Of a stretch of DNA of 64,000 nt, positions 1 through 64,000 are shown piece by piece. Source of the stretch: an uncultured Candidatus Saccharibacteria bacterium (GTDB taxonomy: Bacteria; Patescibacteriota; Dojkabacteria; GCA-016699595; JBAXKR01); NCBI GenBank assembly GCA_964430225.1, contig CAYSFE010000001.1:11820-75819 (forward strand), written 5' to 3'. The position numbers were made by a program, and so were the translations under genes. Each line of letters opens with the position of its first letter. Position 1 is the first letter of the stretch. The notes under the pieces were generated by a model. It had not been told where the DNA came from and searched no databases. It saw nothing but the letters and a program-made list of their open reading frames with translations.

Positions 1-1
1 A

Positions 2-1057
2 GTCACAAGCATGATATTTTGGGGACCTCCTGCCTCAGGAAAAACTACTCTAGCACATATCATCTCTAAAACTATTAAAGCTGACTTCATAAAGATATCT
101 GCTGTCATTGACGGAAAAGAAAAACTTAAAGAAGTGCTAGATACGGCTAAGATAAATAGAGAAAAGGGGATACTTACAATTCTTTTCATTGATGAAATTC
201 ATAGGTGGAGTAAAGCACAACAAGATGCACTCTTACCATTTGTAGAAAATGGAGATATTACCCTAATTGGAGCTACTACTGAGAATCCATCTTTCACAGT
301 AATCTCTCCACTACTTTCTAGAAGCAGAGTATTTGTATTTGAACCACATTCTAAAGAAAATATTGAAATAGCTTTAAAGAAAGGGACTAAAGAATTAAAG
401 ATTAAAGTTAAAGATGAAGATACAAAATATTTAGCAGATATTTCTAATGGTGATATTCGCTTTGCTCTTAATACTCTTGAGATAGCTTCACAGATTAGTA
501 AGAAAATAACAAAAGAGGATTTAGAAAGTGCAGCTCAAAAGTTTCTAAGATACGATAAGAATGGGGAAGAACACTATAATATAATATCGGCAGTTCATAA
601 GAGTATGAGATCTTCTAATCCATCAGCTTCAGTATATTGGATTATGAGAATGTTAGACTCAGGAGAAGACCCTCTATATATTGCGCGTAGATTACTTCGC
701 TTTGCCTCTGAAGATATTGGGAATGCTAATCCAAATGCTTTGCTACTTGCTAATCAGGTATTTCAAGCATGTCAAAACTTAGGTATGCCAGAATGTACTA
801 CAGCATTAGCACAACTAGCAGAGTTCTTAGCAAAATCCCCTAAGAATAACGCTTCATATGTGGCTGTGAATAAAGCTCGTGAGGATATTAAGAAATATGG
901 TAACTTAGCTGTTCCACTTCATCTTAGAAATGCTCCTACAAAACTCATGAAAGAATTAGATTATGGAAAAGGGTATCAATATGACCATGATCTAGAAAGT
1001 AAGAAATCAGATCAACAATGTTTTCCTGATGAATTAAAAGACAGAAAATATTTCTAA
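2..1057 (+). CDS. rarA: Replication-associated recombination protein A (AAA+ ATPase), 5'-truncated at window edge
   Basis: Walker A 'WGPPASGKTTLA' sits right at the ORF start, so the N-terminus lies upstream of the window. Box 'ILFIDEIHR'; C-terminal MgsA-type helical domain ('NLAVPLHLRNAPT', 'GYQYDHD'). The frame is open from nt 2. Confidence 0.85.
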   Translation, partial: VTSMIFWGPPASGKTTLAHIISKTIKADFIKISAVIDGKEKLKEVLDTAKINREKGILTILFIDEIHRWSKAQQDALLPFVENGDITLIGATTENPSFTVISPLLSRSRVFVFEPHSKENIEIALKKGTKELKIKVKDEDTKYLADISNGDIRFALNTLEIASQISKKITKEDLESAAQKFLRYDKNGEEHYNIISAVHKSMRSSNPSASVYWIMRMLDSGEDPLYIARRLLRFASEDIGNANPNALLLANQVFQACQNLGMPECTTALAQLAEFLAKSPKNNASYVAVNKAREDIKKYGNLAVPLHLRNAPTKLMKELDYGKGYQYDHDLESKKSDQQCFPDELKDRKYF

Positions 1058-1124
1058 CTTTCTCATTGCTCAAAATATATTTTATGGTGTACAATTAGCA
1101 CACTTTACTTTTGATTGCTAATAT

Positions 1125-1736
1125 ATGAAGAACTTAAGATCAGAATCTATACTAATTCCATCAGTTATTGAAAAGACTAGAGATGGAGAAAGATCATATG
1201 ATATATATTCTAGACTTTTAAAAGATAGAATCATATTTGTAGAAGGCCAAGTAAATGATCAAATGGCTAATGCCATAATTGCTCAAATGCTTTTCTTACA
1301 AAAAGAAGCTCCTAACAAAGATATTACTATGTACATTAATACTCCTGGAGGATCTGTTAATGCAGGTCTTGCTATCGTAGATACCATGAATTTAATCTCT
1401 TGTGATGTTTCAACAGTAGCTGTAGGTATGGCAGCTTCAATGGGAGCTATTATTCTTACAGCAGGAACTAAAGGTAAAAGATACGCTCTTCCTAACTCAT
1501 CTATCCTTATTCACCAACCTATTGGGGGAACAGAAGGACAAGCATCAGATATTGAAATAGAGGCTAGAGAGATACTTAGAATTAAAGATGTCTTAATGAC
1601 ATTCTTAGCTGAAAGATCAGGACAAACAAAAACAAAGATAATAAAAGACTCTGATAGAAACTATTGGATGACAGCAGACCTAGCAAAAAACTATGGTTTA
1701 ATAGATAAAGTATTATACTCAAGTAAGAAGAAATAA
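1125..1736 (+). CDS. clpP: ATP-dependent Clp protease proteolytic subunit
   Basis: Full-length ClpP-like: Ser in 'GMAASMGA', His in 'ILIHQPIGG', 'YINTPGGSV'. Length 203 aa. Confidence 0.9.
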
Positions 1737-2417
1737 ATGACTGAATTCCCAATCTCAGAAATTGCATCGCCTCAGAAATGCATAGACATATTTCGTGGCA
1801 AGGTAGAATCTTTACTTGATTCTATTCCTAAACAACCAGCTAGTAACATCACTATAAATTTCTCGAATGGAGAACAAGACTTTTCATTAGATGAAAGAAT
1901 ATGTGTACTTGAAATAAACATGGCTGTAGGTCCCGAAGAAGACAAACAATTAGAAACAGCGGGATTCTTTGACTCTTTAAACAGCTATATTGGAGAATTA
2001 TCAGCCAAAATGAAACACAGTGAAAAAAGTACAGTAACTGGTTCAAAAATATATAGACAAATAGTTATTGAATTTACACCTTTCGAATCAAGTCCATTAA
2101 TGAGGGCATATGATTTTGAAGATGATTTTAAAGAATATATAACCGGGAGATATTATTCTCCTCAACAAGCCATTATTGAGCAAAATAGATCTACAACAGA
2201 ACTTTCCGAGTCACAAGAGGGTTGCTTTGTAATATCAGGTCAAGTTGGTCTAGATTCTGAAAGTGAAGTAGCAGAAATACAAACATTCAGAGATTTAGAT
2301 AGAGAAAAAAGTGCAATTATTAGTGATTTAGGTGAGTTAGCAAGTAGATACAGGGCAAAATTAGATTTCGTATATCATCAGCCTTCTGTTATATGTTTTG
2401 AAGTTATTTTTAGATAA
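1737..2417 (+). CDS. hypothetical protein (acidic), translationally coupled to clpP (ATGA overlap)
   Basis: ORF of 226 aa; no motif I recognise. Its start overlaps the clpP stop. Confidence 0.45.
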   Translation: MTEFPISEIASPQKCIDIFRGKVESLLDSIPKQPASNITINFSNGEQDFSLDERICVLEINMAVGPEEDKQLETAGFFDSLNSYIGELSAKMKHSEKSTVTGSKIYRQIVIEFTPFESSPLMRAYDFEDDFKEYITGRYYSPQQAIIEQNRSTTELSESQEGCFVISGQVGLDSESEVAEIQTFRDLDREKSAIISDLGELASRYRAKLDFVYHQPSVICFEVIFR

Positions 2418-2450
2418 CTCAATTTATAAATATTGTATAATTAATCACCT

Positions 2451-2526
2451 GGACACTTAGCTCAGCTGGTAGAGCATACCCTTGACGTGGGTAGGGTCAG
2501 AGGTTCGAACCCTCTAGTGTCCACCA
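2451..2526 (+). tRNA. tRNA-Val (anticodon GAC), CCA encoded
   Basis: Cloverleaf read by hand: acceptor GGACACT/AGTGTCC, D arm GCTC-AGCTGGTA-GAGC, anticodon stem TACCC/GGGTA with loop TTGACGT (anticodon GAC), T arm AGAGG-TTCGAAC-CCTCT, then ACCA. Confidence 0.85.
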
Positions 2527-2553
2527 AGTAAATATTAAAGTGAATCAAAAGAC

Positions 2554-3189
2554 ATGAAGATAACTAAATTTGGACATTGTTGTTTGTTAATAGAAGAGAA
2601 AGGAAAAAGAATTCTTACAGATCCTGGAAACTTCTCTAACTTACAAGACGATGTAAAGAATATTGATATTATTCTCATCACCCATGAACACCCTGATCAT
2701 ATCCATATAGAATCATTACAAAAGATACTAGAAAATAGTCCTAAAGCACTAATAGTTACAAACACAGCTACCTCCAAACTTTTAGTTCCCTTAAATATTA
2801 CTTTTGAAATCTTAGAAGATGGAAGTGAGAAAGAATTTTTAGGCATACAAATATCAGCACATGGAAAACTTCATGAAGAAGTATATTCTACAATTCCTAG
2901 AGTACAAAACACCGGTTTCTATATTTCAAATCGACTCTTTTACCCAGGAGATTCATTTACTATTCCAGGTTTTAATGTAGACATCTTAGCTCTTCCAGTA
3001 GCAGGTCCATGGGTAAAACTATCTGATTCAATTACATATGCTCTTAAAGTAAAACCAAGAATTAGTTTTCCAGTTCATGATGGAATGCTAATATCTGGTG
3101 GATCAGCACATGCATTACCAAATAAAATATTAAGTGAGAATGGAATAGAATTTAAAGTACTAGAGATTGGAAAAGAATATGAGTTTTAA
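2554..3189 (+). CDS. MBL-fold metal-dependent hydrolase
   Basis: 'ILITHEHPDHI' (HxHxDH metallo-beta-lactamase motif), 211 aa, downstream His/Asp ligands. Confidence 0.7.
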   Translation: MKITKFGHCCLLIEEKGKRILTDPGNFSNLQDDVKNIDIILITHEHPDHIHIESLQKILENSPKALIVTNTATSKLLVPLNITFEILEDGSEKEFLGIQISAHGKLHEEVYSTIPRVQNTGFYISNRLFYPGDSFTIPGFNVDILALPVAGPWVKLSDSITYALKVKPRISFPVHDGMLISGGSAHALPNKILSENGIEFKVLEIGKEYEF

Positions 3190-3206
3190 TTATTATTTTC
3201 AAACAT

Positions 3207-3527
3207 ATGTCAGACAAATTAAAAAAGTTTATTCCACTAATGATCTTAGGTGGGATAATATTGTTAGGAATTGGAGCATACATAATTGCGAATAGGACAG
3301 GTATGCCTACAAAACTTGCTACAGAACCAGCTAATTTCTTTTTAGGCTTTTGGCATGGCTTAATAATAGTATTATCTTTGATAGCTAGTTTTTTTGACCA
3401 AAACATAGTTCTATATCAAGCAAATAACTCCGGAGCTCTATATAATGTTGGATATCTAAGTGGAATCTTAATATCTATTGGGTTATTCGGAGGAAATACA
3501 TATAAGAAAACCAATAATAAATCATAG
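3207..3527 (+). CDS. small integral membrane protein, hypothetical
   Basis: 106 aa with three hydrophobic helices. Confidence 0.45.
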   Translation: MSDKLKKFIPLMILGGIILLGIGAYIIANRTGMPTKLATEPANFFLGFWHGLIIVLSLIASFFDQNIVLYQANNSGALYNVGYLSGILISIGLFGGNTYKKTNNKS

Positions 3528-3564
3528 TTTTTGAAAATATATTGTTTCTTTGATATCATTCTTT

Positions 3565-3618
3565 ATGCAATTAAGAATTGTTACAACTACAACCACTACT
3601 ACTAGACCTACCTTGTAA
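3565..3618 (+). CDS. putative Thr-rich leader peptide (MQLRIVTTTTTTTRPTL) upstream of thrS
   Basis: ATG at 3565, then ACA ACT ACA ACC ACT ACT ACT (7 consecutive Thr codons) and an 8th Thr; stop TAA at 3616-3618 lies in the hairpin loop. Too short for the ORF track. An alternative in-frame TTG start is at 3550. Confidence 0.35.
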   Translation: MQLRIVTTTTTTTRPTL

Positions 3619-3624
3619 GGTAGG
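3607..3624 (+). promoter_or_regulatory. hairpin CCTACC-TTGTAA-GGTAGG overlapping the leader stop; candidate attenuator/terminator or ThrRS operator (tRNA-Thr anticodon-loop mimic CUUGUAA)
   Basis: 6-bp GC-rich stem with a loop containing UGU (the tRNA-Thr anticodon) flanked by U and AA, followed by GAGTTTTGATT. Confidence 0.35.
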
Positions 3625-3722
3625 GAGTTTTGATTCTCTGTAATAAACTCTCGGTCAAATTCACAGAAAATAGTTTAAGTAATATGATATATATATAAAT
3701 ATTAAACATTAATAAACACACA

Positions 3723-5507
3723 ATGAAATCATATAAAGAACATGAAGAAGATAACAAACTAGTATCAGATATTGAAAAGAAAAGACATACATCAGCTCAT
3801 GTACTAGCACAAGCTGTACTTGAACTCTACCCTGGAGCAAAGCTTGGTATTGGACCAGCTATTGAGAATGGCTTTTACTATGACTTTGAACTTCCTAATA
3901 CATTAGGTATGGATGATCTTAAAGCGATTGAAGACAAAATGTATGAGATTAAAAAGAAAGATCTACCACTATCACAAAAATTCATAGAGAAGGAAGAAGC
4001 GTTAAATATGCTTAATATTAGTGGTCAAACATACAAAGCTGAACTACTACATGAAATACCAGATGAAAAGATTAGTTTCTTTTCTACAGGAGATCAATTC
4101 AGTGATATGTGTAAAGGTCCTCACGTAGAATCTACTGGTAAGATTGGAATCTTTAAACTTACAACTGTTGCTTCAGCATACTGGAGAGGAGATGAGAAGC
4201 GACCAGTACTTCAGCGTGTATACGGTGTTGAGTTTGATAGTGAAGAAGAATTAGATAATTATTTTGAGATGTTAGAAGAAGCTAAAAGAAGAGATCATAG
4301 AACTTTAGGTAAAGAGCTAGGTCTATTTCTATTCTCTGATATAGTTGGTAAAGGATTACCTCTTTGGACGGTAAAGGGAGCAACAATTAGACGTGAACTA
4401 GAAAGATTTATTGTTGATGAAGAGATAAAAAGAGGATATGAACATGTATATACTCCAGATATAGCTAAAATAGATCTATATAAAAAGTCAGGACATTACC
4501 CTTACTATAAAGACAGCATGTATGCTCCTATTACTATAGAAGAAGAAGAGTATATGTTAAGACCTATGACATGTCCTCATCACTTTCAAATATATGCTTC
4601 TCAAAAACGTAGCTATAGAGAACTACCTATGAGAATTGCAGAGCTTGCAAAGCTTTACAGATATGAGCAATCAGGAGAGCTATCAGGACTAATGAGAGTT
4701 AGAAGTTTCTGTTTGGCAGATGCACATATTATCGCTCAAAAAGAACAAGCTATTGATGAAATAAACAAAGCATTAGACTTAATAGAATTTGCTGCAGGTG
4801 TATTCGGACTTAAACCAAATGAAGACTATTCATATAGACTATCCTTAGGAGATAGAAAGAATGAAGAGAAATATTTTAAAGATGATAAAGCTTGGGACTA
4901 TGCTGAAGATCAGTTAAGAGAAGTTCTTAAAACTCGTTCTGTTAAGAGTGTAGAAGCACCAGCAGAAGCAGCTTTCTATGGACCTAAAATAGATATACAA
5001 ATGAGAAATATCTTAGGAAAAGAAGAAACAGCATTCACAGTTCAATATGATTTTGTAATGCCAAAAAGATTTGAACTTAAATTTACTAACGAAGAGGGAA
5101 ATGATGAAGAACCAATAGTAATCCATAGATCAAGTATCGGAGCAATAGAAAGAATCATAGCTCTATTAATAGAAAGATATGCAGGAGTATTCCCTCTATG
5201 GTTAAGTCCAGTACATGCAAAGATAATCCCAATAGGAGAAAAACATGTAGAGTATGCTAAAGGAGTACAATCAAAAATGAAGGAACTTGGTTTAAGAGTA
5301 GAGATAGATGTAAGACCTGAAAGAATGCAAGCAAAGATAAGAGATGCTCAAGTAGAAAAGATTCCTTACATGTTAGTAATAGGGGATAAAGAGATGGAAA
5401 ACGACTCTATTGCAGTACGTCCAAGAACAGGAAAAGATATGGGAATGATGAAAACTGATGACTTCATAAGAGAAGTTTTAGAGGAAATAAAAACTAAAAA
5501 GTTATGA
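3723..5507 (+). CDS. thrS: threonyl-tRNA synthetase (lacks N-terminal TGS domain, starts in the editing/SAD domain)
   Basis: 'HTSAHVLAQAV' (second additional domain), class II motifs ('RPMTCPHHFQIY', 'FCLADAHII', 'HRSSIGAIERIIALLIE'), C-terminal anticodon-binding domain. 594 aa. Confidence 0.9.
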   Translation: MKSYKEHEEDNKLVSDIEKKRHTSAHVLAQAVLELYPGAKLGIGPAIENGFYYDFELPNTLGMDDLKAIEDKMYEIKKKDLPLSQKFIEKEEALNMLNISGQTYKAELLHEIPDEKISFFSTGDQFSDMCKGPHVESTGKIGIFKLTTVASAYWRGDEKRPVLQRVYGVEFDSEEELDNYFEMLEEAKRRDHRTLGKELGLFLFSDIVGKGLPLWTVKGATIRRELERFIVDEEIKRGYEHVYTPDIAKIDLYKKSGHYPYYKDSMYAPITIEEEEYMLRPMTCPHHFQIYASQKRSYRELPMRIAELAKLYRYEQSGELSGLMRVRSFCLADAHIIAQKEQAIDEINKALDLIEFAAGVFGLKPNEDYSYRLSLGDRKNEEKYFKDDKAWDYAEDQLREVLKTRSVKSVEAPAEAAFYGPKIDIQMRNILGKEETAFTVQYDFVMPKRFELKFTNEEGNDEEPIVIHRSSIGAIERIIALLIERYAGVFPLWLSPVHAKIIPIGEKHVEYAKGVQSKMKELGLRVEIDVRPERMQAKIRDAQVEKIPYMLVIGDKEMENDSIAVRPRTGKDMGMMKTDDFIREVLEEIKTKKL

Positions 5508-5551
5508 TATAATTATTTCATATATTTTAATCTCACTACTTAAAACAAAAT

Positions 5552-6181
5552 ATGTTTACTAACTCAGGAAGAAGCTTTGGAGGAAGATCAGGAGGATATA
5601 ATCCTAATTTTAAGAGACCTTTTAATTCTAGTTCACGACCACCATTCTTTAAAACAAGACAGCCTTACGTTAAGGTAGAAAATACTTATGGATTTAATAG
5701 AAATGAATTCATTAAAGCTACTGAGGTTAATGTCATAGACCCTAATGGGGTTAACCTTGGTTTAATGCCTACTGAAGTGGCTATTCAGAGAGCTCGTGAT
5801 GAGTTTGATCTAGATTTAGTTGAAGTAGCTCCTAATGCTAAACCCCCTGTATGTAAGATTACAGATTGGTCTAAGTTTAGATATGAGCAAAGCAAAAAAC
5901 ATAACCAAACATCTAAATCTATCGATATGAAGGGAATGTGGTTTTCTCCAGTTATTGGAGAAGGGGATTTAAACCATAAAGTGGAGAGAATATTAGAGTT
6001 TGTAAGTAAGAAACATCCAGTTAAAGTAGAGGTAAGATTCAAAGGTAGAATGAAGAGAGATCAGGTAATTATCACTATGAATAAGGTGATGGAGCTTCTT
6101 AAGGATCAAGTAAAAGTAGAAGCTTCACCTAAGTTTGAAGGAAGATCATATTCAACCATAGTTTACCCTATTAAAAAGTAG
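5552..6181 (+). CDS. infC: translation initiation factor IF-3 with ~45-aa Arg/Gly/Pro-rich N-terminal extension (true start uncertain)
   Basis: Conserved IF3 N- and C-domains ('LDLVEVAPNAKPPVCKITDWSKF', 'KVEVRFKGRMKRD'). Position after thrS matches the conserved operon order. Confidence 0.8.
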   Translation: MFTNSGRSFGGRSGGYNPNFKRPFNSSSRPPFFKTRQPYVKVENTYGFNRNEFIKATEVNVIDPNGVNLGLMPTEVAIQRARDEFDLDLVEVAPNAKPPVCKITDWSKFRYEQSKKHNQTSKSIDMKGMWFSPVIGEGDLNHKVERILEFVSKKHPVKVEVRFKGRMKRDQVIITMNKVMELLKDQVKVEASPKFEGRSYSTIVYPIKK

Positions 6182-6219
6182 TTGTTTAAGTTCATGTAGC
6201 TTTGATATAATCATCTCCT

Positions 6220-6420
6220 ATGAAACATAAGACCCACAAGGGACTAGCAAAAAGAATAAAGAAAATTGGTTCTAAAAAGAACGAGAAACTTGTTCACTAT
6301 CCACAAGGGGATTCACATCACTTAAGATCAAAGAAAAGTGCTAAAAGAAAGAACAGAATGAATACAATGAGTGTTATGGGTGGTAAGGTTCAAATCAAAT
6401 TAGTTAAAAGTTTAATATAA
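6220..6420 (+). CDS. rpmI: 50S ribosomal protein L35 (bL35)
   Basis: 66-aa, very basic protein between infC and rplT, as in the conserved infC-rpmI-rplT operon. Confidence 0.7.
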   Translation: MKHKTHKGLAKRIKKIGSKKNEKLVHYPQGDSHHLRSKKSAKRKNRMNTMSVMGGKVQIKLVKSLI

Positions 6421-6424
6421 TAAA

Positions 6425-6772
6425 ATGAGAGTAAAACGAGGAGTCACAGCACACGCTAAACATAAGAAGTTACTAAAACGAAATAAAGGATATACCTTAT
6501 CTTACTCAGGACTTGTAAAGAGAGCTAAAGAAGCAGCTTTACATTCAGGTGAATATTCTAAGAAACATAGAAGAGCAAGAACAGGACAATTCAGAAATGT
6601 ATGGATCACTAGAATCGCAGCAGGACTAATGGAATACGATATGAGATATTCCGACTTTATTAATCTCCTAAATAAGGCTAGTATTAAACTTAACAGGAAA
6701 GTAATGGCAGACTTAGCTTTGGATCATGCTAACGCCTTTAAAACTCTTGTTGAGACAGTAAAAACTAAGTAA
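6425..6772 (+). CDS. rplT: 50S ribosomal protein L20 (bL20)
   Basis: 'MRVKRGVTAHAKHKKLLK...RRARTGQFRNVWITRIAAG' matches bL20. Confidence 0.9.
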   Translation: MRVKRGVTAHAKHKKLLKRNKGYTLSYSGLVKRAKEAALHSGEYSKKHRRARTGQFRNVWITRIAAGLMEYDMRYSDFINLLNKASIKLNRKVMADLALDHANAFKTLVETVKTK

Positions 6773-6807
6773 ACTGAGTAAAGCTTTAAAGTTTAATAGC
6801 CTTAAAA

Positions 6808-7818
6808 ATGAATTACCAAACAGATATAGATGATATTTTATCAAGTCTTAAGACTTCTTTAGAAGCTTCTTCCGATATTGCTTCAATTAAGCTAGAATAC
6901 CTTGGGAGAAAAGGTAAGATAAACTCCTTAATGAGTAAGATTAAAGAAGTACCTGAAACTGAAAGAAAATCATTTGGTGAGAAAGTAAATGAAACAAAAT
7001 TAAAAGTTGAAGAATTAATCCTAAAAGCAGAAGAAGAAGGAAACAAGAAAAAGATAGAAGAAGAGAACAATACTTGGAGTGATGTAAGCGTAGTAATTCG
7101 TAAAGAGATGGGATCACTTCATCCAATTACCCAAACTAAATGGCTCATTGAAGATATATTCCAAAGAATGGGATTTGTAGTAGAGTATCCATTTGAAATA
7201 GATAGTACAGATAACAACTTCACATTCGTAAATATGCCACCATCTCACCCAGCACGTAGTAGTTGGGATACTTTTTTTACTGATGCTGGAGATGTACCAA
7301 TAGTACATACTTCATCTATGCAAAATAGGATATTAAAAGGAAGTAAACCACCAATATATGCAGTTGTACCTGGTAGATGTTTTAGAAATGAATCTACAGA
7401 CTCAAGGCATGAACATACCTTCACTCAGTTTGAAGGAATAGTCGTAGATAAAGGAATTAGATTTACAGATATGATTGGTGTTCTTAAAACTTTCTTTTCA
7501 GAATACTTTGAAAGAGATGTAGAAGTCATGGTAACACCAGATATGTTTCCATTTGTCGAACCTGGTGGAATGATATCCGTAAGATGGGAAGGACAATCAG
7601 AAGCAATTAAGAAAATAACTAAAGGTACAGGATGGTTAGAAATTATGGGGTGTGGAATGATCCATCCTAACGTTCTTTCTATGGGTAACATAGATCCAGA
7701 TGTATATTCAGGATTTGCTTTTGGAGGAGGAATAGAAAGACTACTATTAATAAAATATGGGATTGAGGATATCAGACTATTCGAGAAAGGAGATCTTAAG
7801 TTCTTACGTCAATTTTAA
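6808..7818 (+). CDS. pheS: phenylalanyl-tRNA synthetase alpha subunit
   Basis: Class II core 'FRNESTDSRHEHTFTQFEG', 'GWLEIMGCGMIHPNV', 'FAFGGGIERL'. Confidence 0.9.
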   Translation: MNYQTDIDDILSSLKTSLEASSDIASIKLEYLGRKGKINSLMSKIKEVPETERKSFGEKVNETKLKVEELILKAEEEGNKKKIEEENNTWSDVSVVIRKEMGSLHPITQTKWLIEDIFQRMGFVVEYPFEIDSTDNNFTFVNMPPSHPARSSWDTFFTDAGDVPIVHTSSMQNRILKGSKPPIYAVVPGRCFRNESTDSRHEHTFTQFEGIVVDKGIRFTDMIGVLKTFFSEYFERDVEVMVTPDMFPFVEPGGMISVRWEGQSEAIKKITKGTGWLEIMGCGMIHPNVLSMGNIDPDVYSGFAFGGGIERLLLIKYGIEDIRLFEKGDLKFLRQF

Positions 7819-10265
7819 TGCTATACAGTCTATCTTTTTTAAAACAATATTTAAAAGACTTCTCACTTGAAAGTAAGGGGATTAGAGATCTTTTAACATA
7901 TTCACTCGCAGAAGTTGAAAACGTTACCGAATTAAGATCTGAATTAAACAATATTTTAGTAGGTGAAGTTCTTGATGTAAAAGATCATCCTAAATCAAAT
8001 AGACTACATATTGCTACAGTAGATGTCATTAAAGGAACTAATGATCCTTCCACTAATCTAGTCATAGTTTGTGGAGCACCTAATCTTAAAGTAGGTCAAA
8101 AAGTTGCTGTATGTTTACCTGGGGGATCAGTCATAAATGCTAAATATGACTCTGTGAAAGATAAAGAAAATATAATGAAGATAGAAAAGAGAGAAGTATT
8201 AGGGGAAATAAGTAATGGAATGATTTGTTCACCTAAAGAACTAGGTGTATCAGATGAACATGAAGGTATTTGGGTATTACCTGATGATAGTATTGTTGGA
8301 ACAAATTTAACAGATATCTTAAAAGATACAGTATTTGAAATAGAGAATAAAAGCTTTACTCATAGGCCTGATCTTTTTTCACATAGAGGAATTGCTCGTG
8401 AAATATCAGCAATAACTAATACTGAATTTGTAGATAAAGTAGATCCATCCCTTAGTTTAAAAGCAGAAGTTGCTCTTAATGTTAAATTAGATACTGAAAA
8501 CTGTAATAGATATACAGCTATAGTGATAAATAACGTGCAAGTTAAAGCATCTCCAGTCTGGTTACAAACAAGACTTCTAAATGTTGGAGTAAGACCAATA
8601 AACAATATTGTGGATATAACTAACTATGTGATGCTTGATCTTAATCAACCTCTTCATGCTTTTGATTTTGATAAACTAAACTCAAATACAATAATCGTTA
8701 GAGAAAGTTTACTAGGAGAGAAAGTCATAACCCTAGATAACAAACAAAGAACTATTCCTAAAGATTCATTGGTAATAACAAATGAAAAAGAAATTGTTGC
8801 TGTTGCTGGGGTCATGGGTGGTGCAAGTTCTGAGATAAGTGAAACTACTGGATCTATTCTTCTTGAATCAGCAAACTTTAGTAAAGATAACATCCGAGTT
8901 ACATCTCGTGAACTTGGACTTAGAACAGAAGCATCAAGTAGATATGAGAAAGGACTTGATCCTGAAATGACTCTTGAAGCACTAAAACATGCAGCTACCC
9001 TCATAACTGAACTAGCTGGTGGAGAAATAGTGAGTGAGATTGTAGATGTATACCCTAACAAAGATAGCATTAAAGTAATTGAACTAGATATGAATAAAAT
9101 AAAGAGATTCTTAGGAATCACTCTTAAGAAAGAAGAGGTTGTAGATATACTTAAGAGACTAAATATAAATACAGAACACTCTAAATTTGTAGCTACAGAA
9201 AATGTAAATCCATCCCTTAATAGTAGTTTTTTAAATGTCATAGTCCCTTCATATAGAAAAGACTTAAACATTGAAGCAGATATTCTAGAAGAGATAGCAA
9301 GGCTTTATGGATACGATAAATTTAAGCCAACATTACCAGAAAAGACAATAAAACCTGGCACAATAAACAAACTATCTAAAGTAGAGAGAATTGTAAAAAA
9401 TGAGCTACTAAATCTTCATTTCAATGAGATATATTCATACAGCTTCATTAGTTCAGACCTATGGAAGAGATGTAATTTAAATACAAAAGAACTAGTAAAG
9501 ATTACAAATGCCATATCTCCAGAACTAGAATATGTAAGAGATAGTCATATACCATCTCTATTAGAAAAACTTGAATTAAACTCAGTAGAAAATGATTCAC
9601 TTTCGTTCTATGAGTTCTCAAGAATAGTGTTTAAAGAAAAAACTACTGAGAATATACCATTTCAACCATGGTCACTAGGTATAGCAGTGATGAAAAAAGA
9701 CTCTTTAATAGAGCTTAATAGAGCAATTGACCTAATTATGAGTAAACTCCAAGTCGAATACAATATATTGAATATAAAGGAGAGTAAGAATAAGGGATTG
9801 GTAAATGTAAAAGAACTCACTCATCCTAAAGCTAGTGGAATAATAGAAACTAATGAAGGTAAATACCTTGGATATGTTTCAAAGCTTTCTCCAGAAGTAG
9901 CTAGAAATTTTAAACTAAGCACTAATGATGTATCAATAGCCGAAATAAATATAGAAAATATTTTAAATGAATATTTAGGAGATAAAGTAGGGTATACACC
10001 ACTAAATATTTATCAAGAAAACAGAAGAGATATATCTTTAAATATAGAAGGGGAAATTGAATCAAGTAAGATAATAAACAAAGTACTTGAAAGTAAAATA
10101 GAATATGTAAAAGATATATTTGTAATCGATAGCTATGAAAAGAATCTTACATTAAGAGTAATAATAACTTCGGATAGTAAGACATTATCAGAAAATGAAA
10201 TAAAGTTAACTCTTGATAAAGTAATAAAAGTAATTAAGGAAACATTTAAGGTAGAAGTGAGATAA
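7818..10265 (+). CDS. pheT: phenylalanyl-tRNA synthetase beta subunit
   Basis: 815 aa. N-terminal tRNA-binding domain; B3/B4 and B5 regions ('VMGGASSEISETT', 'RYEKGLDPE'). Overlaps the pheS stop. Confidence 0.9.
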   Translation: MLYSLSFLKQYLKDFSLESKGIRDLLTYSLAEVENVTELRSELNNILVGEVLDVKDHPKSNRLHIATVDVIKGTNDPSTNLVIVCGAPNLKVGQKVAVCLPGGSVINAKYDSVKDKENIMKIEKREVLGEISNGMICSPKELGVSDEHEGIWVLPDDSIVGTNLTDILKDTVFEIENKSFTHRPDLFSHRGIAREISAITNTEFVDKVDPSLSLKAEVALNVKLDTENCNRYTAIVINNVQVKASPVWLQTRLLNVGVRPINNIVDITNYVMLDLNQPLHAFDFDKLNSNTIIVRESLLGEKVITLDNKQRTIPKDSLVITNEKEIVAVAGVMGGASSEISETTGSILLESANFSKDNIRVTSRELGLRTEASSRYEKGLDPEMTLEALKHAATLITELAGGEIVSEIVDVYPNKDSIKVIELDMNKIKRFLGITLKKEEVVDILKRLNINTEHSKFVATENVNPSLNSSFLNVIVPSYRKDLNIEADILEEIARLYGYDKFKPTLPEKTIKPGTINKLSKVERIVKNELLNLHFNEIYSYSFISSDLWKRCNLNTKELVKITNAISPELEYVRDSHIPSLLEKLELNSVENDSLSFYEFSRIVFKEKTTENIPFQPWSLGIAVMKKDSLIELNRAIDLIMSKLQVEYNILNIKESKNKGLVNVKELTHPKASGIIETNEGKYLGYVSKLSPEVARNFKLSTNDVSIAEINIENILNEYLGDKVGYTPLNIYQENRRDISLNIEGEIESSKIINKVLESKIEYVKDIFVIDSYEKNLTLRVIITSDSKTLSENEIKLTLDKVIKVIKETFKVEVR

Positions 10266-10312
10266 TAAAGGAATTTCTTGACCTAAGACTTAAAATGTTT
10301 TAGGTTAACTAC

Positions 10313-10858
10313 ATGTCAAACACAGAAGTTCAATTACCACTTGAGGTGGTCCCAACAGAACCTATTAGAGATAAAAGAATAGATTGTAGACATTTTGGAT
10401 GGATAAAACCTGAGGCAAATGGTTTTTTTGAACTTAGTTTTGTTTTACTTAAATTACCCGAGGGTACAACATCAAAATCAGGAGTAAGAAAAGTTCTAAT
10501 AGGTAGTTTTGTAAGTGAAAAGTTAGCAGAAGTTACTGATAAGTATATTGATAAACGTGCTTCTGCAGTTGCAAATAGAACTTTAATGGAAGCTGCAATA
10601 ATATTTCTAAATAATGAACAGACTCTACTTCATGCATTAAAAGAACCCTTATCTAATATTAAAATCTTTTATACTGACGCAGGAACGGATGCCAGAATTG
10701 TATTTGCTAGGCTTTCTGATTTTGTAGATCCCCAAACTCATGATAGAATACCTCGTATAGTTAAGGTAGGGATCATTCCAACTAATAAAGAGAGGTTATT
10801 ATTTAAAATCTTTTGCGGAGAGAATTCTAAAACTGCAGATTACCGTGCAGATAAATAA
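10313..10858 (+). CDS. hypothetical protein
   Basis: ORF only. Confidence 0.4.
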   Translation: MSNTEVQLPLEVVPTEPIRDKRIDCRHFGWIKPEANGFFELSFVLLKLPEGTTSKSGVRKVLIGSFVSEKLAEVTDKYIDKRASAVANRTLMEAAIIFLNNEQTLLHALKEPLSNIKIFYTDAGTDARIVFARLSDFVDPQTHDRIPRIVKVGIIPTNKERLLFKIFCGENSKTADYRADK

Positions 10859-10866
10859 ATAAAGAT

Positions 10867-11130
10867 ATGACTGAAATAAACAACAATTTAATCGGTACAT
10901 ATAAAATTGAGAGTGATTCTATGAATAATGATGCTATTGCGACATTCATAGATTATGAGGAATTACCAGATGAAAAAGTATTAGAACTTAAAAGTAGAGC
11001 TAGAAATGTAAAAGAAGCAGTATTATATCAGGCTACTGCAAAATTTTTAGCATTAACTCAAGATCCAGAAGGTTTATGGGTATTAGCAGATGAAATAGAA
11101 AGGATTTCGCTTCCTCAACCTAAATTTTAA
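10867..11130 (+). CDS. hypothetical small acidic protein
   Basis: ORF only. Confidence 0.35.
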   Translation: MTEINNNLIGTYKIESDSMNNDAIATFIDYEELPDEKVLELKSRARNVKEAVLYQATAKFLALTQDPEGLWVLADEIERISLPQPKF

Positions 11131-14100
11131 GCTCCTACTGTAACTGACTGAGTATCACTTAATCCTCCAGTTCCTGTAACTGATATATTTAGATTTCCAT
11201 TGTTCATAGTACCCGCAGGTATTGTATAAGTGTATGTATCTCCTACTAGTAATAGTGTATGACTTCCACTTAATGCAGGACCACTAAAAGTAAGGTTTAT
11301 TGTTGCTGGGGCTGCTGCTGTTCCTGTGTATTTTACTATTACTGTATTAACTGCTGCTTTTGAAATACTTCCCGTTGGTGCCGTTATATTTATAGCTGCA
11401 GGTACTATTGTTGGAGCAGCTTCTAAGACTATTCCTACACTCTCAGATCCAACTCTTCCAGATGTATCTCTTGCTGATATTGTTAATGTCTTATTCCCGT
11501 ATCCATAGCTATTATCAAGAGTTACTGTAACATCTTGTGTAGCTTCATTATTTGTAAGAGGAATAGCCACACCACCTAAAAATACTTGTACTTGATTAAT
11601 TGTCCCTATTGCAGGTAGGGAACTAAATGCAATTCTAAGAGTTCTAGATGTTGCTGAATATGGAACTACATGACCTGCAGTTGGAGCTGATATTGATACA
11701 GTAGGAACAGTAGTTACAGTGTTATAGTCGGTATCACAATCAGGTAAGACTGCCTTTTGTCCTGTGATCTTATCAAAGAATGATTGATGTAAGGGTTTAT
11801 TACCTACTTTAATATATTTTACATATGCATCTACTGCATATCCATTAGCTCTATCAATATCTCTTGCCATCATATTCTTAGATACTGCATTTGGTCTACT
11901 TGCTGGTAAATCTGTACATACATTTTTAAGAGTAAAACTATCATCTGCTATTGGTAATTTTCCATCTATGAATTTTTCAGATGTAGTAGCTCCACATTGA
12001 GGAGTTGCTAGTTTACCAGATATTAGACAAACACTAGCTTCTACAATCCCTGCAGGTCTTGTAAAAGGAGTTTTAGGGTATCTTGGAAGAACACGTTTCA
12101 TATAGTTCATCCAAAGTGGTTGAGCTGTATTAGATCCATATGCCAAAGCTCCATTTGCACTTCTTTTTGTTGATGCATTATTATTATTTCCAATCCAAAT
12201 ACCAGTAACTACTTCAGGAGTATATCCTACAAAATACATATCTTTATTATCATTACTTGTTCCAGTTTTACCAGCTGCTGGATATCCATTTACACCTTTT
12301 ACTAAGTTATTGTTATAGTTATATATCATGTCAGTCATAAGATATGTTGCTCTTTCATCAACAACTTGTTTTCCTCCATCTGGTTTATATTCCCATACTA
12401 CTTTTCCATCTCTATCTAATATTTTTAATATCGGTTGGAGTGGATTATATTTTCCTTTGTTAGCTAACACTGCAAAAGCATTAAAATGTTCAGCAGGTTT
12501 AACTTCAATAGCACCAAGCATTGCAGCTATTCCAACATCTTTTCTTGTTTTAAATGCTGATAATCCTAGTTTTTGATACATCTGTACCATGAGATCAACT
12601 CCCATCATATCTGCTGCAACAATAGCTGGTCTATTCTTTGATTCTCTAAGCATATTTCTCAAAAAGTTTCTTTGACTTCCCTCTACATATGCAACTTCAG
12701 ATCCCTCAGCATTCTGAGGCTCGTATGTTCCAAATTTAACAGGCATATCTGGTAAGAATGTAGATGTAGTAAGAAGACCTGATTCAATTCCTGCAATATA
12801 TGTCAAAGGTTTGTTTGATGATCCAGTTTGTTGGGGTGTGATTAAAACATTGACCTTAGGATCAAATCTTGCAGTGTTTTTGTATTTTGAATCTTTCTCA
12901 TCTATTGATTCTTTTTCTCCAAACCAATCTTTAGATCCTTGCATAACTAGTATCTCTCCATTTTTAGGATCTATTGTCATCATAGCTCCATTATATGCTG
13001 CAAATTGTTTCTTCATTCCACTATCTGAGTCAATCCATTTCTTAAGCTCTTCTTCTGCAATAGCTTGCAAATCAAGATCAAGAGTTGTGTATACCTTGTA
13101 TCCACCAGTTCTAATCTCTTCTTCAGTTAATGCTTTTCCATCTATTTGGAATTCTCCAGAGGTTAAATAGTCCTCAGCATAGAACACAAAGTGAGGAGCT
13201 TTAATATCAATATTATTTGCTCTAAATTTAGTTACATCAGTTTTAGCGGCAGTTATTGTTTCCTTTGTTACAATTTCACCTTTTATATTTACTTTATCTA
13301 AATGTTTAGAATACTGAGCAAGAACATAGTATTGTCTACATTTATATGGGGCTACTTTACGTATTTCATTACCGCTACTATCTTTGTATCTTGGAAGTTG
13401 TCCTTCTACATCAGGTTCTTTAATAGCCTCTGATTCAGAAGCTTCTTCTCCAGAATCTACTTTACAAAAGACTTCTTTTGTAGCTTTGTATGGGTAATAT
13501 TTAGCAGGATAATTAGGAATACCAGCTAATACACTTGCTTCCTCAAGAGTTAGATCTTTTACATCTTTTCCAAAATATCTTGAAGCAGCAGTTTTAAGTC
13601 CATATATATTACTTCCAAAGTTTACTTCATTTAAGTAAAAAAGGAGTATGTCATCTTTAGAATAGTTCTGTTCCATTCTAAGACTCATTATGATCTCTTG
13701 AATCTTTCTTTCTTCTTTAGTTAAAGTTTTTCCTTGTTTCTCATACTCAGCTTGAAGTTGCTCAAAGTATGTATTTTTTAAAACTTGTTGTGATATTGTA
13801 GATCCACCACATTTACGGGCTCTTGAAAAATTACCTATAGCACATCTAGCTATCGCTACAATATCTACCCCTTTATGATCGTAATATTCAGCGTCTTCAG
13901 AAAGGATAAATGCCCATTTAACCATATCTGGCACATCACTAATATTTCCAATATTTTCTCTAACTTCTTTTCCAGATACTTTGTATAGTTCTTTACCATT
14001 TCTATCATAGAACACGCTATATTGATCTTGTTTTCTTTCAAACACTTCTGATGGATTTGGGATAAGGGAGCTATAGTGGGCGACTACTGCCAGTCCTCCA

Positions 14101-14294
14101 ATACTACCAACTATTAAAAGAAGAAAAAAGAAAACAAGAAGTACTCCTACAAGTTTCTTTAGTTTTCCTTTAAGACCTTTCTTTCCTTTCTTGTTCTTAC
14201 TCCATGTCTTAGGATCAATTTTTTCTTTCTGAATCTTTGAATATCTAGAAAGTTTGTTTTCTTTTTTCAAACCGAATTTAAATGCCATAGACAA
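11127..14294 (-). CDS. class A penicillin-binding protein (glycosyltransferase GT51 + transpeptidase) with long Thr/Gly/Ser-rich C-terminal extension
   Basis: Basic tail and one TM at the N-terminus. GT51 motifs 'EDAEYYDHKGVD', 'GGSTISQQ'. Transpeptidase motifs 'SSNKP' (SxxK), 'SRN', 'KTGTS'. About 300 aa of repetitive beta-rich C-terminus. Confidence 0.85.
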   Translation of the reverse strand: MSMAFKFGLKKENKLSRYSKIQKEKIDPKTWSKNKKGKKGLKGKLKKLVGVLLVFFFLLLIVGSIGGLAVVAHYSSLIPNPSEVFERKQDQYSVFYDRNGKELYKVSGKEVRENIGNISDVPDMVKWAFILSEDAEYYDHKGVDIVAIARCAIGNFSRARKCGGSTISQQVLKNTYFEQLQAEYEKQGKTLTKEERKIQEIIMSLRMEQNYSKDDILLFYLNEVNFGSNIYGLKTAASRYFGKDVKDLTLEEASVLAGIPNYPAKYYPYKATKEVFCKVDSGEEASESEAIKEPDVEGQLPRYKDSSGNEIRKVAPYKCRQYYVLAQYSKHLDKVNIKGEIVTKETITAAKTDVTKFRANNIDIKAPHFVFYAEDYLTSGEFQIDGKALTEEEIRTGGYKVYTTLDLDLQAIAEEELKKWIDSDSGMKKQFAAYNGAMMTIDPKNGEILVMQGSKDWFGEKESIDEKDSKYKNTARFDPKVNVLITPQQTGSSNKPLTYIAGIESGLLTTSTFLPDMPVKFGTYEPQNAEGSEVAYVEGSQRNFLRNMLRESKNRPAIVAADMMGVDLMVQMYQKLGLSAFKTRKDVGIAAMLGAIEVKPAEHFNAFAVLANKGKYNPLQPILKILDRDGKVVWEYKPDGGKQVVDERATYLMTDMIYNYNNNLVKGVNGYPAAGKTGTSNDNKDMYFVGYTPEVVTGIWIGNNNNASTKRSANGALAYGSNTAQPLWMNYMKRVLPRYPKTPFTRPAGIVEASVCLISGKLATPQCGATTSEKFIDGKLPIADDSFTLKNVCTDLPASRPNAVSKNMMARDIDRANGYAVDAYVKYIKVGNKPLHQSFFDKITGQKAVLPDCDTDYNTVTTVPTVSISAPTAGHVVPYSATSRTLRIAFSSLPAIGTINQVQVFLGGVAIPLTNNEATQDVTVTLDNSYGYGNKTLTISARDTSGRVGSESVGIVLEAAPTIVPAAINITAPTGSISKAAVNTVIVKYTGTAAAPATINLTFSGPALSGSHTLLLVGDTYTYTIPAGTMNNGNLNISVTGTGGLSDTQSVTVGA

Positions 14295-14494
14295 AAATAT
14301 GTATATACAATTCTAACTAAATATTTACTAAAAAGTAACTACTATTTAGCGTTAGATGAAAAGAATATGGAGAGAATAACTAAAAGAAATGCGGCAATTA
14401 CAACAACAGAGAAGAGATAAGGGTAAAGTTTTTTCATAGAGTCATTTTTATTAAGATTAAGTGTGATTCTATACCTAAGCTATATATATTTCAA

Positions 14495-16837
14495 TTACTT
14501 TCTTTTTCTACCTCTAAATATTCCCTTAGGTCTATTAAATACTTCTAGCGCTTCTTTAAGCTCAATATTTAAGAAATCATATGATTTAGGAATAGATCTA
14601 AACTTTGAATCTATTAAAATATATGGACCAAATCTACCAATACCCACTTTAACTTCATTTCCCATTTTATCTACTCCTAATGTTTTAGGTAGTTCTAGAA
14701 GTTTAAGTGCTAGTTTAAGATCCATACTATCAAGAGGAATTGTAGGAGGTATTGAAGTCATTTTAGACTTTTGTTCAGTACCAAGTTTTACATATGGACC
14801 ATATCTTCCTACAAGCATAAATACTTCAAGTCCTGATACTGGATCTTTACCAAGTGGCATATTAGCTTTCTTCTTAGCTTCAATAATCTCAGCTAAGTTT
14901 TCCATATTAAGATCTGCAGGCATTACATTCTGATCAAGTGATACTTTAACACTATCTCCCTTATCATCTTTTTGATCTGTTTCAATATATGCTCCATATC
15001 TTCCTACTCTCACGTCAAATTTAAATCCAGGTAGTTTAACAGTACACATTTCTTTAGCATCAATAACTCCAAGGTTCTTTTCTACCATTGCTGCTATTCC
15101 TTTAGATCCTTCGTAAAACTTTCTAAGATATGGAAGGTATTCAATTTCATTTGTTTCTATCTTATCTAAGCTCTCTTCCATATTAGCTGTAAAGTTTAGA
15201 TCCACATATTCAGAGAAATATTTTTCAAGTAGAGTTGTGACAGCAAATGCTGTAAATGTAGGAATGAGTTGATTAGATTTTTTAAATACATATCCTCTAT
15301 CTACAATAGTTGAAATGATAGATGCGTATGTACTAGGTCTTCCAATTCCTTCAGCTTCCAATTTCTTAACCAGAGTTGCGTCAGTATATCTTGAAGGTGG
15401 TTTAGTCTCATGAGATTTACCCTCTAGAGACTTTAAATCTAATACTTGTCCAACTTTAAGTTCAGGTAATATCTTCTCACTATCATCAAGAGATTCATCT
15501 GGATTATCTGATCCTTCAACATACGCTCGTAAGAATCCAGCAAATAGTATTCTTCTACCCGAAGCTTTAAAGATAAACTCTTCACCTTTAGAAGTTGTTT
15601 TAATAGAAAGATTTACTACTTTCACACTAGCATCTTTCATTTGAGTAGCCATTGCACGTTTCCAAATAAGGTCATAGAGTTTATGTTGTTCTCCACTTAA
15701 ACCTAATTCATCAGCTGATTTCATTTCAGTACCTGCAGGACGTATTGCTTCATGTGCTTCTTGTGCACCTTTCTTCTTTCCAAACATACGTACTGATTCA
15801 TATACAAATTCTTTTCCATATCTAGTCTCAACAGATTTTCTAATTGCTGATACTGCTTGAGAAGAGAGGTTATATGAGTCTGTTCTCATGTATGTTATTA
15901 ATCCAGCTTCATATAGTTTCTGAGCAATTTGCATTGTCTGTTTAGCAGAATATCCAAATTTTCTATTCGCTTCTATTTGTAAAGAAGAAGTAATGAAAGG
16001 ACCATATGGATATCTTGCTTGGACAGATTCTTTAATATCAGATACAATATATTCAGACTTTTCTAATCTCTTTTTAAGTTCTTCTGCTTTCTTTTCATCT
16101 ATTAATATTGCCTTTGATCCTTCTTTAAGATTTCCTGTACTTTCATCAAAACTTGTTCCAGTAGCTATCTTACTATCATTTATCTGATCAAGTGTAGCTT
16201 CAAATGTTTTAAAGTTAGCTAGTAAATCCCAATAAAGAGATTTTTTGAATAGCCTTCTTTCTTTTTCCCTATTTACAATTAATCTAACAGCAACACTTTG
16301 AACTCTACCTGCTGATAATCCTACAGCAATCTTTTTCCATAAAAGAGGGGATAGGGTATATCCAAACAGTCTATCTATGACCCTTCTAGTTTCTTGAGCA
16401 TTTACAATATTTTGATCTACTTTACGAGGATTCTTTAGAGCTTCAGTAATAGCTTCTTTAGTTATTTCATGAAATACCATACGTTTAACTGGTACTTTGG
16501 GTTTTAATACTTCTTTTAAATGCCAAGATATGGATTCTCCTTCTCGGTCTTCGTCAGTTGCGAGGATCAGTTCATCAGATTTCTCTAGTAAACTCTCAAG
16601 TTCTTTAAGTATCTTTTTCTTCTCTTGAGGGATTACATATATTGGTTCATAGTCCTTTTCTACATTCACTCCTAATGTTGCCCACTTATGCTTCTTATAC
16701 TTAGCAGGTATCTCTGTAGCAGACCTTGGAAGATCACGAATATGCCCTTGGGATGCTTTAACTACATACCCATCAGGTAGAAACTTAGATATTGTTTTTG
16801 CTTTAGTAGGTGATTCTACTATGACTAACTTTTTCAT
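14495..16837 (-). CDS. topA: DNA topoisomerase I
   Basis: Toprim 'MKKLVIVESPTKAKTI'; 'ATDEDREGESISWH'; active-site region 'ITYMRTDS'; C-terminal 'GRYGPYV'/'GRFGPYI' repeats. Confidence 0.9.
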   Translation of the reverse strand: MKKLVIVESPTKAKTISKFLPDGYVVKASQGHIRDLPRSATEIPAKYKKHKWATLGVNVEKDYEPIYVIPQEKKKILKELESLLEKSDELILATDEDREGESISWHLKEVLKPKVPVKRMVFHEITKEAITEALKNPRKVDQNIVNAQETRRVIDRLFGYTLSPLLWKKIAVGLSAGRVQSVAVRLIVNREKERRLFKKSLYWDLLANFKTFEATLDQINDSKIATGTSFDESTGNLKEGSKAILIDEKKAEELKKRLEKSEYIVSDIKESVQARYPYGPFITSSLQIEANRKFGYSAKQTMQIAQKLYEAGLITYMRTDSYNLSSQAVSAIRKSVETRYGKEFVYESVRMFGKKKGAQEAHEAIRPAGTEMKSADELGLSGEQHKLYDLIWKRAMATQMKDASVKVVNLSIKTTSKGEEFIFKASGRRILFAGFLRAYVEGSDNPDESLDDSEKILPELKVGQVLDLKSLEGKSHETKPPSRYTDATLVKKLEAEGIGRPSTYASIISTIVDRGYVFKKSNQLIPTFTAFAVTTLLEKYFSEYVDLNFTANMEESLDKIETNEIEYLPYLRKFYEGSKGIAAMVEKNLGVIDAKEMCTVKLPGFKFDVRVGRYGAYIETDQKDDKGDSVKVSLDQNVMPADLNMENLAEIIEAKKKANMPLGKDPVSGLEVFMLVGRYGPYVKLGTEQKSKMTSIPPTIPLDSMDLKLALKLLELPKTLGVDKMGNEVKVGIGRFGPYILIDSKFRSIPKSYDFLNIELKEALEVFNRPKGIFRGRKRK

Positions 16838-16926
16838 AAAACAAACACACTATACCATAAACAAGTAATGAGGGATTATACACATAGATATGTAAAGGAT
16901 GCAAAAGAAGAGATCCTTTTGTTATT

Positions 16927-17940
16927 TTAAGCTTCTTCTAGAGATACTCCTAAATGTTGTGCAAATAACTTCTTTATTTCCATATTTACTTTCATAACAT
17001 CACCTGCCAGTTTATCATATCGAGCGGTCATAGCATTATAACTGTCATAAACTTGTCCACGTCCTAAATAAAGATTTGCATCACCATAAGGAATTAATAG
17101 AGGTTGTGCGCGTAATCTAAGAACTCTACGACTATTCATTGGTAATCTGTCATCAGCTGAACCATATACAATATACCCTTTCACATTATTTGGTCCAGTG
17201 ACTCCTCTAAACTCCTTAAACATTATTTCCCGATTATCTCCTTCATCAGTCATATATGCAACTGCCTGTCCAGGATTTAAATGAGTAATATTGATTGGTT
17301 TACAGTCACCTAGAATACTAGAGATTATAAGCCCTTCAATGCCTACATATGCATCTTCTGCTTTTTCTAAAGTCCAATGATTTACTTCTATTTCACGATG
17401 ATCCCTAATTCTAGAAAACACAGTTGGACTTTTAAAGAAACCACGTAATTTTAAAAGCTTTGCTTCTTGTATTTCTATTTCTTGAGGAGTTAATGTTCTT
17501 TTTAACCCTTGAAGTAAATTAGGATTAAGTTCTAGTTTATTATTAACTAATTTACCTAACACACTTATAGGAATATAAGCATTTATATTTTCACTAATAG
17601 GAACCTCTGTGCCATCAAGCAATACAATTGTAAACGCTAGAGGATTTTTATCTTTAAGACAGTGTACATCTTTGATTCTTCCAACACTTAACCCTTTCAA
17701 CTGAATTCTTTCTTCGGCACCAAGACTCCTTAAAGTGATTCTATCTAAATCGGAAACACTCATAACAGTATCACCTTCTACAGGTTTGTAATTAAGTCCA
17801 TGAACAGTTGGATATGGAAGTAAGTCTTTTAATGTTACAAGTGGTTTTTCAGACATTCTAACTCCCCCTATTGCTTCTCTAACAACTTCAACAAAAAATG
17901 GATTTGTTAATCTTCCCAATTCCGAAGAGTCTATTAACAT
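16927..17940 (-). CDS. hypothetical protein
   Basis: 337-aa ORF with no confident motif. Confidence 0.45.
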   Translation of the reverse strand: MLIDSSELGRLTNPFFVEVVREAIGGVRMSEKPLVTLKDLLPYPTVHGLNYKPVEGDTVMSVSDLDRITLRSLGAEERIQLKGLSVGRIKDVHCLKDKNPLAFTIVLLDGTEVPISENINAYIPISVLGKLVNNKLELNPNLLQGLKRTLTPQEIEIQEAKLLKLRGFFKSPTVFSRIRDHREIEVNHWTLEKAEDAYVGIEGLIISSILGDCKPINITHLNPGQAVAYMTDEGDNREIMFKEFRGVTGPNNVKGYIVYGSADDRLPMNSRRVLRLRAQPLLIPYGDANLYLGRGQVYDSYNAMTARYDKLAGDVMKVNMEIKKLFAQHLGVSLEEA

Positions 17941-18066
17941 ATTTATAAATATAATAAATATTTAAGCAGATGTGCGGATTATATCATAACCCAATCCTTA
18001 CTTACTAGAAGTCTATAATTACATTTCCCATATACTTCTATTATTCTAAAATAGTACAATTCCTAC

Positions 18067-19188
18067 ATGGTAAATGAACCAGGACAAACTGAAAGTAAAG
18101 GTATCCCACAAGTTTCAATAGAGACTAAAGAAGCATGTAAATCACTTGCAACTAAACTACATAATGCAATTAAGACCAAGTGTAAAGTAGCTATAGAAAT
18201 AAATATAGAGGAAGGAAAAGGATTTAAGGTTGAGATTCCCAATGGTATTAAAGAAGGAGTTAAGTGTGGAGTCATAATTACAGATAGATTTGGAAATGTA
18301 ATAGCTACTGGAGGTACAAAGGAAGAAATAAAGAGAAGAATAAATGGAGCATCAGCTACAAAAGTAATAATGTCATATATGATGTTAAAAGATCTATTTG
18401 AAAGAAAGCTCATAGATTTAAATGATTTGAATACAAAGCAATTACCTAGTCATAGTAGTAAAGTGAATGGGAATGAAATTGAAAGGGATATAAGTATAAA
18501 TGAATATTTACATGATATTCTTGGAGAATCTCAAAATGCACAAATAGCTGCTTTAAGAAAAATGTACGTTGAGCTTATGACTGGATTAGAAGGCACTTCA
18601 GAGAATCCAATGGATGATATTGAAAATAAGATTAATGATTACTTAGGAGTAAGTGATGAAGAAAATAAATATTTTCCAAGAACATCAACAATAGGAAAAT
18701 CAGATAAAGGACTAGGAAACACTGGACCTTTTGACGTATTACACGAATCATTTAGAAAAACAGTAGAGGAATGTAAGTCAGAAAGTTCTCCTCTTCCAGC
18801 TGAATTCAGAAATGCTTTCTTAGAAACATTAGCTCTACTTCCAATAGATCCTGCAAGAATGCCACATACATTTAAAAGACAAAATCCAGATAAATTAGTA
18901 GAAGGACATCATATAAGAGAAAAATCAGGATGGTATGCTGACCAAGGAGACGACAGAAATCTCACAAGCTCATTTTTAGAAGGATTAGTTAATGGAGAAT
19001 TAGTATATATTAGTTTTTATCATGAAGTAGAAGAGGTAACAAAATATAATGATCAAATAACAGTAAACAAACCTTCAGGTTTATTTACTGAGATTCAAAG
19101 AGAAAATCAACAAAAGAGATATTTAAGTATGGTAGGGGAGGCAATTAAACAAGTTTCAGAAGATCCAACTCTTTTACTATTTACCTAA
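18067..19188 (+). CDS. hypothetical protein
   Basis: 373-aa ORF, charged. Confidence 0.45.
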   Translation: MVNEPGQTESKGIPQVSIETKEACKSLATKLHNAIKTKCKVAIEINIEEGKGFKVEIPNGIKEGVKCGVIITDRFGNVIATGGTKEEIKRRINGASATKVIMSYMMLKDLFERKLIDLNDLNTKQLPSHSSKVNGNEIERDISINEYLHDILGESQNAQIAALRKMYVELMTGLEGTSENPMDDIENKINDYLGVSDEENKYFPRTSTIGKSDKGLGNTGPFDVLHESFRKTVEECKSESSPLPAEFRNAFLETLALLPIDPARMPHTFKRQNPDKLVEGHHIREKSGWYADQGDDRNLTSSFLEGLVNGELVYISFYHEVEEVTKYNDQITVNKPSGLFTEIQRENQQKRYLSMVGEAIKQVSEDPTLLLFT

Positions 19189-19572
19189 TTTAGCAATCAC
19201 CTTATATTTCCTTACAATAATATCTCCCCCTATTAGATTTAATTCTTCAGAAGAATCTTTTCCTGCTAAGTAGTGATATGTTCCATTAGTCTCATAAAAC
19301 TTTCTTCCTTCACTAACATCATATACATATCCATTAAGTCCAAGATAAATTGGTTTAGTTGGATCTGATCCATCATACTGAGATAGTTCAGATAGTGACA
19401 TAGTTTGAATATCTTCTTTTACAACTACTTTCATATTTCTTTTTGTTTGATAGGAGTAAAAGAAAAAAACAACAAAACTAACCAGAAAGAGAACTATGAG
19501 AATAATTACAAATTTTTTAATCGTCATCGATTTCATTTTCATCTTCATCTTCAACAATTGGAGGTGTTCCAT
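19177..19572 (-). CDS. membrane-anchored cytochrome b5-like heme/steroid-binding domain protein (start probably at internal Met near 19527)
   Basis: TM helix, then 'LSQYDGSDPTKPIYLGLNGYVYDVSEGRKFY...YHYLAGKDSS', resembling the b5-like/MAPR fold. Confidence 0.45.
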   Translation of the reverse strand: MEHLQLLKMKMKMKSMTIKKFVIILIVLFLVSFVVFFFYSYQTKRNMKVVVKEDIQTMSLSELSQYDGSDPTKPIYLGLNGYVYDVSEGRKFYETNGTYHYLAGKDSSEELNLIGGDIIVRKYKVIAKLGK

Positions 19573-20335
19573 TTAAAGTGGGGCCAGTATATGTTCCCAT
19601 AACAGGACGAGCTGTCATATATGATAGTGGATGAGGGAATACATTTGTTACATCTCTTCCTCCTGTAATACCATTATGAGTACAATTACTCCATGAAGGA
19701 TGAGTACTCACACTATACACCACCCCTTTATATGCGATATAACAATTACCTGCTTTGTTGTGAGTTGCTAGTGAACTCTGTGTAAATACTTCAGTTCCTT
19801 TTGTTACAGGTTTAACAGTAGTCTTAGTACCAGTTGTAGTTACAAGATACTGTTGAATTCGAGCTAAATCACTTCCATGTTGATTTGTAAATGTTGTAGA
19901 CATATCAGTATTACATACAAAGATGTCACCACCTGAGTGAGAGTTTCTAAGTGAAGTTACATCATATTTACTTCCCTTAATAGTGACTATACATTTATTA
20001 CTTGTAACAATACTACTCGTACTTGAGCTTATTGTTGAAAGAGTTTCTGAACTAGAAGAAGAAGAGGGAATACTTGAACTACTTTCAGAACTAGTAGAAA
20101 TTGAATTAGATGATTCAGCTAAAGAAGTAGCTAACATATCAGCACCTCTATATGCTGTAACAAGAGTTAAAGATGCAGCTCCCAACACAAGTACAACTGT
20201 AGACATCTTTATTAAGTAGTCGATCAAAGTTTTTAAAAATGGTTCTTTCAAGGGAGTAGATAAAAATCTATATATATAGTCTATCAGAAAAAAAGTATTG
20301 ACAGAATGGATACATTGTAATACGATACATCTCAA
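19517..20335 (-). CDS. membrane-anchored Ser-rich protein with two cytochrome b5-like repeats (start likely at Met 20206)
   Basis: TM, long poly-Ser linker, two 'C[IY][IV]x[IY]KGxxY[DS]V[TS]...H' modules ('HNKAGNCYIAYKGVVYSVS'). Confidence 0.4.
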   Translation of the reverse strand: MRCIVLQCIHSVNTFFLIDYIYRFLSTPLKEPFLKTLIDYLIKMSTVVLVLGAASLTLVTAYRGADMLATSLAESSNSISTSSESSSSIPSSSSSSETLSTISSSTSSIVTSNKCIVTIKGSKYDVTSLRNSHSGGDIFVCNTDMSTTFTNQHGSDLARIQQYLVTTTGTKTTVKPVTKGTEVFTQSSLATHNKAGNCYIAYKGVVYSVSTHPSWSNCTHNGITGGRDVTNVFPHPLSYMTARPVMGTYTGPTLNGTPPIVEDEDENEIDDD

Positions 20336-20361
20336 TACGATATACTTTTTAAATAATTTTT

Positions 20362-20691
20362 ATGAACATTTCAAAAGAGCTATTAAAGGGAACTACTAAG
20401 ATAATGGTGCTTAGTGTTATAGATGGAAGAGAACTATATGGATATCAAATTATTAAACTTCTTAAAGAGAAATCTGCAAATGTCTTAAAGATGGGAGAGG
20501 GAACAATCTATCCAATACTTCATCATTTAGAATCTGAAAAATATTTATCCTCAAGATGGGAAGATATGGATAACGGAATGAAAAGAAAATACTACTCCTT
20601 AACAGAAAAGGGAAAAGGTCTTCTAAAGAAATCTTTAGAAGAATGGAAAGACTTTACTAATATTGTTAACACAACTTTATTCCACTCATAA
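20362..20691 (+). CDS. PadR-family transcriptional regulator
   Basis: 'ILHHLESEKYL...YYSLTEKGK' winged-helix PadR signature. 109 aa. Confidence 0.75.
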   Translation: MNISKELLKGTTKIMVLSVIDGRELYGYQIIKLLKEKSANVLKMGEGTIYPILHHLESEKYLSSRWEDMDNGMKRKYYSLTEKGKGLLKKSLEEWKDFTNIVNTTLFHS

Positions 20692-21341
20692 TGTCATACA
20701 AAGATTTTATTGAAAATTTTGTAGAGAGTTCTTCTTTATCTGAAAAAGACTCAAAACTTCTTGCTTTAGAAATGGAATCGGATTTCTATGCTAAAGAAAA
20801 AGATTTAATTCTAAATAACGAAAAGGACACCATGAAAAAGATTGAAGATGATTTTGGAGATAAAGATAAGCTAGCTGAACAAATGTTCTTAGCTCATCAT
20901 AAATATCTAAATATTCCAATACTTGGACCACTTCTATATTTTAAAACTATTAGATGGATTATTGTAATAACATTGCTTTATCCACTTAATGTGTTATGTG
21001 CAAACTTTATTGGCGGAATGTTATATATTTCTCAAAACTTTTCAACTGAAAGTCAATTTAGTCTAAATAACATTGTATATATTTTAGGTTATATACTTCC
21101 TTTTTTGCCATTAATATTTTTATTTATTAAATTTAAGGTTTCAAATAAAGATATAGTTTTAAGCACCTTGTTATCGGTTGTGATAATAACTCTTACAATC
21201 TTTTTCTTTTTCATGGGCCCTATAAATAGCTATTCAACATTCTCACTAGAATCAAACATAATTATGCTTGGTCTTATTGCTTCTCCATATTTATTTTTCG
21301 TTTTAATTACTTTAGTTCTTAAGAGACTTTTGAAAAGATGA
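20691..21341 (+). CDS. membrane protein co-transcribed with PadR regulator
   Basis: Overlapping start/stop; cytosolic N-terminus, then multiple TM helices. Confidence 0.5.
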   Translation: MSYKDFIENFVESSSLSEKDSKLLALEMESDFYAKEKDLILNNEKDTMKKIEDDFGDKDKLAEQMFLAHHKYLNIPILGPLLYFKTIRWIIVITLLYPLNVLCANFIGGMLYISQNFSTESQFSLNNIVYILGYILPFLPLIFLFIKFKVSNKDIVLSTLLSVVIITLTIFFFFMGPINSYSTFSLESNIIMLGLIASPYLFFVLITLVLKRLLKR

Positions 21342-22522
21342 CAAAAATAGTACTAAGAAAACTTTTAATTCAATTCATCGTAGTTATTTCAGTTATATTA
21401 GTTTTAATATTTATTCCTACTTCCTTATTTGGTCCTAAAAATATTAAGTATACAAAGGCAGAAGAATTAGGTGACAGAGGCTATGTTTTCGTATTAGGTA
21501 ACAGTTCTTTTAGTGGTACCTTAGTAACTGATAACTATGGGAATACTTTATTAGAGAAGCCTTATAAGGCCCCAAAGATATTTGATTTAGGAAATACTTC
21601 AATATTACTTATCGAGGGAAACCCTTCAAACAACGAAAATATAAACGAAGTATACACCTTTGAGAAAGCATCAAATCTTAATGGGAATAAAGTTAGTTTA
21701 AAAGAACAGAAGGAACTTTTAAATAACATCTTCCTAAATATAAATTTAAAAGACATATTTCAAACAAACTACTCAATAAGTGCTGATAACAAAGCAATTA
21801 ATATCCCCCTATGTATTTTGAAAGAAAGAAAGCCAAATAAGATAGCATGTTTCAGTATTAATTCCATAGACTTCTCATACAAAGAAATAAATACTGACGA
21901 GATAAATCAAAAAATGAGCAAGTTTACTTCTAACAGATACGAACTTTCTTCTGAAGAGTATGACCAGACTGTAGAAGATACTTTCGTTTCATTAAAACTA
22001 CACTATATTAATGATGACCTAGACCTAATTGGTCCATCTGAACCGGTATTAAAATTCAAAGTAACCGCTTCTAATATTATTATTAGCAATGACAACACAG
22101 GAAAACAACAATTAGATACTTCTGAAATTAGTCAACCTGTATTAGATTTTAATCAACCACCTTTTAGCTATTTTAATTATGAAAGTTCCATACCATATAC
22201 TACTGTAAACTTAAATATGGACTATAAAAATATTAAGGACTTTGACTATTCACTTGGGGATAAACAACTTTCTAGAACAATTGATGTCAATAACCCAGTT
22301 ATTGGAGAACAGTATTTAGAGAAAGATGGAGAAAAACTAATGAGTTGGTTTTCGTTATATAACCAAAATAGTATTTCAGCTGGATTAATTGATAATTGTA
22401 TATATATAAAAATTAACCAGGATATCTATATGATTAATACCAAAGAAAATAAAACATATAAAATTAATACTTCTCTAGAATCTGATAGCAATATAAGAAT
22501 ATTATCTATATTTGCCTTTTAA
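21338..22522 (+). CDS. hypothetical Asn-rich protein with N-terminal TM
   Basis: ORF overlaps the previous gene by 4 nt. Confidence 0.45.
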   Translation: MTKIVLRKLLIQFIVVISVILVLIFIPTSLFGPKNIKYTKAEELGDRGYVFVLGNSSFSGTLVTDNYGNTLLEKPYKAPKIFDLGNTSILLIEGNPSNNENINEVYTFEKASNLNGNKVSLKEQKELLNNIFLNINLKDIFQTNYSISADNKAINIPLCILKERKPNKIACFSINSIDFSYKEINTDEINQKMSKFTSNRYELSSEEYDQTVEDTFVSLKLHYINDDLDLIGPSEPVLKFKVTASNIIISNDNTGKQQLDTSEISQPVLDFNQPPFSYFNYESSIPYTTVNLNMDYKNIKDFDYSLGDKQLSRTIDVNNPVIGEQYLEKDGEKLMSWFSLYNQNSISAGLIDNCIYIKINQDIYMINTKENKTYKINTSLESDSNIRILSIFAF

Positions 22523-22675
22523 TTTACCTTATTAATTAAGAACAAAGATACTTAAATTAAATATTGGTTTTTTAATCATAAAAAGAGTACTAGAAGAGTA
22601 TACTGCCCCATAGTCTTATTTTTGTAACGTTTTTCTACAATTTCGTTATATCAATATGTATTTAAATGAATTCAT

Positions 22676-24082
22676 ATGACACTAAGCAAAGAAGCTTTTA
22701 CTAAAAATGTTTTAAGTAAAGAGTCTGAAATTAAGGCTCATAGAAACGTGCGTATAGGAGAACTTCTAATAGACTTGCTTGGAACAAAACTTTCTCAAGG
22801 CGAAAAAACCGATAGGAAAATCCAAGTTGCTTCAGAACTCTTTGATCCTGAACATGAAGGTCAAGTTGAGTCTGTTACTGAACAACTTAGCTTCATTTCA
22901 AATGTTGAAACCAGTGTTTCAGAAGTAGAAATAATGGGAAGAGGAGTAGTAGATCAAGCAATTGTATTACTTGGTCAGTCTCTTCAAGAAACAAAAAGAC
23001 TACTTCAGGAAAGTGAGAAATATAGAAGGGCGTATGCAGACAAAAAGACTGTTTCACTAGTCACTAATATATTGGGCTCACCAGTATCTGACGAAGTAAA
23101 AAAAAGATTTATTGAAAAATTTAAATTAAATCTATCTGATGTAGTATTAAATATAATAGAGGTTGAATTAACAACTCCTGATCCTTTTGAAATTCTTTCT
23201 AGTTTAAAACAAAGTGAGAAACCTAGTTCTTCAAAAGGTCAACCAGATTCATTAACAAATTTAGGGATTAATAGTTCTGAAGGGAGTAAAGATAAAGTCT
23301 TTGCAATTTTTGAAAGATTTGCTCCGTCAAATATGAGAATTCCTAAAGATAGTGAACTAAACGCTTATGCAGTAATTTTAAATGAGGCCGACTATAAACT
23401 CCTAAAATATATAGTAGCAGGAGAAAACCATAGAAGATCTATAACAGAAGTGAATGACTATTTAGGAACAAATAAAGCACAAATACATAAGTTGAGAAGC
23501 GAACTAGAAAGGACAGAATTAGGGTTAAGAAAAACAGATAATAACTGGGAAGTATATATTAAGAATTCTGAACCACTTAGAACTCCTTTAGCTACTCATG
23601 AAATTCTAGATATATTAGGATTAAATTATGATCCCAAACAAATCCATAGTCTAAATGTACCTAAACCATTTCAGATAGAAGGAAGAGGAGATCTTATCTT
23701 TGTAAAACCAAATGAACATCCATTTATTGAAATATGTTTTAGCCTAAGTAGAACAGGAAGTAGGGTATTTAGAGACTTAACAGAAAAAACATCTTCTATT
23801 TCAAAACTAAGTGACCTTATGTTTACATTTATAACCGCTTTAGCTAAAGCAACTTTTGAATCTGAAATTGATTCAACTTTTGTAGCAAATAGTAGAATCC
23901 CTCTACTTAGAAAATTAAAAATTAGGGGGATAAATGGTTTTAATCTATATTTCACATATGGAACAAATGGTTATGTCTCAAGATTTTCTAATAAAAGACC
24001 TGTTATAGTATGGGGTATAGCTGATGAGTGTAATGATCAAGAAATATTGAGAGAAATGGCAAATTCCAATGGTAATAGCTAA
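22676..24082 (+). CDS. hypothetical protein
   Basis: 468-aa ORF. Confidence 0.45.
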   Translation: MTLSKEAFTKNVLSKESEIKAHRNVRIGELLIDLLGTKLSQGEKTDRKIQVASELFDPEHEGQVESVTEQLSFISNVETSVSEVEIMGRGVVDQAIVLLGQSLQETKRLLQESEKYRRAYADKKTVSLVTNILGSPVSDEVKKRFIEKFKLNLSDVVLNIIEVELTTPDPFEILSSLKQSEKPSSSKGQPDSLTNLGINSSEGSKDKVFAIFERFAPSNMRIPKDSELNAYAVILNEADYKLLKYIVAGENHRRSITEVNDYLGTNKAQIHKLRSELERTELGLRKTDNNWEVYIKNSEPLRTPLATHEILDILGLNYDPKQIHSLNVPKPFQIEGRGDLIFVKPNEHPFIEICFSLSRTGSRVFRDLTEKTSSISKLSDLMFTFITALAKATFESEIDSTFVANSRIPLLRKLKIRGINGFNLYFTYGTNGYVSRFSNKRPVIVWGIADECNDQEILREMANSNGNS

Positions 24083-24203
24083 TAAAATGAAGGCAAGTAC
24101 AATATATAAAAGTAATATTTGCTTATATTTCTATATGTATAATTTTGTAATTTCAGTGTTATAAGATATAATTAAATTTGTTTAAATTATTAAAATTACA
24201 AAT

Positions 24204-25124
24204 ATGCCAGAAATTAATGGAATAAATACTAAACCCAGATTGTTTGAGGGATGGAGAGAAGTAACAACCCAAATGGCCCGAGATGCAGAAGTGACCAGAA
24301 AGTTAGCCCATGCATTACTTATTTCATTAGGACAAAGTAAAGTTGTTAGGGTTGTTGCCTTTAGAATTGCAAATGCATTAGGTGAAGTTAACACGAATGT
24401 AAATCCAGATTCTTTAGCTGAAAAGATTGCCAATCCTGATCCTTCAAAAGTAGAAAGTATAAAAGCAACTTTAATAAGAGCAAGGGATGACAGTTCACTT
24501 GTTGAACAAGCTTACTCAATAAACCAAGCTGATAATATAGTAACAGTTTTAACAGAATCAGATGTTGCAGCCCTTAAAGTATTACCTGAGACATCAGGAA
24601 TTAGAATAATGCTTGAAAACGGTGCAAGAAGCGTTGACTTTGTAGAAGGTAAGTTTGAATTAGTAGCTACTGTCGATTCACTATTGAAAGCTCTTACTAA
24701 AGACTTTTCTAAAAGAAGTAATATTAGAAGAACAAATACTTTAGAAGTTAAAAAAGCTAAAAAGAACCCAACTACTAAACCAGTTAAGAGAGAGGTTGTA
24801 AGTACTTTACCAGGAATCAGCTTCTCAATTAAAGGGGAAGAACCATCTCCAATTAGTGCACTAAGACTTATGGGTGTAAATAGAGAAGCAAAAGTTTTGA
24901 AAGCTTTAGAGAAATGTATGAAAAGTGATAAGAAAGAATATGTCTATAAAAGAGCTAAGCCATCAAAACCTGAAGCTGGGTATATAAACTTAATAAGAGG
25001 TACTTTTGCAAATGATTCTAAAAGCAAACCAAATAATGCGTTATTAATGTACAAAGGAAAAAGGTTTGAAGTAAGTAAACTTGAAAATGACGAAAACGGT
25101 TTTAGAATTAAATTAGTAAAATAA
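24204..25124 (+). CDS. hypothetical protein
   Basis: 306-aa ORF. Confidence 0.45.
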   Translation: MPEINGINTKPRLFEGWREVTTQMARDAEVTRKLAHALLISLGQSKVVRVVAFRIANALGEVNTNVNPDSLAEKIANPDPSKVESIKATLIRARDDSSLVEQAYSINQADNIVTVLTESDVAALKVLPETSGIRIMLENGARSVDFVEGKFELVATVDSLLKALTKDFSKRSNIRRTNTLEVKKAKKNPTTKPVKREVVSTLPGISFSIKGEEPSPISALRLMGVNREAKVLKALEKCMKSDKKEYVYKRAKPSKPEAGYINLIRGTFANDSKSKPNNALLMYKGKRFEVSKLENDENGFRIKLVK

Positions 25125-25206
25125 ACATAAAATATATTAGCACTCTTGAATATCGTCTGCTAATTATGTACAATGAGATATTAATTGAAATTTAAATTGT
25201 ACAAAC

Positions 25207-27654
25207 ATGTTTAACCTACTTGAAATATTCTCTGAAAGAGCTAAGGCTGTTCTTCAAACTGCAGCATCTATTGCTGTTGAATATAGAAGAAAATATATTG
25301 ATACTGAGCATATACTTCTTGCTTTAATCCTAGATGAGATTGTAATAAAAATACTATCTAAGATGGATATATCTCCTGAAGATATACGTGCTGAAATGAC
25401 AGCTGTAATGTCTCAAGGAAACTTCTCAGATGGAAGAATAGATCTAGCACCTCGTGCTAAGCAAGTACTTGAAATCACTTTCCAAGAATCCCGTGGATTA
25501 AATCACTCATATGTTGGACCTGAACATATTCTTTTAGGTCTTATCTCTGAAGGAGAAGGATTAGCAGCACAGGTTCTTAAAGGAATGGATATCTCATACG
25601 ATAAAGCTCGTAAAGCAGTTCTTGAAGTCATTGGAGAAGGAGAGGGAATTAAAAAAGAAACATCTAAAACTCCTACACTAGATAAGTTTGCAAAAGATTT
25701 AACCCTATATGCAAAAGAAGGGAGGATTGATCCAGTAATTGGAAGAGCTAAAGAAGTAAACAGAGTCATTCAAATACTTTCACGTAGAAAGAAGAATAAT
25801 CCAGTACTCATTGGAGATCCTGGAGTAGGTAAGACTGCAATTGCAGAAGGACTTGCCCTTAAGATATCTTCTGAAAATGTTCCAGATATACTTTTAAACA
25901 AAAGAGTAATGGCTCTTGATCTTGGACTACTCATGGCAGGTGCTAAGTTTAGAGGTGAGTTTGAAGAAAGAGCTATGAAAATACTTTCTGAAATATCTAA
26001 ATCTAATGGAGAAGTAATTCTCTTCATAGATGAGTTACACACAATTGTAGGAACTGGGAACCAAGAAGGAGGACTAGATTTAAGTAATATTCTTAAACCT
26101 CCCCTTGCTCGTGGAGAGCTACAAGTAATAGGAGCAACTACACTAAACGAGTATCAAAAATATATTGAAAAAGATGGGGCTCTTGAGAGAAGATTCCAAC
26201 CAATACTTGTTGAAGAACCAACAGTTGAACAAACAGTAGAAATATTAAGAGGTATCAGGGATAAATATGAATCTCATCACAGGATAGAAATATCTGATGA
26301 GGCACTAATCTCAGCAGCTGAACTATCTGAAAGATATATTAACGATAGATTCCTACCAGATAAGGCTATTGATGTAATAGATGAAGGAGCATCTAAAAAA
26401 AGATTAGAAGCTTTCTCTAAGCCAGATGATATTAAAAACCTTGAAATTGAAATACGTAAACTTGATCAAGAAAGAGAAAGTCTAACCCGTTCTCAAAAGT
26501 TTGAAGATGCAGCAGAAGCTAAGATTAAGATAGATCAATTACAAAAGAAACTTGACCCACTTTTAGATCAATGGAACAAATCTCGTGGATCAGGTACTCC
26601 TGTACTTACAGCAGATGATGTAGCTGTAATCATATCTCAGATTACTAATGTACCTGTAACTCAATTAAAAGTAGAAGAGAGAACAAGACTTCTTAAACTA
26701 GAAGAAGAGATACATAAGAAACTAGTGGGACAAGATCAGGCAGTAAAAGCAGTTTCAGAAGCTGTTAGAAGAGCTAGGGCAGGACTAAAGAACCCGAACA
26801 GACCTATTGCTTCTTTCCTTTTTCTAGGACCTACAGGAGTAGGTAAAACAGAGCTAGCTAAAACTCTAGCTTCCATACTCTTTGGATCTGAGAACAATAT
26901 AATAAGGGTAGATATGTCAGAGTATTCAGAGAAGTTTAACGTATCAAAATTAATTGGATCTCCTCCAGGATATGTAGGATATGACGAAGGAGGCCAGTTA
27001 ACTGAAAAAGTTAGAAGGAACCCTTACTCAATCATATTACTTGATGAAATAGAGAAGGCTCATCCAGAAGTATTTAATTCACTTCTTCAAATACTTGAAG
27101 ATGGAAGACTTACAGATGGAAAGGGTAGAGTAGTAGACTTTAAAAATACAATAGTCATAGCTACAAGTAATATCGGGGCTGAAATCATTCAAGACTATTC
27201 AAAAGAAGGTAAAGTAGGAAACTCTTTAGGGTTTGATGTAAAGATTGATAAAGATACTAAAGAAGAAACCCAGTGGGATAAAGTAAAGAAAGAAGTTTTA
27301 GAAGAACTATCTAAAAACTTTAAACCTGAGTTTATCAATCGTATTGATGAAGTCATAATCTTTGAAAGTCTAAGTAAGGATCAAATACGAGAAATAATAA
27401 AACTTGAACTAGATAAGGTAGTAAGAATTGTTAAAGCACAAAAGATAGAAATATCTTTTGATAAAAGCTTAGTTGAAAGAGTGTTTGAAAAAGGATTCAA
27501 TGATCTCTTTGGGGCAAGAGAACTCAGACGTGTGATACAAAAAGAAGTAGAGACAAAGATAAGTGAACTAATACTTGATGGATCTATGAAAGAGAATAAG
27601 AAATATGTAGTATCATTTAAGAAAGATGCTTTAGTAGTAAAAAATGAAAAATAG
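25207..27654 (+). CDS. clpC: AAA+ chaperone ATPase ClpC (Clp ATPase subunit)
   Basis: Two Clp-N repeats; Walker A 'GDPGVGKTAIAEG' and 'GPTGVGKTELAKT'; short UVR-like middle domain; sensor motifs. Confidence 0.85.
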   Translation: MFNLLEIFSERAKAVLQTAASIAVEYRRKYIDTEHILLALILDEIVIKILSKMDISPEDIRAEMTAVMSQGNFSDGRIDLAPRAKQVLEITFQESRGLNHSYVGPEHILLGLISEGEGLAAQVLKGMDISYDKARKAVLEVIGEGEGIKKETSKTPTLDKFAKDLTLYAKEGRIDPVIGRAKEVNRVIQILSRRKKNNPVLIGDPGVGKTAIAEGLALKISSENVPDILLNKRVMALDLGLLMAGAKFRGEFEERAMKILSEISKSNGEVILFIDELHTIVGTGNQEGGLDLSNILKPPLARGELQVIGATTLNEYQKYIEKDGALERRFQPILVEEPTVEQTVEILRGIRDKYESHHRIEISDEALISAAELSERYINDRFLPDKAIDVIDEGASKKRLEAFSKPDDIKNLEIEIRKLDQERESLTRSQKFEDAAEAKIKIDQLQKKLDPLLDQWNKSRGSGTPVLTADDVAVIISQITNVPVTQLKVEERTRLLKLEEEIHKKLVGQDQAVKAVSEAVRRARAGLKNPNRPIASFLFLGPTGVGKTELAKTLASILFGSENNIIRVDMSEYSEKFNVSKLIGSPPGYVGYDEGGQLTEKVRRNPYSIILLDEIEKAHPEVFNSLLQILEDGRLTDGKGRVVDFKNTIVIATSNIGAEIIQDYSKEGKVGNSLGFDVKIDKDTKEETQWDKVKKEVLEELSKNFKPEFINRIDEVIIFESLSKDQIREIIKLELDKVVRIVKAQKIEISFDKSLVERVFEKGFNDLFGARELRRVIQKEVETKISELILDGSMKENKKYVVSFKKDALVVKNEK

Positions 27655-27865
27655 TAAGCTAGTTAAAAAAGCACATAAGATATATAAGGAGATAAGTCCT
27701 AAGTTTAAAGAGTTTGGAAAGACTAAGAAGATAGTCATAGACCCTATCACTAAAGAATTCTATACAGGTAATAGTGATATAGAGGCATATGAGAAAGCCT
27801 GCTCTAAACATCCTAAGCGTAAGTTTTATCTTACAAGTAGTGAGGAAATGTATTCTAAACTATGA
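27644..27865 (+). CDS. hypothetical small basic protein, coupled to clpC
   Basis: 73 aa; overlaps the clpC stop and the next gene's start. Confidence 0.35.
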   Translation: MKNSKLVKKAHKIYKEISPKFKEFGKTKKIVIDPITKEFYTGNSDIEAYEKACSKHPKRKFYLTSSEEMYSKL

Positions 27866-28218
27866 GTGTATACCTATCAGAAAACTACTCCCCTAGAGCA
27901 AGCATTCAAGTTTTAGCTGACATAGCATTTGAGGTAGACTGTTTAATAGATACAGGATTTTCAGGAGGTCTTCTACTTCCCATAACATATAAGAAGTATT
28001 TCAAGAAAGTTAAAACTTCTCTAAAACAGGAATACATCTTAGGAAATGGAAAGAAAGTAGAGTACTCGCTTTACTTAATAGAGGTAAAGTTTAATGGAAC
28101 TAGTAAGAAAGTGTTTACTCTATTTAACAGAAATGCTGACGCAATACTTGGAATAGAGTTTCTAAAGGGTTTGGATCTTGATTTAAACCTGAGAGAAAAT
28201 ACTATTACCTTATCCTAA
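27862..28218 (+). CDS. retropepsin-like (clan AA) aspartic protease, DTGF type
   Basis: 'CLIDTGFSGGLLLP' is an aspartic protease Asp-Thr-Gly-Phe signature in a 118-aa single-domain protein. Confidence 0.55.
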   Translation: MSVYLSENYSPRASIQVLADIAFEVDCLIDTGFSGGLLLPITYKKYFKKVKTSLKQEYILGNGKKVEYSLYLIEVKFNGTSKKVFTLFNRNADAILGIEFLKGLDLDLNLRENTITLS

Positions 28219-29160
28219 CTATTTCAAATAGTTTCTCATAGGAATAGTTTCAGAAGAATAGAATCTTTTCCAAACATATATATTGTTTAGATTAATATCA
28301 CTTTTACCTTCTATGATTGTGGCTGTATCATATCCAGCTTCTTTTACAAGCTTTACTACCTCTTCATTATATTTCCCATAAGGATAGCAAAAGTCTCTAA
28401 TCTTTATTCCTAGTTTCTTTTGTAATACATCTTTTGAATTAAATATCTGATATCTTAAATCTGCCTCTTTATATTTCATTGCTATTAGTTCAGCGTGATC
28501 CATTGTATGAGATCCAATATTAATAAGTCCTGATTCATGCATTTCAGTTAGTTGTTCCCAAGTAGCATAGTCTCCAGGAGTTCCTTTTCTATTAGGATCA
28601 TCTCTTCTACCTACAAAATTAGGCATAACATAGAAAGTAGCTTTCATGTTGTATTTTTTAAGTAGAGGGAATGCATGCTTATATATATCCTCATATCCAT
28701 CATCTATTGTAAGTAAAACATATTTTTTATCTTGTTTTATATTTCTTTTAAGTTTGTCACTTATCTCATATGGAAATATTGTTTCATATCCCTTATCTTG
28801 TATATCTTTCAAGTCAGCTTCAAATTTAGCTGGGCTCATTGATAGCCCTCTAAGTACAGAATCTTTAGGATCATTAATACTATCTGGATTTATATGATGA
28901 TACATCATAGAAGGAACTTTGTAGTTAATACTCATATCAGGAGTAGGAAATACCTCTTCTTCTGTAACATCACTCTTTAAATATTCTTTAGGATAGACTA
29001 TTAAAGGAGGGGTTGAAGATTTACTAGATGAGCTAGTTATTACAGTAGTAGCTATATCTTTACTTAAAACTGGTCTATTAAACTTATATGTGGCAAAAAC
29101 GAACAAGGTTAGTTCAACAAAAATTGACAACACTATCAGCAGTATATATTTTCTTTTCAC
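28219..29160 (-). CDS. polysaccharide deacetylase (NodB-domain) with N-terminal TM
   Basis: 'LLTIDDGYEDIY' (TFDDG-type motif), 'ATFYVMPNFVG', His motifs 'GSHTMDH'. Confidence 0.65.
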   Translation of the reverse strand: MKRKYILLIVLSIFVELTLFVFATYKFNRPVLSKDIATTVITSSSSKSSTPPLIVYPKEYLKSDVTEEEVFPTPDMSINYKVPSMMYHHINPDSINDPKDSVLRGLSMSPAKFEADLKDIQDKGYETIFPYEISDKLKRNIKQDKKYVLLTIDDGYEDIYKHAFPLLKKYNMKATFYVMPNFVGRRDDPNRKGTPGDYATWEQLTEMHESGLINIGSHTMDHAELIAMKYKEADLRYQIFNSKDVLQKKLGIKIRDFCYPYGKYNEEVVKLVKEAGYDTATIIEGKSDINLNNIYVWKRFYSSETIPMRNYLK

Positions 29161-29164
29161 AATT

Positions 29165-29836
29165 TTATCTTATTAATATTATTGGGGTAAGTTCAGCACC
29201 TTGTCCCATTGGATTATCAAGAAGTATTCCTCGATAAAGTTCTTTCTTATCTTTAATAGCATCACTCATACCAAGTACTTCTGTGTTGATATTATTTCCA
29301 TCTATGATAATACTTGGAATCCCATATTTTGCTTCTATATCATTACAGAATTTGTCTGGTTCATTAGGGGGAAGCATGGCAAACTCATCAAATGGGGGAA
29401 TAGCCTTTGGATTAAATCCATCTATCTCAGATATATGATTTCCAGCTATTCTCCAAAAGTCTCCATGTCTTCCAAATAGTCTTGTAATACTTCCTAAAAT
29501 CATAGCTAGAATCATTCTAAGCTCACCTACTTGCCATATAGCTACTTGCATCTTAGCAGGATGCGAAAAACCAATATCATGTTCATATTTTCTTACTCCC
29601 TTTACCAGCAATCTAGCTAACAGACCTGGTTTAACTACTGATATATGTACAACTTTACCCTGACATATTGAAACAACTTTTTCAGATATAGCCATAACAT
29701 CACCTTTCTTAAACTCAGGTAAGACATATTTCTGAATAATCTTATCAAAGTCTTCTTTAAGAGCAATAAGGTGAGTATGAATATGTATTCTCTCAAACTT
29801 AGCTCCTTCGAAAGTCGCGGTAGTTGTTGTATTCAT
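29165..29836 (-). CDS. CofE-like (F420-0:gamma-glutamyl ligase family) protein, tentative
   Basis: 'VMAISEKVVSICQGK' and 'IIIDGNNINTEVLG' resemble conserved CofE blocks. Weak. Confidence 0.3.
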   Translation of the reverse strand: MNTTTTATFEGAKFERIHIHTHLIALKEDFDKIIQKYVLPEFKKGDVMAISEKVVSICQGKVVHISVVKPGLLARLLVKGVRKYEHDIGFSHPAKMQVAIWQVGELRMILAMILGSITRLFGRHGDFWRIAGNHISEIDGFNPKAIPPFDEFAMLPPNEPDKFCNDIEAKYGIPSIIIDGNNINTEVLGMSDAIKDKKELYRGILLDNPMGQGAELTPIILIR

Positions 29837-29900
29837 AAAGGTAAGTCTAGTAATATATACCTAGTATTATACTTTAATTTAGCCATACAAAAAAGAGCAC

Positions 29901-30548
29901 ATGAAATTTCTAACTTCCTCTATTTCCTTAATATTTGTAAACCTTTTACCAATACTTGGGGCCATATTTTTAGGTTGGGATATATATACACTTCTTCTCA
30001 TATATTGGTCAGAAAATGTAGTAGTAGGAATATTTACAGTTATTAAAATACTTAAAGCCGAGAATATATTAGATAGAAATGGAAAGTATAAGATAGAGGT
30101 GATTAAACCTCAAACAGACCCTGCAAAAGAAAATGATAAGAAGGGGAGTTACTTAGGAGCATTTCTATTTACCTATGGTGGTTTCTGTTTGATTCATGGA
30201 ATAATTTTAATGACTATAGTTTCAACTGAAGTTGTAAATATTATAGCCTTAATTTTAAATATGGTAATTGGTTTTGCACTAATATTTATAAGTCATTTAA
30301 TTTCATATAAGACTAACTATATTGACAAAGAAGAGTATAAGAATACATCTGTTGTAGAAATATTTATTAGATCATTTAAAAGAATCTTTATCATCCAGTT
30401 CACGATGGTAATTCTTTTCTTTCTCTTAAGAGGAGTGGACAACCTAATTGCAGTAAGCGTAATGGTAGTTATTAAAATAATTGCGGATCTAATTGGACAC
30501 CGTAGTGAACATATGACGATAAAGAGAGTTACTTTTACCCTTGATTAA
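29901..30548 (+). CDS. integral membrane protein, hypothetical
   Basis: Multiple TM helices. Confidence 0.45.
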   Translation: MKFLTSSISLIFVNLLPILGAIFLGWDIYTLLLIYWSENVVVGIFTVIKILKAENILDRNGKYKIEVIKPQTDPAKENDKKGSYLGAFLFTYGGFCLIHGIILMTIVSTEVVNIIALILNMVIGFALIFISHLISYKTNYIDKEEYKNTSVVEIFIRSFKRIFIIQFTMVILFFLLRGVDNLIAVSVMVVIKIIADLIGHRSEHMTIKRVTFTLD

Positions 30549-30564
30549 TGGGTAGAAAATATTC

Positions 30565-30592
30565 TTGACATTTTCTCTAAAAGTAATATATT
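30565..30592 (+). promoter_or_regulatory. sigma70-like promoter (TTGACA-16 nt-TATATT) for the candidate small RNA
   Basis: Consensus -35 TTGACA at 30565-30570, 16-nt spacer, -10 TATATT at 30587-30592. Predicted +1 at about G30599. Confidence 0.4.
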
Positions 30593-30598
30593 GGTAAT

Positions 30599-30707
30599 GG
30601 AACTGAATGTCGGAAAGGCTTCCGCAAATCTGTGTGAAGATAGCCCTTAAAAGCTATACTTGCTCTGATTGATTGAGAAATGCCGCTCTCACAGTTCCAT
30701 TTTTATT
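30599..30707 (+). ncRNA. candidate ~109-nt structured small RNA (unknown family)
   Basis: 5' GGAACUG pairs with 3' CAGUUCC (30692-30698), followed by AUUUUUAUU. Internal hairpins (e.g. CGGAA-AGGC-UUCCG). Higher G+C than the flanks. Lies between convergent genes. Confidence 0.35.
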
Positions 30708-30714
30708 GCTTATC

Positions 30715-31677
30715 TTATTTCTCTATTAACTTATTCATTAATTGATTAGCAGATGTTTCGTCTAATGGGTTTTGAGATACAATCATTACTTGAACATCAT
30801 TGTTATTAAATATAATTATTTCATTTTTATTCTCCGTAGTTGGAACTGTTAAATAAGCATTCTTATTAAGTTTAGTAAGATATATTTCCTTATACTCATA
30901 TTTGCTTATTACTTTATTAATATCTTTATCGACATCAGCACCTTGGTCATATGATTGAGTAAGAATAATATTATTTCCTCCATTTTTATCTATGATTGTC
31001 TGATAAACAGTTATTGGTGAACTTTCATAATTCACCAATAACCCAGAAACCATTTGACCACTTGTTCTTTTTGCCAAATCAAATACCAATACTGGTTTTC
31101 CAACCTTAAAAGATACAGAACTATATCCATAGTCATTTGTTAGCAGATCATAGAAACAAAATATAGTTGAAGCTATCGCAATAATTAAAGGAAATATACA
31201 AAATATTGTTAAAAACCATTTACTCTTTTTTCCTAAATTAGCGACTTCACCATTACTTGATTTAAGACCCAACAAAAGAAGAACTACTGATACAACAAAT
31301 ATTACTATTAACACATACCCAAAGAAATTGAGTTGTAAAGGAATTGGACTAAAAGAGTTAATAAAAGAGATATTAAAAACATTTATTAAAACCATACTTA
31401 AAACAGATGTGCCTAAGGCTAATATTAGAAATTTCCTATCAGCAAATCTTGCCTTAATAGAGAAATAGAAAGAGATAAAGACTACTAAAGAAGTTAGAAA
31501 TGGGAAGATGATAAGTCCTGAATTACTCATCCAAAACTCAGCAAAAGGTGAGGTAAGTGCTACAAGAGCAATATATGTAAGAACAATCTGAAATATAATT
31601 AAAATTGAATTCCAAAGACCCACCAAATTAAATATCATAAGTAACCACCATCCAATCTTGTATGCCTTACTTGTCAT
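30715..31677 (-). CDS. integral membrane protein, hypothetical
   Basis: Six TM helices, then a soluble C-terminal domain. Confidence 0.45.
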   Translation of the reverse strand: MTSKAYKIGWWLLMIFNLVGLWNSILIIFQIVLTYIALVALTSPFAEFWMSNSGLIIFPFLTSLVVFISFYFSIKARFADRKFLILALGTSVLSMVLINVFNISFINSFSPIPLQLNFFGYVLIVIFVVSVVLLLLGLKSSNGEVANLGKKSKWFLTIFCIFPLIIAIASTIFCFYDLLTNDYGYSSVSFKVGKPVLVFDLAKRTSGQMVSGLLVNYESSPITVYQTIIDKNGGNNIILTQSYDQGADVDKDINKVISKYEYKEIYLTKLNKNAYLTVPTTENKNEIIIFNNNDVQVMIVSQNPLDETSANQLMNKLIEK

Positions 31678-32378
31678 ATTTTAGAGTTTAAATATAATTT
31701 ACGAGTAGTTTCATCAAACTTTTCTATGGAATATCTTAGCATTGTTCTAGGCATAGTCATATATCTGTCTTTTAAATACTTTTTTAAAATTTCTTCACCA
31801 CACTTTTTACCAATTTCTCTTAGCATCCACCCACACGCCTTATGCATCAAATCCTCTTTATCTTTCATAAGTATATCAACTAGTTTGAAAGTAATATCAG
31901 GATCTTGGTCATATATGAATATTGAAGTTGCTAAAACAGCAATTCTTCTTTCCCATAACAATTTGGACTTAGCTAGTTTTAAAAGTATTTTCTCTCTATC
32001 TTTCTTATCCATTAAAAACTTTCCTACAATCCTTGGAGCACTTAGATCTACTAAGTCCCAGTTGTTAATATATTTAGTATGAGATAAATAGTAGGAATAG
32101 ATATTCTTTCTAATCTTTTCATCCTTAGCTTTTTCAAATCTCTTAACTAGTATTAAAAGAGCTATTAATCTTTCTTCATGATAGGGACTTGTAAGAATAT
32201 TTTCTAAGTCTTTATCAGAAATATCTATTAACTCTTTAACAAGTATTCTACATGTTGGAACTGTTAAACCTAAGAATTTATCACCTTCACCATACTCACC
32301 TTTACCCGTCTTAAAGAATCTGGATAGATTTTTTGCCCTTTCTTTATCCCCATATTTCCTAATTTCTTTTATCTCCAT
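31674..32378 (-). CDS. DNA alkylation repair protein (AlkD/AlkC HEAT-like repeat family)
   Basis: 'RAKNLSRFFKTGKGEYGEGDKFLGLTVP' is the hallmark N-terminal block of this family. Confidence 0.65.
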   Translation of the reverse strand: MEIKEIRKYGDKERAKNLSRFFKTGKGEYGEGDKFLGLTVPTCRILVKELIDISDKDLENILTSPYHEERLIALLILVKRFEKAKDEKIRKNIYSYYLSHTKYINNWDLVDLSAPRIVGKFLMDKKDREKILLKLAKSKLLWERRIAVLATSIFIYDQDPDITFKLVDILMKDKEDLMHKACGWMLREIGKKCGEEILKKYLKDRYMTMPRTMLRYSIEKFDETTRKLYLNSKI

Positions 32379-32453
32379 ATATATTTCTTCATATATAATT
32401 CATAATTAGGAGATATAATAGGACAATTAATTAGAAATATAAAGGAAACAGAA

Positions 32454-33131
32454 ATGAGAATACTTTACGCTGAAGATGAAATTAAGATTAAGATGATAGT
32501 TGAGGACTCCCTTAAACTTGAGAAATACACAGTTGATGGATGTTTTGATGGTAAAAAAGCCTTAGAGCTATTTCGTCTTAATGACTACGACCTAGTCATA
32601 CTTGATCTCATGATGCCAGAACTAAGTGGTACTGAGGTTATGAAAAAGATAAGAGAGAAGAATAAAGAGATACCAATACTAGCTTTAACTGCTAAAGGTG
32701 ATACAGAAAGTATAGTAAGTAATATTGATCAAGGATTTGATGACTATCTTCCTAAACCATTTAAAATGGAAGAACTTAAAAGTAGAATAAGAGCACTCAT
32801 TAGAAGAAGTACTTCTAAAGAAACAGTACTACATGTAGATGATCTAACTCTTGATCCAAAACTCAAGAAAGTAGTTAGAGCTAAAAAAGAAATTAAACTA
32901 ACTGCTAAGGAATATGCAATACTTGAATATCTTTTAAGACATATAGGGGAGTTTAAGACATCGGCAGAATTAACTGATAATATATGGGATGTCGCTTCTG
33001 ATATAGACTCAAATGTAGTAGCAGCACATATTAAAAACTTAAAGCATAAGATAGAAAAAGATTTTCCTAAACTTAGAGAAATCATAATTTCAGAAAGAGG
33101 ATTTGGATATAAAATAGAAAATGATAAATAA
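32454..33131 (+). CDS. OmpR-family response regulator
   Basis: Receiver 'DLVILDLMMPELSG', 'LTAKG', 'DDYLPKPF'; winged-helix output 'LTAKEYAILEYLL'. Confidence 0.8.
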   Translation: MRILYAEDEIKIKMIVEDSLKLEKYTVDGCFDGKKALELFRLNDYDLVILDLMMPELSGTEVMKKIREKNKEIPILALTAKGDTESIVSNIDQGFDDYLPKPFKMEELKSRIRALIRRSTSKETVLHVDDLTLDPKLKKVVRAKKEIKLTAKEYAILEYLLRHIGEFKTSAELTDNIWDVASDIDSNVVAAHIKNLKHKIEKDFPKLREIIISERGFGYKIENDK

Positions 33132-34017
33132 TGAATTTGAAAAAACAAGATTTAAGATAGCAGGACTTTTCTTTGCTATCTTTTTTATCCTTGTCTCCAT
33201 CATAAATATTGTAAACATATCTAGACAAAACTTTGGAATAGGTAGATTAGAAGAAGTAAGAGGAATGGGAGGGATTGGAAGGATGATTAACGACGAGATA
33301 TTTAAACAAAGACTTGAAGAACAAAGAGAGAGAGTAATAACTGATGCAATAATTCTTGAACTCTCTCTATCAGTACTTGGTGCAATCATTTCATACATAC
33401 TTTCTGACTATGTTTTACGACCTATTAAACTTAACATTGAGAATCAAAGGAGATTCTTAAGTTTTGCATCTCATGAACTTAAAACACCAATAACTACAAT
33501 ATCTCTACTATCTGAATCAGATAAATCAGAGAAGATGAAAAGTATTAATGAAGAAGCCGAAAAACTAAGTCTTCTAACTTCTAAATACCTAGAGATCATA
33601 ACTACAGACAAGAATAGAGAGGTAAAAGAAGTTGATATAGAGAAAATAATCTCACATACAATAGATCAGTTTAGAAAGACAATAGATCAAGAAAATATAA
33701 AAGTAGAAAATGTCACTCCTAAAGATATAAAAATAAGAACATATGAAGATGATTTAAAGATAGTACTTAGAAACATAATAGAGAATGCTACAAAGTATGT
33801 AGGAGAACCAAAGTACATTAAAATTTCTTCAACACTTCTTAATGACGTCTTAACAATAACTGTAATTAACTCAATATCTAGTTCTAACTACAAAAAAGGA
33901 TATGGACTTGGAAGCGAGATCATCAAATATCACTCTTCTCAAAGTAACTTTAAATACTCGTTTAATAAAACAAATAAAGAAGGAATTAGTACTTTAGAAA
34001 TTAAGAATATAAACTAA
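33121..34017 (+). CDS. sensor histidine kinase
   Basis: TM; HisKA 'FLSFASHELKTPIT'; N box 'LRNIIENATKY'; G2 'GYGLGSEI'. Overlaps the regulator gene. Confidence 0.75.
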   Translation: MINNEFEKTRFKIAGLFFAIFFILVSIINIVNISRQNFGIGRLEEVRGMGGIGRMINDEIFKQRLEEQRERVITDAIILELSLSVLGAIISYILSDYVLRPIKLNIENQRRFLSFASHELKTPITTISLLSESDKSEKMKSINEEAEKLSLLTSKYLEIITTDKNREVKEVDIEKIISHTIDQFRKTIDQENIKVENVTPKDIKIRTYEDDLKIVLRNIIENATKYVGEPKYIKISSTLLNDVLTITVINSISSSNYKKGYGLGSEIIKYHSSQSNFKYSFNKTNKEGISTLEIKNIN

Positions 34018-34132
34018 GCTTTCTTCATATTCCCTTCACTTTACATATATATACTTTACTTAATCTTAAATCATTTCAAATTCTAGAAAATTGATTTGAT
34101 GGAAAGAGAAATTTACTTTTTATTTTATTCAA

Positions 34133-34684
34133 ATGAATAAAGCACTAAAAATAGGTGCTATCTCAGTAGTCTCAGTAGCATTACTTGGACTAAGTGGGAT
34201 AATGGCCTTTCAAGGAGCTACTGTATATGCAGCAACTCCAACTAATACCGTATTTGAAAAGGTATTAGAGAAACTAGGTATTAAGAATGTAACAGCAGAT
34301 CAATTAAAGACTGCTCTTGATACTTCAAGAGATGAAGTAAGAAAGACTGAACTTGAAACAAGACTTTCTGAAGCAGTAACTGCTAAAAAGCTAACACAAG
34401 CGCAAGCTGACTTAGCTAAGAAACTTTTTACTGTTAGAGAGACACAAAGAGAAGCAATGAGAACAAAGATGGAGGCAATGACAGATGCTGAGAGAGAAGC
34501 ATTAAGAGGAACAAGACCAATGCAAGCTGACAAGGATGCAGTTGCAAAGGAATTAGGAATATCAGTAACTGATTTAACTAACTTAGAAACAGCATTAAGA
34601 GAAGCAGATGTTGTTCCAATGCAAGGTAGAGGTATGGGAATGGGTAAAGGAATGGGAGAAGGTAGAATGATGAGAGGTCAATAA
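34133..34684 (+). CDS. secreted Spy/CpxP-like (LTxxQ-motif) periplasmic protein, tentative
   Basis: Signal peptide; helical repeats with 'KKLTQAQADLAKKLF' (LTxxQ); Met/Gly-rich tail. Directly downstream of the two-component pair. Confidence 0.35.
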   Translation: MNKALKIGAISVVSVALLGLSGIMAFQGATVYAATPTNTVFEKVLEKLGIKNVTADQLKTALDTSRDEVRKTELETRLSEAVTAKKLTQAQADLAKKLFTVRETQREAMRTKMEAMTDAEREALRGTRPMQADKDAVAKELGISVTDLTNLETALREADVVPMQGRGMGMGKGMGEGRMMRGQ

Positions 34685-34706
34685 AAGACTTATACTCATT
34701 CGAACA

Positions 34707-34735
34707 AAAGACCATGAGAAATCATGGTCTTTTTG
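34707..34735. terminator. bidirectional rho-independent terminator
   Basis: AAAGACCATGA-gaaa-TCATGGTCTTT (11-bp stem) with T/A runs on both sides, between convergent genes. Confidence 0.55.
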
Positions 34736-34745
34736 TTAAATACTC

Positions 34746-35165
34746 TTAAAGTAATACTGCTATTACTCCAGCAAGTACAAATATAACTAACTGATACCCA
34801 GCATCAATAAGGAAAAGTCTTCTAGGTCTTTGAGCAAATACATAGTTCATTGCCATAGAAGTAACTACAAATGCTAACCACATTTTAGCTCCTAATATTA
34901 AACCACCCTGCCATGTATGTAGGTTAAGTCTTGTAGCGAGATAGTCCATAAACACACCAATTACTAAACTAGCTATGATAGAAACAACATAACCTACTGC
35001 TGGAGCTTTCTTCATAGACTCTGCATTTAATCCAACATCACTCATCCATTTCTTACCAAATACTTGCACTGAATACCACACCATACCTACTGCCATAACC
35101 ATGACGGCCACTGCAACAGGAACAAGGGGATTCACTTGCATTAATGCGTTTAAATTCAGCATCAA
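34746..35165 (-). CDS. DUF1761-like membrane protein
   Basis: Four TM helices; noticeably G+C-richer codons than the neighbourhood. Confidence 0.45.
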   Translation of the reverse strand: MMLNLNALMQVNPLVPVAVAVMVMAVGMVWYSVQVFGKKWMSDVGLNAESMKKAPAVGYVVSIIASLVIGVFMDYLATRLNLHTWQGGLILGAKMWLAFVVTSMAMNYVFAQRPRRLFLIDAGYQLVIFVLAGVIAVLL

Positions 35166-35233
35166 TGTAAAGTAATATATAAATACCTGATACTATAATG
35201 AATTTAATAGAAATACAATAAAGAACTTTACCC

Positions 35234-35764
35234 TTAAAGAGTCAATATTTCCTTAGATATACTCTCTTCAAATTTAGGAAGTACTTCAGAATAGTTATCA
35301 TTCCTAATCTCTGGGATATTAATTTCACCTGACAAAGTAAGGTTTAATTCTTCAAAGATTGGAAGCATTGCAGTAATAGCTCTTCTACCTGCATTCTTTC
35401 CGATTGAGTAACTAATACCTAATACTTTCTTACCATTCCATTCTTTCATAAACCATTCAAAGAAACTTACCATACTTGCTGGCAAAGTATGATTATATTC
35501 AGGGGTAACTACAATATATGAGGTTGCATCATTCACTCTTTTAGCCCATTCATTTGCTTTAGGATTAGAGTACTCCTTCTTTGACATATTTAATCCCATT
35601 GGAGACATAGACTCAGAGTATAGTCCAAGATCAAAATCTCTAAGATCTACATAGTCTACCTTGGTGTCAGGAAGTTTTGAGGCGATATCCGCTACAAACC
35701 TCGATACCTTATCTCCAACTCTCCCTTCTCTTGTTGAAACTGAAAATATCATTATGTTTTTCAT
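35234..35764 (-). CDS. NADPH-dependent FMN reductase family flavoprotein
   Basis: 'MIFSVSTREGRVG...IVVTPEYNHTLPASMVSFFEW', typical of PF03358-type reductases. Confidence 0.65.
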   Translation of the reverse strand: MKNIMIFSVSTREGRVGDKVSRFVADIASKLPDTKVDYVDLRDFDLGLYSESMSPMGLNMSKKEYSNPKANEWAKRVNDATSYIVVTPEYNHTLPASMVSFFEWFMKEWNGKKVLGISYSIGKNAGRRAITAMLPIFEELNLTLSGEINIPEIRNDNYSEVLPKFEESISKEILTL

Positions 35765-35878
35765 ATATGAAATTTAAGAAATAAATTATGGGAACCAAAT
35801 CCCATTAGGGAAGTATAGTTATGTGAGGGATACAATATATATCTTTTGTCTTTTTAATATATATATGGTATTTAGACT

Positions 35879-37285
35879 TTGTACCTTTTAACTCTCTTAA
35901 TGAAACAAGATACTTTAAAAGCTGTTTCCCCTATAGATGGTAGATACTATGAGAGCACCTCTGCACTTAATCCATATGTTTCCGAATACGCCTTAATATA
36001 TTTTAGAATTGAAATAGAAGTAAGATATTTAGAAGCTCTCTCAAAAGAGGGAATTATTAGAAAATTTAGTGCAAAAGAATTAAAACTTCTAAAAGATATA
36101 TATGAGATAAAGAGTGAGAGTGAAGCAAACAAGGTAAAAGAAATAGAGGATAAAGTTAGACATGATGTAAAAGCCGTAGAGATATATTTAAGAGAAAAGC
36201 TTAAAAGTACATCACTAAAAGATGTAATAGAATATCTTCACTTTGCTCTTACATCTGAAGACATCAACAACATCGCATATAGACTTACACTAAAGAGAGG
36301 ATTTGAAAGTGTAGCATTACCTAAATATAGGTCTCTACTTAATAGTTTTCTAGATTTCTCTGAAGAGAATATGGGTTTACCAATGCTTGCTCGTACTCAT
36401 GGACAAGATGCAATCCCTACGACTCTTGGAAAAGAAACTTGTGTCTTTGCTTTAAGGCTATACAAAGAAATTAAAAAGATTGAAAAACTTAAACTTACAG
36501 GGAAACTGAGTGGAGGAGTTGGAACATACGCGAGTTTCACTCTTACATATCCTAAAACTGATTGGATAAAGTTCTCAAAGAACTTCATTGAGTCTTTTGA
36601 TCTAGAGTTTAATGTTCTCACTACTCAAATAAATCCACTCGATGATATTGTAGAATACCTTCAAACACTACATAGGATTAATAGTATTCTCTTAGGTTTT
36701 AATCAAGATATGTGGAGATACATTTCAGATGGATGGCTTACACAAAAGGTAGATAAAACAAGTGTTGGTTCTTCTACAATGGCTCAAAAGATAAATCCAA
36801 TAAACTTTGAGAATAGTGAAGGAAATATACAGGTTGTAAATAGCTTAATTGAAGGTCTAGTGAGATCCCTACCAATATCTCGTTTACAACGAGATCTATC
36901 TGGAAGTACTGTTATTAGAAACATCTCAACAATACTAGCTCATGAGATATTAATCTTTGATGGAACTCTTAAAGGTATATCTAAAGTGAAAGCTAATCAT
37001 GAGCTCATTACTACATATCTAACTTCAAACTACTCAATCCTATCTGAAGCAGCACAGATAATACTTAGAAAACATGGAATTAAAGATGGTTATGAAGTGA
37101 TAAAACAAAAAACGATGGGAGAGGAACTAAGTAAGAATGAATGGGAAGAGATGATAAATGGTTTAGATATTTCTAAGAAGATAAAGAATAACATCCTTTC
37201 AGTCACACCTCTTAACTACTTAGGATACTCAGAAAAAATAACTAAAAGTACTATTAATACTATTCGTAAATATTTAATTCTTTAA
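35879..37285 (+). CDS. purB: adenylosuccinate lyase
   Basis: 'SPIDGRY' start block; fumarate-lyase signature 'GSSTMAQKINP'. Confidence 0.85.
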   Translation: MYLLTLLMKQDTLKAVSPIDGRYYESTSALNPYVSEYALIYFRIEIEVRYLEALSKEGIIRKFSAKELKLLKDIYEIKSESEANKVKEIEDKVRHDVKAVEIYLREKLKSTSLKDVIEYLHFALTSEDINNIAYRLTLKRGFESVALPKYRSLLNSFLDFSEENMGLPMLARTHGQDAIPTTLGKETCVFALRLYKEIKKIEKLKLTGKLSGGVGTYASFTLTYPKTDWIKFSKNFIESFDLEFNVLTTQINPLDDIVEYLQTLHRINSILLGFNQDMWRYISDGWLTQKVDKTSVGSSTMAQKINPINFENSEGNIQVVNSLIEGLVRSLPISRLQRDLSGSTVIRNISTILAHEILIFDGTLKGISKVKANHELITTYLTSNYSILSEAAQIILRKHGIKDGYEVIKQKTMGEELSKNEWEEMINGLDISKKIKNNILSVTPLNYLGYSEKITKSTINTIRKYLIL

Positions 37286-37294
37286 TATATCTTT

Positions 37295-38644
37295 ATGAGA
37301 AAAAACTCTATTGCTTTTGGTGGTGGTGCATATGGTGATGAAGGGAAGGGGAGAATAGTAGATGAGTATGCAAATATACTCGCTAAAAAATACAAGATGG
37401 TGATATATAGAGATAACGGAGGGAGTAATGCAGGTCATACTGTAGAAGTACCTGATAAAGCAAAGATAGCTCTTCATCAACTTCCATCTGGAGTATTTAT
37501 TAAAGGAGCATATGTAATACTTGGGAAAGGTATGGTAATCAATCCAGCTGATCTGTTAGAAGAAATCAGACAAGTAAAGAAAGTAAATAGTAATAAACTA
37601 GATGTAACAATGTTAATAGATGAAATGGCAGTTCTTACACTAGATACACATAGAGCATTTGAAGGAGTACTTAAGAAATATCAAGAGGGTGGGAAAGGAT
37701 CTACAGGGAGAGGTATATCACCTGCATATGCAGATGTACTTTTAAGACACCCGCTAAGAGCAAGAGATATAAAAACATTTAACAGAGAAAAAATACTCTC
37801 TCACTACAGAATGTATAAAGATTTAATTAAAGGTTTAGGGGAAGATATGGAAAAGTGGGAAGTTAAGACTTTAGGTGGTAGTGGAACAAGTACTGTAGGA
37901 TCTGAGAAGGTATTTGTAGAAAGACTATTAAAGGAATCAAAAGAATTAAAGAAATATATTTCAGACGTATCAGAATTCCTTAAGACTTCTTGGAACTCTA
38001 AATCATATGCCTTTATCTTTGAGAAAGCACAAGCTGTAGGATTAGATCCAAGATATGGAGTATATCCTGATGTAACAGCATCAGATACTACATTTGGTGG
38101 TATTGAAAGTTCTACCGAAGGATTAATAAATCCTTTGGATATAGAGATAAGAGCAAATGTCATAAAAGCTACATATATGTCCTCTGTAGGTACTAGAAAA
38201 CTTCCATCTATGATGCCCGAAGACTTAGCACATAGAATAAGAGAAGATGCTAATGAATATGGAGCTACAACTAAAAGACCTAGAGATATTGCTTACCTTG
38301 ATCTTGTAGCTACAGACTTCTTTAGAAAAGTAGGTAAAGCAACACATATGGTTCTTACTCATATGGATATTGTATACAATGACACCCCTATTAAAGTTTG
38401 TATTGGATATACATTAAGAGGAAAGAAAGTGACATACAGACCTGACCAAGAATTTCTAAACAAAGTAAAACCAGAATACAAAGAATTTAAGACTTGGGAT
38501 AAAGAGAAGGTACAAAAAGCTAAGAGATATGATGATCTACCAAAAGAAGCTAAAGTATTTTTAACATATATCTCAAAATACTTAGGAGTACCAATACTAA
38601 TGATTACAACAGGACCTAAGAGAGAACAGGGGATAAGGTTCTAG
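37295..38644 (+). CDS. purA: adenylosuccinate synthetase
   Basis: 'GGGAYGDEGKGRIVD', 'GGSNAGHTV', 'GSTGRGISPAY', 'GATTKRPRDIAYLD', 'ITTGPKREQ'. Confidence 0.85.
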   Translation: MRKNSIAFGGGAYGDEGKGRIVDEYANILAKKYKMVIYRDNGGSNAGHTVEVPDKAKIALHQLPSGVFIKGAYVILGKGMVINPADLLEEIRQVKKVNSNKLDVTMLIDEMAVLTLDTHRAFEGVLKKYQEGGKGSTGRGISPAYADVLLRHPLRARDIKTFNREKILSHYRMYKDLIKGLGEDMEKWEVKTLGGSGTSTVGSEKVFVERLLKESKELKKYISDVSEFLKTSWNSKSYAFIFEKAQAVGLDPRYGVYPDVTASDTTFGGIESSTEGLINPLDIEIRANVIKATYMSSVGTRKLPSMMPEDLAHRIREDANEYGATTKRPRDIAYLDLVATDFFRKVGKATHMVLTHMDIVYNDTPIKVCIGYTLRGKKVTYRPDQEFLNKVKPEYKEFKTWDKEKVQKAKRYDDLPKEAKVFLTYISKYLGVPILMITTGPKREQGIRF

Positions 38645-38646
38645 AC

Positions 38647-40005
38647 TTAATATTTATCTGGACTTGTACAAAGTGCAGTCTCTATTATTCTAGCAGTTCC
38701 ATCTTCTAAATTTTCTAGACAAAATCTTTGTTGTTTAAATTTTGTTGCTAGTTTAATAATTCTTTCAATCTCTTTTATGTCTCCCTCAATCAGAACAGCT
38801 GGTTCTTGATATGTAGAAGGTTCAGCAATTCCTTTTCTTACCGTAAATATTTCGGCTTGAGTTAAGATAAAACTTTCACCTAATATTTCTTTAACCTCAT
38901 CAATCGTATGAAACATTCCAGAGTTATATCCAATCTCTAGTCCTAGTAATACCCTAAATTTGGGCTTACTATTCCTTTCCTCTACCTCAACTGAGGCTTC
39001 AATACCATTTCCAATCATTTCACTTGTAAACATTAACTCTTCACTGCTTTGAATATCTCCATACTTTCTTCTTGGGTATATATTTCGAACATAAGTCCAA
39101 TTACCTTCAGATCCAACAAAGTATCCAAAACAATTTACCCCTGTCTCTCTAACAGTATGAATTATTGATTGTTTAAACTCACTTAAAGTACTAGATGTTC
39201 CATCTATTCTTGCAGACCAAAGTGGAGCAGGTTCTAGTTCCCTTGGTACTTTAAATTTTCTAGTCTTTTCATCAAATACTATTCCTTCCTTCTTTATCCC
39301 TCTACATTCTGCTGTTATTGTCATCTCTTCAGTCAATTTATCATACTCAAATTGAATACGCATGCCTTCTCCTTTTCTTGGTTCTTGACCTTTTTCAAGA
39401 GTAAATCCAAATACATCTTCCATGATTGGATACATAATTTCATAGTGAGTGGTTGCAATTATATGAAGGGGCTTTCCTTTCAGATCTCCAGACTTAGCTA
39501 AATATCTTACCCAGTTATATACCCTCTCAGCTCTTCTTCTTATTAATGAACTTACTTCAAAATTAGGATTAGGTGCTTGAAAGTCAGGATCTCTAAAAAG
39601 CCTATTACTTCGTACAAAGCTTGCACCTTTAGGTACATCAATAATCTCTTTTTTTACAAATTTTTGATTATATACATCAAAAGGTCTTAAAGATCTTATG
39701 ATACTTTCTTTAAATATTTCAAATCCTGCTCTTTTTAGTCTTTTTTTAATTATATCTTTGGAATCCCTTGCTCTCCAAGATTCAGAACTCCATAATACTA
39801 TTCTTTCATTATGACTTATTGCTTTTACCAGAACTCTTGCTGTCCTTAAGACATCAATTATGCCTTTTCTAGATAAATCAAAGGGACGTTCGTCTCCTAA
39901 TACTTCATTAAATTGGGGATCATGTTCATATTCATGGTAAGGAGTTCTTCCATGACGAACCATATCAAATATAACTACGTTTGTAGTTAATGACCTTTGG
40001 GGCAT
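38647..40005 (-). CDS. hypothetical two-domain protein with N-terminal histidine-phosphatase-like (RHG) domain
   Basis: 'VVIFDMVRHGRT' RHG catalytic motif, later 'HIIATTHYEI'. C-terminal ~230 aa unrecognised. Confidence 0.4.
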   Translation of the reverse strand: MPQRSLTTNVVIFDMVRHGRTPYHEYEHDPQFNEVLGDERPFDLSRKGIIDVLRTARVLVKAISHNERIVLWSSESWRARDSKDIIKKRLKRAGFEIFKESIIRSLRPFDVYNQKFVKKEIIDVPKGASFVRSNRLFRDPDFQAPNPNFEVSSLIRRRAERVYNWVRYLAKSGDLKGKPLHIIATTHYEIMYPIMEDVFGFTLEKGQEPRKGEGMRIQFEYDKLTEEMTITAECRGIKKEGIVFDEKTRKFKVPRELEPAPLWSARIDGTSSTLSEFKQSIIHTVRETGVNCFGYFVGSEGNWTYVRNIYPRRKYGDIQSSEELMFTSEMIGNGIEASVEVEERNSKPKFRVLLGLEIGYNSGMFHTIDEVKEILGESFILTQAEIFTVRKGIAEPSTYQEPAVLIEGDIKEIERIIKLATKFKQQRFCLENLEDGTARIIETALCTSPDKY

Positions 40006-40391
40006 CGTTTCCGATACTGTTTCTGAATTGATAATATGACAATGATAACTTAAATCATATTGGGCAGGATTCTAGCATAATCTCATAAGAATAGTCTAAT
40101 TCTTTAATTGACAAATATAAGACTTAACTGTATCATCTCTGCATTATTGAAAATTTAGTTTGTTTTTTCAATAAAATCTGAGATATATATAAAACTAAAA
40201 AATTCAAAGACTTTCGTTGATTACAGACTTCAGAGTATTTAATTTTTTTCTATCTATAGTTTACTAAACTGAATCTAATAAATTTCGTTTTATTAGGAAA
40301 TATAGACTCAAAGACATATTTTTGTTACTAAAAAATTAATTTAATAGTTAATCTTTAAGTGATATAAAATATAATTTAATGGACTATTTTA

Positions 40392-41546
40392 ATGGAACAA
40401 CTTAGTGATGAGGGAGATACAGCATTATCTTCATATTATGATGGTGTATTAAATAAACTTAGATTCAAGCAAGTTGGAGGAGTAAGTGAGTTTTTTGGTG
40501 GCCCACTTAATCTAGGAAATGGTTGTTCAGATTGGGTGTCACCTGCAGAAATTATTGATGAGTACGGGCGACAACAATATCATATTATATATCTCAATAC
40601 TAACCCATCTAATGATAATATAAATGTTCCGGTTACCCTTTTAAGACTAGATGAGATGGCCTTAAAGTTAGCCTCTGAAGCGGATGCAAGAAAAAACATT
40701 GTTGCTAAACTTCTTAATTCCACTTCACCAAGAATAATTATAAGACCTACCTCAACAGGTATGCTTTATTATCCTAGTGCTAGCCTTCCAACAGAAGATA
40801 AAGAAAATTTAATTTTTGAAAGAACTGATAAAACCTTAGATGCCTTAGGTTTAGGTCCAATCGTAGAAATTACTGACTTGCGCTTTAGTAAAACAGCTGC
40901 AGAAATAGTGCCTTTGTCAGGGGGAGTATCATCGGCTGGTGAACAAGTCTACAGTTCTGAGTTTGGTGACTTAATTGTTACTAGTTACATTCTAAGTAAT
41001 GATACTTGGAAATACTACCAAGTAATTTCATCTTTTCCATTGTCAGGAATTGAGAGAAATCGAGTTGTTCCAATGCGATTGGATTCAGGTTGTGATATTG
41101 GTCAGATATACAGAGACTTAGGTTGTGATTGTAGTGATCAATTACATCGTGCTATAGAAAAAACAATATCTGAGGGAGGAATTATTATTCATTTACCAAC
41201 TCAAGATGGTAGAGGATATGGTATGGTGACAAAAATGGAGACTGAGGGATTAAAAAGTGGTGTACAAGTTGTTACCAACTCTCAAAATTTAGTACCAATG
41301 GATACAATTCAGGCTGCAAAATCACTACTAGGAGAAGCATTTGATATTCGAACATATTTAGGTGTAGGTAGACTTCTTAATACACTTGGTATTGACCAAG
41401 TTCAGCTTTACACAAATAATAGGAAAAAGATTGCAGGTTTAGAGAGAATGGGTATTGGTGTAACAAGGCTTTCAGCTGTAGGTAATCCAGAAAATGTTCA
41501 TATAAAAGCTAAATTAGCTCATAACGATATATACATCAAGGACTAG
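40392..41546 (+). CDS. GTP cyclohydrolase II-like enzyme with ~180-aa extra N-terminal region
   Basis: Zinc site 'RLDSGCDIGQIYRDLGCDCSDQL' (matches RibA C-x10-C-x-C); 'HLPTQDGRGYGMVTKME' (RibA 'LRQEGRGIGL' Arg nucleophile region); 'VQLYTNNRKK' (like 'RLLTNNPKK'). Confidence 0.6.
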   Translation: MEQLSDEGDTALSSYYDGVLNKLRFKQVGGVSEFFGGPLNLGNGCSDWVSPAEIIDEYGRQQYHIIYLNTNPSNDNINVPVTLLRLDEMALKLASEADARKNIVAKLLNSTSPRIIIRPTSTGMLYYPSASLPTEDKENLIFERTDKTLDALGLGPIVEITDLRFSKTAAEIVPLSGGVSSAGEQVYSSEFGDLIVTSYILSNDTWKYYQVISSFPLSGIERNRVVPMRLDSGCDIGQIYRDLGCDCSDQLHRAIEKTISEGGIIIHLPTQDGRGYGMVTKMETEGLKSGVQVVTNSQNLVPMDTIQAAKSLLGEAFDIRTYLGVGRLLNTLGIDQVQLYTNNRKKIAGLERMGIGVTRLSAVGNPENVHIKAKLAHNDIYIKD

Positions 41547-41549
41547 TAT

Positions 41550-42437
41550 ATGACTGATACTCCCGAGTTTAATTTAAAACCCAAAACAGTATTTGAAAAA
41601 ATCAGATCCAGATGGATAACTATTGACTCTATGGCAGGAGTTGGACTAGACCCTGTTCCTGAAAGAATTCCTGAAGAAATTTGGCAACAAGTCGGGAGCA
41701 AACATAATTATGGTGATGCATTTTCTTTATTTAACCAAATGATTATAGAAGCAACTGCACCTCATGCTATTGACTATAAAGTCAATTCTAATTTCTATCA
41801 AGGAGCACAAGGAAGAAAAGCATTACAAGAAACCTTTGATTACCTGAAAAGAAATCATCCAGATATAGTTCGTGTATGTGACGGAAAATTCGCTGATGTT
41901 GGAAATACTGCAGAAGTTATTGCTGAAGAAGTATTTGGTAATTTAGATGCTGATGCTGTTTTACTTAATCCATATTTGGGATTTGATGCTATTAAACCTT
42001 TTTTAAAATATAAAGGTAAGGCAATAATTCTATGCATTAATACTTCTAACCAATCGGCTAGTGACATACAAAACCTAAGATTAGATTCAGGTGTCCCTCT
42101 TTGGAGACATATATTGACTATTTCAATGACTGAATGGAATCAATATGAAAATATTATTCCTGTATTAAGTGCAACACACCCTGATAACCTTGTTGGTATT
42201 AGAGGAGTAATTGGACAAGCCCCAATACTTTTAGCAGGAGTGGGTAATCAGGGAGGGGATTTGTCACAAAGTATTCCACATTGTTTAGATGATAATGGTT
42301 ACGGTATGATGATAAGTTCATCCAGAGGTATACTATACCCAGAACGATTTGAAGGTGAAGGCTTTTTAAGTGCTTCAAAAAGGGCAGTGATTGAATTGAA
42401 AGATTTAATAAATGAGGCTAAAAGAAATTTATTTTAA
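41550..42437 (+). CDS. pyrF: orotidine 5'-phosphate decarboxylase, type 2 (or ODCase-suprafamily enzyme)
   Basis: 'MAGVGLDP' N-terminal block; catalytic 'CDGKFADVGNT' (DxKxxD); 'LNPYLGFDAIKPFL'; 'ILCINTSNQSASD'; 'SSSRGI'. Confidence 0.55.
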   Translation: MTDTPEFNLKPKTVFEKIRSRWITIDSMAGVGLDPVPERIPEEIWQQVGSKHNYGDAFSLFNQMIIEATAPHAIDYKVNSNFYQGAQGRKALQETFDYLKRNHPDIVRVCDGKFADVGNTAEVIAEEVFGNLDADAVLLNPYLGFDAIKPFLKYKGKAIILCINTSNQSASDIQNLRLDSGVPLWRHILTISMTEWNQYENIIPVLSATHPDNLVGIRGVIGQAPILLAGVGNQGGDLSQSIPHCLDDNGYGMMISSSRGILYPERFEGEGFLSASKRAVIELKDLINEAKRNLF

Positions 42438-43095
42438 TATTTTTATAAACATGAATCTAACTGAATTATCCGGAGTAAATTTTGAAGATATTGCCAGAGT
42501 ACATAATCAAGTAGATCAGCTTAGGACTTTAAGAAGAAATAAATTATTTGTTTTATTATTAGGTCCATCTGGTGTCGGTAAAACTACAATAATAAAAGCT
42601 TTAAATGATCAAACAAATGGAAAGTATCCATATATATCGCCTTATATAACAAGAGATTTAAGACCAGGAGAAACTGAAAAGACTGCAATAAGTGAGACTG
42701 AATTTGACAAACTAGAACAAGCTGGAGAATTTGTAATTGTTAATGCTTTATATGGAGTAAGGTATGGAACTCCATTAAAGACTATCACAAACTGCTTAGC
42801 ATCAGGAAGAGTTCCTATATTGGACTTTCCACTCGAAAAAGTAGCCAAATTACGTAGGAAAGAATTTGACCTGTTAAACATATATGTTTTTCCTCCTAAC
42901 ATAGCTGAATGGCGGTCAAGACTTGAAAAAGAAAATAGAAATAATTCAAATAGATTTGAACAGGGTGTTGACGAACTTGGGATGCTTTCTCAATTAACTA
43001 AACCCCATCCCGATATTCATTATTCAGTAGTTAGTAGAAGTGGAGATATACCTAAAATTGCTAATATAATCAATACCATAATAAGTTCTATATAA
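42412..43095 (+). CDS. guanylate kinase-like nucleoside monophosphate kinase (start may be Met at 42451)
   Basis: P-loop 'LLLGPSGVGKTT'; 'SPYITRDLRPGE' (S-TTR-PRPGE-like); 'YGVRYGT'; 'ILDF'; 'YVFPPN'; LID 'WRSRLEKENR'. Confidence 0.55.
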   Translation: MRLKEIYFNIFINMNLTELSGVNFEDIARVHNQVDQLRTLRRNKLFVLLLGPSGVGKTTIIKALNDQTNGKYPYISPYITRDLRPGETEKTAISETEFDKLEQAGEFVIVNALYGVRYGTPLKTITNCLASGRVPILDFPLEKVAKLRRKEFDLLNIYVFPPNIAEWRSRLEKENRNNSNRFEQGVDELGMLSQLTKPHPDIHYSVVSRSGDIPKIANIINTIISSI

Positions 43096-43136
43096 AGGTA
43101 TTTATTTGATTAGTTCCCTTGAAAATATTAATAATC

Positions 43137-43508
43137 TTACCTTAACTTCTGTTTGTGAAAAGTTCCCCTATTTAATCTAAATGCCAATCTTCTTTCTGGA
43201 GCATATACCATTGGTACACCTATAAGTGATTTACAACTTTCACATACTAAATTTGGCATGTCTTTAGTCCCCACAATTTTAGGGTCACTACTTAAAGAGG
43301 CTAGTTTAGGAGGCCATAAAATTCTATCTAAATAAGACCTTAGTAGTGCACCAATTCCATCTTTTTGATATATCATTAATCTTGTGTTACATCTTGCACA
43401 TGATATATCTAATAACTCAGAATTACCGCCTCTTGCTTTTCTATATCCATCTTTCTTTATGTGAAAATCAGATGGTTTTGGACCTTTAATGTTTCCTTCT
43501 AGTTCCAT
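43137..43508 (-). CDS. hypothetical protein with CxxC...CxxC zinc-ribbon
   Basis: 'CARCNT' and 'CESCKS' pairs. Confidence 0.4.
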   Translation of the reverse strand: MELEGNIKGPKPSDFHIKKDGYRKARGGNSELLDISCARCNTRLMIYQKDGIGALLRSYLDRILWPPKLASLSSDPKIVGTKDMPNLVCESCKSLIGVPMVYAPERRLAFRLNRGTFHKQKLR

Positions 43509-43580
43509 ATTTTAGTAAAATGTTTATAAATATTTTGAGTTTGTTTATTGTACACTATAATTTCAATTATTATAAGTCAT

Positions 43581-44108
43581 TTAGTATAGTTCAGGATTAA
43601 CGAAGGGAATTAGGGCAAGTATTGTAGCTAAGGTAAAAGAATCTTCCCTTGTTACTAGTCCATGTGTAAGTATTCCTATTGCTCCATTTCTTACTTTAGA
43701 GTTCTTCCTGCCGAATACAATATCATCTGCAACTCCCAGTTCTTTTCCACTTTTTATTAGCATAGTTACAGCTTGAGGCAATGGGGGAGAGGGAGACCTT
43801 CCTTTACCAATCAATTTTTTACCTTTAACACTAACCCATCCAAAAGCATATAGGGAACCATCTAGTTCTTCAAGTCCGCCCTCTAATCCTACATAGTAAT
43901 CAGCACCAGGGTATTTCTTATATGCATTAATAGCTCTATTAAGAGATCCTTTAATAGTTTGTTCATTACCCATTGGTTGAGAGGGTACACCTGATGGTAC
44001 ATCTACACCCTCTATCTTAAACTTTTCATTTTTAAATACTTTCTTAAAAGCTTTTAAGGTAGCTTTTATCTTTACTGGATTTCTTGATCCTACTATTATC
44101 TTTTTCAT
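43581..44108 (-). CDS. inosine/xanthosine triphosphatase (YjjX family non-canonical NTP pyrophosphatase)
   Basis: Near-collinear with E. coli YjjX blocks: 'GSRNPVKIKA', 'VPSGVPSQPMGNEQT', 'YVGLEGG', 'ATILALIPF'. Confidence 0.65.
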   Translation of the reverse strand: MKKIIVGSRNPVKIKATLKAFKKVFKNEKFKIEGVDVPSGVPSQPMGNEQTIKGSLNRAINAYKKYPGADYYVGLEGGLEELDGSLYAFGWVSVKGKKLIGKGRSPSPPLPQAVTMLIKSGKELGVADDIVFGRKNSKVRNGAIGILTHGLVTREDSFTLATILALIPFVNPELY

Positions 44109-44172
44109 ATGGTTTATTTAATATGGGGTTATAGTAACAGAGTTTATAAAGTTACTCAAAATATCTGAAACT

Positions 44173-44613
44173 TTATAAAGTTAGAGGTATTTTATCTAAA
44201 TCCCCATTTATGACAATAGGACTCATAACTATTATCTCATCCTTATATGCCATCTCTGGAATAGGGTAGAGAAGGTATATAGGTTTTCTTAATACATATG
44301 CAAAACCTATTTCTAAAAATGTATTTCCTCCAATATATCCTTCAATATTCTTTTTAGTATAGTTAGCTATTAGAACACAATCTGATTCTTTAATCTTTTC
44401 AAAGTATTTCCTAATAGCGTCATATTTCATTTTAGCTTTATATCCCTCTCCTTTGTCTACACTTTCTAAGTGTTCTTTCATTGTTCGCTCTCCACTTAGT
44501 ATCCTCATAGCTCCATCTGGTATTTCTACAACATGACCTTTCTCAACAAGCTTATCAGATAGCTCTTTCATCTCTTTAGTGAATTGTATTGAACCACAGA
44601 TAGTAATTTTCAT
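44173..44613 (-). CDS. nucleoside 2-deoxyribosyltransferase-like / dNMP N-glycosidase (Rcl-like) fold protein
   Basis: 'MKITICGS' start; 'SDCVLIANY...GGNTFLEIGFAYVLRKPIYLL' matches the D..GT.FE.G.A...KP motif of PF05014-type proteins. Confidence 0.45.
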   Translation of the reverse strand: MKITICGSIQFTKEMKELSDKLVEKGHVVEIPDGAMRILSGERTMKEHLESVDKGEGYKAKMKYDAIRKYFEKIKESDCVLIANYTKKNIEGYIGGNTFLEIGFAYVLRKPIYLLYPIPEMAYKDEIIVMSPIVINGDLDKIPLTL

Positions 44614-44646
44614 ATTAGTTGATTTAAAACTTAGTTATTCTATTTC

Positions 44647-45201
44647 CTATTGTTTACTCTTTCTTATAGCTTTGATAATCCTGTAAACCAAGTAAATTAC
44701 TAAAGTAATTACAGTAATATCAAAAGCAAGATAGAATAATGGGAAAGGCGTATTTTTAGCACATACAGCAGCACAGCCATAACCTGACTGATTAACTATT
44801 CCAAATGGATTTAAATAGCTATGACGATCGCAAGGGCTTCCACAATCAAGTTTTAAATTCCACAAAACAAACGTTATTGCTGACTCTATTATTAGGATAG
44901 GAACTACTATAGATATTTTAAGTTTAGGACTAAGTTTATTTTTAACAAACTTAATCAATTTAAAAAGTAAATATCCTACTATAGTGAGAATTAATATATC
45001 AAACATAAGATAAAAGTTTTGATGAGGTACATTTTCAAAAACATTAAGGCATAGTTCCTTTGTTGGATGCCATCCAAATGGGTTTAAGAAAGTATATGGT
45101 TCACACATATCCACATACTGTGTTTTCATGAAGAATAGTATGATAGTAATAATAGATTCTACCAAAAGTAGCAATAGTATTGGAGTAAACTTTATTTTCA
45201 T
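44647..45201 (-). CDS. membrane protein with duplicated Cys-containing module
   Basis: Two similar halves, each TM - 'NPFG...C...F(Y)LMFDI' - TM. Confidence 0.4.
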   Translation of the reverse strand: MKIKFTPILLLLLVESIITIILFFMKTQYVDMCEPYTFLNPFGWHPTKELCLNVFENVPHQNFYLMFDILILTIVGYLLFKLIKFVKNKLSPKLKISIVVPILIIESAITFVLWNLKLDCGSPCDRHSYLNPFGIVNQSGYGCAAVCAKNTPFPLFYLAFDITVITLVIYLVYRIIKAIRKSKQ

Positions 45202-45308
45202 TATTAATGTATTAATAACTATTTTTTAAAATCATTACCCAAAGATATTGTACAATAGATATTAGAAAAATAGTTAAGGACGTATATATTATCTATTACT
45301 AATACCTA

Positions 45309-45719
45309 ATGATACAAATGCCTAAAGCATTAGCTCCATATGCTAAACACTTAGAAGAAGAGGGATATAAAGTCACTACTACTGAAGAAAGTATAATCAC
45401 GGAAAAAGATGGTAACCAAGTAATATTTGTAGCTTCTGAAGTACCTGCTTATATAATAGCAATGGTAAAGTATGATTTAAATCAAAGTGCATATCTTGCA
45501 AATAAGTTAGAAGCTTTAGAGATAGTAAACTCAATAAATACTTATGATATACCAAGTTGTTACATTGGAGAGAACAGTGACCAGCCTTACTTAGCAATAA
45601 CTTGGCCTTACTTTGGAGAGTATAATAAAGATATATTTCATACTTTCATGTTACAAGTACAATTTGACGAAGTAATAATACTAAAAGAAATGCATGAGAG
45701 TTTAAAGAAGTTCATGTAA
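45309..45719 (+). CDS. hypothetical protein
   Basis: 136-aa ORF. Confidence 0.4.
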   Translation: MIQMPKALAPYAKHLEEEGYKVTTTEESIITEKDGNQVIFVASEVPAYIIAMVKYDLNQSAYLANKLEALEIVNSINTYDIPSCYIGENSDQPYLAITWPYFGEYNKDIFHTFMLQVQFDEVIILKEMHESLKKFM

Positions 45720-45740
45720 AGACAATTAAGTGTCTTTAAA

Positions 45741-46058
45741 CTATAGTTGGTCATATTTCTTGTTACTTCCTTTTGCCTTAGATACAGGATATTTCTTAAT
45801 ATTCTTAGCTAGTTTCTTAAGTATTATATCTTCAATATCTACATTAAGACTTTCAGCCATTAGAACAGAGTATATTATTATATCTGCCAATTCTTCATTT
45901 ACTTCTCCTTGCATAGCTACATCATCCCATTGATAACATTCTAATAGTTCTCCAGCTTCTATAGATAAAGACTTAGCTAGATTCTCTGGAGTATGAAACT
46001 TCTTCCATTCTCTTTCATCTCTAAACTTTAATATTTTCTTAATTAAGCTAGGATTCAT
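45741..46058 (-). CDS. MazG-like all-alpha nucleotide pyrophosphohydrolase
   Basis: 'FRDEREWKKFHTPENLAKSLSIEAGELLE...EELADIIIY...KKLAKNIKKYP', the characteristic small MazG-family layout. Confidence 0.55.
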   Translation of the reverse strand: MNPSLIKKILKFRDEREWKKFHTPENLAKSLSIEAGELLECYQWDDVAMQGEVNEELADIIIYSVLMAESLNVDIEDIILKKLAKNIKKYPVSKAKGSNKKYDQL

Positions 46059-46132
46059 AGATGAGAAATAATAAATAATTACTTAAACACAGGTATTATA
46101 TTGCTATTAAAGGGAATTAACAATAACTGCCT

Positions 46133-46159
46133 CAACTTGTAAGAAAACCTTACAAGTTG
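46133..46159. repeat. perfect 11-bp inverted repeat hairpin CAACTTGTAAG-aaaac-CTTACAAGTTG
   Basis: Read directly; lies between the MazG-like and RhuM genes. Confidence 0.6.
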
Positions 46160-46172
46160 ATATATCTTACTA

Positions 46173-46238
46173 AATGTATACAAAGTACACTAGTTTGTAT
46201 CTTTTGATTAAAGCAATGTATACAAACTTTCTATTTTA
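46173..46238. repeat. ~65-bp structured repeat unit, copy 1 (hairpin + conserved 25-mer overlapping the RhuM stop codon)
   Basis: AATGTATACAAAGTAC...TTTGTAT hairpin, then CAATGTATACAAACTTTCTATTTTA (46214-46238). 23/25 identity to copy 2. Confidence 0.55.
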
Positions 46239-47279
46239 TAGAACTGTTTTGTTATTAGGATCAATTAGTTTTTTAACTTCTTTGTCAAAGTCAGAAATAT
46301 AATTTTTATCCTGTATAGGTTTATATTTCTCATACTCACTTTCAGCAAATGACTTGGCCACTTCTGATGAAACTTTACCAGCATTTTTCAAGATATCTTT
46401 ATTATTAAATCTCAAAAATACATCAAGTTTTGTAGCCCAATCTTTCATAGTCATTGGGGTACCGTTTTCTGCCTGGTCTTCTGCATAATCCAAATACATA
46501 GTAACAATTCGGTTAAGTGCCTTGATCTCTTTTTCATTGAGATAGTTTTTTGCTATTACTACATCTGTCTTGAGTATTTTTCCCTTTGGAGCCTTTTTCC
46601 ATGTTGTTAAGCCCATATATTCTTTTTCATGAGAGACTCGATCTACAATCAGCTCAGCTGCTGTATTTTGATGAATAGCGTAATGCATCTTATTTTGAAC
46701 TGTAGCGAAGAAATCTTTAGTTGTTTGTGAATTAAGGTCATAATCTAAAGCAGTTACATAAATATCCGTTATTTTTTGATAAAAGTTTCTTTCACTTTCA
46801 CGAATATCTCTAATTTCAAGAATTAAATCTTCAAAATATTGCTTACTTAAGAATGAACCGTTTTTTAATCTTTCACTATCAAGTACATATCCACGAGTTG
46901 AGAAATCTTTCAATATTCTATTTGCCCATCGACGAAATTCTATTGCTCTTTCTGAGTTAACTTTAAATCCTATTGCTATGATTGCCTCTAAACTATAATG
47001 CTCAACATCTCTTTCCACTTTGCGTGAACCTTCAGTTTGAACTATTCGAAAATTTCGAATAGTTGAGTTCTCAACTAATTCCTTACTCATGAATATCTCT
47101 TTTATATGGTAGTTAATGGTGTTAATTTCAACACTAAAAAGTTTTGCAATTAATTTTTGTGTCAGCCAAATATTCCCATCCTCAACCCTTACTTCAATAC
47201 TATCTTGGCCAGATTGTAGGGTAAATATTAAAAATTCTGAAGTACTATTTCTTATCATTAAGTTTTTACTATTTGGCAT
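46236..47279 (-). CDS. RhuM-family protein (virulence/defence-island associated)
   Basis: N-terminal 'IEVRVEDGNIWLTQKLIAKLFSVEINTINYHIKEIF', typical of the RhuM/Fic-associated family. 347 aa. Confidence 0.55.
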   Translation of the reverse strand: MPNSKNLMIRNSTSEFLIFTLQSGQDSIEVRVEDGNIWLTQKLIAKLFSVEINTINYHIKEIFMSKELVENSTIRNFRIVQTEGSRKVERDVEHYSLEAIIAIGFKVNSERAIEFRRWANRILKDFSTRGYVLDSERLKNGSFLSKQYFEDLILEIRDIRESERNFYQKITDIYVTALDYDLNSQTTKDFFATVQNKMHYAIHQNTAAELIVDRVSHEKEYMGLTTWKKAPKGKILKTDVVIAKNYLNEKEIKALNRIVTMYLDYAEDQAENGTPMTMKDWATKLDVFLRFNNKDILKNAGKVSSEVAKSFAESEYEKYKPIQDKNYISDFDKEVKKLIDPNNKTVL

Positions 47280-47378
47280 GGTGTTTTATAGGTATTATAA
47301 GAATTATGATTATCCTAAAGTCGCTATTGGTATTTTACCTTAAAAGATCGTTTTAATAAAACTGAAGCTATTTACTAG

Positions 47379-47445
47379 GAATGTACTCAAAGTACCCTTG
47401 TTTGAGTACATTCATTCAGTCAATGTACACAAACTTTCCATTTTA
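47379..47445. repeat. ~65-bp structured repeat unit, copy 2 (13-bp inverted repeat GAATGTACTCAAA/TTTGAGTACATTC + conserved 25-mer overlapping the nuclease stop codon)
   Basis: CAATGTACACAAACTTTCCATTTTA at 47421-47445; same architecture as copy 1. Confidence 0.55.
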
Positions 47446-48171
47446 ATATTGTTTTGCCATCTTTTCTTGATACTCACACCATTCACACTCACTTGAATAT
47501 TCTGGTACCTTATCACTATTTAAACAACTTTTAATGTTTAAAAGGGTGGGTTCTATCCAGTTATCATTCCCTACATATGGTATTACTTTGATTTTAAACT
47601 CTAGCTTAGCATCAAATGCCTCTTTATCTTTTATTCCATTGCAATATACAAAGTATCCAGTATTAGATACTTTGAATTCATTTCTTCTTAGCAACCACTG
47701 ATATACCTCCATCTGTCTTTTATATCCCATCTGCCATTCTGAATCTAAGTTTACCTCTGTATCCTTGGCTGTTGATTTATAGTCGACGACATGGAGTTCT
47801 CCAATAGGATTTACCCATACATCATCTATAGCCCCATAAATATATAGGTTGGTTTTAGGATGAAGATACTGTACTCCAGTAAAGTTAGCTCTCCATATAT
47901 CTATATCCTTATGACTATATGGAATAGCATCTATTCCATATTTTTTCATTAAAGGATGCGTTTTTCCCTTTACCCTATGAGCATCAAATTCAAGTTTTAA
48001 TAAATGATCTACTGCAGAGTTAAGAGAGTATGGGGGAGAGGAGGGTCTCTTAATACCTAATTTCTTATCTAAATAGAAACATCTGGGACATTTAACATAT
48101 AGCTCTATACCAGTCCTACTTATCTTATATGAATCTTCACTATCTGTTTTATATACTCCTTTATATGGCAT
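47443..48171 (-). CDS. PD-(D/E)xK nuclease, Cas4/RecB-like with four Cys (CxxC...CxxC)
   Basis: 'GAIDD...ELHVVDYKST' (D...D/E-x-K); N-terminal 'CPRC' and C-terminal 'CEWC'. Confidence 0.5.
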   Translation of the reverse strand: MPYKGVYKTDSEDSYKISRTGIELYVKCPRCFYLDKKLGIKRPSSPPYSLNSAVDHLLKLEFDAHRVKGKTHPLMKKYGIDAIPYSHKDIDIWRANFTGVQYLHPKTNLYIYGAIDDVWVNPIGELHVVDYKSTAKDTEVNLDSEWQMGYKRQMEVYQWLLRRNEFKVSNTGYFVYCNGIKDKEAFDAKLEFKIKVIPYVGNDNWIEPTLLNIKSCLNSDKVPEYSSECEWCEYQEKMAKQY

Positions 48172-48270
48172 ATGTAGGTGATTATATATCTAGGGGTAAT
48201 AGGAAGCTACTATATATTTGTCATTAATATTAGCTACACTTTTCACTCTTTAATCTTAAATTCTTTCGCC

Positions 48271-48299
48271 TTGACAATCGGTTTCTTTCCGGTTAAACT
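48271..48299 (+). promoter_or_regulatory. candidate promoter of the LexA-methyltransferase gene (TTGACA-17 nt-TAAACT) with CGGTT direct repeats in spacer
   Basis: Consensus -35; weak -10; tCGGTTtctttcCGGTTaa inside the spacer could be an operator. Confidence 0.3.
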
Positions 48300-48332
48300 C
48301 CCGTAATAAATATACATTAACAATCAATTAAT

Positions 48333-49901
48333 ATGAATGGACTAAGCTTAAAACAAAAAAGAGTTTATGATTATATAATTAAATTTATAAATGAAAATGG
48401 AATAGCTCCAACTATCGAAGAAATCCGAAAAGCCTTAAAATTAATGGCAACATCTACAGTTCATGAACATATTAAAACTTTAGTAGATAAGGGATATCTT
48501 AAAAAAGAGACCTCCTATCACAGAGGGTTAATTCCAATAAAAGCAATTAAGAAAGTATTTGAGGTTCCAATAATCGGGAAGATTGCAGCTGGCAAACCCA
48601 TTGAGGTAAATGAGGTTTTTGAAGATACAATTTCAATTGTAAACGAAAATATTTCCAACATAAAAGATTTTTATGCTTTAAAAGTCGAGGGTAACAGTAT
48701 GATTGACGAAGGAATTTTTGATGGAGACATTGTGATAGTCAAGAAACAATCAGTAGCCGAAAATGGCCAGACTGTAGTTGCTATTGTTGATGATAATTGT
48801 GCAACTCTTAAAAAGATATATAAAGAGAAATCTAGATTTAGGCTTGAGCCAAGAAATCAATCTATGCTTCCCTTTTTTAGAAAAGAGGTTGAAGTAAGAG
48901 GTGTTGTTATTCAAATCATTAGTAATACCTTTAGTAATGCATTAAATAAACAAGAAAAACAACAAAATTTTAGAACAATTGATTTATTTGCAGGTATTGG
49001 TGGCATACGTATTGGATTTGAAAAAGCAGGATTTAATACAGTTTTCGCAAATGATTTTGAGCCAAATTGTAAAATTACTTATGATCTTAACTTCAAGAAG
49101 ACAAAACTAGTGGTTGAAGATATAAAAAAAATTGGTATTAAAGATTTACCAAACTTTGATTTTGTTTTAGCTGGCTTTCCATGTCAGGCATTTTCAATCG
49201 CTGGTTACAGACAGGGTTTTAATGATGAGAAGGGAAGAGGAAACTTATTCTTTGATATTGTTAAAATTTTAGAAGCACGTAAACCCGAAGGATTTTTACT
49301 AGAGAATGTTAAGAATCTAAAAAGTCATGATAATGGTAAAACTTTTAAGATTATAGAAAAATCGTTAACAGACCTAGGCTATTATGTCAAAACAAAGGTA
49401 CTAAACTCAATGGAATATGGTAATATCCCACAGAATCGCGAACGAATATATATTGTAGGATTCAAAAATAAGAATTATGCAGAAAAATTTACATTCCCAT
49501 TGCCACAAAAGCTTTCAACAAAAGTAGAAGACTTATTAGAAAAGAATGTTCTACAAAAGTATTATTACAATAACAAGCCACTTTACGAGAAGCTTAAAAA
49601 TCATGTAAAAGTAGGAAAGGTTTATCAGTGGAGAAGACAATATGTAAGGGAAAACAAGAAAGGTGTTTGTCCAACATTGACTGCAAACATGGGAACAGGA
49701 GGGCATAATGTTCCAATTATAAAAGATAGTAAGGGAATTAGAAAATTAACTCCAATCGAGTGCGCAAGAATTCAAGGATTTCCGCAAGATTTTGTACTAC
49801 CAAATCTTGCAGACTCCATACTTTATAAACAAATTGGAAATTCAGTCAGTGTACCAGTCGTAGAGTCAGTAGCAAAACAAATGATGAAAGCATTAGAATA
49901 A
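48333..49901 (+). CDS. fusion protein: LexA-like repressor (HTH + S24 autopeptidase) fused to DNA (cytosine-5) methyltransferase
   Basis: Residues 1-~200 are collinear with LexA ('IAPTIEEIRKAL...HIKTLVDKGYL', 'IGKIAAGKPIE' Ala-Gly site, 'VEGNSMID' Ser, 'IVIVKK' Lys). C-terminal C5-MTase motifs: I 'DLFAGIGGIRIGF', IV 'GFPCQAFSIAG', VI 'ENVKNL', 'RIQGFPQDF', 'GNSVSVPV'. Confidence 0.8.
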   Translation: MNGLSLKQKRVYDYIIKFINENGIAPTIEEIRKALKLMATSTVHEHIKTLVDKGYLKKETSYHRGLIPIKAIKKVFEVPIIGKIAAGKPIEVNEVFEDTISIVNENISNIKDFYALKVEGNSMIDEGIFDGDIVIVKKQSVAENGQTVVAIVDDNCATLKKIYKEKSRFRLEPRNQSMLPFFRKEVEVRGVVIQIISNTFSNALNKQEKQQNFRTIDLFAGIGGIRIGFEKAGFNTVFANDFEPNCKITYDLNFKKTKLVVEDIKKIGIKDLPNFDFVLAGFPCQAFSIAGYRQGFNDEKGRGNLFFDIVKILEARKPEGFLLENVKNLKSHDNGKTFKIIEKSLTDLGYYVKTKVLNSMEYGNIPQNRERIYIVGFKNKNYAEKFTFPLPQKLSTKVEDLLEKNVLQKYYYNNKPLYEKLKNHVKVGKVYQWRRQYVRENKKGVCPTLTANMGTGGHNVPIIKDSKGIRKLTPIECARIQGFPQDFVLPNLADSILYKQIGNSVSVPVVESVAKQMMKALE

Positions 49902-49902
49902 A

Positions 49903-50958
49903 TTAAATTTTTTCGGAAATTTCTTTAAATGCCACTTCTGGTTTAGTTAAAAGACCTTTTGATATTAGGGTAGTAATATTATTTTTAGCAATCCAAATGT
50001 TATTTCTATCTAATTTAGGATTTCTTCCTATTGCATTTAAATCAAAACTATAATAATTATCTTTTTCAAGTTTGTAATTCCCAACTATTTTATTTGTTAC
50101 AAACGAATCAGTTACACAATAAATATACCTTCTTATACTTTTTTTGTTCTTTTTTTCAAAAAGTTTAATTTCTCCAGAATAATAAAACCTACCCATAAAT
50201 TCAGGAGAAGGAACCTTTTTATTCATTTCATATTGCTCAAGGTATTCTTTTGAAATTCCAATAATTTCAGGAATTTTGCCTTTTTTTATAGAAGATATTG
50301 TCGCTTTTCCAGCAATGTTAAAAACTTTTGTTTCATACATTAAAGAGTCCTTTCTATAAATTTTCCCATATTTACTTAACTCACTACCCGAAATTACATA
50401 ATCAACTACGACTTGAATATTTTGCATTTCGGTAAATCTTTCAAATATTTCCGTTTTAATTTCTCCTTTAAGGTATACCCCAAGTAAATCCTTCTGTTTA
50501 CTGTCCCCTATGTTTGTATTTGCGATATGAGCACCAATAATAAAAATGTTTTCCAAATTGGAATAACTGGGGATACTTTTTATTGTTTCAAACTGTTCTA
50601 GAGTAAGTCCACACCATCTATCAGCAACTGAGACGTTTTTAATTTCAATAAAACAATTCGGATTTCTTTTCTTATTATTATGGAAAATATATGGAATGTC
50701 AGGCTCATTCAAAATCTCACTATTACTTTTAATATCAAGATCAAGTTCGAATGATTTATTGGGATTGAAATTTGCGAGTATTTTAGAAACTCCAATTTCA
50801 ACAAGCTTACCAAATAAAAAACTATCAATAACACCCCCTAATCCCCTAGAGGAACCTGAGGTTCTTGAAGACTTAGATTTCTTAGGATCAAGATGATATT
50901 TAACAGCGAAGCCGAAAGCAACTTCAAAATCTTTTTTTGTTAAATTATAACTTAACAT
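49903..50958 (-). CDS. putative type II restriction endonuclease (PD-x16-ExK)
   Basis: 'NEPDIPYIFHNNKKRNPNCFIEIKNVS' contains PD...E-I-K. Convergent with the methyltransferase and abutting it (1-nt gap). Confidence 0.45.
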   Translation of the reverse strand: MLSYNLTKKDFEVAFGFAVKYHLDPKKSKSSRTSGSSRGLGGVIDSFLFGKLVEIGVSKILANFNPNKSFELDLDIKSNSEILNEPDIPYIFHNNKKRNPNCFIEIKNVSVADRWCGLTLEQFETIKSIPSYSNLENIFIIGAHIANTNIGDSKQKDLLGVYLKGEIKTEIFERFTEMQNIQVVVDYVISGSELSKYGKIYRKDSLMYETKVFNIAGKATISSIKKGKIPEIIGISKEYLEQYEMNKKVPSPEFMGRFYYSGEIKLFEKKNKKSIRRYIYCVTDSFVTNKIVGNYKLEKDNYYSFDLNAIGRNPKLDRNNIWIAKNNITTLISKGLLTKPEVAFKEISEKI

Positions 50959-50969
50959 TTTTTATTTCT

Positions 50970-51059
50970 TGGCGGAGAGAGAGGGATTCGAACCCCCGGT
51001 TGACTTGCGCCAACAACAGTTTTCAAGACTGTCGCCTTAAACCACTCGGCCATCTCTCC
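50970..51059 (-). tRNA. tRNA-Ser (anticodon UGA), CCA encoded
   Basis: The reverse complement reads GGAGAGATGGCCGAGTGGTTTAAGGCG-ACAGT-CTTGAAA-ACTGT-[long variable arm TGTTGGCGCAAGTCAACC]-GGGGGTTCGAATCCCTC-TCTCTCC-G-CCA. Confidence 0.8.
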
Positions 51060-51103
51060 ATATGGGTATAGATATTGTACCAAAGTAGGAGATTATCCGT
51101 AAA

Positions 51104-51970
51104 TTATTTATTCCTTCTAGTTATGAGCATTTGAGCTAATTTTGTCCTAGTAGGTTTATCAAATCCTCTTATCATCTCTTTTTCCTCAGCTATTGCATCC
51201 ATATATTTAGGGTTAAGTATTTGCATTACTCTATGTTTAAATCTTAAAGGTAATTCTAATAACGTAGCTTGGACCACTAGTAACATAGACATTTGTCTTT
51301 CAAGTTGTAAGGCTAAACCTGGAACCGGAGATACCCAATCATATTTATTCCTAGCAAATATTGTCCTAAATTCAACTTCTGTTATCTCCTGTTCTGGAGA
51401 TACAGGTAATTTATCTACAACATAACATGTACTTGGGTAAGTAAGGCCGGACCTATTAACTTTAACACCTCTCTCACTATCCCTTCTACGTGCTATTCCT
51501 AAGATTCTAATGATTCTAACCTGAAATTCTCTATCTCCATTAACAATGTTTGATAGATAAATTCTCTGTCTTACTTTTGCATTACCCTTAAAAGAAGCTA
51601 GAACATCAAATGCATAATATGGAAATTGATATGTGGAAGTGGGGTAGTAAAAAGTATTAAAACCATCTTGTTCAAAATCAATATAATTCTGAATAATTGT
51701 TCTGAAATTAGGAATTAGTGCTTCACATCCGCCAACTTGATTTGGATGATCTAGTACTATATGCCAAAAGGCTTCACTTTGTTCAGGTATACTAAAAGGT
51801 ATGACACTTTGAGAATATGGACTTATTAATTGAAGTCCATCTTTTTTATCTTGATTAAGTTTAGAAGCTAATTGTAAACAACCTAAAAAGGAATCATATC
51901 TTCTTAGTTGATCCTCAGAAACATACCTTGGTTTTAGACCAAATTCTTGCCTAACTTCATTTGAAACCAT
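51104..51970 (-). CDS. hypothetical protein
   Basis: 288-aa ORF. Confidence 0.4.
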   Translation of the reverse strand: MVSNEVRQEFGLKPRYVSEDQLRRYDSFLGCLQLASKLNQDKKDGLQLISPYSQSVIPFSIPEQSEAFWHIVLDHPNQVGGCEALIPNFRTIIQNYIDFEQDGFNTFYYPTSTYQFPYYAFDVLASFKGNAKVRQRIYLSNIVNGDREFQVRIIRILGIARRRDSERGVKVNRSGLTYPSTCYVVDKLPVSPEQEITEVEFRTIFARNKYDWVSPVPGLALQLERQMSMLLVVQATLLELPLRFKHRVMQILNPKYMDAIAEEKEMIRGFDKPTRTKLAQMLITRRNK

Positions 51971-51992
51971 GATAAATTATAACACTATAAGA

Positions 51993-53210
51993 CTATTCCG
52001 GTAAAGAAGAATAGAGGGAAAACTCCCCATTCTGGTATATCACTTTTTTAGTTCCATTTCTAAGTATTGCTGTAACTGTCCTATCTTTTCTTGTGACTAT
52101 ATCTGTATGTACATGACTTTCATTAAAGCCATATTTCTTTGCTGTTTTAGTAGTATAGTCTTTAGTTCCTTCAGAGAAACATTCAGGGAAAGATTGTCCT
52201 AAAGCTAAGTGCATATTCCCATATTTTCCCCCTGTATTTTCATCAAAGAGTGTTTCAGCCATAAACCTATGAATCCTACTTAGTCTTTTATCTGTAAGAC
52301 TAAACTCTCCAAGTCTATTTGCTCCTTTCTCAGATATCATTTGTTTTAATACATTCTCTCCCTTCTTTGCACTAGCTTTAACTACCTTTCCATCTTTAAA
52401 CTCTAAAGTTATCCCATCTACAAGATTGTCATATATATAGAGAGGTTCTGAGAAAGAGATATATCCCTCAGCTTCTCTGCAATCTGGTGAAGTAAACACT
52501 TCAAAAGAGGGGATATTCCTTCCTCCTCCTCCTGCCCATATTCTTTTCGCTCCTAACCCTATACTTAAATCGACTCCATCTCCCTTAACAATTAAGGTCT
52601 TAATATCTAGTATGTTGAGTTTAGATTTTGTGTCTTCTACTTGTTTAGTTACTTCTCGCCATTTACTTACAGGATCATTCTCATCTAGAAAACATGCATG
52701 TACTATCTCCTCCCAATACTCAGCTAAAGACATATTGGCTTCTTTAGCCATTGCTTTAGTTGGGAATAGAGAGATATTCCAAGTAAGCTTTCCTTTGTTT
52801 TCTTTTTGTTGCATCAGACTTCTAAAGAATCCTAAATTCTTTTGTCTTAGCATTATGAGTTTAGGATCTATTCCCTCTAGTTGTTTAGGATCTGATTCAG
52901 ATAAGATTCTAACCACATGATCACACTCAGATATTAAAGATCTTACATATTTCTTTGGAGTATATGACAATTGTTCAGGAGATCCTATATCAAAGAAATC
53001 TCTTAATATACCATCAGGGATATATTCAAGTATCATATGTCCACCTGATTCTAGGATAGACTTTTGAAGATAGGGAAGAAACTCACGAGCTGCTTCTGGA
53101 ATACGTACATATACCTTATCTCCCTTCTTTATACCTTTATAGTCATTAAGAGCAAACTTAATGATCACATCAGCATATCTCTTTAATATTGTTTCATCTA
53201 TTTTAGTCAT
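51993..53210 (-). CDS. aminopeptidase, M29 (AmpS/PepS)-like, tentative
   Basis: Length ~405 aa; N-terminal 'LKRYADVIIKFALNDYKGIKKGDKVYV', like M29 aminopeptidases. Confidence 0.45.
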   Translation of the reverse strand: MTKIDETILKRYADVIIKFALNDYKGIKKGDKVYVRIPEAAREFLPYLQKSILESGGHMILEYIPDGILRDFFDIGSPEQLSYTPKKYVRSLISECDHVVRILSESDPKQLEGIDPKLIMLRQKNLGFFRSLMQQKENKGKLTWNISLFPTKAMAKEANMSLAEYWEEIVHACFLDENDPVSKWREVTKQVEDTKSKLNILDIKTLIVKGDGVDLSIGLGAKRIWAGGGGRNIPSFEVFTSPDCREAEGYISFSEPLYIYDNLVDGITLEFKDGKVVKASAKKGENVLKQMISEKGANRLGEFSLTDKRLSRIHRFMAETLFDENTGGKYGNMHLALGQSFPECFSEGTKDYTTKTAKKYGFNESHVHTDIVTRKDRTVTAILRNGTKKVIYQNGEFSLYSSLPE

Positions 53211-53218
53211 ATGAGTAT

Positions 53219-54526
53219 TTATTTTCTAAGTAGCCATTCATATAGAGGGACTACATGTATGTTTATTCCATCTTTAGATATTGTTTCCTTTTCACTTTCA
53301 GTAACTAGTAGACATGTAGGAGATTTCTTTCCTTCTTTTACTTCTTTCTTTTCTTTTATAGCAGATACTACAGCTCTTAACTCTCTTTCTTTAGTATCTT
53401 CTGACTCAAAGTGTTGAGATACTTGAATAAAAGAATTTTCTTTAGGTAGATAGAAGTCTACTTCATAGTCTTCAGAAGTTTTATAGTAGTATATTTCTTG
53501 ATTCCTTCTTCTTAAGTCAACATACACAACATTTTCTATTAATTTACCTTTGTTCTTAGAAAAACTAAAACCAACAGATTCAATAAGACCAGTGTCTATT
53601 CCATATACCTTCTTTGCAGCTATTTGCTGTTCCTTTACAGAGAAAGCATACTTATTTACTAGAAAGAATAGCCAGCTAGTTTCTAAATAGTCTATATAGC
53701 TTATTACAGTATTAACACTCCCTAATTGAAGAAGTTCTTTAAGTTTATTATATGATATTAGAGAAGATATATTACTTACTAAGTAAAAAGATAGTTCTTT
53801 TAAACTCTTTACATTAGTCAAGTTATATCTTGTAGCTATATCCCTATATAGTACATCGTCATAAAGTGTTTTATGTATTTCTAGTTCTGGATATTTTAGA
53901 GAGTCTGGTATTCCTCCTGATGAAATATATTCTTTAGTTAAATTCACAAATTGTCCCTTCTGTTTTGTAGTCAATACTTTCATATCAGGAATCTCAAAGT
54001 TCTTAAAGGTTAGAAACTCTCTAAACGAGAAAGGGAATAGTTCAACACGAACAGAACGGCCTGTTAATCTTGTTCCTAGTTCCTGGCTGAGTAGAGATGC
54101 ATTTGATCCCGTTATTACAAACTTATATCCTTCATCGTGTAATCTTCTAACAAACCTTTCCCACTCAGGGACATTTTGAATCTCATCAAATAAGAATGTT
54201 TTCTTTTCACCAAATAGACTTATTAGTGTTTCGTGTAGTAAATCAAAGTCATTTACTTGAAAGTTTATCAACCTCTCATCTTCAAAGTTCACAAAATAGT
54301 ATCCATCTTTTAGGTATTTATCAGCTATTTGAGCTAGAAGAGTAGACTTACCTACACGTCTTAAACCAGTAATAACCATTATTTGGGTAGAAGATAAAAT
54401 GTCACCTAATTCAGCAAGTATTTCTCTTTTTATACCTAAATCACGGGCCATAAACGAATCATGCTGTTCCTTTAAAGCACTAGTAAGTATCTCTTTATTT
54501 AGTATTTTTAGTGGTTCTGCCGTCAT
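53219..54526 (-). CDS. AAA-family ATPase (AAA_14 + DUF4143-type)
   Basis: Walker A 'GLRRVGKSTLL'; Walker B 'LFDEIQ'. Family size ~435 aa. Confidence 0.6.
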   Translation of the reverse strand: MTAEPLKILNKEILTSALKEQHDSFMARDLGIKREILAELGDILSSTQIMVITGLRRVGKSTLLAQIADKYLKDGYYFVNFEDERLINFQVNDFDLLHETLISLFGEKKTFLFDEIQNVPEWERFVRRLHDEGYKFVITGSNASLLSQELGTRLTGRSVRVELFPFSFREFLTFKNFEIPDMKVLTTKQKGQFVNLTKEYISSGGIPDSLKYPELEIHKTLYDDVLYRDIATRYNLTNVKSLKELSFYLVSNISSLISYNKLKELLQLGSVNTVISYIDYLETSWLFFLVNKYAFSVKEQQIAAKKVYGIDTGLIESVGFSFSKNKGKLIENVVYVDLRRRNQEIYYYKTSEDYEVDFYLPKENSFIQVSQHFESEDTKERELRAVVSAIKEKKEVKEGKKSPTCLLVTESEKETISKDGINIHVVPLYEWLLRK

Positions 54527-54660
54527 AATACTTAAAAGTTTACCATGAAATAGTTTTCACTGTCAATGAAAACTATTTCCCATTTGTTTTCAGTGGGAAT
54601 GAAAGCTTTTTTTGAGACCCAAGTGGGAGTAGGGTAGTCACCTAGTTCCTAGTACCTCAC

Positions 54661-54870
54661 TTAACTAGGAACTAAATGAGTATGATCTACCTTTTCACTC
54701 TCTAGCATCTCTATAGCTTTCTTTACTCTTTGTACCTTAGTATGGTCCATTTTAGCGGAGTCTATCCACTTTAAATATTCCCTTTGATGAGATGGAGATA
54801 ATGTCTCAAAGTATTCCAGTACATGAGAAGAAAAGAATTGCTTCCTTACATATTCAGGTATCTTTGTCAT
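54661..54870 (-). CDS. YdeI/OmdA-like small protein
   Basis: 'HQREYLKWIDSAKMDHTKVQRVKKAIEML'. Confidence 0.4.
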   Translation of the reverse strand: MTKIPEYVRKQFFSSHVLEYFETLSPSHQREYLKWIDSAKMDHTKVQRVKKAIEMLESEKVDHTHLVPS

Positions 54871-54903
54871 AAAAAGAGAGTATAAAGTAAATTGGGGTAG
54901 TGT

Positions 54904-55092
54904 TTATATTCCGAATATCTTTCTTATTCCATCAAGTAGATCTATTCTTAAAAAGAAATTAACTACAAATAGAACAAAAGCTGCAAAGAATGCTAGCTTA
55001 AGAGTAAATTTTAAAACTTTAACGAATATACCAAAAGCAAGTACTGCTATGATCACGTATATGATTGTATTTGGATTACTAAATAGTTCCAT
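54904..55092 (-). CDS. small membrane protein
   Basis: 62 aa, two TM helices. Confidence 0.3.
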   Translation of the reverse strand: MELFSNPNTIIYVIIAVLAFGIFVKVLKFTLKLAFFAAFVLFVVNFFLRIDLLDGIRKIFGI

Positions 55093-55126
55093 ATATGTAT
55101 TTTAGTACAAAGAATGTACGAATGCA

Positions 55127-56158
55127 CTAGGGCTTTTGCATTGTATATGGAACTATACCTAATACATCTCTCACACTAGCTAAAAGAATTGATCTAAGCT
55201 CCATATTAATTTGGGGACTTAGTCTTCTTTTAACTTCTGTTGCTGTTTCAATAACTGCATCAAGTTCAGCTTTTAATGCTCTAAAATCTTTTCTATAGAC
55301 TAGAAAGCCTTTCATTGTTCTATCAACTCTTTCAGGATTTGTATCACCACTCCCTGAAAGTGTTACTTCTTGTATCCTATTATTACAAAGCTCACCTGTT
55401 CTAACCCAAATGTCCGGATCTAATACTTTCTTTAAACTTGCATTGGTAATTAATGGTCCATTAAAGATCACTGAAAAAAATAACTTTCCCTTTAAATCAC
55501 TTGGTTTAACTATTTTGTCTGGACTAATCGTAAATCTTTTAAATCTCTCTCCAAGAGCATCAATCCATCTTTCTACATATGCTCTACCAATTTCTTCTAA
55601 ACGATTTTCTACAAATTGAGCTTGTTCACTAAATCCATAAGACCTAAATAAATATGGAACTGAATTCTCAGTAGATCCTAACATATCAAATAATGTTCGC
55701 TCATGCTGTCTATATTCAGGATCTGCATTTTCAGGTCCTAATACTTGCATATAATAACCATTTGCGTCTATTGGATGAGCTGCATTATCGAAATCACTTA
55801 ATGGAAAGAAATAGGGAGTTTCTTGCTTCATAAATCCAGTTTGGTCTTCCACCTTTACCTGCGACCAATTTGACGTATTATCAAGTAAAGTTAAACTTGA
55901 GTCCATTAATTGATCTTTTGTAAATTCTCCTTTTAGAAAACGTACTGCATAATCAGTCCTAACAAGCTTAGTACCTTTATCTACGGGTCTATTAATCCCA
56001 ATTCTTGTATACCCTGATAGTAATCTTTCTATTTCTATATTTAAACCGCCATTCCACTTTTTATTTAAGTGTTCTCTAATAGTTGCTTTTAAACCTTCTT
56101 GAAATGCTGTTCTTGTTTCTGGTGTTTGAAATAACCGTGGTTCATCTAATATTGTCAT
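55127..56158 (-). CDS. hypothetical protein
   Basis: 343-aa ORF. Confidence 0.4.
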   Translation of the reverse strand: MTILDEPRLFQTPETRTAFQEGLKATIREHLNKKWNGGLNIEIERLLSGYTRIGINRPVDKGTKLVRTDYAVRFLKGEFTKDQLMDSSLTLLDNTSNWSQVKVEDQTGFMKQETPYFFPLSDFDNAAHPIDANGYYMQVLGPENADPEYRQHERTLFDMLGSTENSVPYLFRSYGFSEQAQFVENRLEEIGRAYVERWIDALGERFKRFTISPDKIVKPSDLKGKLFFSVIFNGPLITNASLKKVLDPDIWVRTGELCNNRIQEVTLSGSGDTNPERVDRTMKGFLVYRKDFRALKAELDAVIETATEVKRRLSPQINMELRSILLASVRDVLGIVPYTMQKP

Positions 56159-56205
56159 TTTAAGTAATATTGATAAATATAGGCGAAATTATATCATACT
56201 AAGGG

Positions 56206-58038
56206 TTATTCATATCCCTTAGCTTGTAACTTAAACATAGTAGAGTATAGTCCATTATTGTTTAATAGTTTCTCATGTGTACCTTCTTCTGTAATCTTTC
56301 CTTTGTCTATTACTAATATCCTATCTGCCATTCTTACTGTAGAGAATCTATGTGAGATAAAGATAACAGTCTTACTCTTTATCTTTCCCTTTATAGTTTC
56401 AAATATTTCTGATTCAGCTTTAGCATCTACTGCACTCGTAGGTTCATCCATTATTACTAGTCCCGAGTCCCTATAGAATGTTCTTGCTAAGGCTATTCTT
56501 TGATGTTGACCTCCAGAAAAATCTACTCCATTAAAATCTCTTCCTATTGGTTCTTCATATCCCTTCTTATTACTTAAGATAAACTCTTCTGCTTTTGCAT
56601 CTCTTGCTGATTCCTTTACTTTTTTATTTTCAGGATCTACGTCTTTTAGAAATCTATTTACATCACCAATTCCAATATTTTCTTTTACTGTTAACACATC
56701 AAAAGTAGTAAAGTCTTGAAGTAATACTGAACACTCTTTCCTCCATGTTTCTATATCTATTGTCTTTATGTCTATTCCATTTATTAATACTTGTCCTTCT
56801 GTGACATCATAGAATCTAAGTATTAATTTCACTAAGGTAGATTTACCAGCTCCATTCTCTCCAACAATAGCTACAGTTTCAGCCTTATCTATCTTAAGAT
56901 TAAAATCTTTAAGAATATATTTCTCAGTATCAGGATATTTAAAAGATACATTTTTAAACTCAATAGATGGGGGAGTATCTATCTTCATAATTGGATTTTC
57001 AATATTTAGCACTTTATTCTTTATCCCAAACATTTCAAATACTTTCATTACATATTTTGTTTGAGCTAAAGCAGATGTTAAATCTTGAAGTAATTGAGAT
57101 ATTCTATCTCTAAAGAATATTAAGTTAAAAAGTGTAAATGAAATAGCTCCTATTTCAATCTTACCTAAGAAATATTGATTAACAAGATAGTAAAGAGCAA
57201 TCCCATTTACAAATACTGGTATAAGGTCAGCTATGATAGTCCACTTAAGCTTATTAAATAGAATTCCCTTTTGTTTCTTAATTACAGAGTCATATAGATT
57301 AAAAAGTTTAGACTGTAAAAATTCTCCAATTCCAAGCAACTTAATATCTTTAATAGTATTTACACTTTCATTGTAATGAATCAAAGTTCCATATCTTCTT
57401 GTAATATTTGCATCTAGGGACCATATACCCCACATAGCATTTTCAGTTTTTGAATTTACTATTATCCTAGGTATTATGCTAACAGCAACAAGTAAAGAGA
57501 ATATAGGTTGAACAAGAAAGATAGCTAGACCAGAAGAAAATGCTCCTATAAGATCATAAAGTGAATCCCAACTAAATCTTAATACATCTGATGGTCTCCA
57601 TTCATGTCCCTCTTTAGCATTACTAATTAGGTCAGCATATTTTGAGTTTTCATATATCTCAATATCAAGAGAAACAAATTTCTTTAAAAATGCTTTTAGG
57701 AAATACTCTGTCATATCATACCTATATGCCATATCTGTAATACTATTCTTAATAGTAAGCATAATACTATCTAGGAATGTTAATACGGGATACATAAGTA
57801 CAAGTGCTAATATCTTTTCAGGTTCAGGTTTCTCTCTAACTAAAGTAGATAGTATATTAGTAAATACAAGAATAGATAAAGTAGGAGCAATTGCAGCAAG
57901 TATCGTAGAAAAGAGAGCCACAAAAAAGTACTTCTTATTTATATCAAAAGCTAATTTTAAAATCTTGAAAATAACCATTATCAATGATAACAGTGTGATA
58001 GAGGGAGATACAATAGGAGAGAGAGAGTTATAAGTCAC
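56206..58038 (-). CDS. ABC exporter, fused permease/ATP-binding protein (no peptidase domain)
   Basis: Six TM helices, then Walker A 'GENGAGKSTL', signature 'FSGGQHQRIALAR', Walker B 'VIMDEPTSAVD'. Confidence 0.8.
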   Translation of the reverse strand: MTYNSLSPIVSPSITLLSLIMVIFKILKLAFDINKKYFFVALFSTILAAIAPTLSILVFTNILSTLVREKPEPEKILALVLMYPVLTFLDSIMLTIKNSITDMAYRYDMTEYFLKAFLKKFVSLDIEIYENSKYADLISNAKEGHEWRPSDVLRFSWDSLYDLIGAFSSGLAIFLVQPIFSLLVAVSIIPRIIVNSKTENAMWGIWSLDANITRRYGTLIHYNESVNTIKDIKLLGIGEFLQSKLFNLYDSVIKKQKGILFNKLKWTIIADLIPVFVNGIALYYLVNQYFLGKIEIGAISFTLFNLIFFRDRISQLLQDLTSALAQTKYVMKVFEMFGIKNKVLNIENPIMKIDTPPSIEFKNVSFKYPDTEKYILKDFNLKIDKAETVAIVGENGAGKSTLVKLILRFYDVTEGQVLINGIDIKTIDIETWRKECSVLLQDFTTFDVLTVKENIGIGDVNRFLKDVDPENKKVKESARDAKAEEFILSNKKGYEEPIGRDFNGVDFSGGQHQRIALARTFYRDSGLVIMDEPTSAVDAKAESEIFETIKGKIKSKTVIFISHRFSTVRMADRILVIDKGKITEEGTHEKLLNNNGLYSTMFKLQAKGYE

Positions 58039-58237
58039 CTATCACTTGAAGAGGATGATTAGCATTAATATCTTGGATAGATTCAGGGGTTATTTCATGA
58101 TTTGGAAATAATATACTTCCCACTGCTAAGCCTAAGTCAGGATTTACATTTGGTCCCAAATCACTTTCTCCATCAGGGATAGATGAATTACCTTCATCCT
58201 GAACAATTGATTCCAATAAATGATCTGTACCCTCCAT
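58028..58237 (-). CDS. small acidic hypothetical protein
   Basis: 69-aa ORF overlapping the ABC exporter start. Confidence 0.3.
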   Translation of the reverse strand: MEGTDHLLESIVQDEGNSSIPDGESDLGPNVNPDLGLAVGSILFPNHEITPESIQDINANHPLQVIGDL

Positions 58238-58257
58238 ATTACTTCTGTCCTATTAAA

Positions 58258-58470
58258 CTAAGGCTTTATTATTAGTGTAACTCCTGGCAAATTAATAAAT
58301 ATTATATCTCCTGTAGCTTTTTTTAGGGTAGTTCCTATAGCTTCTTTTACTCCTTCAGCATTCACTTCTTTGTTAACTGGAGTGTCTTCTTGAACTTGAG
58401 GAATACCTGTTTCAATTCCAGAAGGAGTATTAGGTTTTCTTACTTTTCTTCTTAATGCAGGTTTCGGCAT
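58258..58470 (-). CDS. small hypothetical protein
   Basis: 70-aa ORF. Confidence 0.3.
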   Translation of the reverse strand: MPKPALRRKVRKPNTPSGIETGIPQVQEDTPVNKEVNAEGVKEAIGTTLKKATGDIIFINLPGVTLIIKP

Positions 58471-58490
58471 AAAATATACTTAAAAAATTA

Positions 58491-58724
58491 TTATGTACCT
58501 CCTCCCCCAAATCCTGCTGGCTTCTGGGTATTTGGCCCACTTCTTTTTTGAAGAGCTCTAGCAAATCTATTCATACTCTCCTCATCTTTTCCTGGAAATA
58601 ATTCATGCTGTAATCTTTTAAGATCCATAGGTTTTCCATCAGCATCTATTTTTGGCATAACAGGTGGATTACTAGGATCTCCAACATAGTCTGCTGCTTC
58701 TGCTTCAGGTATTTCTTCTGACAT
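58491..58724 (-). CDS. small hypothetical protein with Gly-rich tail
   Basis: 77-aa ORF ending 'GFGGGGT'. Confidence 0.3.
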   Translation of the reverse strand: MSEEIPEAEAADYVGDPSNPPVMPKIDADGKPMDLKRLQHELFPGKDEESMNRFARALQKRSGPNTQKPAGFGGGGT

Positions 58725-58766
58725 GTTTAATTTCTTAAAAAATAATATAAAAAGTATACTCTTTCC

Positions 58767-59288
58767 CTATTTCATCACAATCTTTTTGTATCCCCATTTG
58801 TTTAGGTCTTTCTTTAAGTCATTGTAAGACTTAGAACAAAGTACTCCTCCCGCTATGAACTTCTCTTGGGTAATATCTTCTAAACAAAAATCTGGTTTTT
58901 TGAAGTTATCTTTTTCTTTTCTTGTCTTAAATTCAAAGTCTATTAATACTAGACCTTTAAGGTCTCCTTGAAATACATCTATCTCAACGGGCTGATCTTT
59001 AAATGTGTAGTAGTATCTTTTCTTTTTGATCGTCTTTCCCTTTATCTTACTTAATGCCATATATTCAGATTCTTTTAAGGATATTGTTTGTTCGAGTTGG
59101 ATGGAAGAGTCTTTTCCCTTAAGTGGTTCTTTCTTTGTTATCTCATACTTATCTCCACTCTTACGTATTCTTAGAGTTAGGTGGTCACTACCATTAGGGA
59201 CATATATGTCTACAATCTCTTTGAATTTAGTTCTGTCTAAATCCCTAGGTAAATATTTAGCTAAGTATGTTAGCTCAAGTTCTATCAT
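58767..59288 (-). CDS. CYTH-domain protein (triphosphate tunnel metalloenzyme)
   Basis: N-terminal 'MIELELTY' (ExExK-type motif) and later charged beta-strand pattern 'LVLIDFEF'. Confidence 0.5.
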   Translation of the reverse strand: MIELELTYLAKYLPRDLDRTKFKEIVDIYVPNGSDHLTLRIRKSGDKYEITKKEPLKGKDSSIQLEQTISLKESEYMALSKIKGKTIKKKRYYYTFKDQPVEIDVFQGDLKGLVLIDFEFKTRKEKDNFKKPDFCLEDITQEKFIAGGVLCSKSYNDLKKDLNKWGYKKIVMK

Positions 59289-59782
59289 GCAATTAAACTA
59301 AAAAGTAGTACTGAGAATGATACTACAAATATTTCAGATATTAAAACACCATTCTTAAGGGAGTAGTGAACAATACCTCTTAAATTTAAATCTTGTTCTT
59401 TAACTAGTTTAGTAAATGAAAATTCATGTGTAGAGAAAGGCATGAATAGGTATAGCCCGGCTCTGACCCCAAAGAGATCCATAAAAAGATGAACAGCACA
59501 AAGACAAAGGATGTACTTAAGATAGAATAGATCTATCCTTAAAGTAGTTTCTAAAAATACTATTATCATGGCAATAAAAATATATACAATAGGGTAGTGG
59601 GTAATATCTTTATGATGATTTAGTAGGTTCCGATAGAGCATATTAATATCAGGAAGATTTGAAAATACTGCTGAGAATAGACAAATATCTCCTAGGTTAA
59701 CAGTACTTGAAACATTTGGATTAAAGTTCCAAAGTGTAGCTCCAATAGCTACTCCTACCATAGTGTGTGTAAGTGTTGTCAT
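59285..59782 (-). CDS. membrane-bound metal-dependent hydrolase (YdjM/DUF457-like)
   Basis: 'MTTLTHTMVG' start with His; multi-TM; His-rich 'HLFMDLFG'. Confidence 0.4.
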   Translation of the reverse strand: MTTLTHTMVGVAIGATLWNFNPNVSSTVNLGDICLFSAVFSNLPDINMLYRNLLNHHKDITHYPIVYIFIAMIIVFLETTLRIDLFYLKYILCLCAVHLFMDLFGVRAGLYLFMPFSTHEFSFTKLVKEQDLNLRGIVHYSLKNGVLISEIFVVSFSVLLFSLIA

Positions 59783-59899
59783 ATATTTTGTTAAAAGATC
59801 TTTTAACCTTACTATATTCCTACACTTTTTTCCATCTGCTTTTCCTTTAACTTAAAATACTGTAGTGTATATATGTATAAATATTAAGATTTTTGTTCT

Positions 59900-60280
59900 A
59901 TGTCTAGACGTAAAAGTATACTTGAATTTAATGCAAAACGAACCCTTCCTGAGAGATTTGCAGATGAAGTTTCCTCATTTGTAGGTAGTTGGAAATTCAT
60001 AGTTTACCAAACTATCTTCATAGTTATCTGGGTAGGATTAAACTCATTTATTCTCTTAGCAGAAAAATTTGATCCATATCCTTTCATATTCTTAAACCTC
60101 ATACTCGCCCTATCTACTGTATATCTCACTCCTTTAATCATGATGAGTCAAAACAGACATGAAGCAAGAAACTCTGTAAGGGATGATGAAGATTTAGAAG
60201 CAGATTTAAGAGGAGAAGCTAATACAGAAAAGATATTAAAAGAGTTAAATGAAATTAAGAAACAACTTGAAAAAAGGTAG
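59900..60280 (+). CDS. DUF1003-like membrane protein
   Basis: 'ERFADEVSSFVGSWKFIVYQTIFIVIWV', two TM helices, coiled-coil tail. Confidence 0.45.
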   Translation: MSRRKSILEFNAKRTLPERFADEVSSFVGSWKFIVYQTIFIVIWVGLNSFILLAEKFDPYPFIFLNLILALSTVYLTPLIMMSQNRHEARNSVRDDEDLEADLRGEANTEKILKELNEIKKQLEKR

Positions 60281-62612
60281 TATTTTAGTATTACTAGTTT
60301 TTGGAATTTTCTTTTTTAGCTTCTCAAGTGTAGAAGCACAACAGTGTCAACCAGGTGGAGGGTGTAATTGTCCAGGAGGATGTGGACAAGCTATATATCC
60401 TCCAGATAGACAAGAATATTGTCCTTGTGGAGATTGGTCATGTTGTGGAGGAGGGGGAGGAGGACCATCAAATAACTTTTCATGTTTAAATAATACATGT
60501 CGAGATGTAGGGAATGGAGACTATTCAAGTAATAGCTGTAATGGTAATTGTGGGATAAGGTGTACTCTAACTCCAGTTGGATCTTCTAACTCAGCATCAA
60601 GAGCATCAAATACAAGAAGTTGTGATATAGGTTTAGGTGTAGGAAATCCAAATAATCCATCATCATACAAAATTGAGTGTAGTGCTGAAGGAAATACAGA
60701 GGGATACGTAAGGAATTGGCAGTTTAGTGAAATATCTAGTGATAACGTAGGAAAGAGAGAATGTAACTTCTCATCTAACTCAACTCCAACATGTCCTGGT
60801 GTATTTAGAGAAGGAGGAAACATTACAATGACATCTAATACTTCTACTAATGGGAATAAAAGTATATTTAGTGCTGATGTAAATATTACATGGCCTGAAG
60901 GTATTGAGTATAGTTTCAATCCCATAAAATTCATGATTACTGATAAACCTGAAAGATGTACCGTAGAAAATTCTAACTGTAAATTACTTACTAGTGTACA
61001 AATAGTAGATACAAAGGGACCGACACTAAGTCGTAATTTTGAAATAGAAAGTGCAAGTAGTTTCATAGTGGAATATAAAGCTAGTGATGCTAGGGATATT
61101 AAATCACACTCATACTTCTGTGGACCAGGTGCTTACTCAGAGGCTACAGGAGGGACATATACTCCTGGAACATATCCATTTGTATCAGAATATCGTCAAG
61201 ATGAAAGTACAGTAATGACTGGTTATCCTGGATCAAATTTTGTAACTAACTATCAAACAGATCCATCATCATCACTTTTCTCTTGTCCTAATGTAAATAG
61301 CACATCAACTTCATTTAATGCTTTGGGAAATAATAGTGCTAACTTCTATCAAAAGAGAACATTTAGTGAAAGTGGAACAGCTGAAGGTAAAACTTTAAAG
61401 GTAACAGGAAATACTGATAGTAGAAGAATAAAGTATTCACTTAAAGATGTGTTTAGTGGACAAGCTAAACCTGTGGAAATTGGATTTGGTAATGGTAAAG
61501 ATGGTTCTGAGTTTGGTAAATGGTACGCTGAAGATGCATGGTGTAATGTAAGCTCAGATCAACTTCCTAAAGGTGTGACTGTCGGTAATCCATGGCTACA
61601 AACAAAAAATGGAAACACATATGTAAAAGGAAAAACAAATAAGTCCTCCCTTAACTATACTATTAATAGAATTACTCCAACATGTACTTCATATTTCACC
61701 TCACAGTCAGGTAAACAAGCATGCCCAGAAAGAAATGATGACTTTGGATCAACATATCTTTTTTCAAGTAAAGAATATTCTACAGGACCACTTCCAAACT
61801 CAATATATACTTCTAAAAATGGCATGAAGGCAACAGACTATGAAAGAGAAAATCTAACTAGTATGTATGACAAAGTAACAAAGATGGTTTCTGATAGCAT
61901 GGAGAAATCATCTTCACCCCTCTTATCTGACTCAACATGTATAGGGGACACAAATGATGGGAACTTAAGAGTGTATAACATACTTTCTAGTGTGTCATAT
62001 AACACTAATACCGGAAATCTTTTATCTCTACTTAAATCAAGTAGTGTTTCTGATTCAACAAGATCAAAGTGTACAACAGGTATGCAAGCATACTTCATAA
62101 AAGGAGACCTTAATCTTGATGGTAGTTTCACTGTAAATAATCCTGGAATCGTATTAGTTAGTGGAAATATAAATATTAACGCGGATATTAAAAAGCTTGG
62201 TGGAGCTGGAGTAAATAGTAGGGGACTCATACTGATTTCTCGAGGAAATATTAATATACTTCCATCTAGCTATAAATCAATAAGTAACAGAAAAGTAGAA
62301 GCTAATGAATTTGAATATCCTCTTTACGATACTATTGAAGCATTTCTAATTTCAGATGGGAGAATATCAACAGTAAAAGATATAGGAACAAATTTAGTAA
62401 ATGATGGACTTAAGATATTTGGTGGAGTAGTTCAAAGTGGGACTAGTATTCAAGACGATAACTATGATCCTTCATTTAATAGGGATCTTGTATTACTTCA
62501 AAACTTAATAGCTCCAAGTGAACAAATTGTATTTGATCCAAGTATAGAAGATATATTTAGTAGTGTACTTTATTCAAAAGGAATTCTATTCTCAATACGT
62601 GAAAGTAAATAA
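60249..62612 (+). CDS. large secreted Cys-rich surface protein (putative adhesin)
   Basis: TM/signal peptide; Cys/Gly-rich block 'CQPGGGCNCPGGCGQ...CCGGGGGG'; about 700 aa Ser/Thr/Asn-rich. Confidence 0.5.
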   Translation: MKLRNNLKKGSILVLLVFGIFFFSFSSVEAQQCQPGGGCNCPGGCGQAIYPPDRQEYCPCGDWSCCGGGGGGPSNNFSCLNNTCRDVGNGDYSSNSCNGNCGIRCTLTPVGSSNSASRASNTRSCDIGLGVGNPNNPSSYKIECSAEGNTEGYVRNWQFSEISSDNVGKRECNFSSNSTPTCPGVFREGGNITMTSNTSTNGNKSIFSADVNITWPEGIEYSFNPIKFMITDKPERCTVENSNCKLLTSVQIVDTKGPTLSRNFEIESASSFIVEYKASDARDIKSHSYFCGPGAYSEATGGTYTPGTYPFVSEYRQDESTVMTGYPGSNFVTNYQTDPSSSLFSCPNVNSTSTSFNALGNNSANFYQKRTFSESGTAEGKTLKVTGNTDSRRIKYSLKDVFSGQAKPVEIGFGNGKDGSEFGKWYAEDAWCNVSSDQLPKGVTVGNPWLQTKNGNTYVKGKTNKSSLNYTINRITPTCTSYFTSQSGKQACPERNDDFGSTYLFSSKEYSTGPLPNSIYTSKNGMKATDYERENLTSMYDKVTKMVSDSMEKSSSPLLSDSTCIGDTNDGNLRVYNILSSVSYNTNTGNLLSLLKSSSVSDSTRSKCTTGMQAYFIKGDLNLDGSFTVNNPGIVLVSGNININADIKKLGGAGVNSRGLILISRGNINILPSSYKSISNRKVEANEFEYPLYDTIEAFLISDGRISTVKDIGTNLVNDGLKIFGGVVQSGTSIQDDNYDPSFNRDLVLLQNLIAPSEQIVFDPSIEDIFSSVLYSKGILFSIRESK

Positions 62613-63603
62613 CTATAAAAAAGGATTTTCATTAATAGCTGTAATGATGATAGTAGCAATCATAGGTATACTAGTTACTTTAATAATTGCATCTACTGTA
62701 ACTGATACTAGAAAGCTTTTAGTAGAAACTTCTAACTTAAGAGCATACTCATTAGCCGAAAACTATTTATCCCAAATAGTATCTAATGATGACAATAAAG
62801 TATTTAGTGATGACCAAAAACTTAAAGACTCTTTTGGAAATACCTGTGAGATAAGGACTGCGGATAAAGATTTTGTATGTTCAGAATTAGGCAGTAATCA
62901 AGACTCACAAGCTATCTGTTCCATAGAATCATCTAAAAGTACATATTCTCTCAAAGTCCCAATAAATGATTCTTTAAAGTTAGGTCTTAAAGGAGCAGAG
63001 CCAACAAATGTAAATTCTTTCATCACTAAGATTGCATTTTCAAATGCAGATGGAGTAATGATCATACTTAAATATTTAGATGGAAGTGGAAGACTAGCAA
63101 ACTATAACTTCACAGTATTTAAAGACAATACATCATATATATTAGGAAACTCTAAAGTAGAGGGGAATAGATTTGTAAGTATAATAGATCCACTAAGTGG
63201 AACTGGATCATCCATAGTACTGTCCTCAGTTAAAGAGGGAAGTAGTACTTTCCTAGATATTGCAAATTCTTCGACTGGAGCATTTGAAATAAATATATAT
63301 AACTTAATAAAAAAGAATTTCATAAACGCATCTGTTTTAGAATCTCTTCAAATAATACCCATGAAGAATACACCCGGTACTGCTTTGTTATCAGTGGAAC
63401 TAGATAAATATCTACCAGCATATGAGTCTCAGTTTAATCTTTACAAGTGTAAGGGAAATGATGGAGGAGAAGGAAATACTTCAGGATTATCATCTGTAGA
63501 ACTTAATGTTTCAATCCCTAAAGAAAAATCTCCATTACCTATTCTTGACTATTCTCTTTACCTTACAGCACCAGAGAATAAAGAGGTATATTTAAGCAAA
63601 TAA
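62599..63603 (+). CDS. type IV pilin-like protein (GTG start; prepilin motif KKG-FSLIA)
   Basis: 'MKVNNYKKGFSLIAVMMIVAIIGILVTLII' is a class III signal peptide with Ala instead of Glu at +5. The ORF track shows a longer ATG-started version that overlaps the previous gene. Confidence 0.45.
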   Translation: MKVNNYKKGFSLIAVMMIVAIIGILVTLIIASTVTDTRKLLVETSNLRAYSLAENYLSQIVSNDDNKVFSDDQKLKDSFGNTCEIRTADKDFVCSELGSNQDSQAICSIESSKSTYSLKVPINDSLKLGLKGAEPTNVNSFITKIAFSNADGVMIILKYLDGSGRLANYNFTVFKDNTSYILGNSKVEGNRFVSIIDPLSGTGSSIVLSSVKEGSSTFLDIANSSTGAFEINIYNLIKKNFINASVLESLQIIPMKNTPGTALLSVELDKYLPAYESQFNLYKCKGNDGGEGNTSGLSSVELNVSIPKEKSPLPILDYSLYLTAPENKEVYLSK

Positions 63604-63676
63604 GTCAAGTGGTAGGTTGCAAAATATCCCTAAACATACTAGCATTGATACACGTTAAATTAATTCTACCTGACTC

Positions 63677-64000
63677 ATGGAAAACAAAAAACAAGCAAAT
63701 ATTCTCGTTGTATTAGCAAGTGTAATAGTAGTCCTCATAGTAGCAATCATCGGAGGTCTATACTTCCTTAATCAAAAGACAGCAAATAGAGCTGGAGGTA
63801 ATAGCACTACATCTACATCTTCATCAACAATAAGTGAAGGAGCTTCTCAAACATCAGCATCAAGTACAAAGACAGCAATCACAAACGAAGAACTCGATAC
63901 CATACAAAAAGATACTACTGATGTAATAAACGCTGTAGATTCCACTTTAAAAGAAATAGATACAATAGATAAAACTAGAGATAATACTCCTAGCCTTTAA
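63677..64000 (+). CDS. membrane-anchored Ser/Thr-rich protein, 3'-truncated at window edge
   Basis: TM helix; continues past the window end. Confidence 0.35.
   Translation: MENKKQANILVVLASVIVVLIVAIIGGLYFLNQKTANRAGGNSTTSTSSSTISEGASQTSASSTKTAITNEELDTIQKDTTDVINAVDSTLKEIDTIDKTRDNTPSL

Follow-up and report, generated by a model that had tools for sequence, protein, structure and literature searches.

A LexA-cytosine methyltransferase fusion in a Type II restriction-modification system of Patescibacteria and its putative link to the SOS response

In restriction-modification (R-M) systems, the toxic nuclease and the protective methylase have to be kept in balance. The known controls of these systems are C proteins, helix-turn-helix (HTH) extensions of the methylase, promoter methylation and antisense RNA, and to our knowledge none of these senses DNA damage. 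In SsoII-type methylases, the N-terminal extension targets the enzyme's own promoter and gives feedback on the level of the methylase; we know of no damage input to these enzymes, nor of a classical C system in which the M gene is under a fused, cleavable repressor. Patescibacteria live as episymbionts, have reduced genomes, scavenge foreign DNA and carry many R-M systems. Autoregulation of C5 methylases through an N-terminal DNA-binding extension is described for SsoII, Ecl18kI, EcoRII and ScrFI in work referenced by PMC3874152, which also states that R-M systems can act as addiction modules and that the SOS response is induced when they are unbalanced. For Type I systems, PMC4231737 describes an SOS-linked restriction alleviation, in which relief comes when damage yields unmodified host DNA. 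Direct-repeat LexA boxes (GTTC-N7-GTTC) are found in Alphaproteobacteria and have an 11-bp period, as does the repeat described below (PMC8565304).

Here we describe an R-M methylase that carries a LexA at its N-terminus. The first-pass annotation of this DNA had supposed such a fusion to be undescribed, and we likewise found no publication describing a natural LexA-methyltransferase fusion in the searchable literature, outside which lies Sanchez-Osuna, Barbe & Erill 2017 (Environ Microbiol 19:3465).

A LexA-methyltransferase fusion gene widespread in Patescibacteria

In the window, the whole 64-kb stretch of DNA analysed here, a single 522-aa open reading frame (ORF) runs from LexA into a C5 methyltransferase, and the Pfam scan gave the domain order that the first-pass annotation had proposed (Table 1). 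The N-terminus matched the NCBIfam lexA equivalog TIGR00498 with 168.8 bits (cut-off 110.95) over model positions 1-201 of 203, the fusion protein matched dcm (NCBIfam TIGR00675) with 335.8 bits, and the Pfam DNA_methylase model PF00145 was covered at positions 1-323 of 324. The best solved relatives of residues 1-196 were the LexA proteins of T. maritima and E. coli, and that of residues 209-517 was M.HhaI (203 bits). The protein differs in length from standalone LexA (~200 aa), as it continues into the methyltransferase. The methylase half contained FxGxG, the PCQ and ENV motifs claimed beforehand and, between motifs VIII and IX, a target recognition domain.

Table 1. Coordinates of the fusion gene, its domains and residues, and the flanking features in the window
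Feature	Position	Strand	Basis or remark
-35 hexamer TTGACA of fusion promoter	48271-48276	+	promoter scan
Putative LexA operator, direct repeats AATCGGTT / TTCCGGTT, 11-bp period	48277-48294	+	
CGGTT cores of putative operator	48279-48283 and 48290-48294	+	
-10 hexamer TAAACT of fusion promoter	48294-48299	+	promoter scan
LexA-C5 methyltransferase fusion gene (M gene of R-M system)	48333-49901	+	ATG to TAA, 522 aa
LexA winged HTH, residues 1-61	48333-48515	+	Pfam PF01726 LexA_DNA_bind, E 8e-14
Recognition helix of winged HTH, S41-T-V-H-E-H46			
Peptidase S24 domain, residues 79-193	48567-48911	+	Pfam PF00717, E 1e-25
Codons of scissile Ala86-Gly87	48588-48593	+	aligned to E. coli LexA A84-G85
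Ser122 codon (GNSM)	48696-48698	+	aligned to E. coli LexA S119
Lys160 codon (ATLKKI)	48810-48812	+	aligned to E. coli LexA K156
Inter-domain linker, variable, residues 197-212	48921-48968	+	conservation and AlphaFold pLDDT
C5 cytosine DNA methyltransferase domain, residues 213-518	48969-49886	+	Pfam PF00145, E 7e-93
PCQ motif, residues 283-285	49179-49187	+	in C5 methyltransferase domain
ENV motif, residues 324-326	49302-49310	+	in C5 methyltransferase domain
Convergent partner gene, 351 aa, probable Type II restriction endonuclease	49903-50958	-	PD-(D/E)XK fold
tRNA-Ser(tga), immediately upstream of endonuclease gene	50970-51059	-	ARAGORN

The identical protein was recovered from two independent Logan assemblies (SRR16481186 and SRR16481187) and from a 178-kb NCBI contig. 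A chimeric join or frameshift, against which a check had been advised, was excluded, as these two further read sets carry the identical ORF. All 120 of the best database clusters (71-76% identity) had the three domains in a single ORF of ~525 aa, and the architecture is common to more than 120 protein clusters and 71 species genomes, nearly all of them Patescibacteria. The fusion gene is therefore confirmed as real and widespread in this group. The view of it as a one-off did not hold: it belongs to a very large Patescibacteria family, and the LexA module also occurs on other methylase classes. A phage origin was rejected, since the relatives in IMG/VR were standalone methylases and the LexA half was present in 0 of the best 80 of 166. 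Public annotation calls a fusion either 'transcriptional repressor LexA' or 'cytosine methyltransferase' and so leaves one half of it hidden; such one-sided names may distort censuses of SOS regulons and R-M systems.

In an alignment of 70 C5 fusions, Ala86 and Gly87 were each kept in 69, and Ser122, Lys160, PCQ and ENV in all 70, while the target recognition region between motifs VIII and IX had a conservation of 0.86. The cleavage site, Ser and Lys were likewise invariant in all 51 representatives in which the LexA module is joined to a methylase of another class. The winged HTH aligned with residues 1-65 of E. coli LexA. The Ala-Gly site proposed in IAAGKP matched A84-G85 of E. coli LexA, and the nucleophile proposed in GNSM matched its Ser119. 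The general base had been placed in IVIVKK; that stretch aligned with LLAVHK of E. coli and the real Lys is K160, a misassignment that is harmless because the conserved Lys occupies the correct position. Loss of the S24 Ser/Lys pair had been named as a possible refutation, and the alignment showed both retained. Both halves look catalytically intact and under purifying selection, and the N-terminus is best read as a complete, catalytically competent LexA paralogue.

The linker had a column conservation of 0.38 and a visibly variable length among the 70 fusions. The AlphaFold model was of moderate confidence (pLDDT 74.5, pTM 0.59, without pairwise error), with pLDDT below 50 at residues 199-211; it supports a disordered linker only, and inter-domain contacts are beyond its reach. 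From alignment and model, the LexA and methylase domains appear to be joined by a flexible tether.

The LexA module was found at the head of every class of methyltransferase, N6/N4 (N6_N4), Dam-type, MmeI-type and Eco57I-type enzymes among them, in each case beside a convergent endonuclease. Promoter and operator are likewise shared by the fusions to N6_N4, Eco57I-type, Dam-type and other methylases. Across methylase classes the LexA halves were 53-58% identical to each other, and 44-48% identical to standalone LexA with the same operator, which has Cys-Gly where the fusions have Ala-Gly. Since the fusion LexA halves are closer to each other than to standalone LexA, these values suggest that they form a separate paralogous lineage. 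There was no second LexA or RecA in the 64 kb, and no second LexA in the 6-10 kb flanks of the fetched loci, a scope too small to speak for whole genomes.

Promoter, putative operator and restriction-modification context

The fusion promoter, TTGACA-17-TAAACT, gave 10 of 12 matches in the promoter scan. In 49 homologous loci of class A, the conserved promoter has a TTGAnn hexamer at the matching -35 position, and the -10 at the equivalent place in the homologues is TATAAT. The -35/-10 spacer of the fusion's own promoter is filled by the putative operator, which provides an identifiable candidate site for the operator-binding HTH postulated in the first-pass annotation. The copy in the window is degenerate (ATCGG / TCCGG) relative to the family consensus TTTCGGT-N4-TTTCGGT. 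Its match was unique in the window, yet one or more matches arose in 40 of 100 shuffles, and a single match in 64 kb could, taken alone, be due to chance. Across 961 kb of homologous loci, TTCGG-N6-TTCGG occurred 50 times, each time directly upstream of a fusion gene. The repeat was absent from standalone methylase relatives, and no LexA box was found at any R or C promoter.

Subgroups of fusions have their own operators, TTTTCTA and TTTCGA. We found that the helix ST[IV]HEH pairs with the TTCGG-type operator, and STAH[HY][YH] or STVHFH with TTTTCTA or TTTCGA. This co-variation also holds in one Dam-type fusion; it tracks phylogeny and represents few independent events.

In metagenome contigs, the operator plus -10 pattern precedes a RecA gene (TIGR02012, 524 bits; one locus) and standalone LexA (TIGR00498, 180 bits). 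The six matches before standalone lexA represent five distinct loci, one of which adjoins uvrB. Further genes besides recA and lexA were preceded by the operator pattern in the metagenome-wide scan; tandem TTCGGTTATAA arrays were set aside as noise, as were chance matches in GC-rich DNA. We had read the operator as private to the fusions from the 50 of 50 occurrences, and this reading was overturned by the box before recA, standalone lexA and others. Since the repeat also lies upstream of recA and standalone lexA in related DNA, we read it as a putative SOS box, and the damage-sensor role becomes more plausible for the same reason. A DnaA-box-like element (TGTGGATAAC / TTATCCACA) occurs at lexA-type promoters.

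On the other side of the fusion gene, the convergent partner gene (R) lies 1 nt from the M stop codon. The partner in the window has a PD-(D/E)XK fold with invariant D, E and K residues, and the adjoining nuclease gene bears out the claim that the fusion belongs to an R-M system. A convergent ORF lay within 100 nt of the fusion in 67 of 71 loci, with a spacing of -23 to +10 nt in 65 of those 67. The partner genes are interchangeable and fall into at least nine unrelated families, including RE_Bsp6I (28 loci), PDDEXK_5 (9) and RE_NgoFVII_C (7). In at least 15 of the 67 related loci, the endonuclease gene is immediately preceded by a small HTH_3 (C-protein) gene; in the window there is no C gene before R, and tRNA-Ser stands in its place. 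The promoter scan returned a promoter-like site at 51103-51074 on the tRNA-Ser side. The tRNA-Ser is a possible source of endonuclease gene transcription and a possible island boundary. Generally, the fusions sit in non-syntenic places, often beside tRNA genes and defence genes. Derepression of the R-M locus, as proposed in the first-pass annotation, can be kept for the M gene but not for the R gene, which has its own upstream region without a LexA box. LexA control of R was rejected, the box being missing from every R or C promoter.

Among 13 sites tested in 766 kb of fusion loci, GCNGC was the most depleted (O/E 0.59), and GCGC was not depleted (O/E 0.99). The Bsp6I- and NgoFVII-type partner endonucleases are ones that we take to recognise GCNGC or GCSGC (Pfam, REBASE). 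From the partner families and the site depletion, the system is probably GCNGC-specific; an HhaI-like GCGC specificity, as read from the best PDB match, is supported by neither and was rejected. Judged from its sequence and surroundings, the ORF is best explained as encoding the modification methyltransferase in a Type II R-M system.

Proposed circuit and competing readings

We consider it fairly probable that the fusion is a methylase that represses its own synthesis, is wired to the SOS response and is induced by RecA*-triggered self-cleavage; DNA binding, self-cleavage, RecA dependence and methylation are properties that we infer from the sequence. A fusion dimer, held by the S24 domains, would bind the 11-bp-spaced repeats between -35 and -10 and repress its own synthesis. 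Since related organisms have an operator of this type before recA and standalone lexA, the M gene would lie in the SOS circuit, probably with additional repression by a canonical LexA where one is resident. Once RecA-ssDNA filaments had formed after DNA damage, uptake of DNA or self-restriction, the LexA module would cut itself at A86-G87. This cleavage would free only the 86-residue HTH, with the methylase still joined to the S24 domain; repression would be lifted and more methylase made. Stronger transcription of M may in addition interfere with that of R, because the two genes meet at their 3' ends without space for a terminator. The net effect, whose direction we infer together with the transcriptional interference, would be that protection rises and restriction falls while repair or recombination yields unmethylated DNA, a Type II counterpart of SOS-linked restriction alleviation. 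On entry to a new cell, M would be expressed before R because the repressor is not yet there. If the S24-methylase cleavage product were degraded, the outcome would be the opposite.

The shared operator can also be read in another way, with the fusion as the principal or only SOS repressor and the methylase either carried along as a passenger or serving the SOS response as an epigenetic effector. The N-terminal half scores above the lexA equivalog cut-off, and class A fusions share both recognition helix and operator with the standalone LexA adjoining uvrB and should therefore bind SOS boxes, one of which also precedes recA. The lack of a second LexA in the window and in the fetched-locus flanks agrees with this reading, but is uninformative as the search covered flanks of 6-10 kb. 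We regard it as unlikely, since non-syntenic sites, interchangeable endonucleases and tRNA or defence neighbours are typical of mobile R-M cassettes, the fusion LexA halves look like a separate paralogous lineage, and private operators (TTTTCTA, TTTCGA) have evolved in subgroups.

The position of the operator over the fusion's own promoter is also compatible with a LexA module that is a dimerising autorepressor only, like the SsoII-type HTH, giving steady methylase and M before R with no cleavage or damage sensing. Such autoregulation is established for SsoII, Ecl18kI, EcoRII and ScrFI (references in PMC3874152). However, the retention of Ala-Gly, Ser and Lys in 69-70 of 70 C5 fusions and in all 51 fusions of other classes is unexpected if dimerisation alone mattered, and the operator is common to recA and lexA promoters, which makes this explanation quite improbable.

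Cleavage might instead inactivate or destabilise the methylase, so that damage or phage-induced RecA lowers methylation and the endonuclease kills the cell, following abortive-infection or addiction logic. Both cleavage fragments of E. coli LexA are degraded, by ClpXP and Lon, and the predicted new C-terminus of the fusion, ...IAA, resembles the ...VAA end of the E. coli fragment. That R-M systems can be addiction modules and induce SOS when unbalanced (PMC3874152) also fits. Nevertheless, promoter derepression would simultaneously raise new methylase synthesis, a flexible, variable linker separates the methylase from S24, and we saw no sign in the sequence data that the methylase depends on the HTH; we give this outcome only a small chance. 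Finally, an assembly or sequencing artefact, a frameshift or chimera joining separate lexA and methylase genes, has a negligible probability and is ruled out by the identical ORF in three independent assemblies, its repetition as a single ORF in more than 120 clusters and 71 species genomes, and a linker that varies in sequence while the reading frame is kept.

If the SOS-wired methylase is the right reading, a self-cleaving LexA within a methylase would link restriction to the SOS response in cis, which would explain how Type II systems could spare the host during repair, recombination or DNA uptake. More tentatively, and with somewhat less than even confidence, we propose that Patescibacteria carry a portable SOS-sensor cassette made up of DnaA-box-like element, promoter, direct-repeat LexA box and cleavable LexA module, and that it has been grafted onto all classes of methyltransferase in R-M systems of Types II and IIS, giving these mobile systems a DNA-damage and ssDNA input, with methylase up and restriction down by convergent transcription. 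If true, it would be the first mechanism of restriction alleviation in a Type II system, and, given that the fused LexA has the SOS-box specificity of the host, the mobile elements would also act back on the host's SOS regulon. The family is a phylum-wide natural example of modular regulatory-domain shuffling; it provides a candidate LexA operator for Patescibacteria and reveals several unannotated candidate endonuclease families, probably with GCNGC-type specificity. Cleavable repressor-enzyme fusions are also potential tools.

Comparison with known systems

The fusion matches LexA (TIGR00498; 1jhh, 3k2z) over its full length and shares with it the winged HTH, the Ala-Gly hinge and the S24 Ser/Lys dyad. 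Like LexA, it has a putative operator in its own promoter, and the same type lies before recA and lexA in related DNA. Unlike LexA, it is extended by a DNA methyltransferase of 310 residues, and its gene forms part of a mobile R-M cassette. With M.HhaI and the Bsp6I/Fnu4HI-type C5 methyltransferases it shares all ten motifs, including PCQ and ENV, and it differs from them by its N-terminal 212 residues; the M.HhaI site GCGC is not depleted in fusion loci, whereas GCNGC is.

Similarly to M.SsoII, M.Ecl18kI, M.EcoRII and M.ScrFIA, the fusion is a Type II C5 methylase with an N-terminal DNA-binding extension directed, as predicted, to its own promoter. The SsoII-type extension is a short HTH without a protease, whereas that of the fusion consists of LexA_DNA_bind and Peptidase_S24. 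SsoII-type genes are usually divergent with one shared intergenic operator; here M and R are convergent and 1 nt apart, and the operator is a putative SOS box, with none at the R side. As in C-protein R-M systems, at least 15 of 67 related loci have an HTH_3 gene before R, where by analogy R would be delayed by the C protein and M regulated separately; the window differs in having tRNA-Ser before R and no C gene. In Type I alleviation, HsdR undergoes ClpXP proteolysis, whereas here we propose transcriptional induction of the methylase through self-cleavage of a repressor domain. The proposed outcome is the same in both, in that restriction would be relieved after DNA damage.

Architecture and spread of the LexA-methyltransferase fusion

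We found that the ORF which the first-pass annotation had read as LexA joined in frame to a C5 methyltransferase (hereafter the fusion) is borne out by its Pfam and NCBIfam matches, and the HMM scan placed LexA_DNA_bind (residues 1-61), Peptidase_S24 (79-193) and DNA_methylase (213-518) in sequence. Residues 1-198 matched the NCBIfam lexA equivalog over model positions 1-201 of 203 at 168.8 bits (cut-off 110.95), and the remainder matched dcm at 335.8 bits. Among solved structures, residues 1-196 were closest to LexA from T. maritima and E. coli and residues 209-517 to M.HhaI, and the AlphaFold model predicts three folded modules with a disordered linker. Alignment to E. coli LexA supported the cleavage site in IAAGKP and the serine in GNSM, with A86-G87 corresponding to A84-G85 and S122 to Ser119. 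The Ser/Lys dyad is likewise present, but its general base is not the lysine of IVIVKK as first proposed; that segment aligns with E. coli LLAVHK, and the counterpart of Lys156 is K160 in ATLKKI. Among 70 aligned fusions, S122, K160, G-x-S-M, PCQ and ENV were conserved in all, and A86 and G87 in 69/70. The target-recognition region was conserved (0.86) on par with the catalytic motifs, and the linker (residues 197-212), variable in length, showed the lowest conservation of the protein (0.38).

An identical protein was found on two more independent assemblies, ruling out a frameshift or chimeric join; together with the many homologous single-ORF fusions, this refutes an artefact, to which we assign a negligible probability. 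Each of the best 120 clusters (71-76% identity, ~525 aa) from a database search that yielded at least 8000 candidates carried the three domains, and those with names were Patescibacteria (Parcubacteria, Paceibacteria, Moran-, Yanofsky- and Taylorbacteria groups); source annotations read 'transcriptional repressor LexA' or 'DNA (cytosine-5)-methyltransferase 1'. The fusion is not rare: with each species represented by one genome, relatives were identified in at least 587 genomes, and the best 71 loci, which were analysed in detail, all carried full-length fusions. Eleven other loci had standalone methylases without the LexA half (64-71% identity), and among the best 80 of 166 matches, viral contigs carried standalone methylases only, none with a LexA half. 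Fusion sequences have been in public databases since 2012 (EKE06710.1).

When the LexA half alone was used as the query against 1.8 billion representative proteins, most of the nearest relatives had an N-terminal LexA and a length of 295-890 aa. All 51 inspected relatives carried LexA_DNA_bind and Peptidase_S24 without variation in the cleavage site, Ser or Lys, and their C-terminal parts were N6_N4_Mtase (30), Eco57I-type (7), D12/Dam (5), N6_Mtase (5), MmeI-type (4) and C5 (3). The source-named proteins among them were likewise from Patescibacteria. As a portable N-terminal head, the LexA module occurs on methylases of every class. A convergent partner gene was present at 4/4 of their loci inspected: one with an EcoRII-C endonuclease, one with a Type IIS set of RE_Alw26IDE and a second methylase, one with a 302-aa protein lacking annotation, and one with a 179-aa protein plus a C protein.

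Restriction-modification context

The fusion gene is the methyltransferase gene (M) of a Type II restriction-modification (R-M) system. A minus-strand ORF, the putative partner endonuclease gene (R), lay within 100 nt of the fusion stop codon in 67 of the 71 loci, and at -23 to +10 nt in 65 of those 67. The partners, all convergent to the fusion, belong to no fewer than nine unrelated families, among them RE_Bsp6I (28 loci), PDDEXK_5 (9 loci), RE_NgoFVII_C (7 loci) and several without a Pfam match. Bsp6I recognizes GCNGC and NgoFVII recognizes GCSGC. In 766 kb of fusion loci, GCNGC showed the strongest depletion among 13 tested sites (O/E 0.59), and GCGC was not depleted (O/E 0.99). At least five convergent families without a Pfam match, of ~280, 280, 320, 350 and 350-417 aa (loci L008, L010, L014, L017 and relatives), are candidate new restriction endonucleases whose specificity is probably GCNGC-type.

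In the family of the window partner, D87, E105 and K107 are invariant, and the confident structure model (pLDDT 89.8) had PD-(D/E)XK nucleases and restriction enzymes as its best predicted structural matches. Directly before R, at least 15 related loci have a C-protein-like HTH_3 gene; the window has a tRNA-Ser in its place, and tRNA-like sequence occurs at the matching place in several related loci. On the opposite side, a Cas4-like PD-(D/E)XK nuclease and a gene of the RhuM family (PADLOC candidate system PDC-S05) suggest a defence island; the R-M cassette may belong to such an island, inserted at a tRNA gene.

Features of the window R-M cassette and its neighbourhood
Feature	Position	Strand	Description
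RhuM-family gene and Cas4-like nuclease region	46236-47279, 47443-48171	both -	
-35 TTGACA	48271-48276	+	
Putative operator AATCGGTT / TTCCGGTT	48277-48294	+	core CGGTT, 11-bp period
-10 TAAACT		+	follows the operator
Fusion ORF	48333..49901	+	522 aa; ATG start, TAA stop
Partner gene	49903..50958	-	351 aa; small unannotated family
tRNA-Ser(tga)	50970-51059	-	ends 11 nt before endonuclease start codon

The promoter repeat and its SOS association

Fusion genes share an upstream layout of TGTGGATAAC, a -35 hexamer, two direct TTTCGGT repeats (11-bp period) filling the spacer, and TATAAT. In 961 kb of loci, TTCGG-N6-TTCGG lay directly upstream of the fusion gene in 50/50 occurrences and was absent from standalone methylase loci. 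Operator and recognition helix co-vary: in divergent subgroups, TTTTCTA or TTTCGA repeats occupy the equivalent position, and the helix is STAH[HY][YH] in place of ST[IV]HEH. Fusions to unrelated methylases share these promoter repeats; in the Dam-type fusion, the helix STVHFH is found alongside TTTTCTA repeats. The putative window operator is a degenerate copy of the family repeat, and the TGTGGATAA element is missing from its promoter.

Metagenome contigs, scanned without bias for TTCGG-N6-TTCGGTTATAAT, gave at least 126 occurrences. A LexA-type ORF lies ~57 nt downstream of 56 of these, and in most cases it is a fusion of 522-528 aa. Among the matches listed, six (five distinct loci) preceded a standalone LexA of 197-208 aa, one preceded recA, three a conserved 84-89 aa protein and one an unfused C5 methylase. 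The standalone LexA proteins carry the ST[IV]HEH helix and are 44-48% identical to the window LexA half; one of their genes adjoins uvrB, and the RecA, UvrB and LexA identities exceed NCBIfam cut-offs. Because the box precedes recA and standalone lexA, the repeat is, on sequence grounds, the box that LexA would bind in an SOS-type regulon of these organisms. Known LexA boxes of Alphaproteobacteria include direct repeats of equal period (11 bp), and duplication of lexA is known to accompany motif divergence (PMC8565304). Many other scan matches were set aside as chance hits or as tandem 11-mers of no relation; the 11-mer TTCGGTTATAA, arrayed in tandem in human-gut metagenome contigs (L184, L191, L208, L223, L255 and others), fits the pattern by construction and is unconnected to LexA genes.

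The scissile site of the standalone LexA proteins (L174, L178/L213, L185, L210, L229) is mostly Cys-Gly ('IACGEP'), as in UmuD; that of the fusions is Ala-Gly. The 84-89 aa protein (MLVFHEQPH..RVF.DFS.GQNN.KRVIP.AFFWAG.RYDIQSVNLVYQRRRG), directly behind the box in three independent contigs (L228, L277, L292), had no NCBIfam match and is a candidate unknown SOS gene. The unfused methylase at L263 (415 aa, with a ~80-aa N-terminal extension that is not LexA) would be under LexA control in trans. Standalone relatives of the window methylase (L080, L081, L082, L084, L086) all carry GCTGCTTTTT(A/T)T in the promoter region; it contains a GCNGC site, which hints at regulation by promoter methylation. 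Two further standalone relatives, L076 and L078, have the palindrome GTGAACATATGTTCAC, exact or slightly varied, which resembles a Gram-positive LexA box.

A perfect DnaA-box consensus was observed 19-24 nt before the LexA box at lexA-type promoters (fusion genes among L003-L075; operator-scan loci L178, L185, L210, L261, L281, L283). In fusions the DnaA-box-like element reads TGTGGATAA(C), at 35/71 genome loci and, with one degenerate position allowed, at 44/55 metagenome matches; at standalone lexA promoters it is reversed, TTATCCACA(G). It was absent at the recA, small-protein and unfused-methylase promoters sharing the LexA box, a distribution that suggests an input from the replication initiator confined to lexA-type genes.

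Proposed regulation and relation to known systems

The best-supported model is autorepression at the SOS box with RecA-triggered induction of the methylase. The fused LexA module would bind the SOS box, through which the methylase would repress its own gene, and RecA-ssDNA filaments would trigger self-cleavage at A86-G87 and thereby induce it. Since no space for a terminator separates the abutting M and R genes, induction may also lower R expression through convergent transcription. Protection would then rise and restriction fall while repair, recombination or DNA uptake yields unmodified DNA, and in a newly entered cell expression of M would come before that of R. The sequence data show the architecture, its conservation, the gene context and the position of the operator, with its helix co-variation and link to SOS genes; cleavage, binding, RecA dependence, the physiological direction and transcriptional interference are inferred.

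That the fusion serves as the main LexA of the cell is unlikely: its context is mobile and non-syntenic, and the fusion LexA halves appear to form a separate lineage. We consider it somewhat less probable still that the LexA module does no more than dimerise and autorepress, against which the invariant catalytic residues argue. Cell suicide, with cleavage leading to loss of the methylase, appears highly improbable. Autorepression with RecA-triggered induction remains our preferred reading.

As the first-pass annotation supposed, the fusion has no description in the searchable literature: it goes unmentioned in R-M regulation reviews and in a 2026 preprint that treats methyltransferases of the Candidate Phyla Radiation (which includes Patescibacteria), and full-text searches turned up LexA fusions only as artificial two-hybrid constructs, although an earlier mention, for example in a 2017 study of the SOS network of Patescibacteria, is possible. 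On sequence criteria the fusion counts as a LexA, though not as a standalone protein. It falls outside the SsoII type, since its N-terminal extension differs and its M and R genes are convergent; the system would act like SsoII-type autoregulating methylases combined with LexA.
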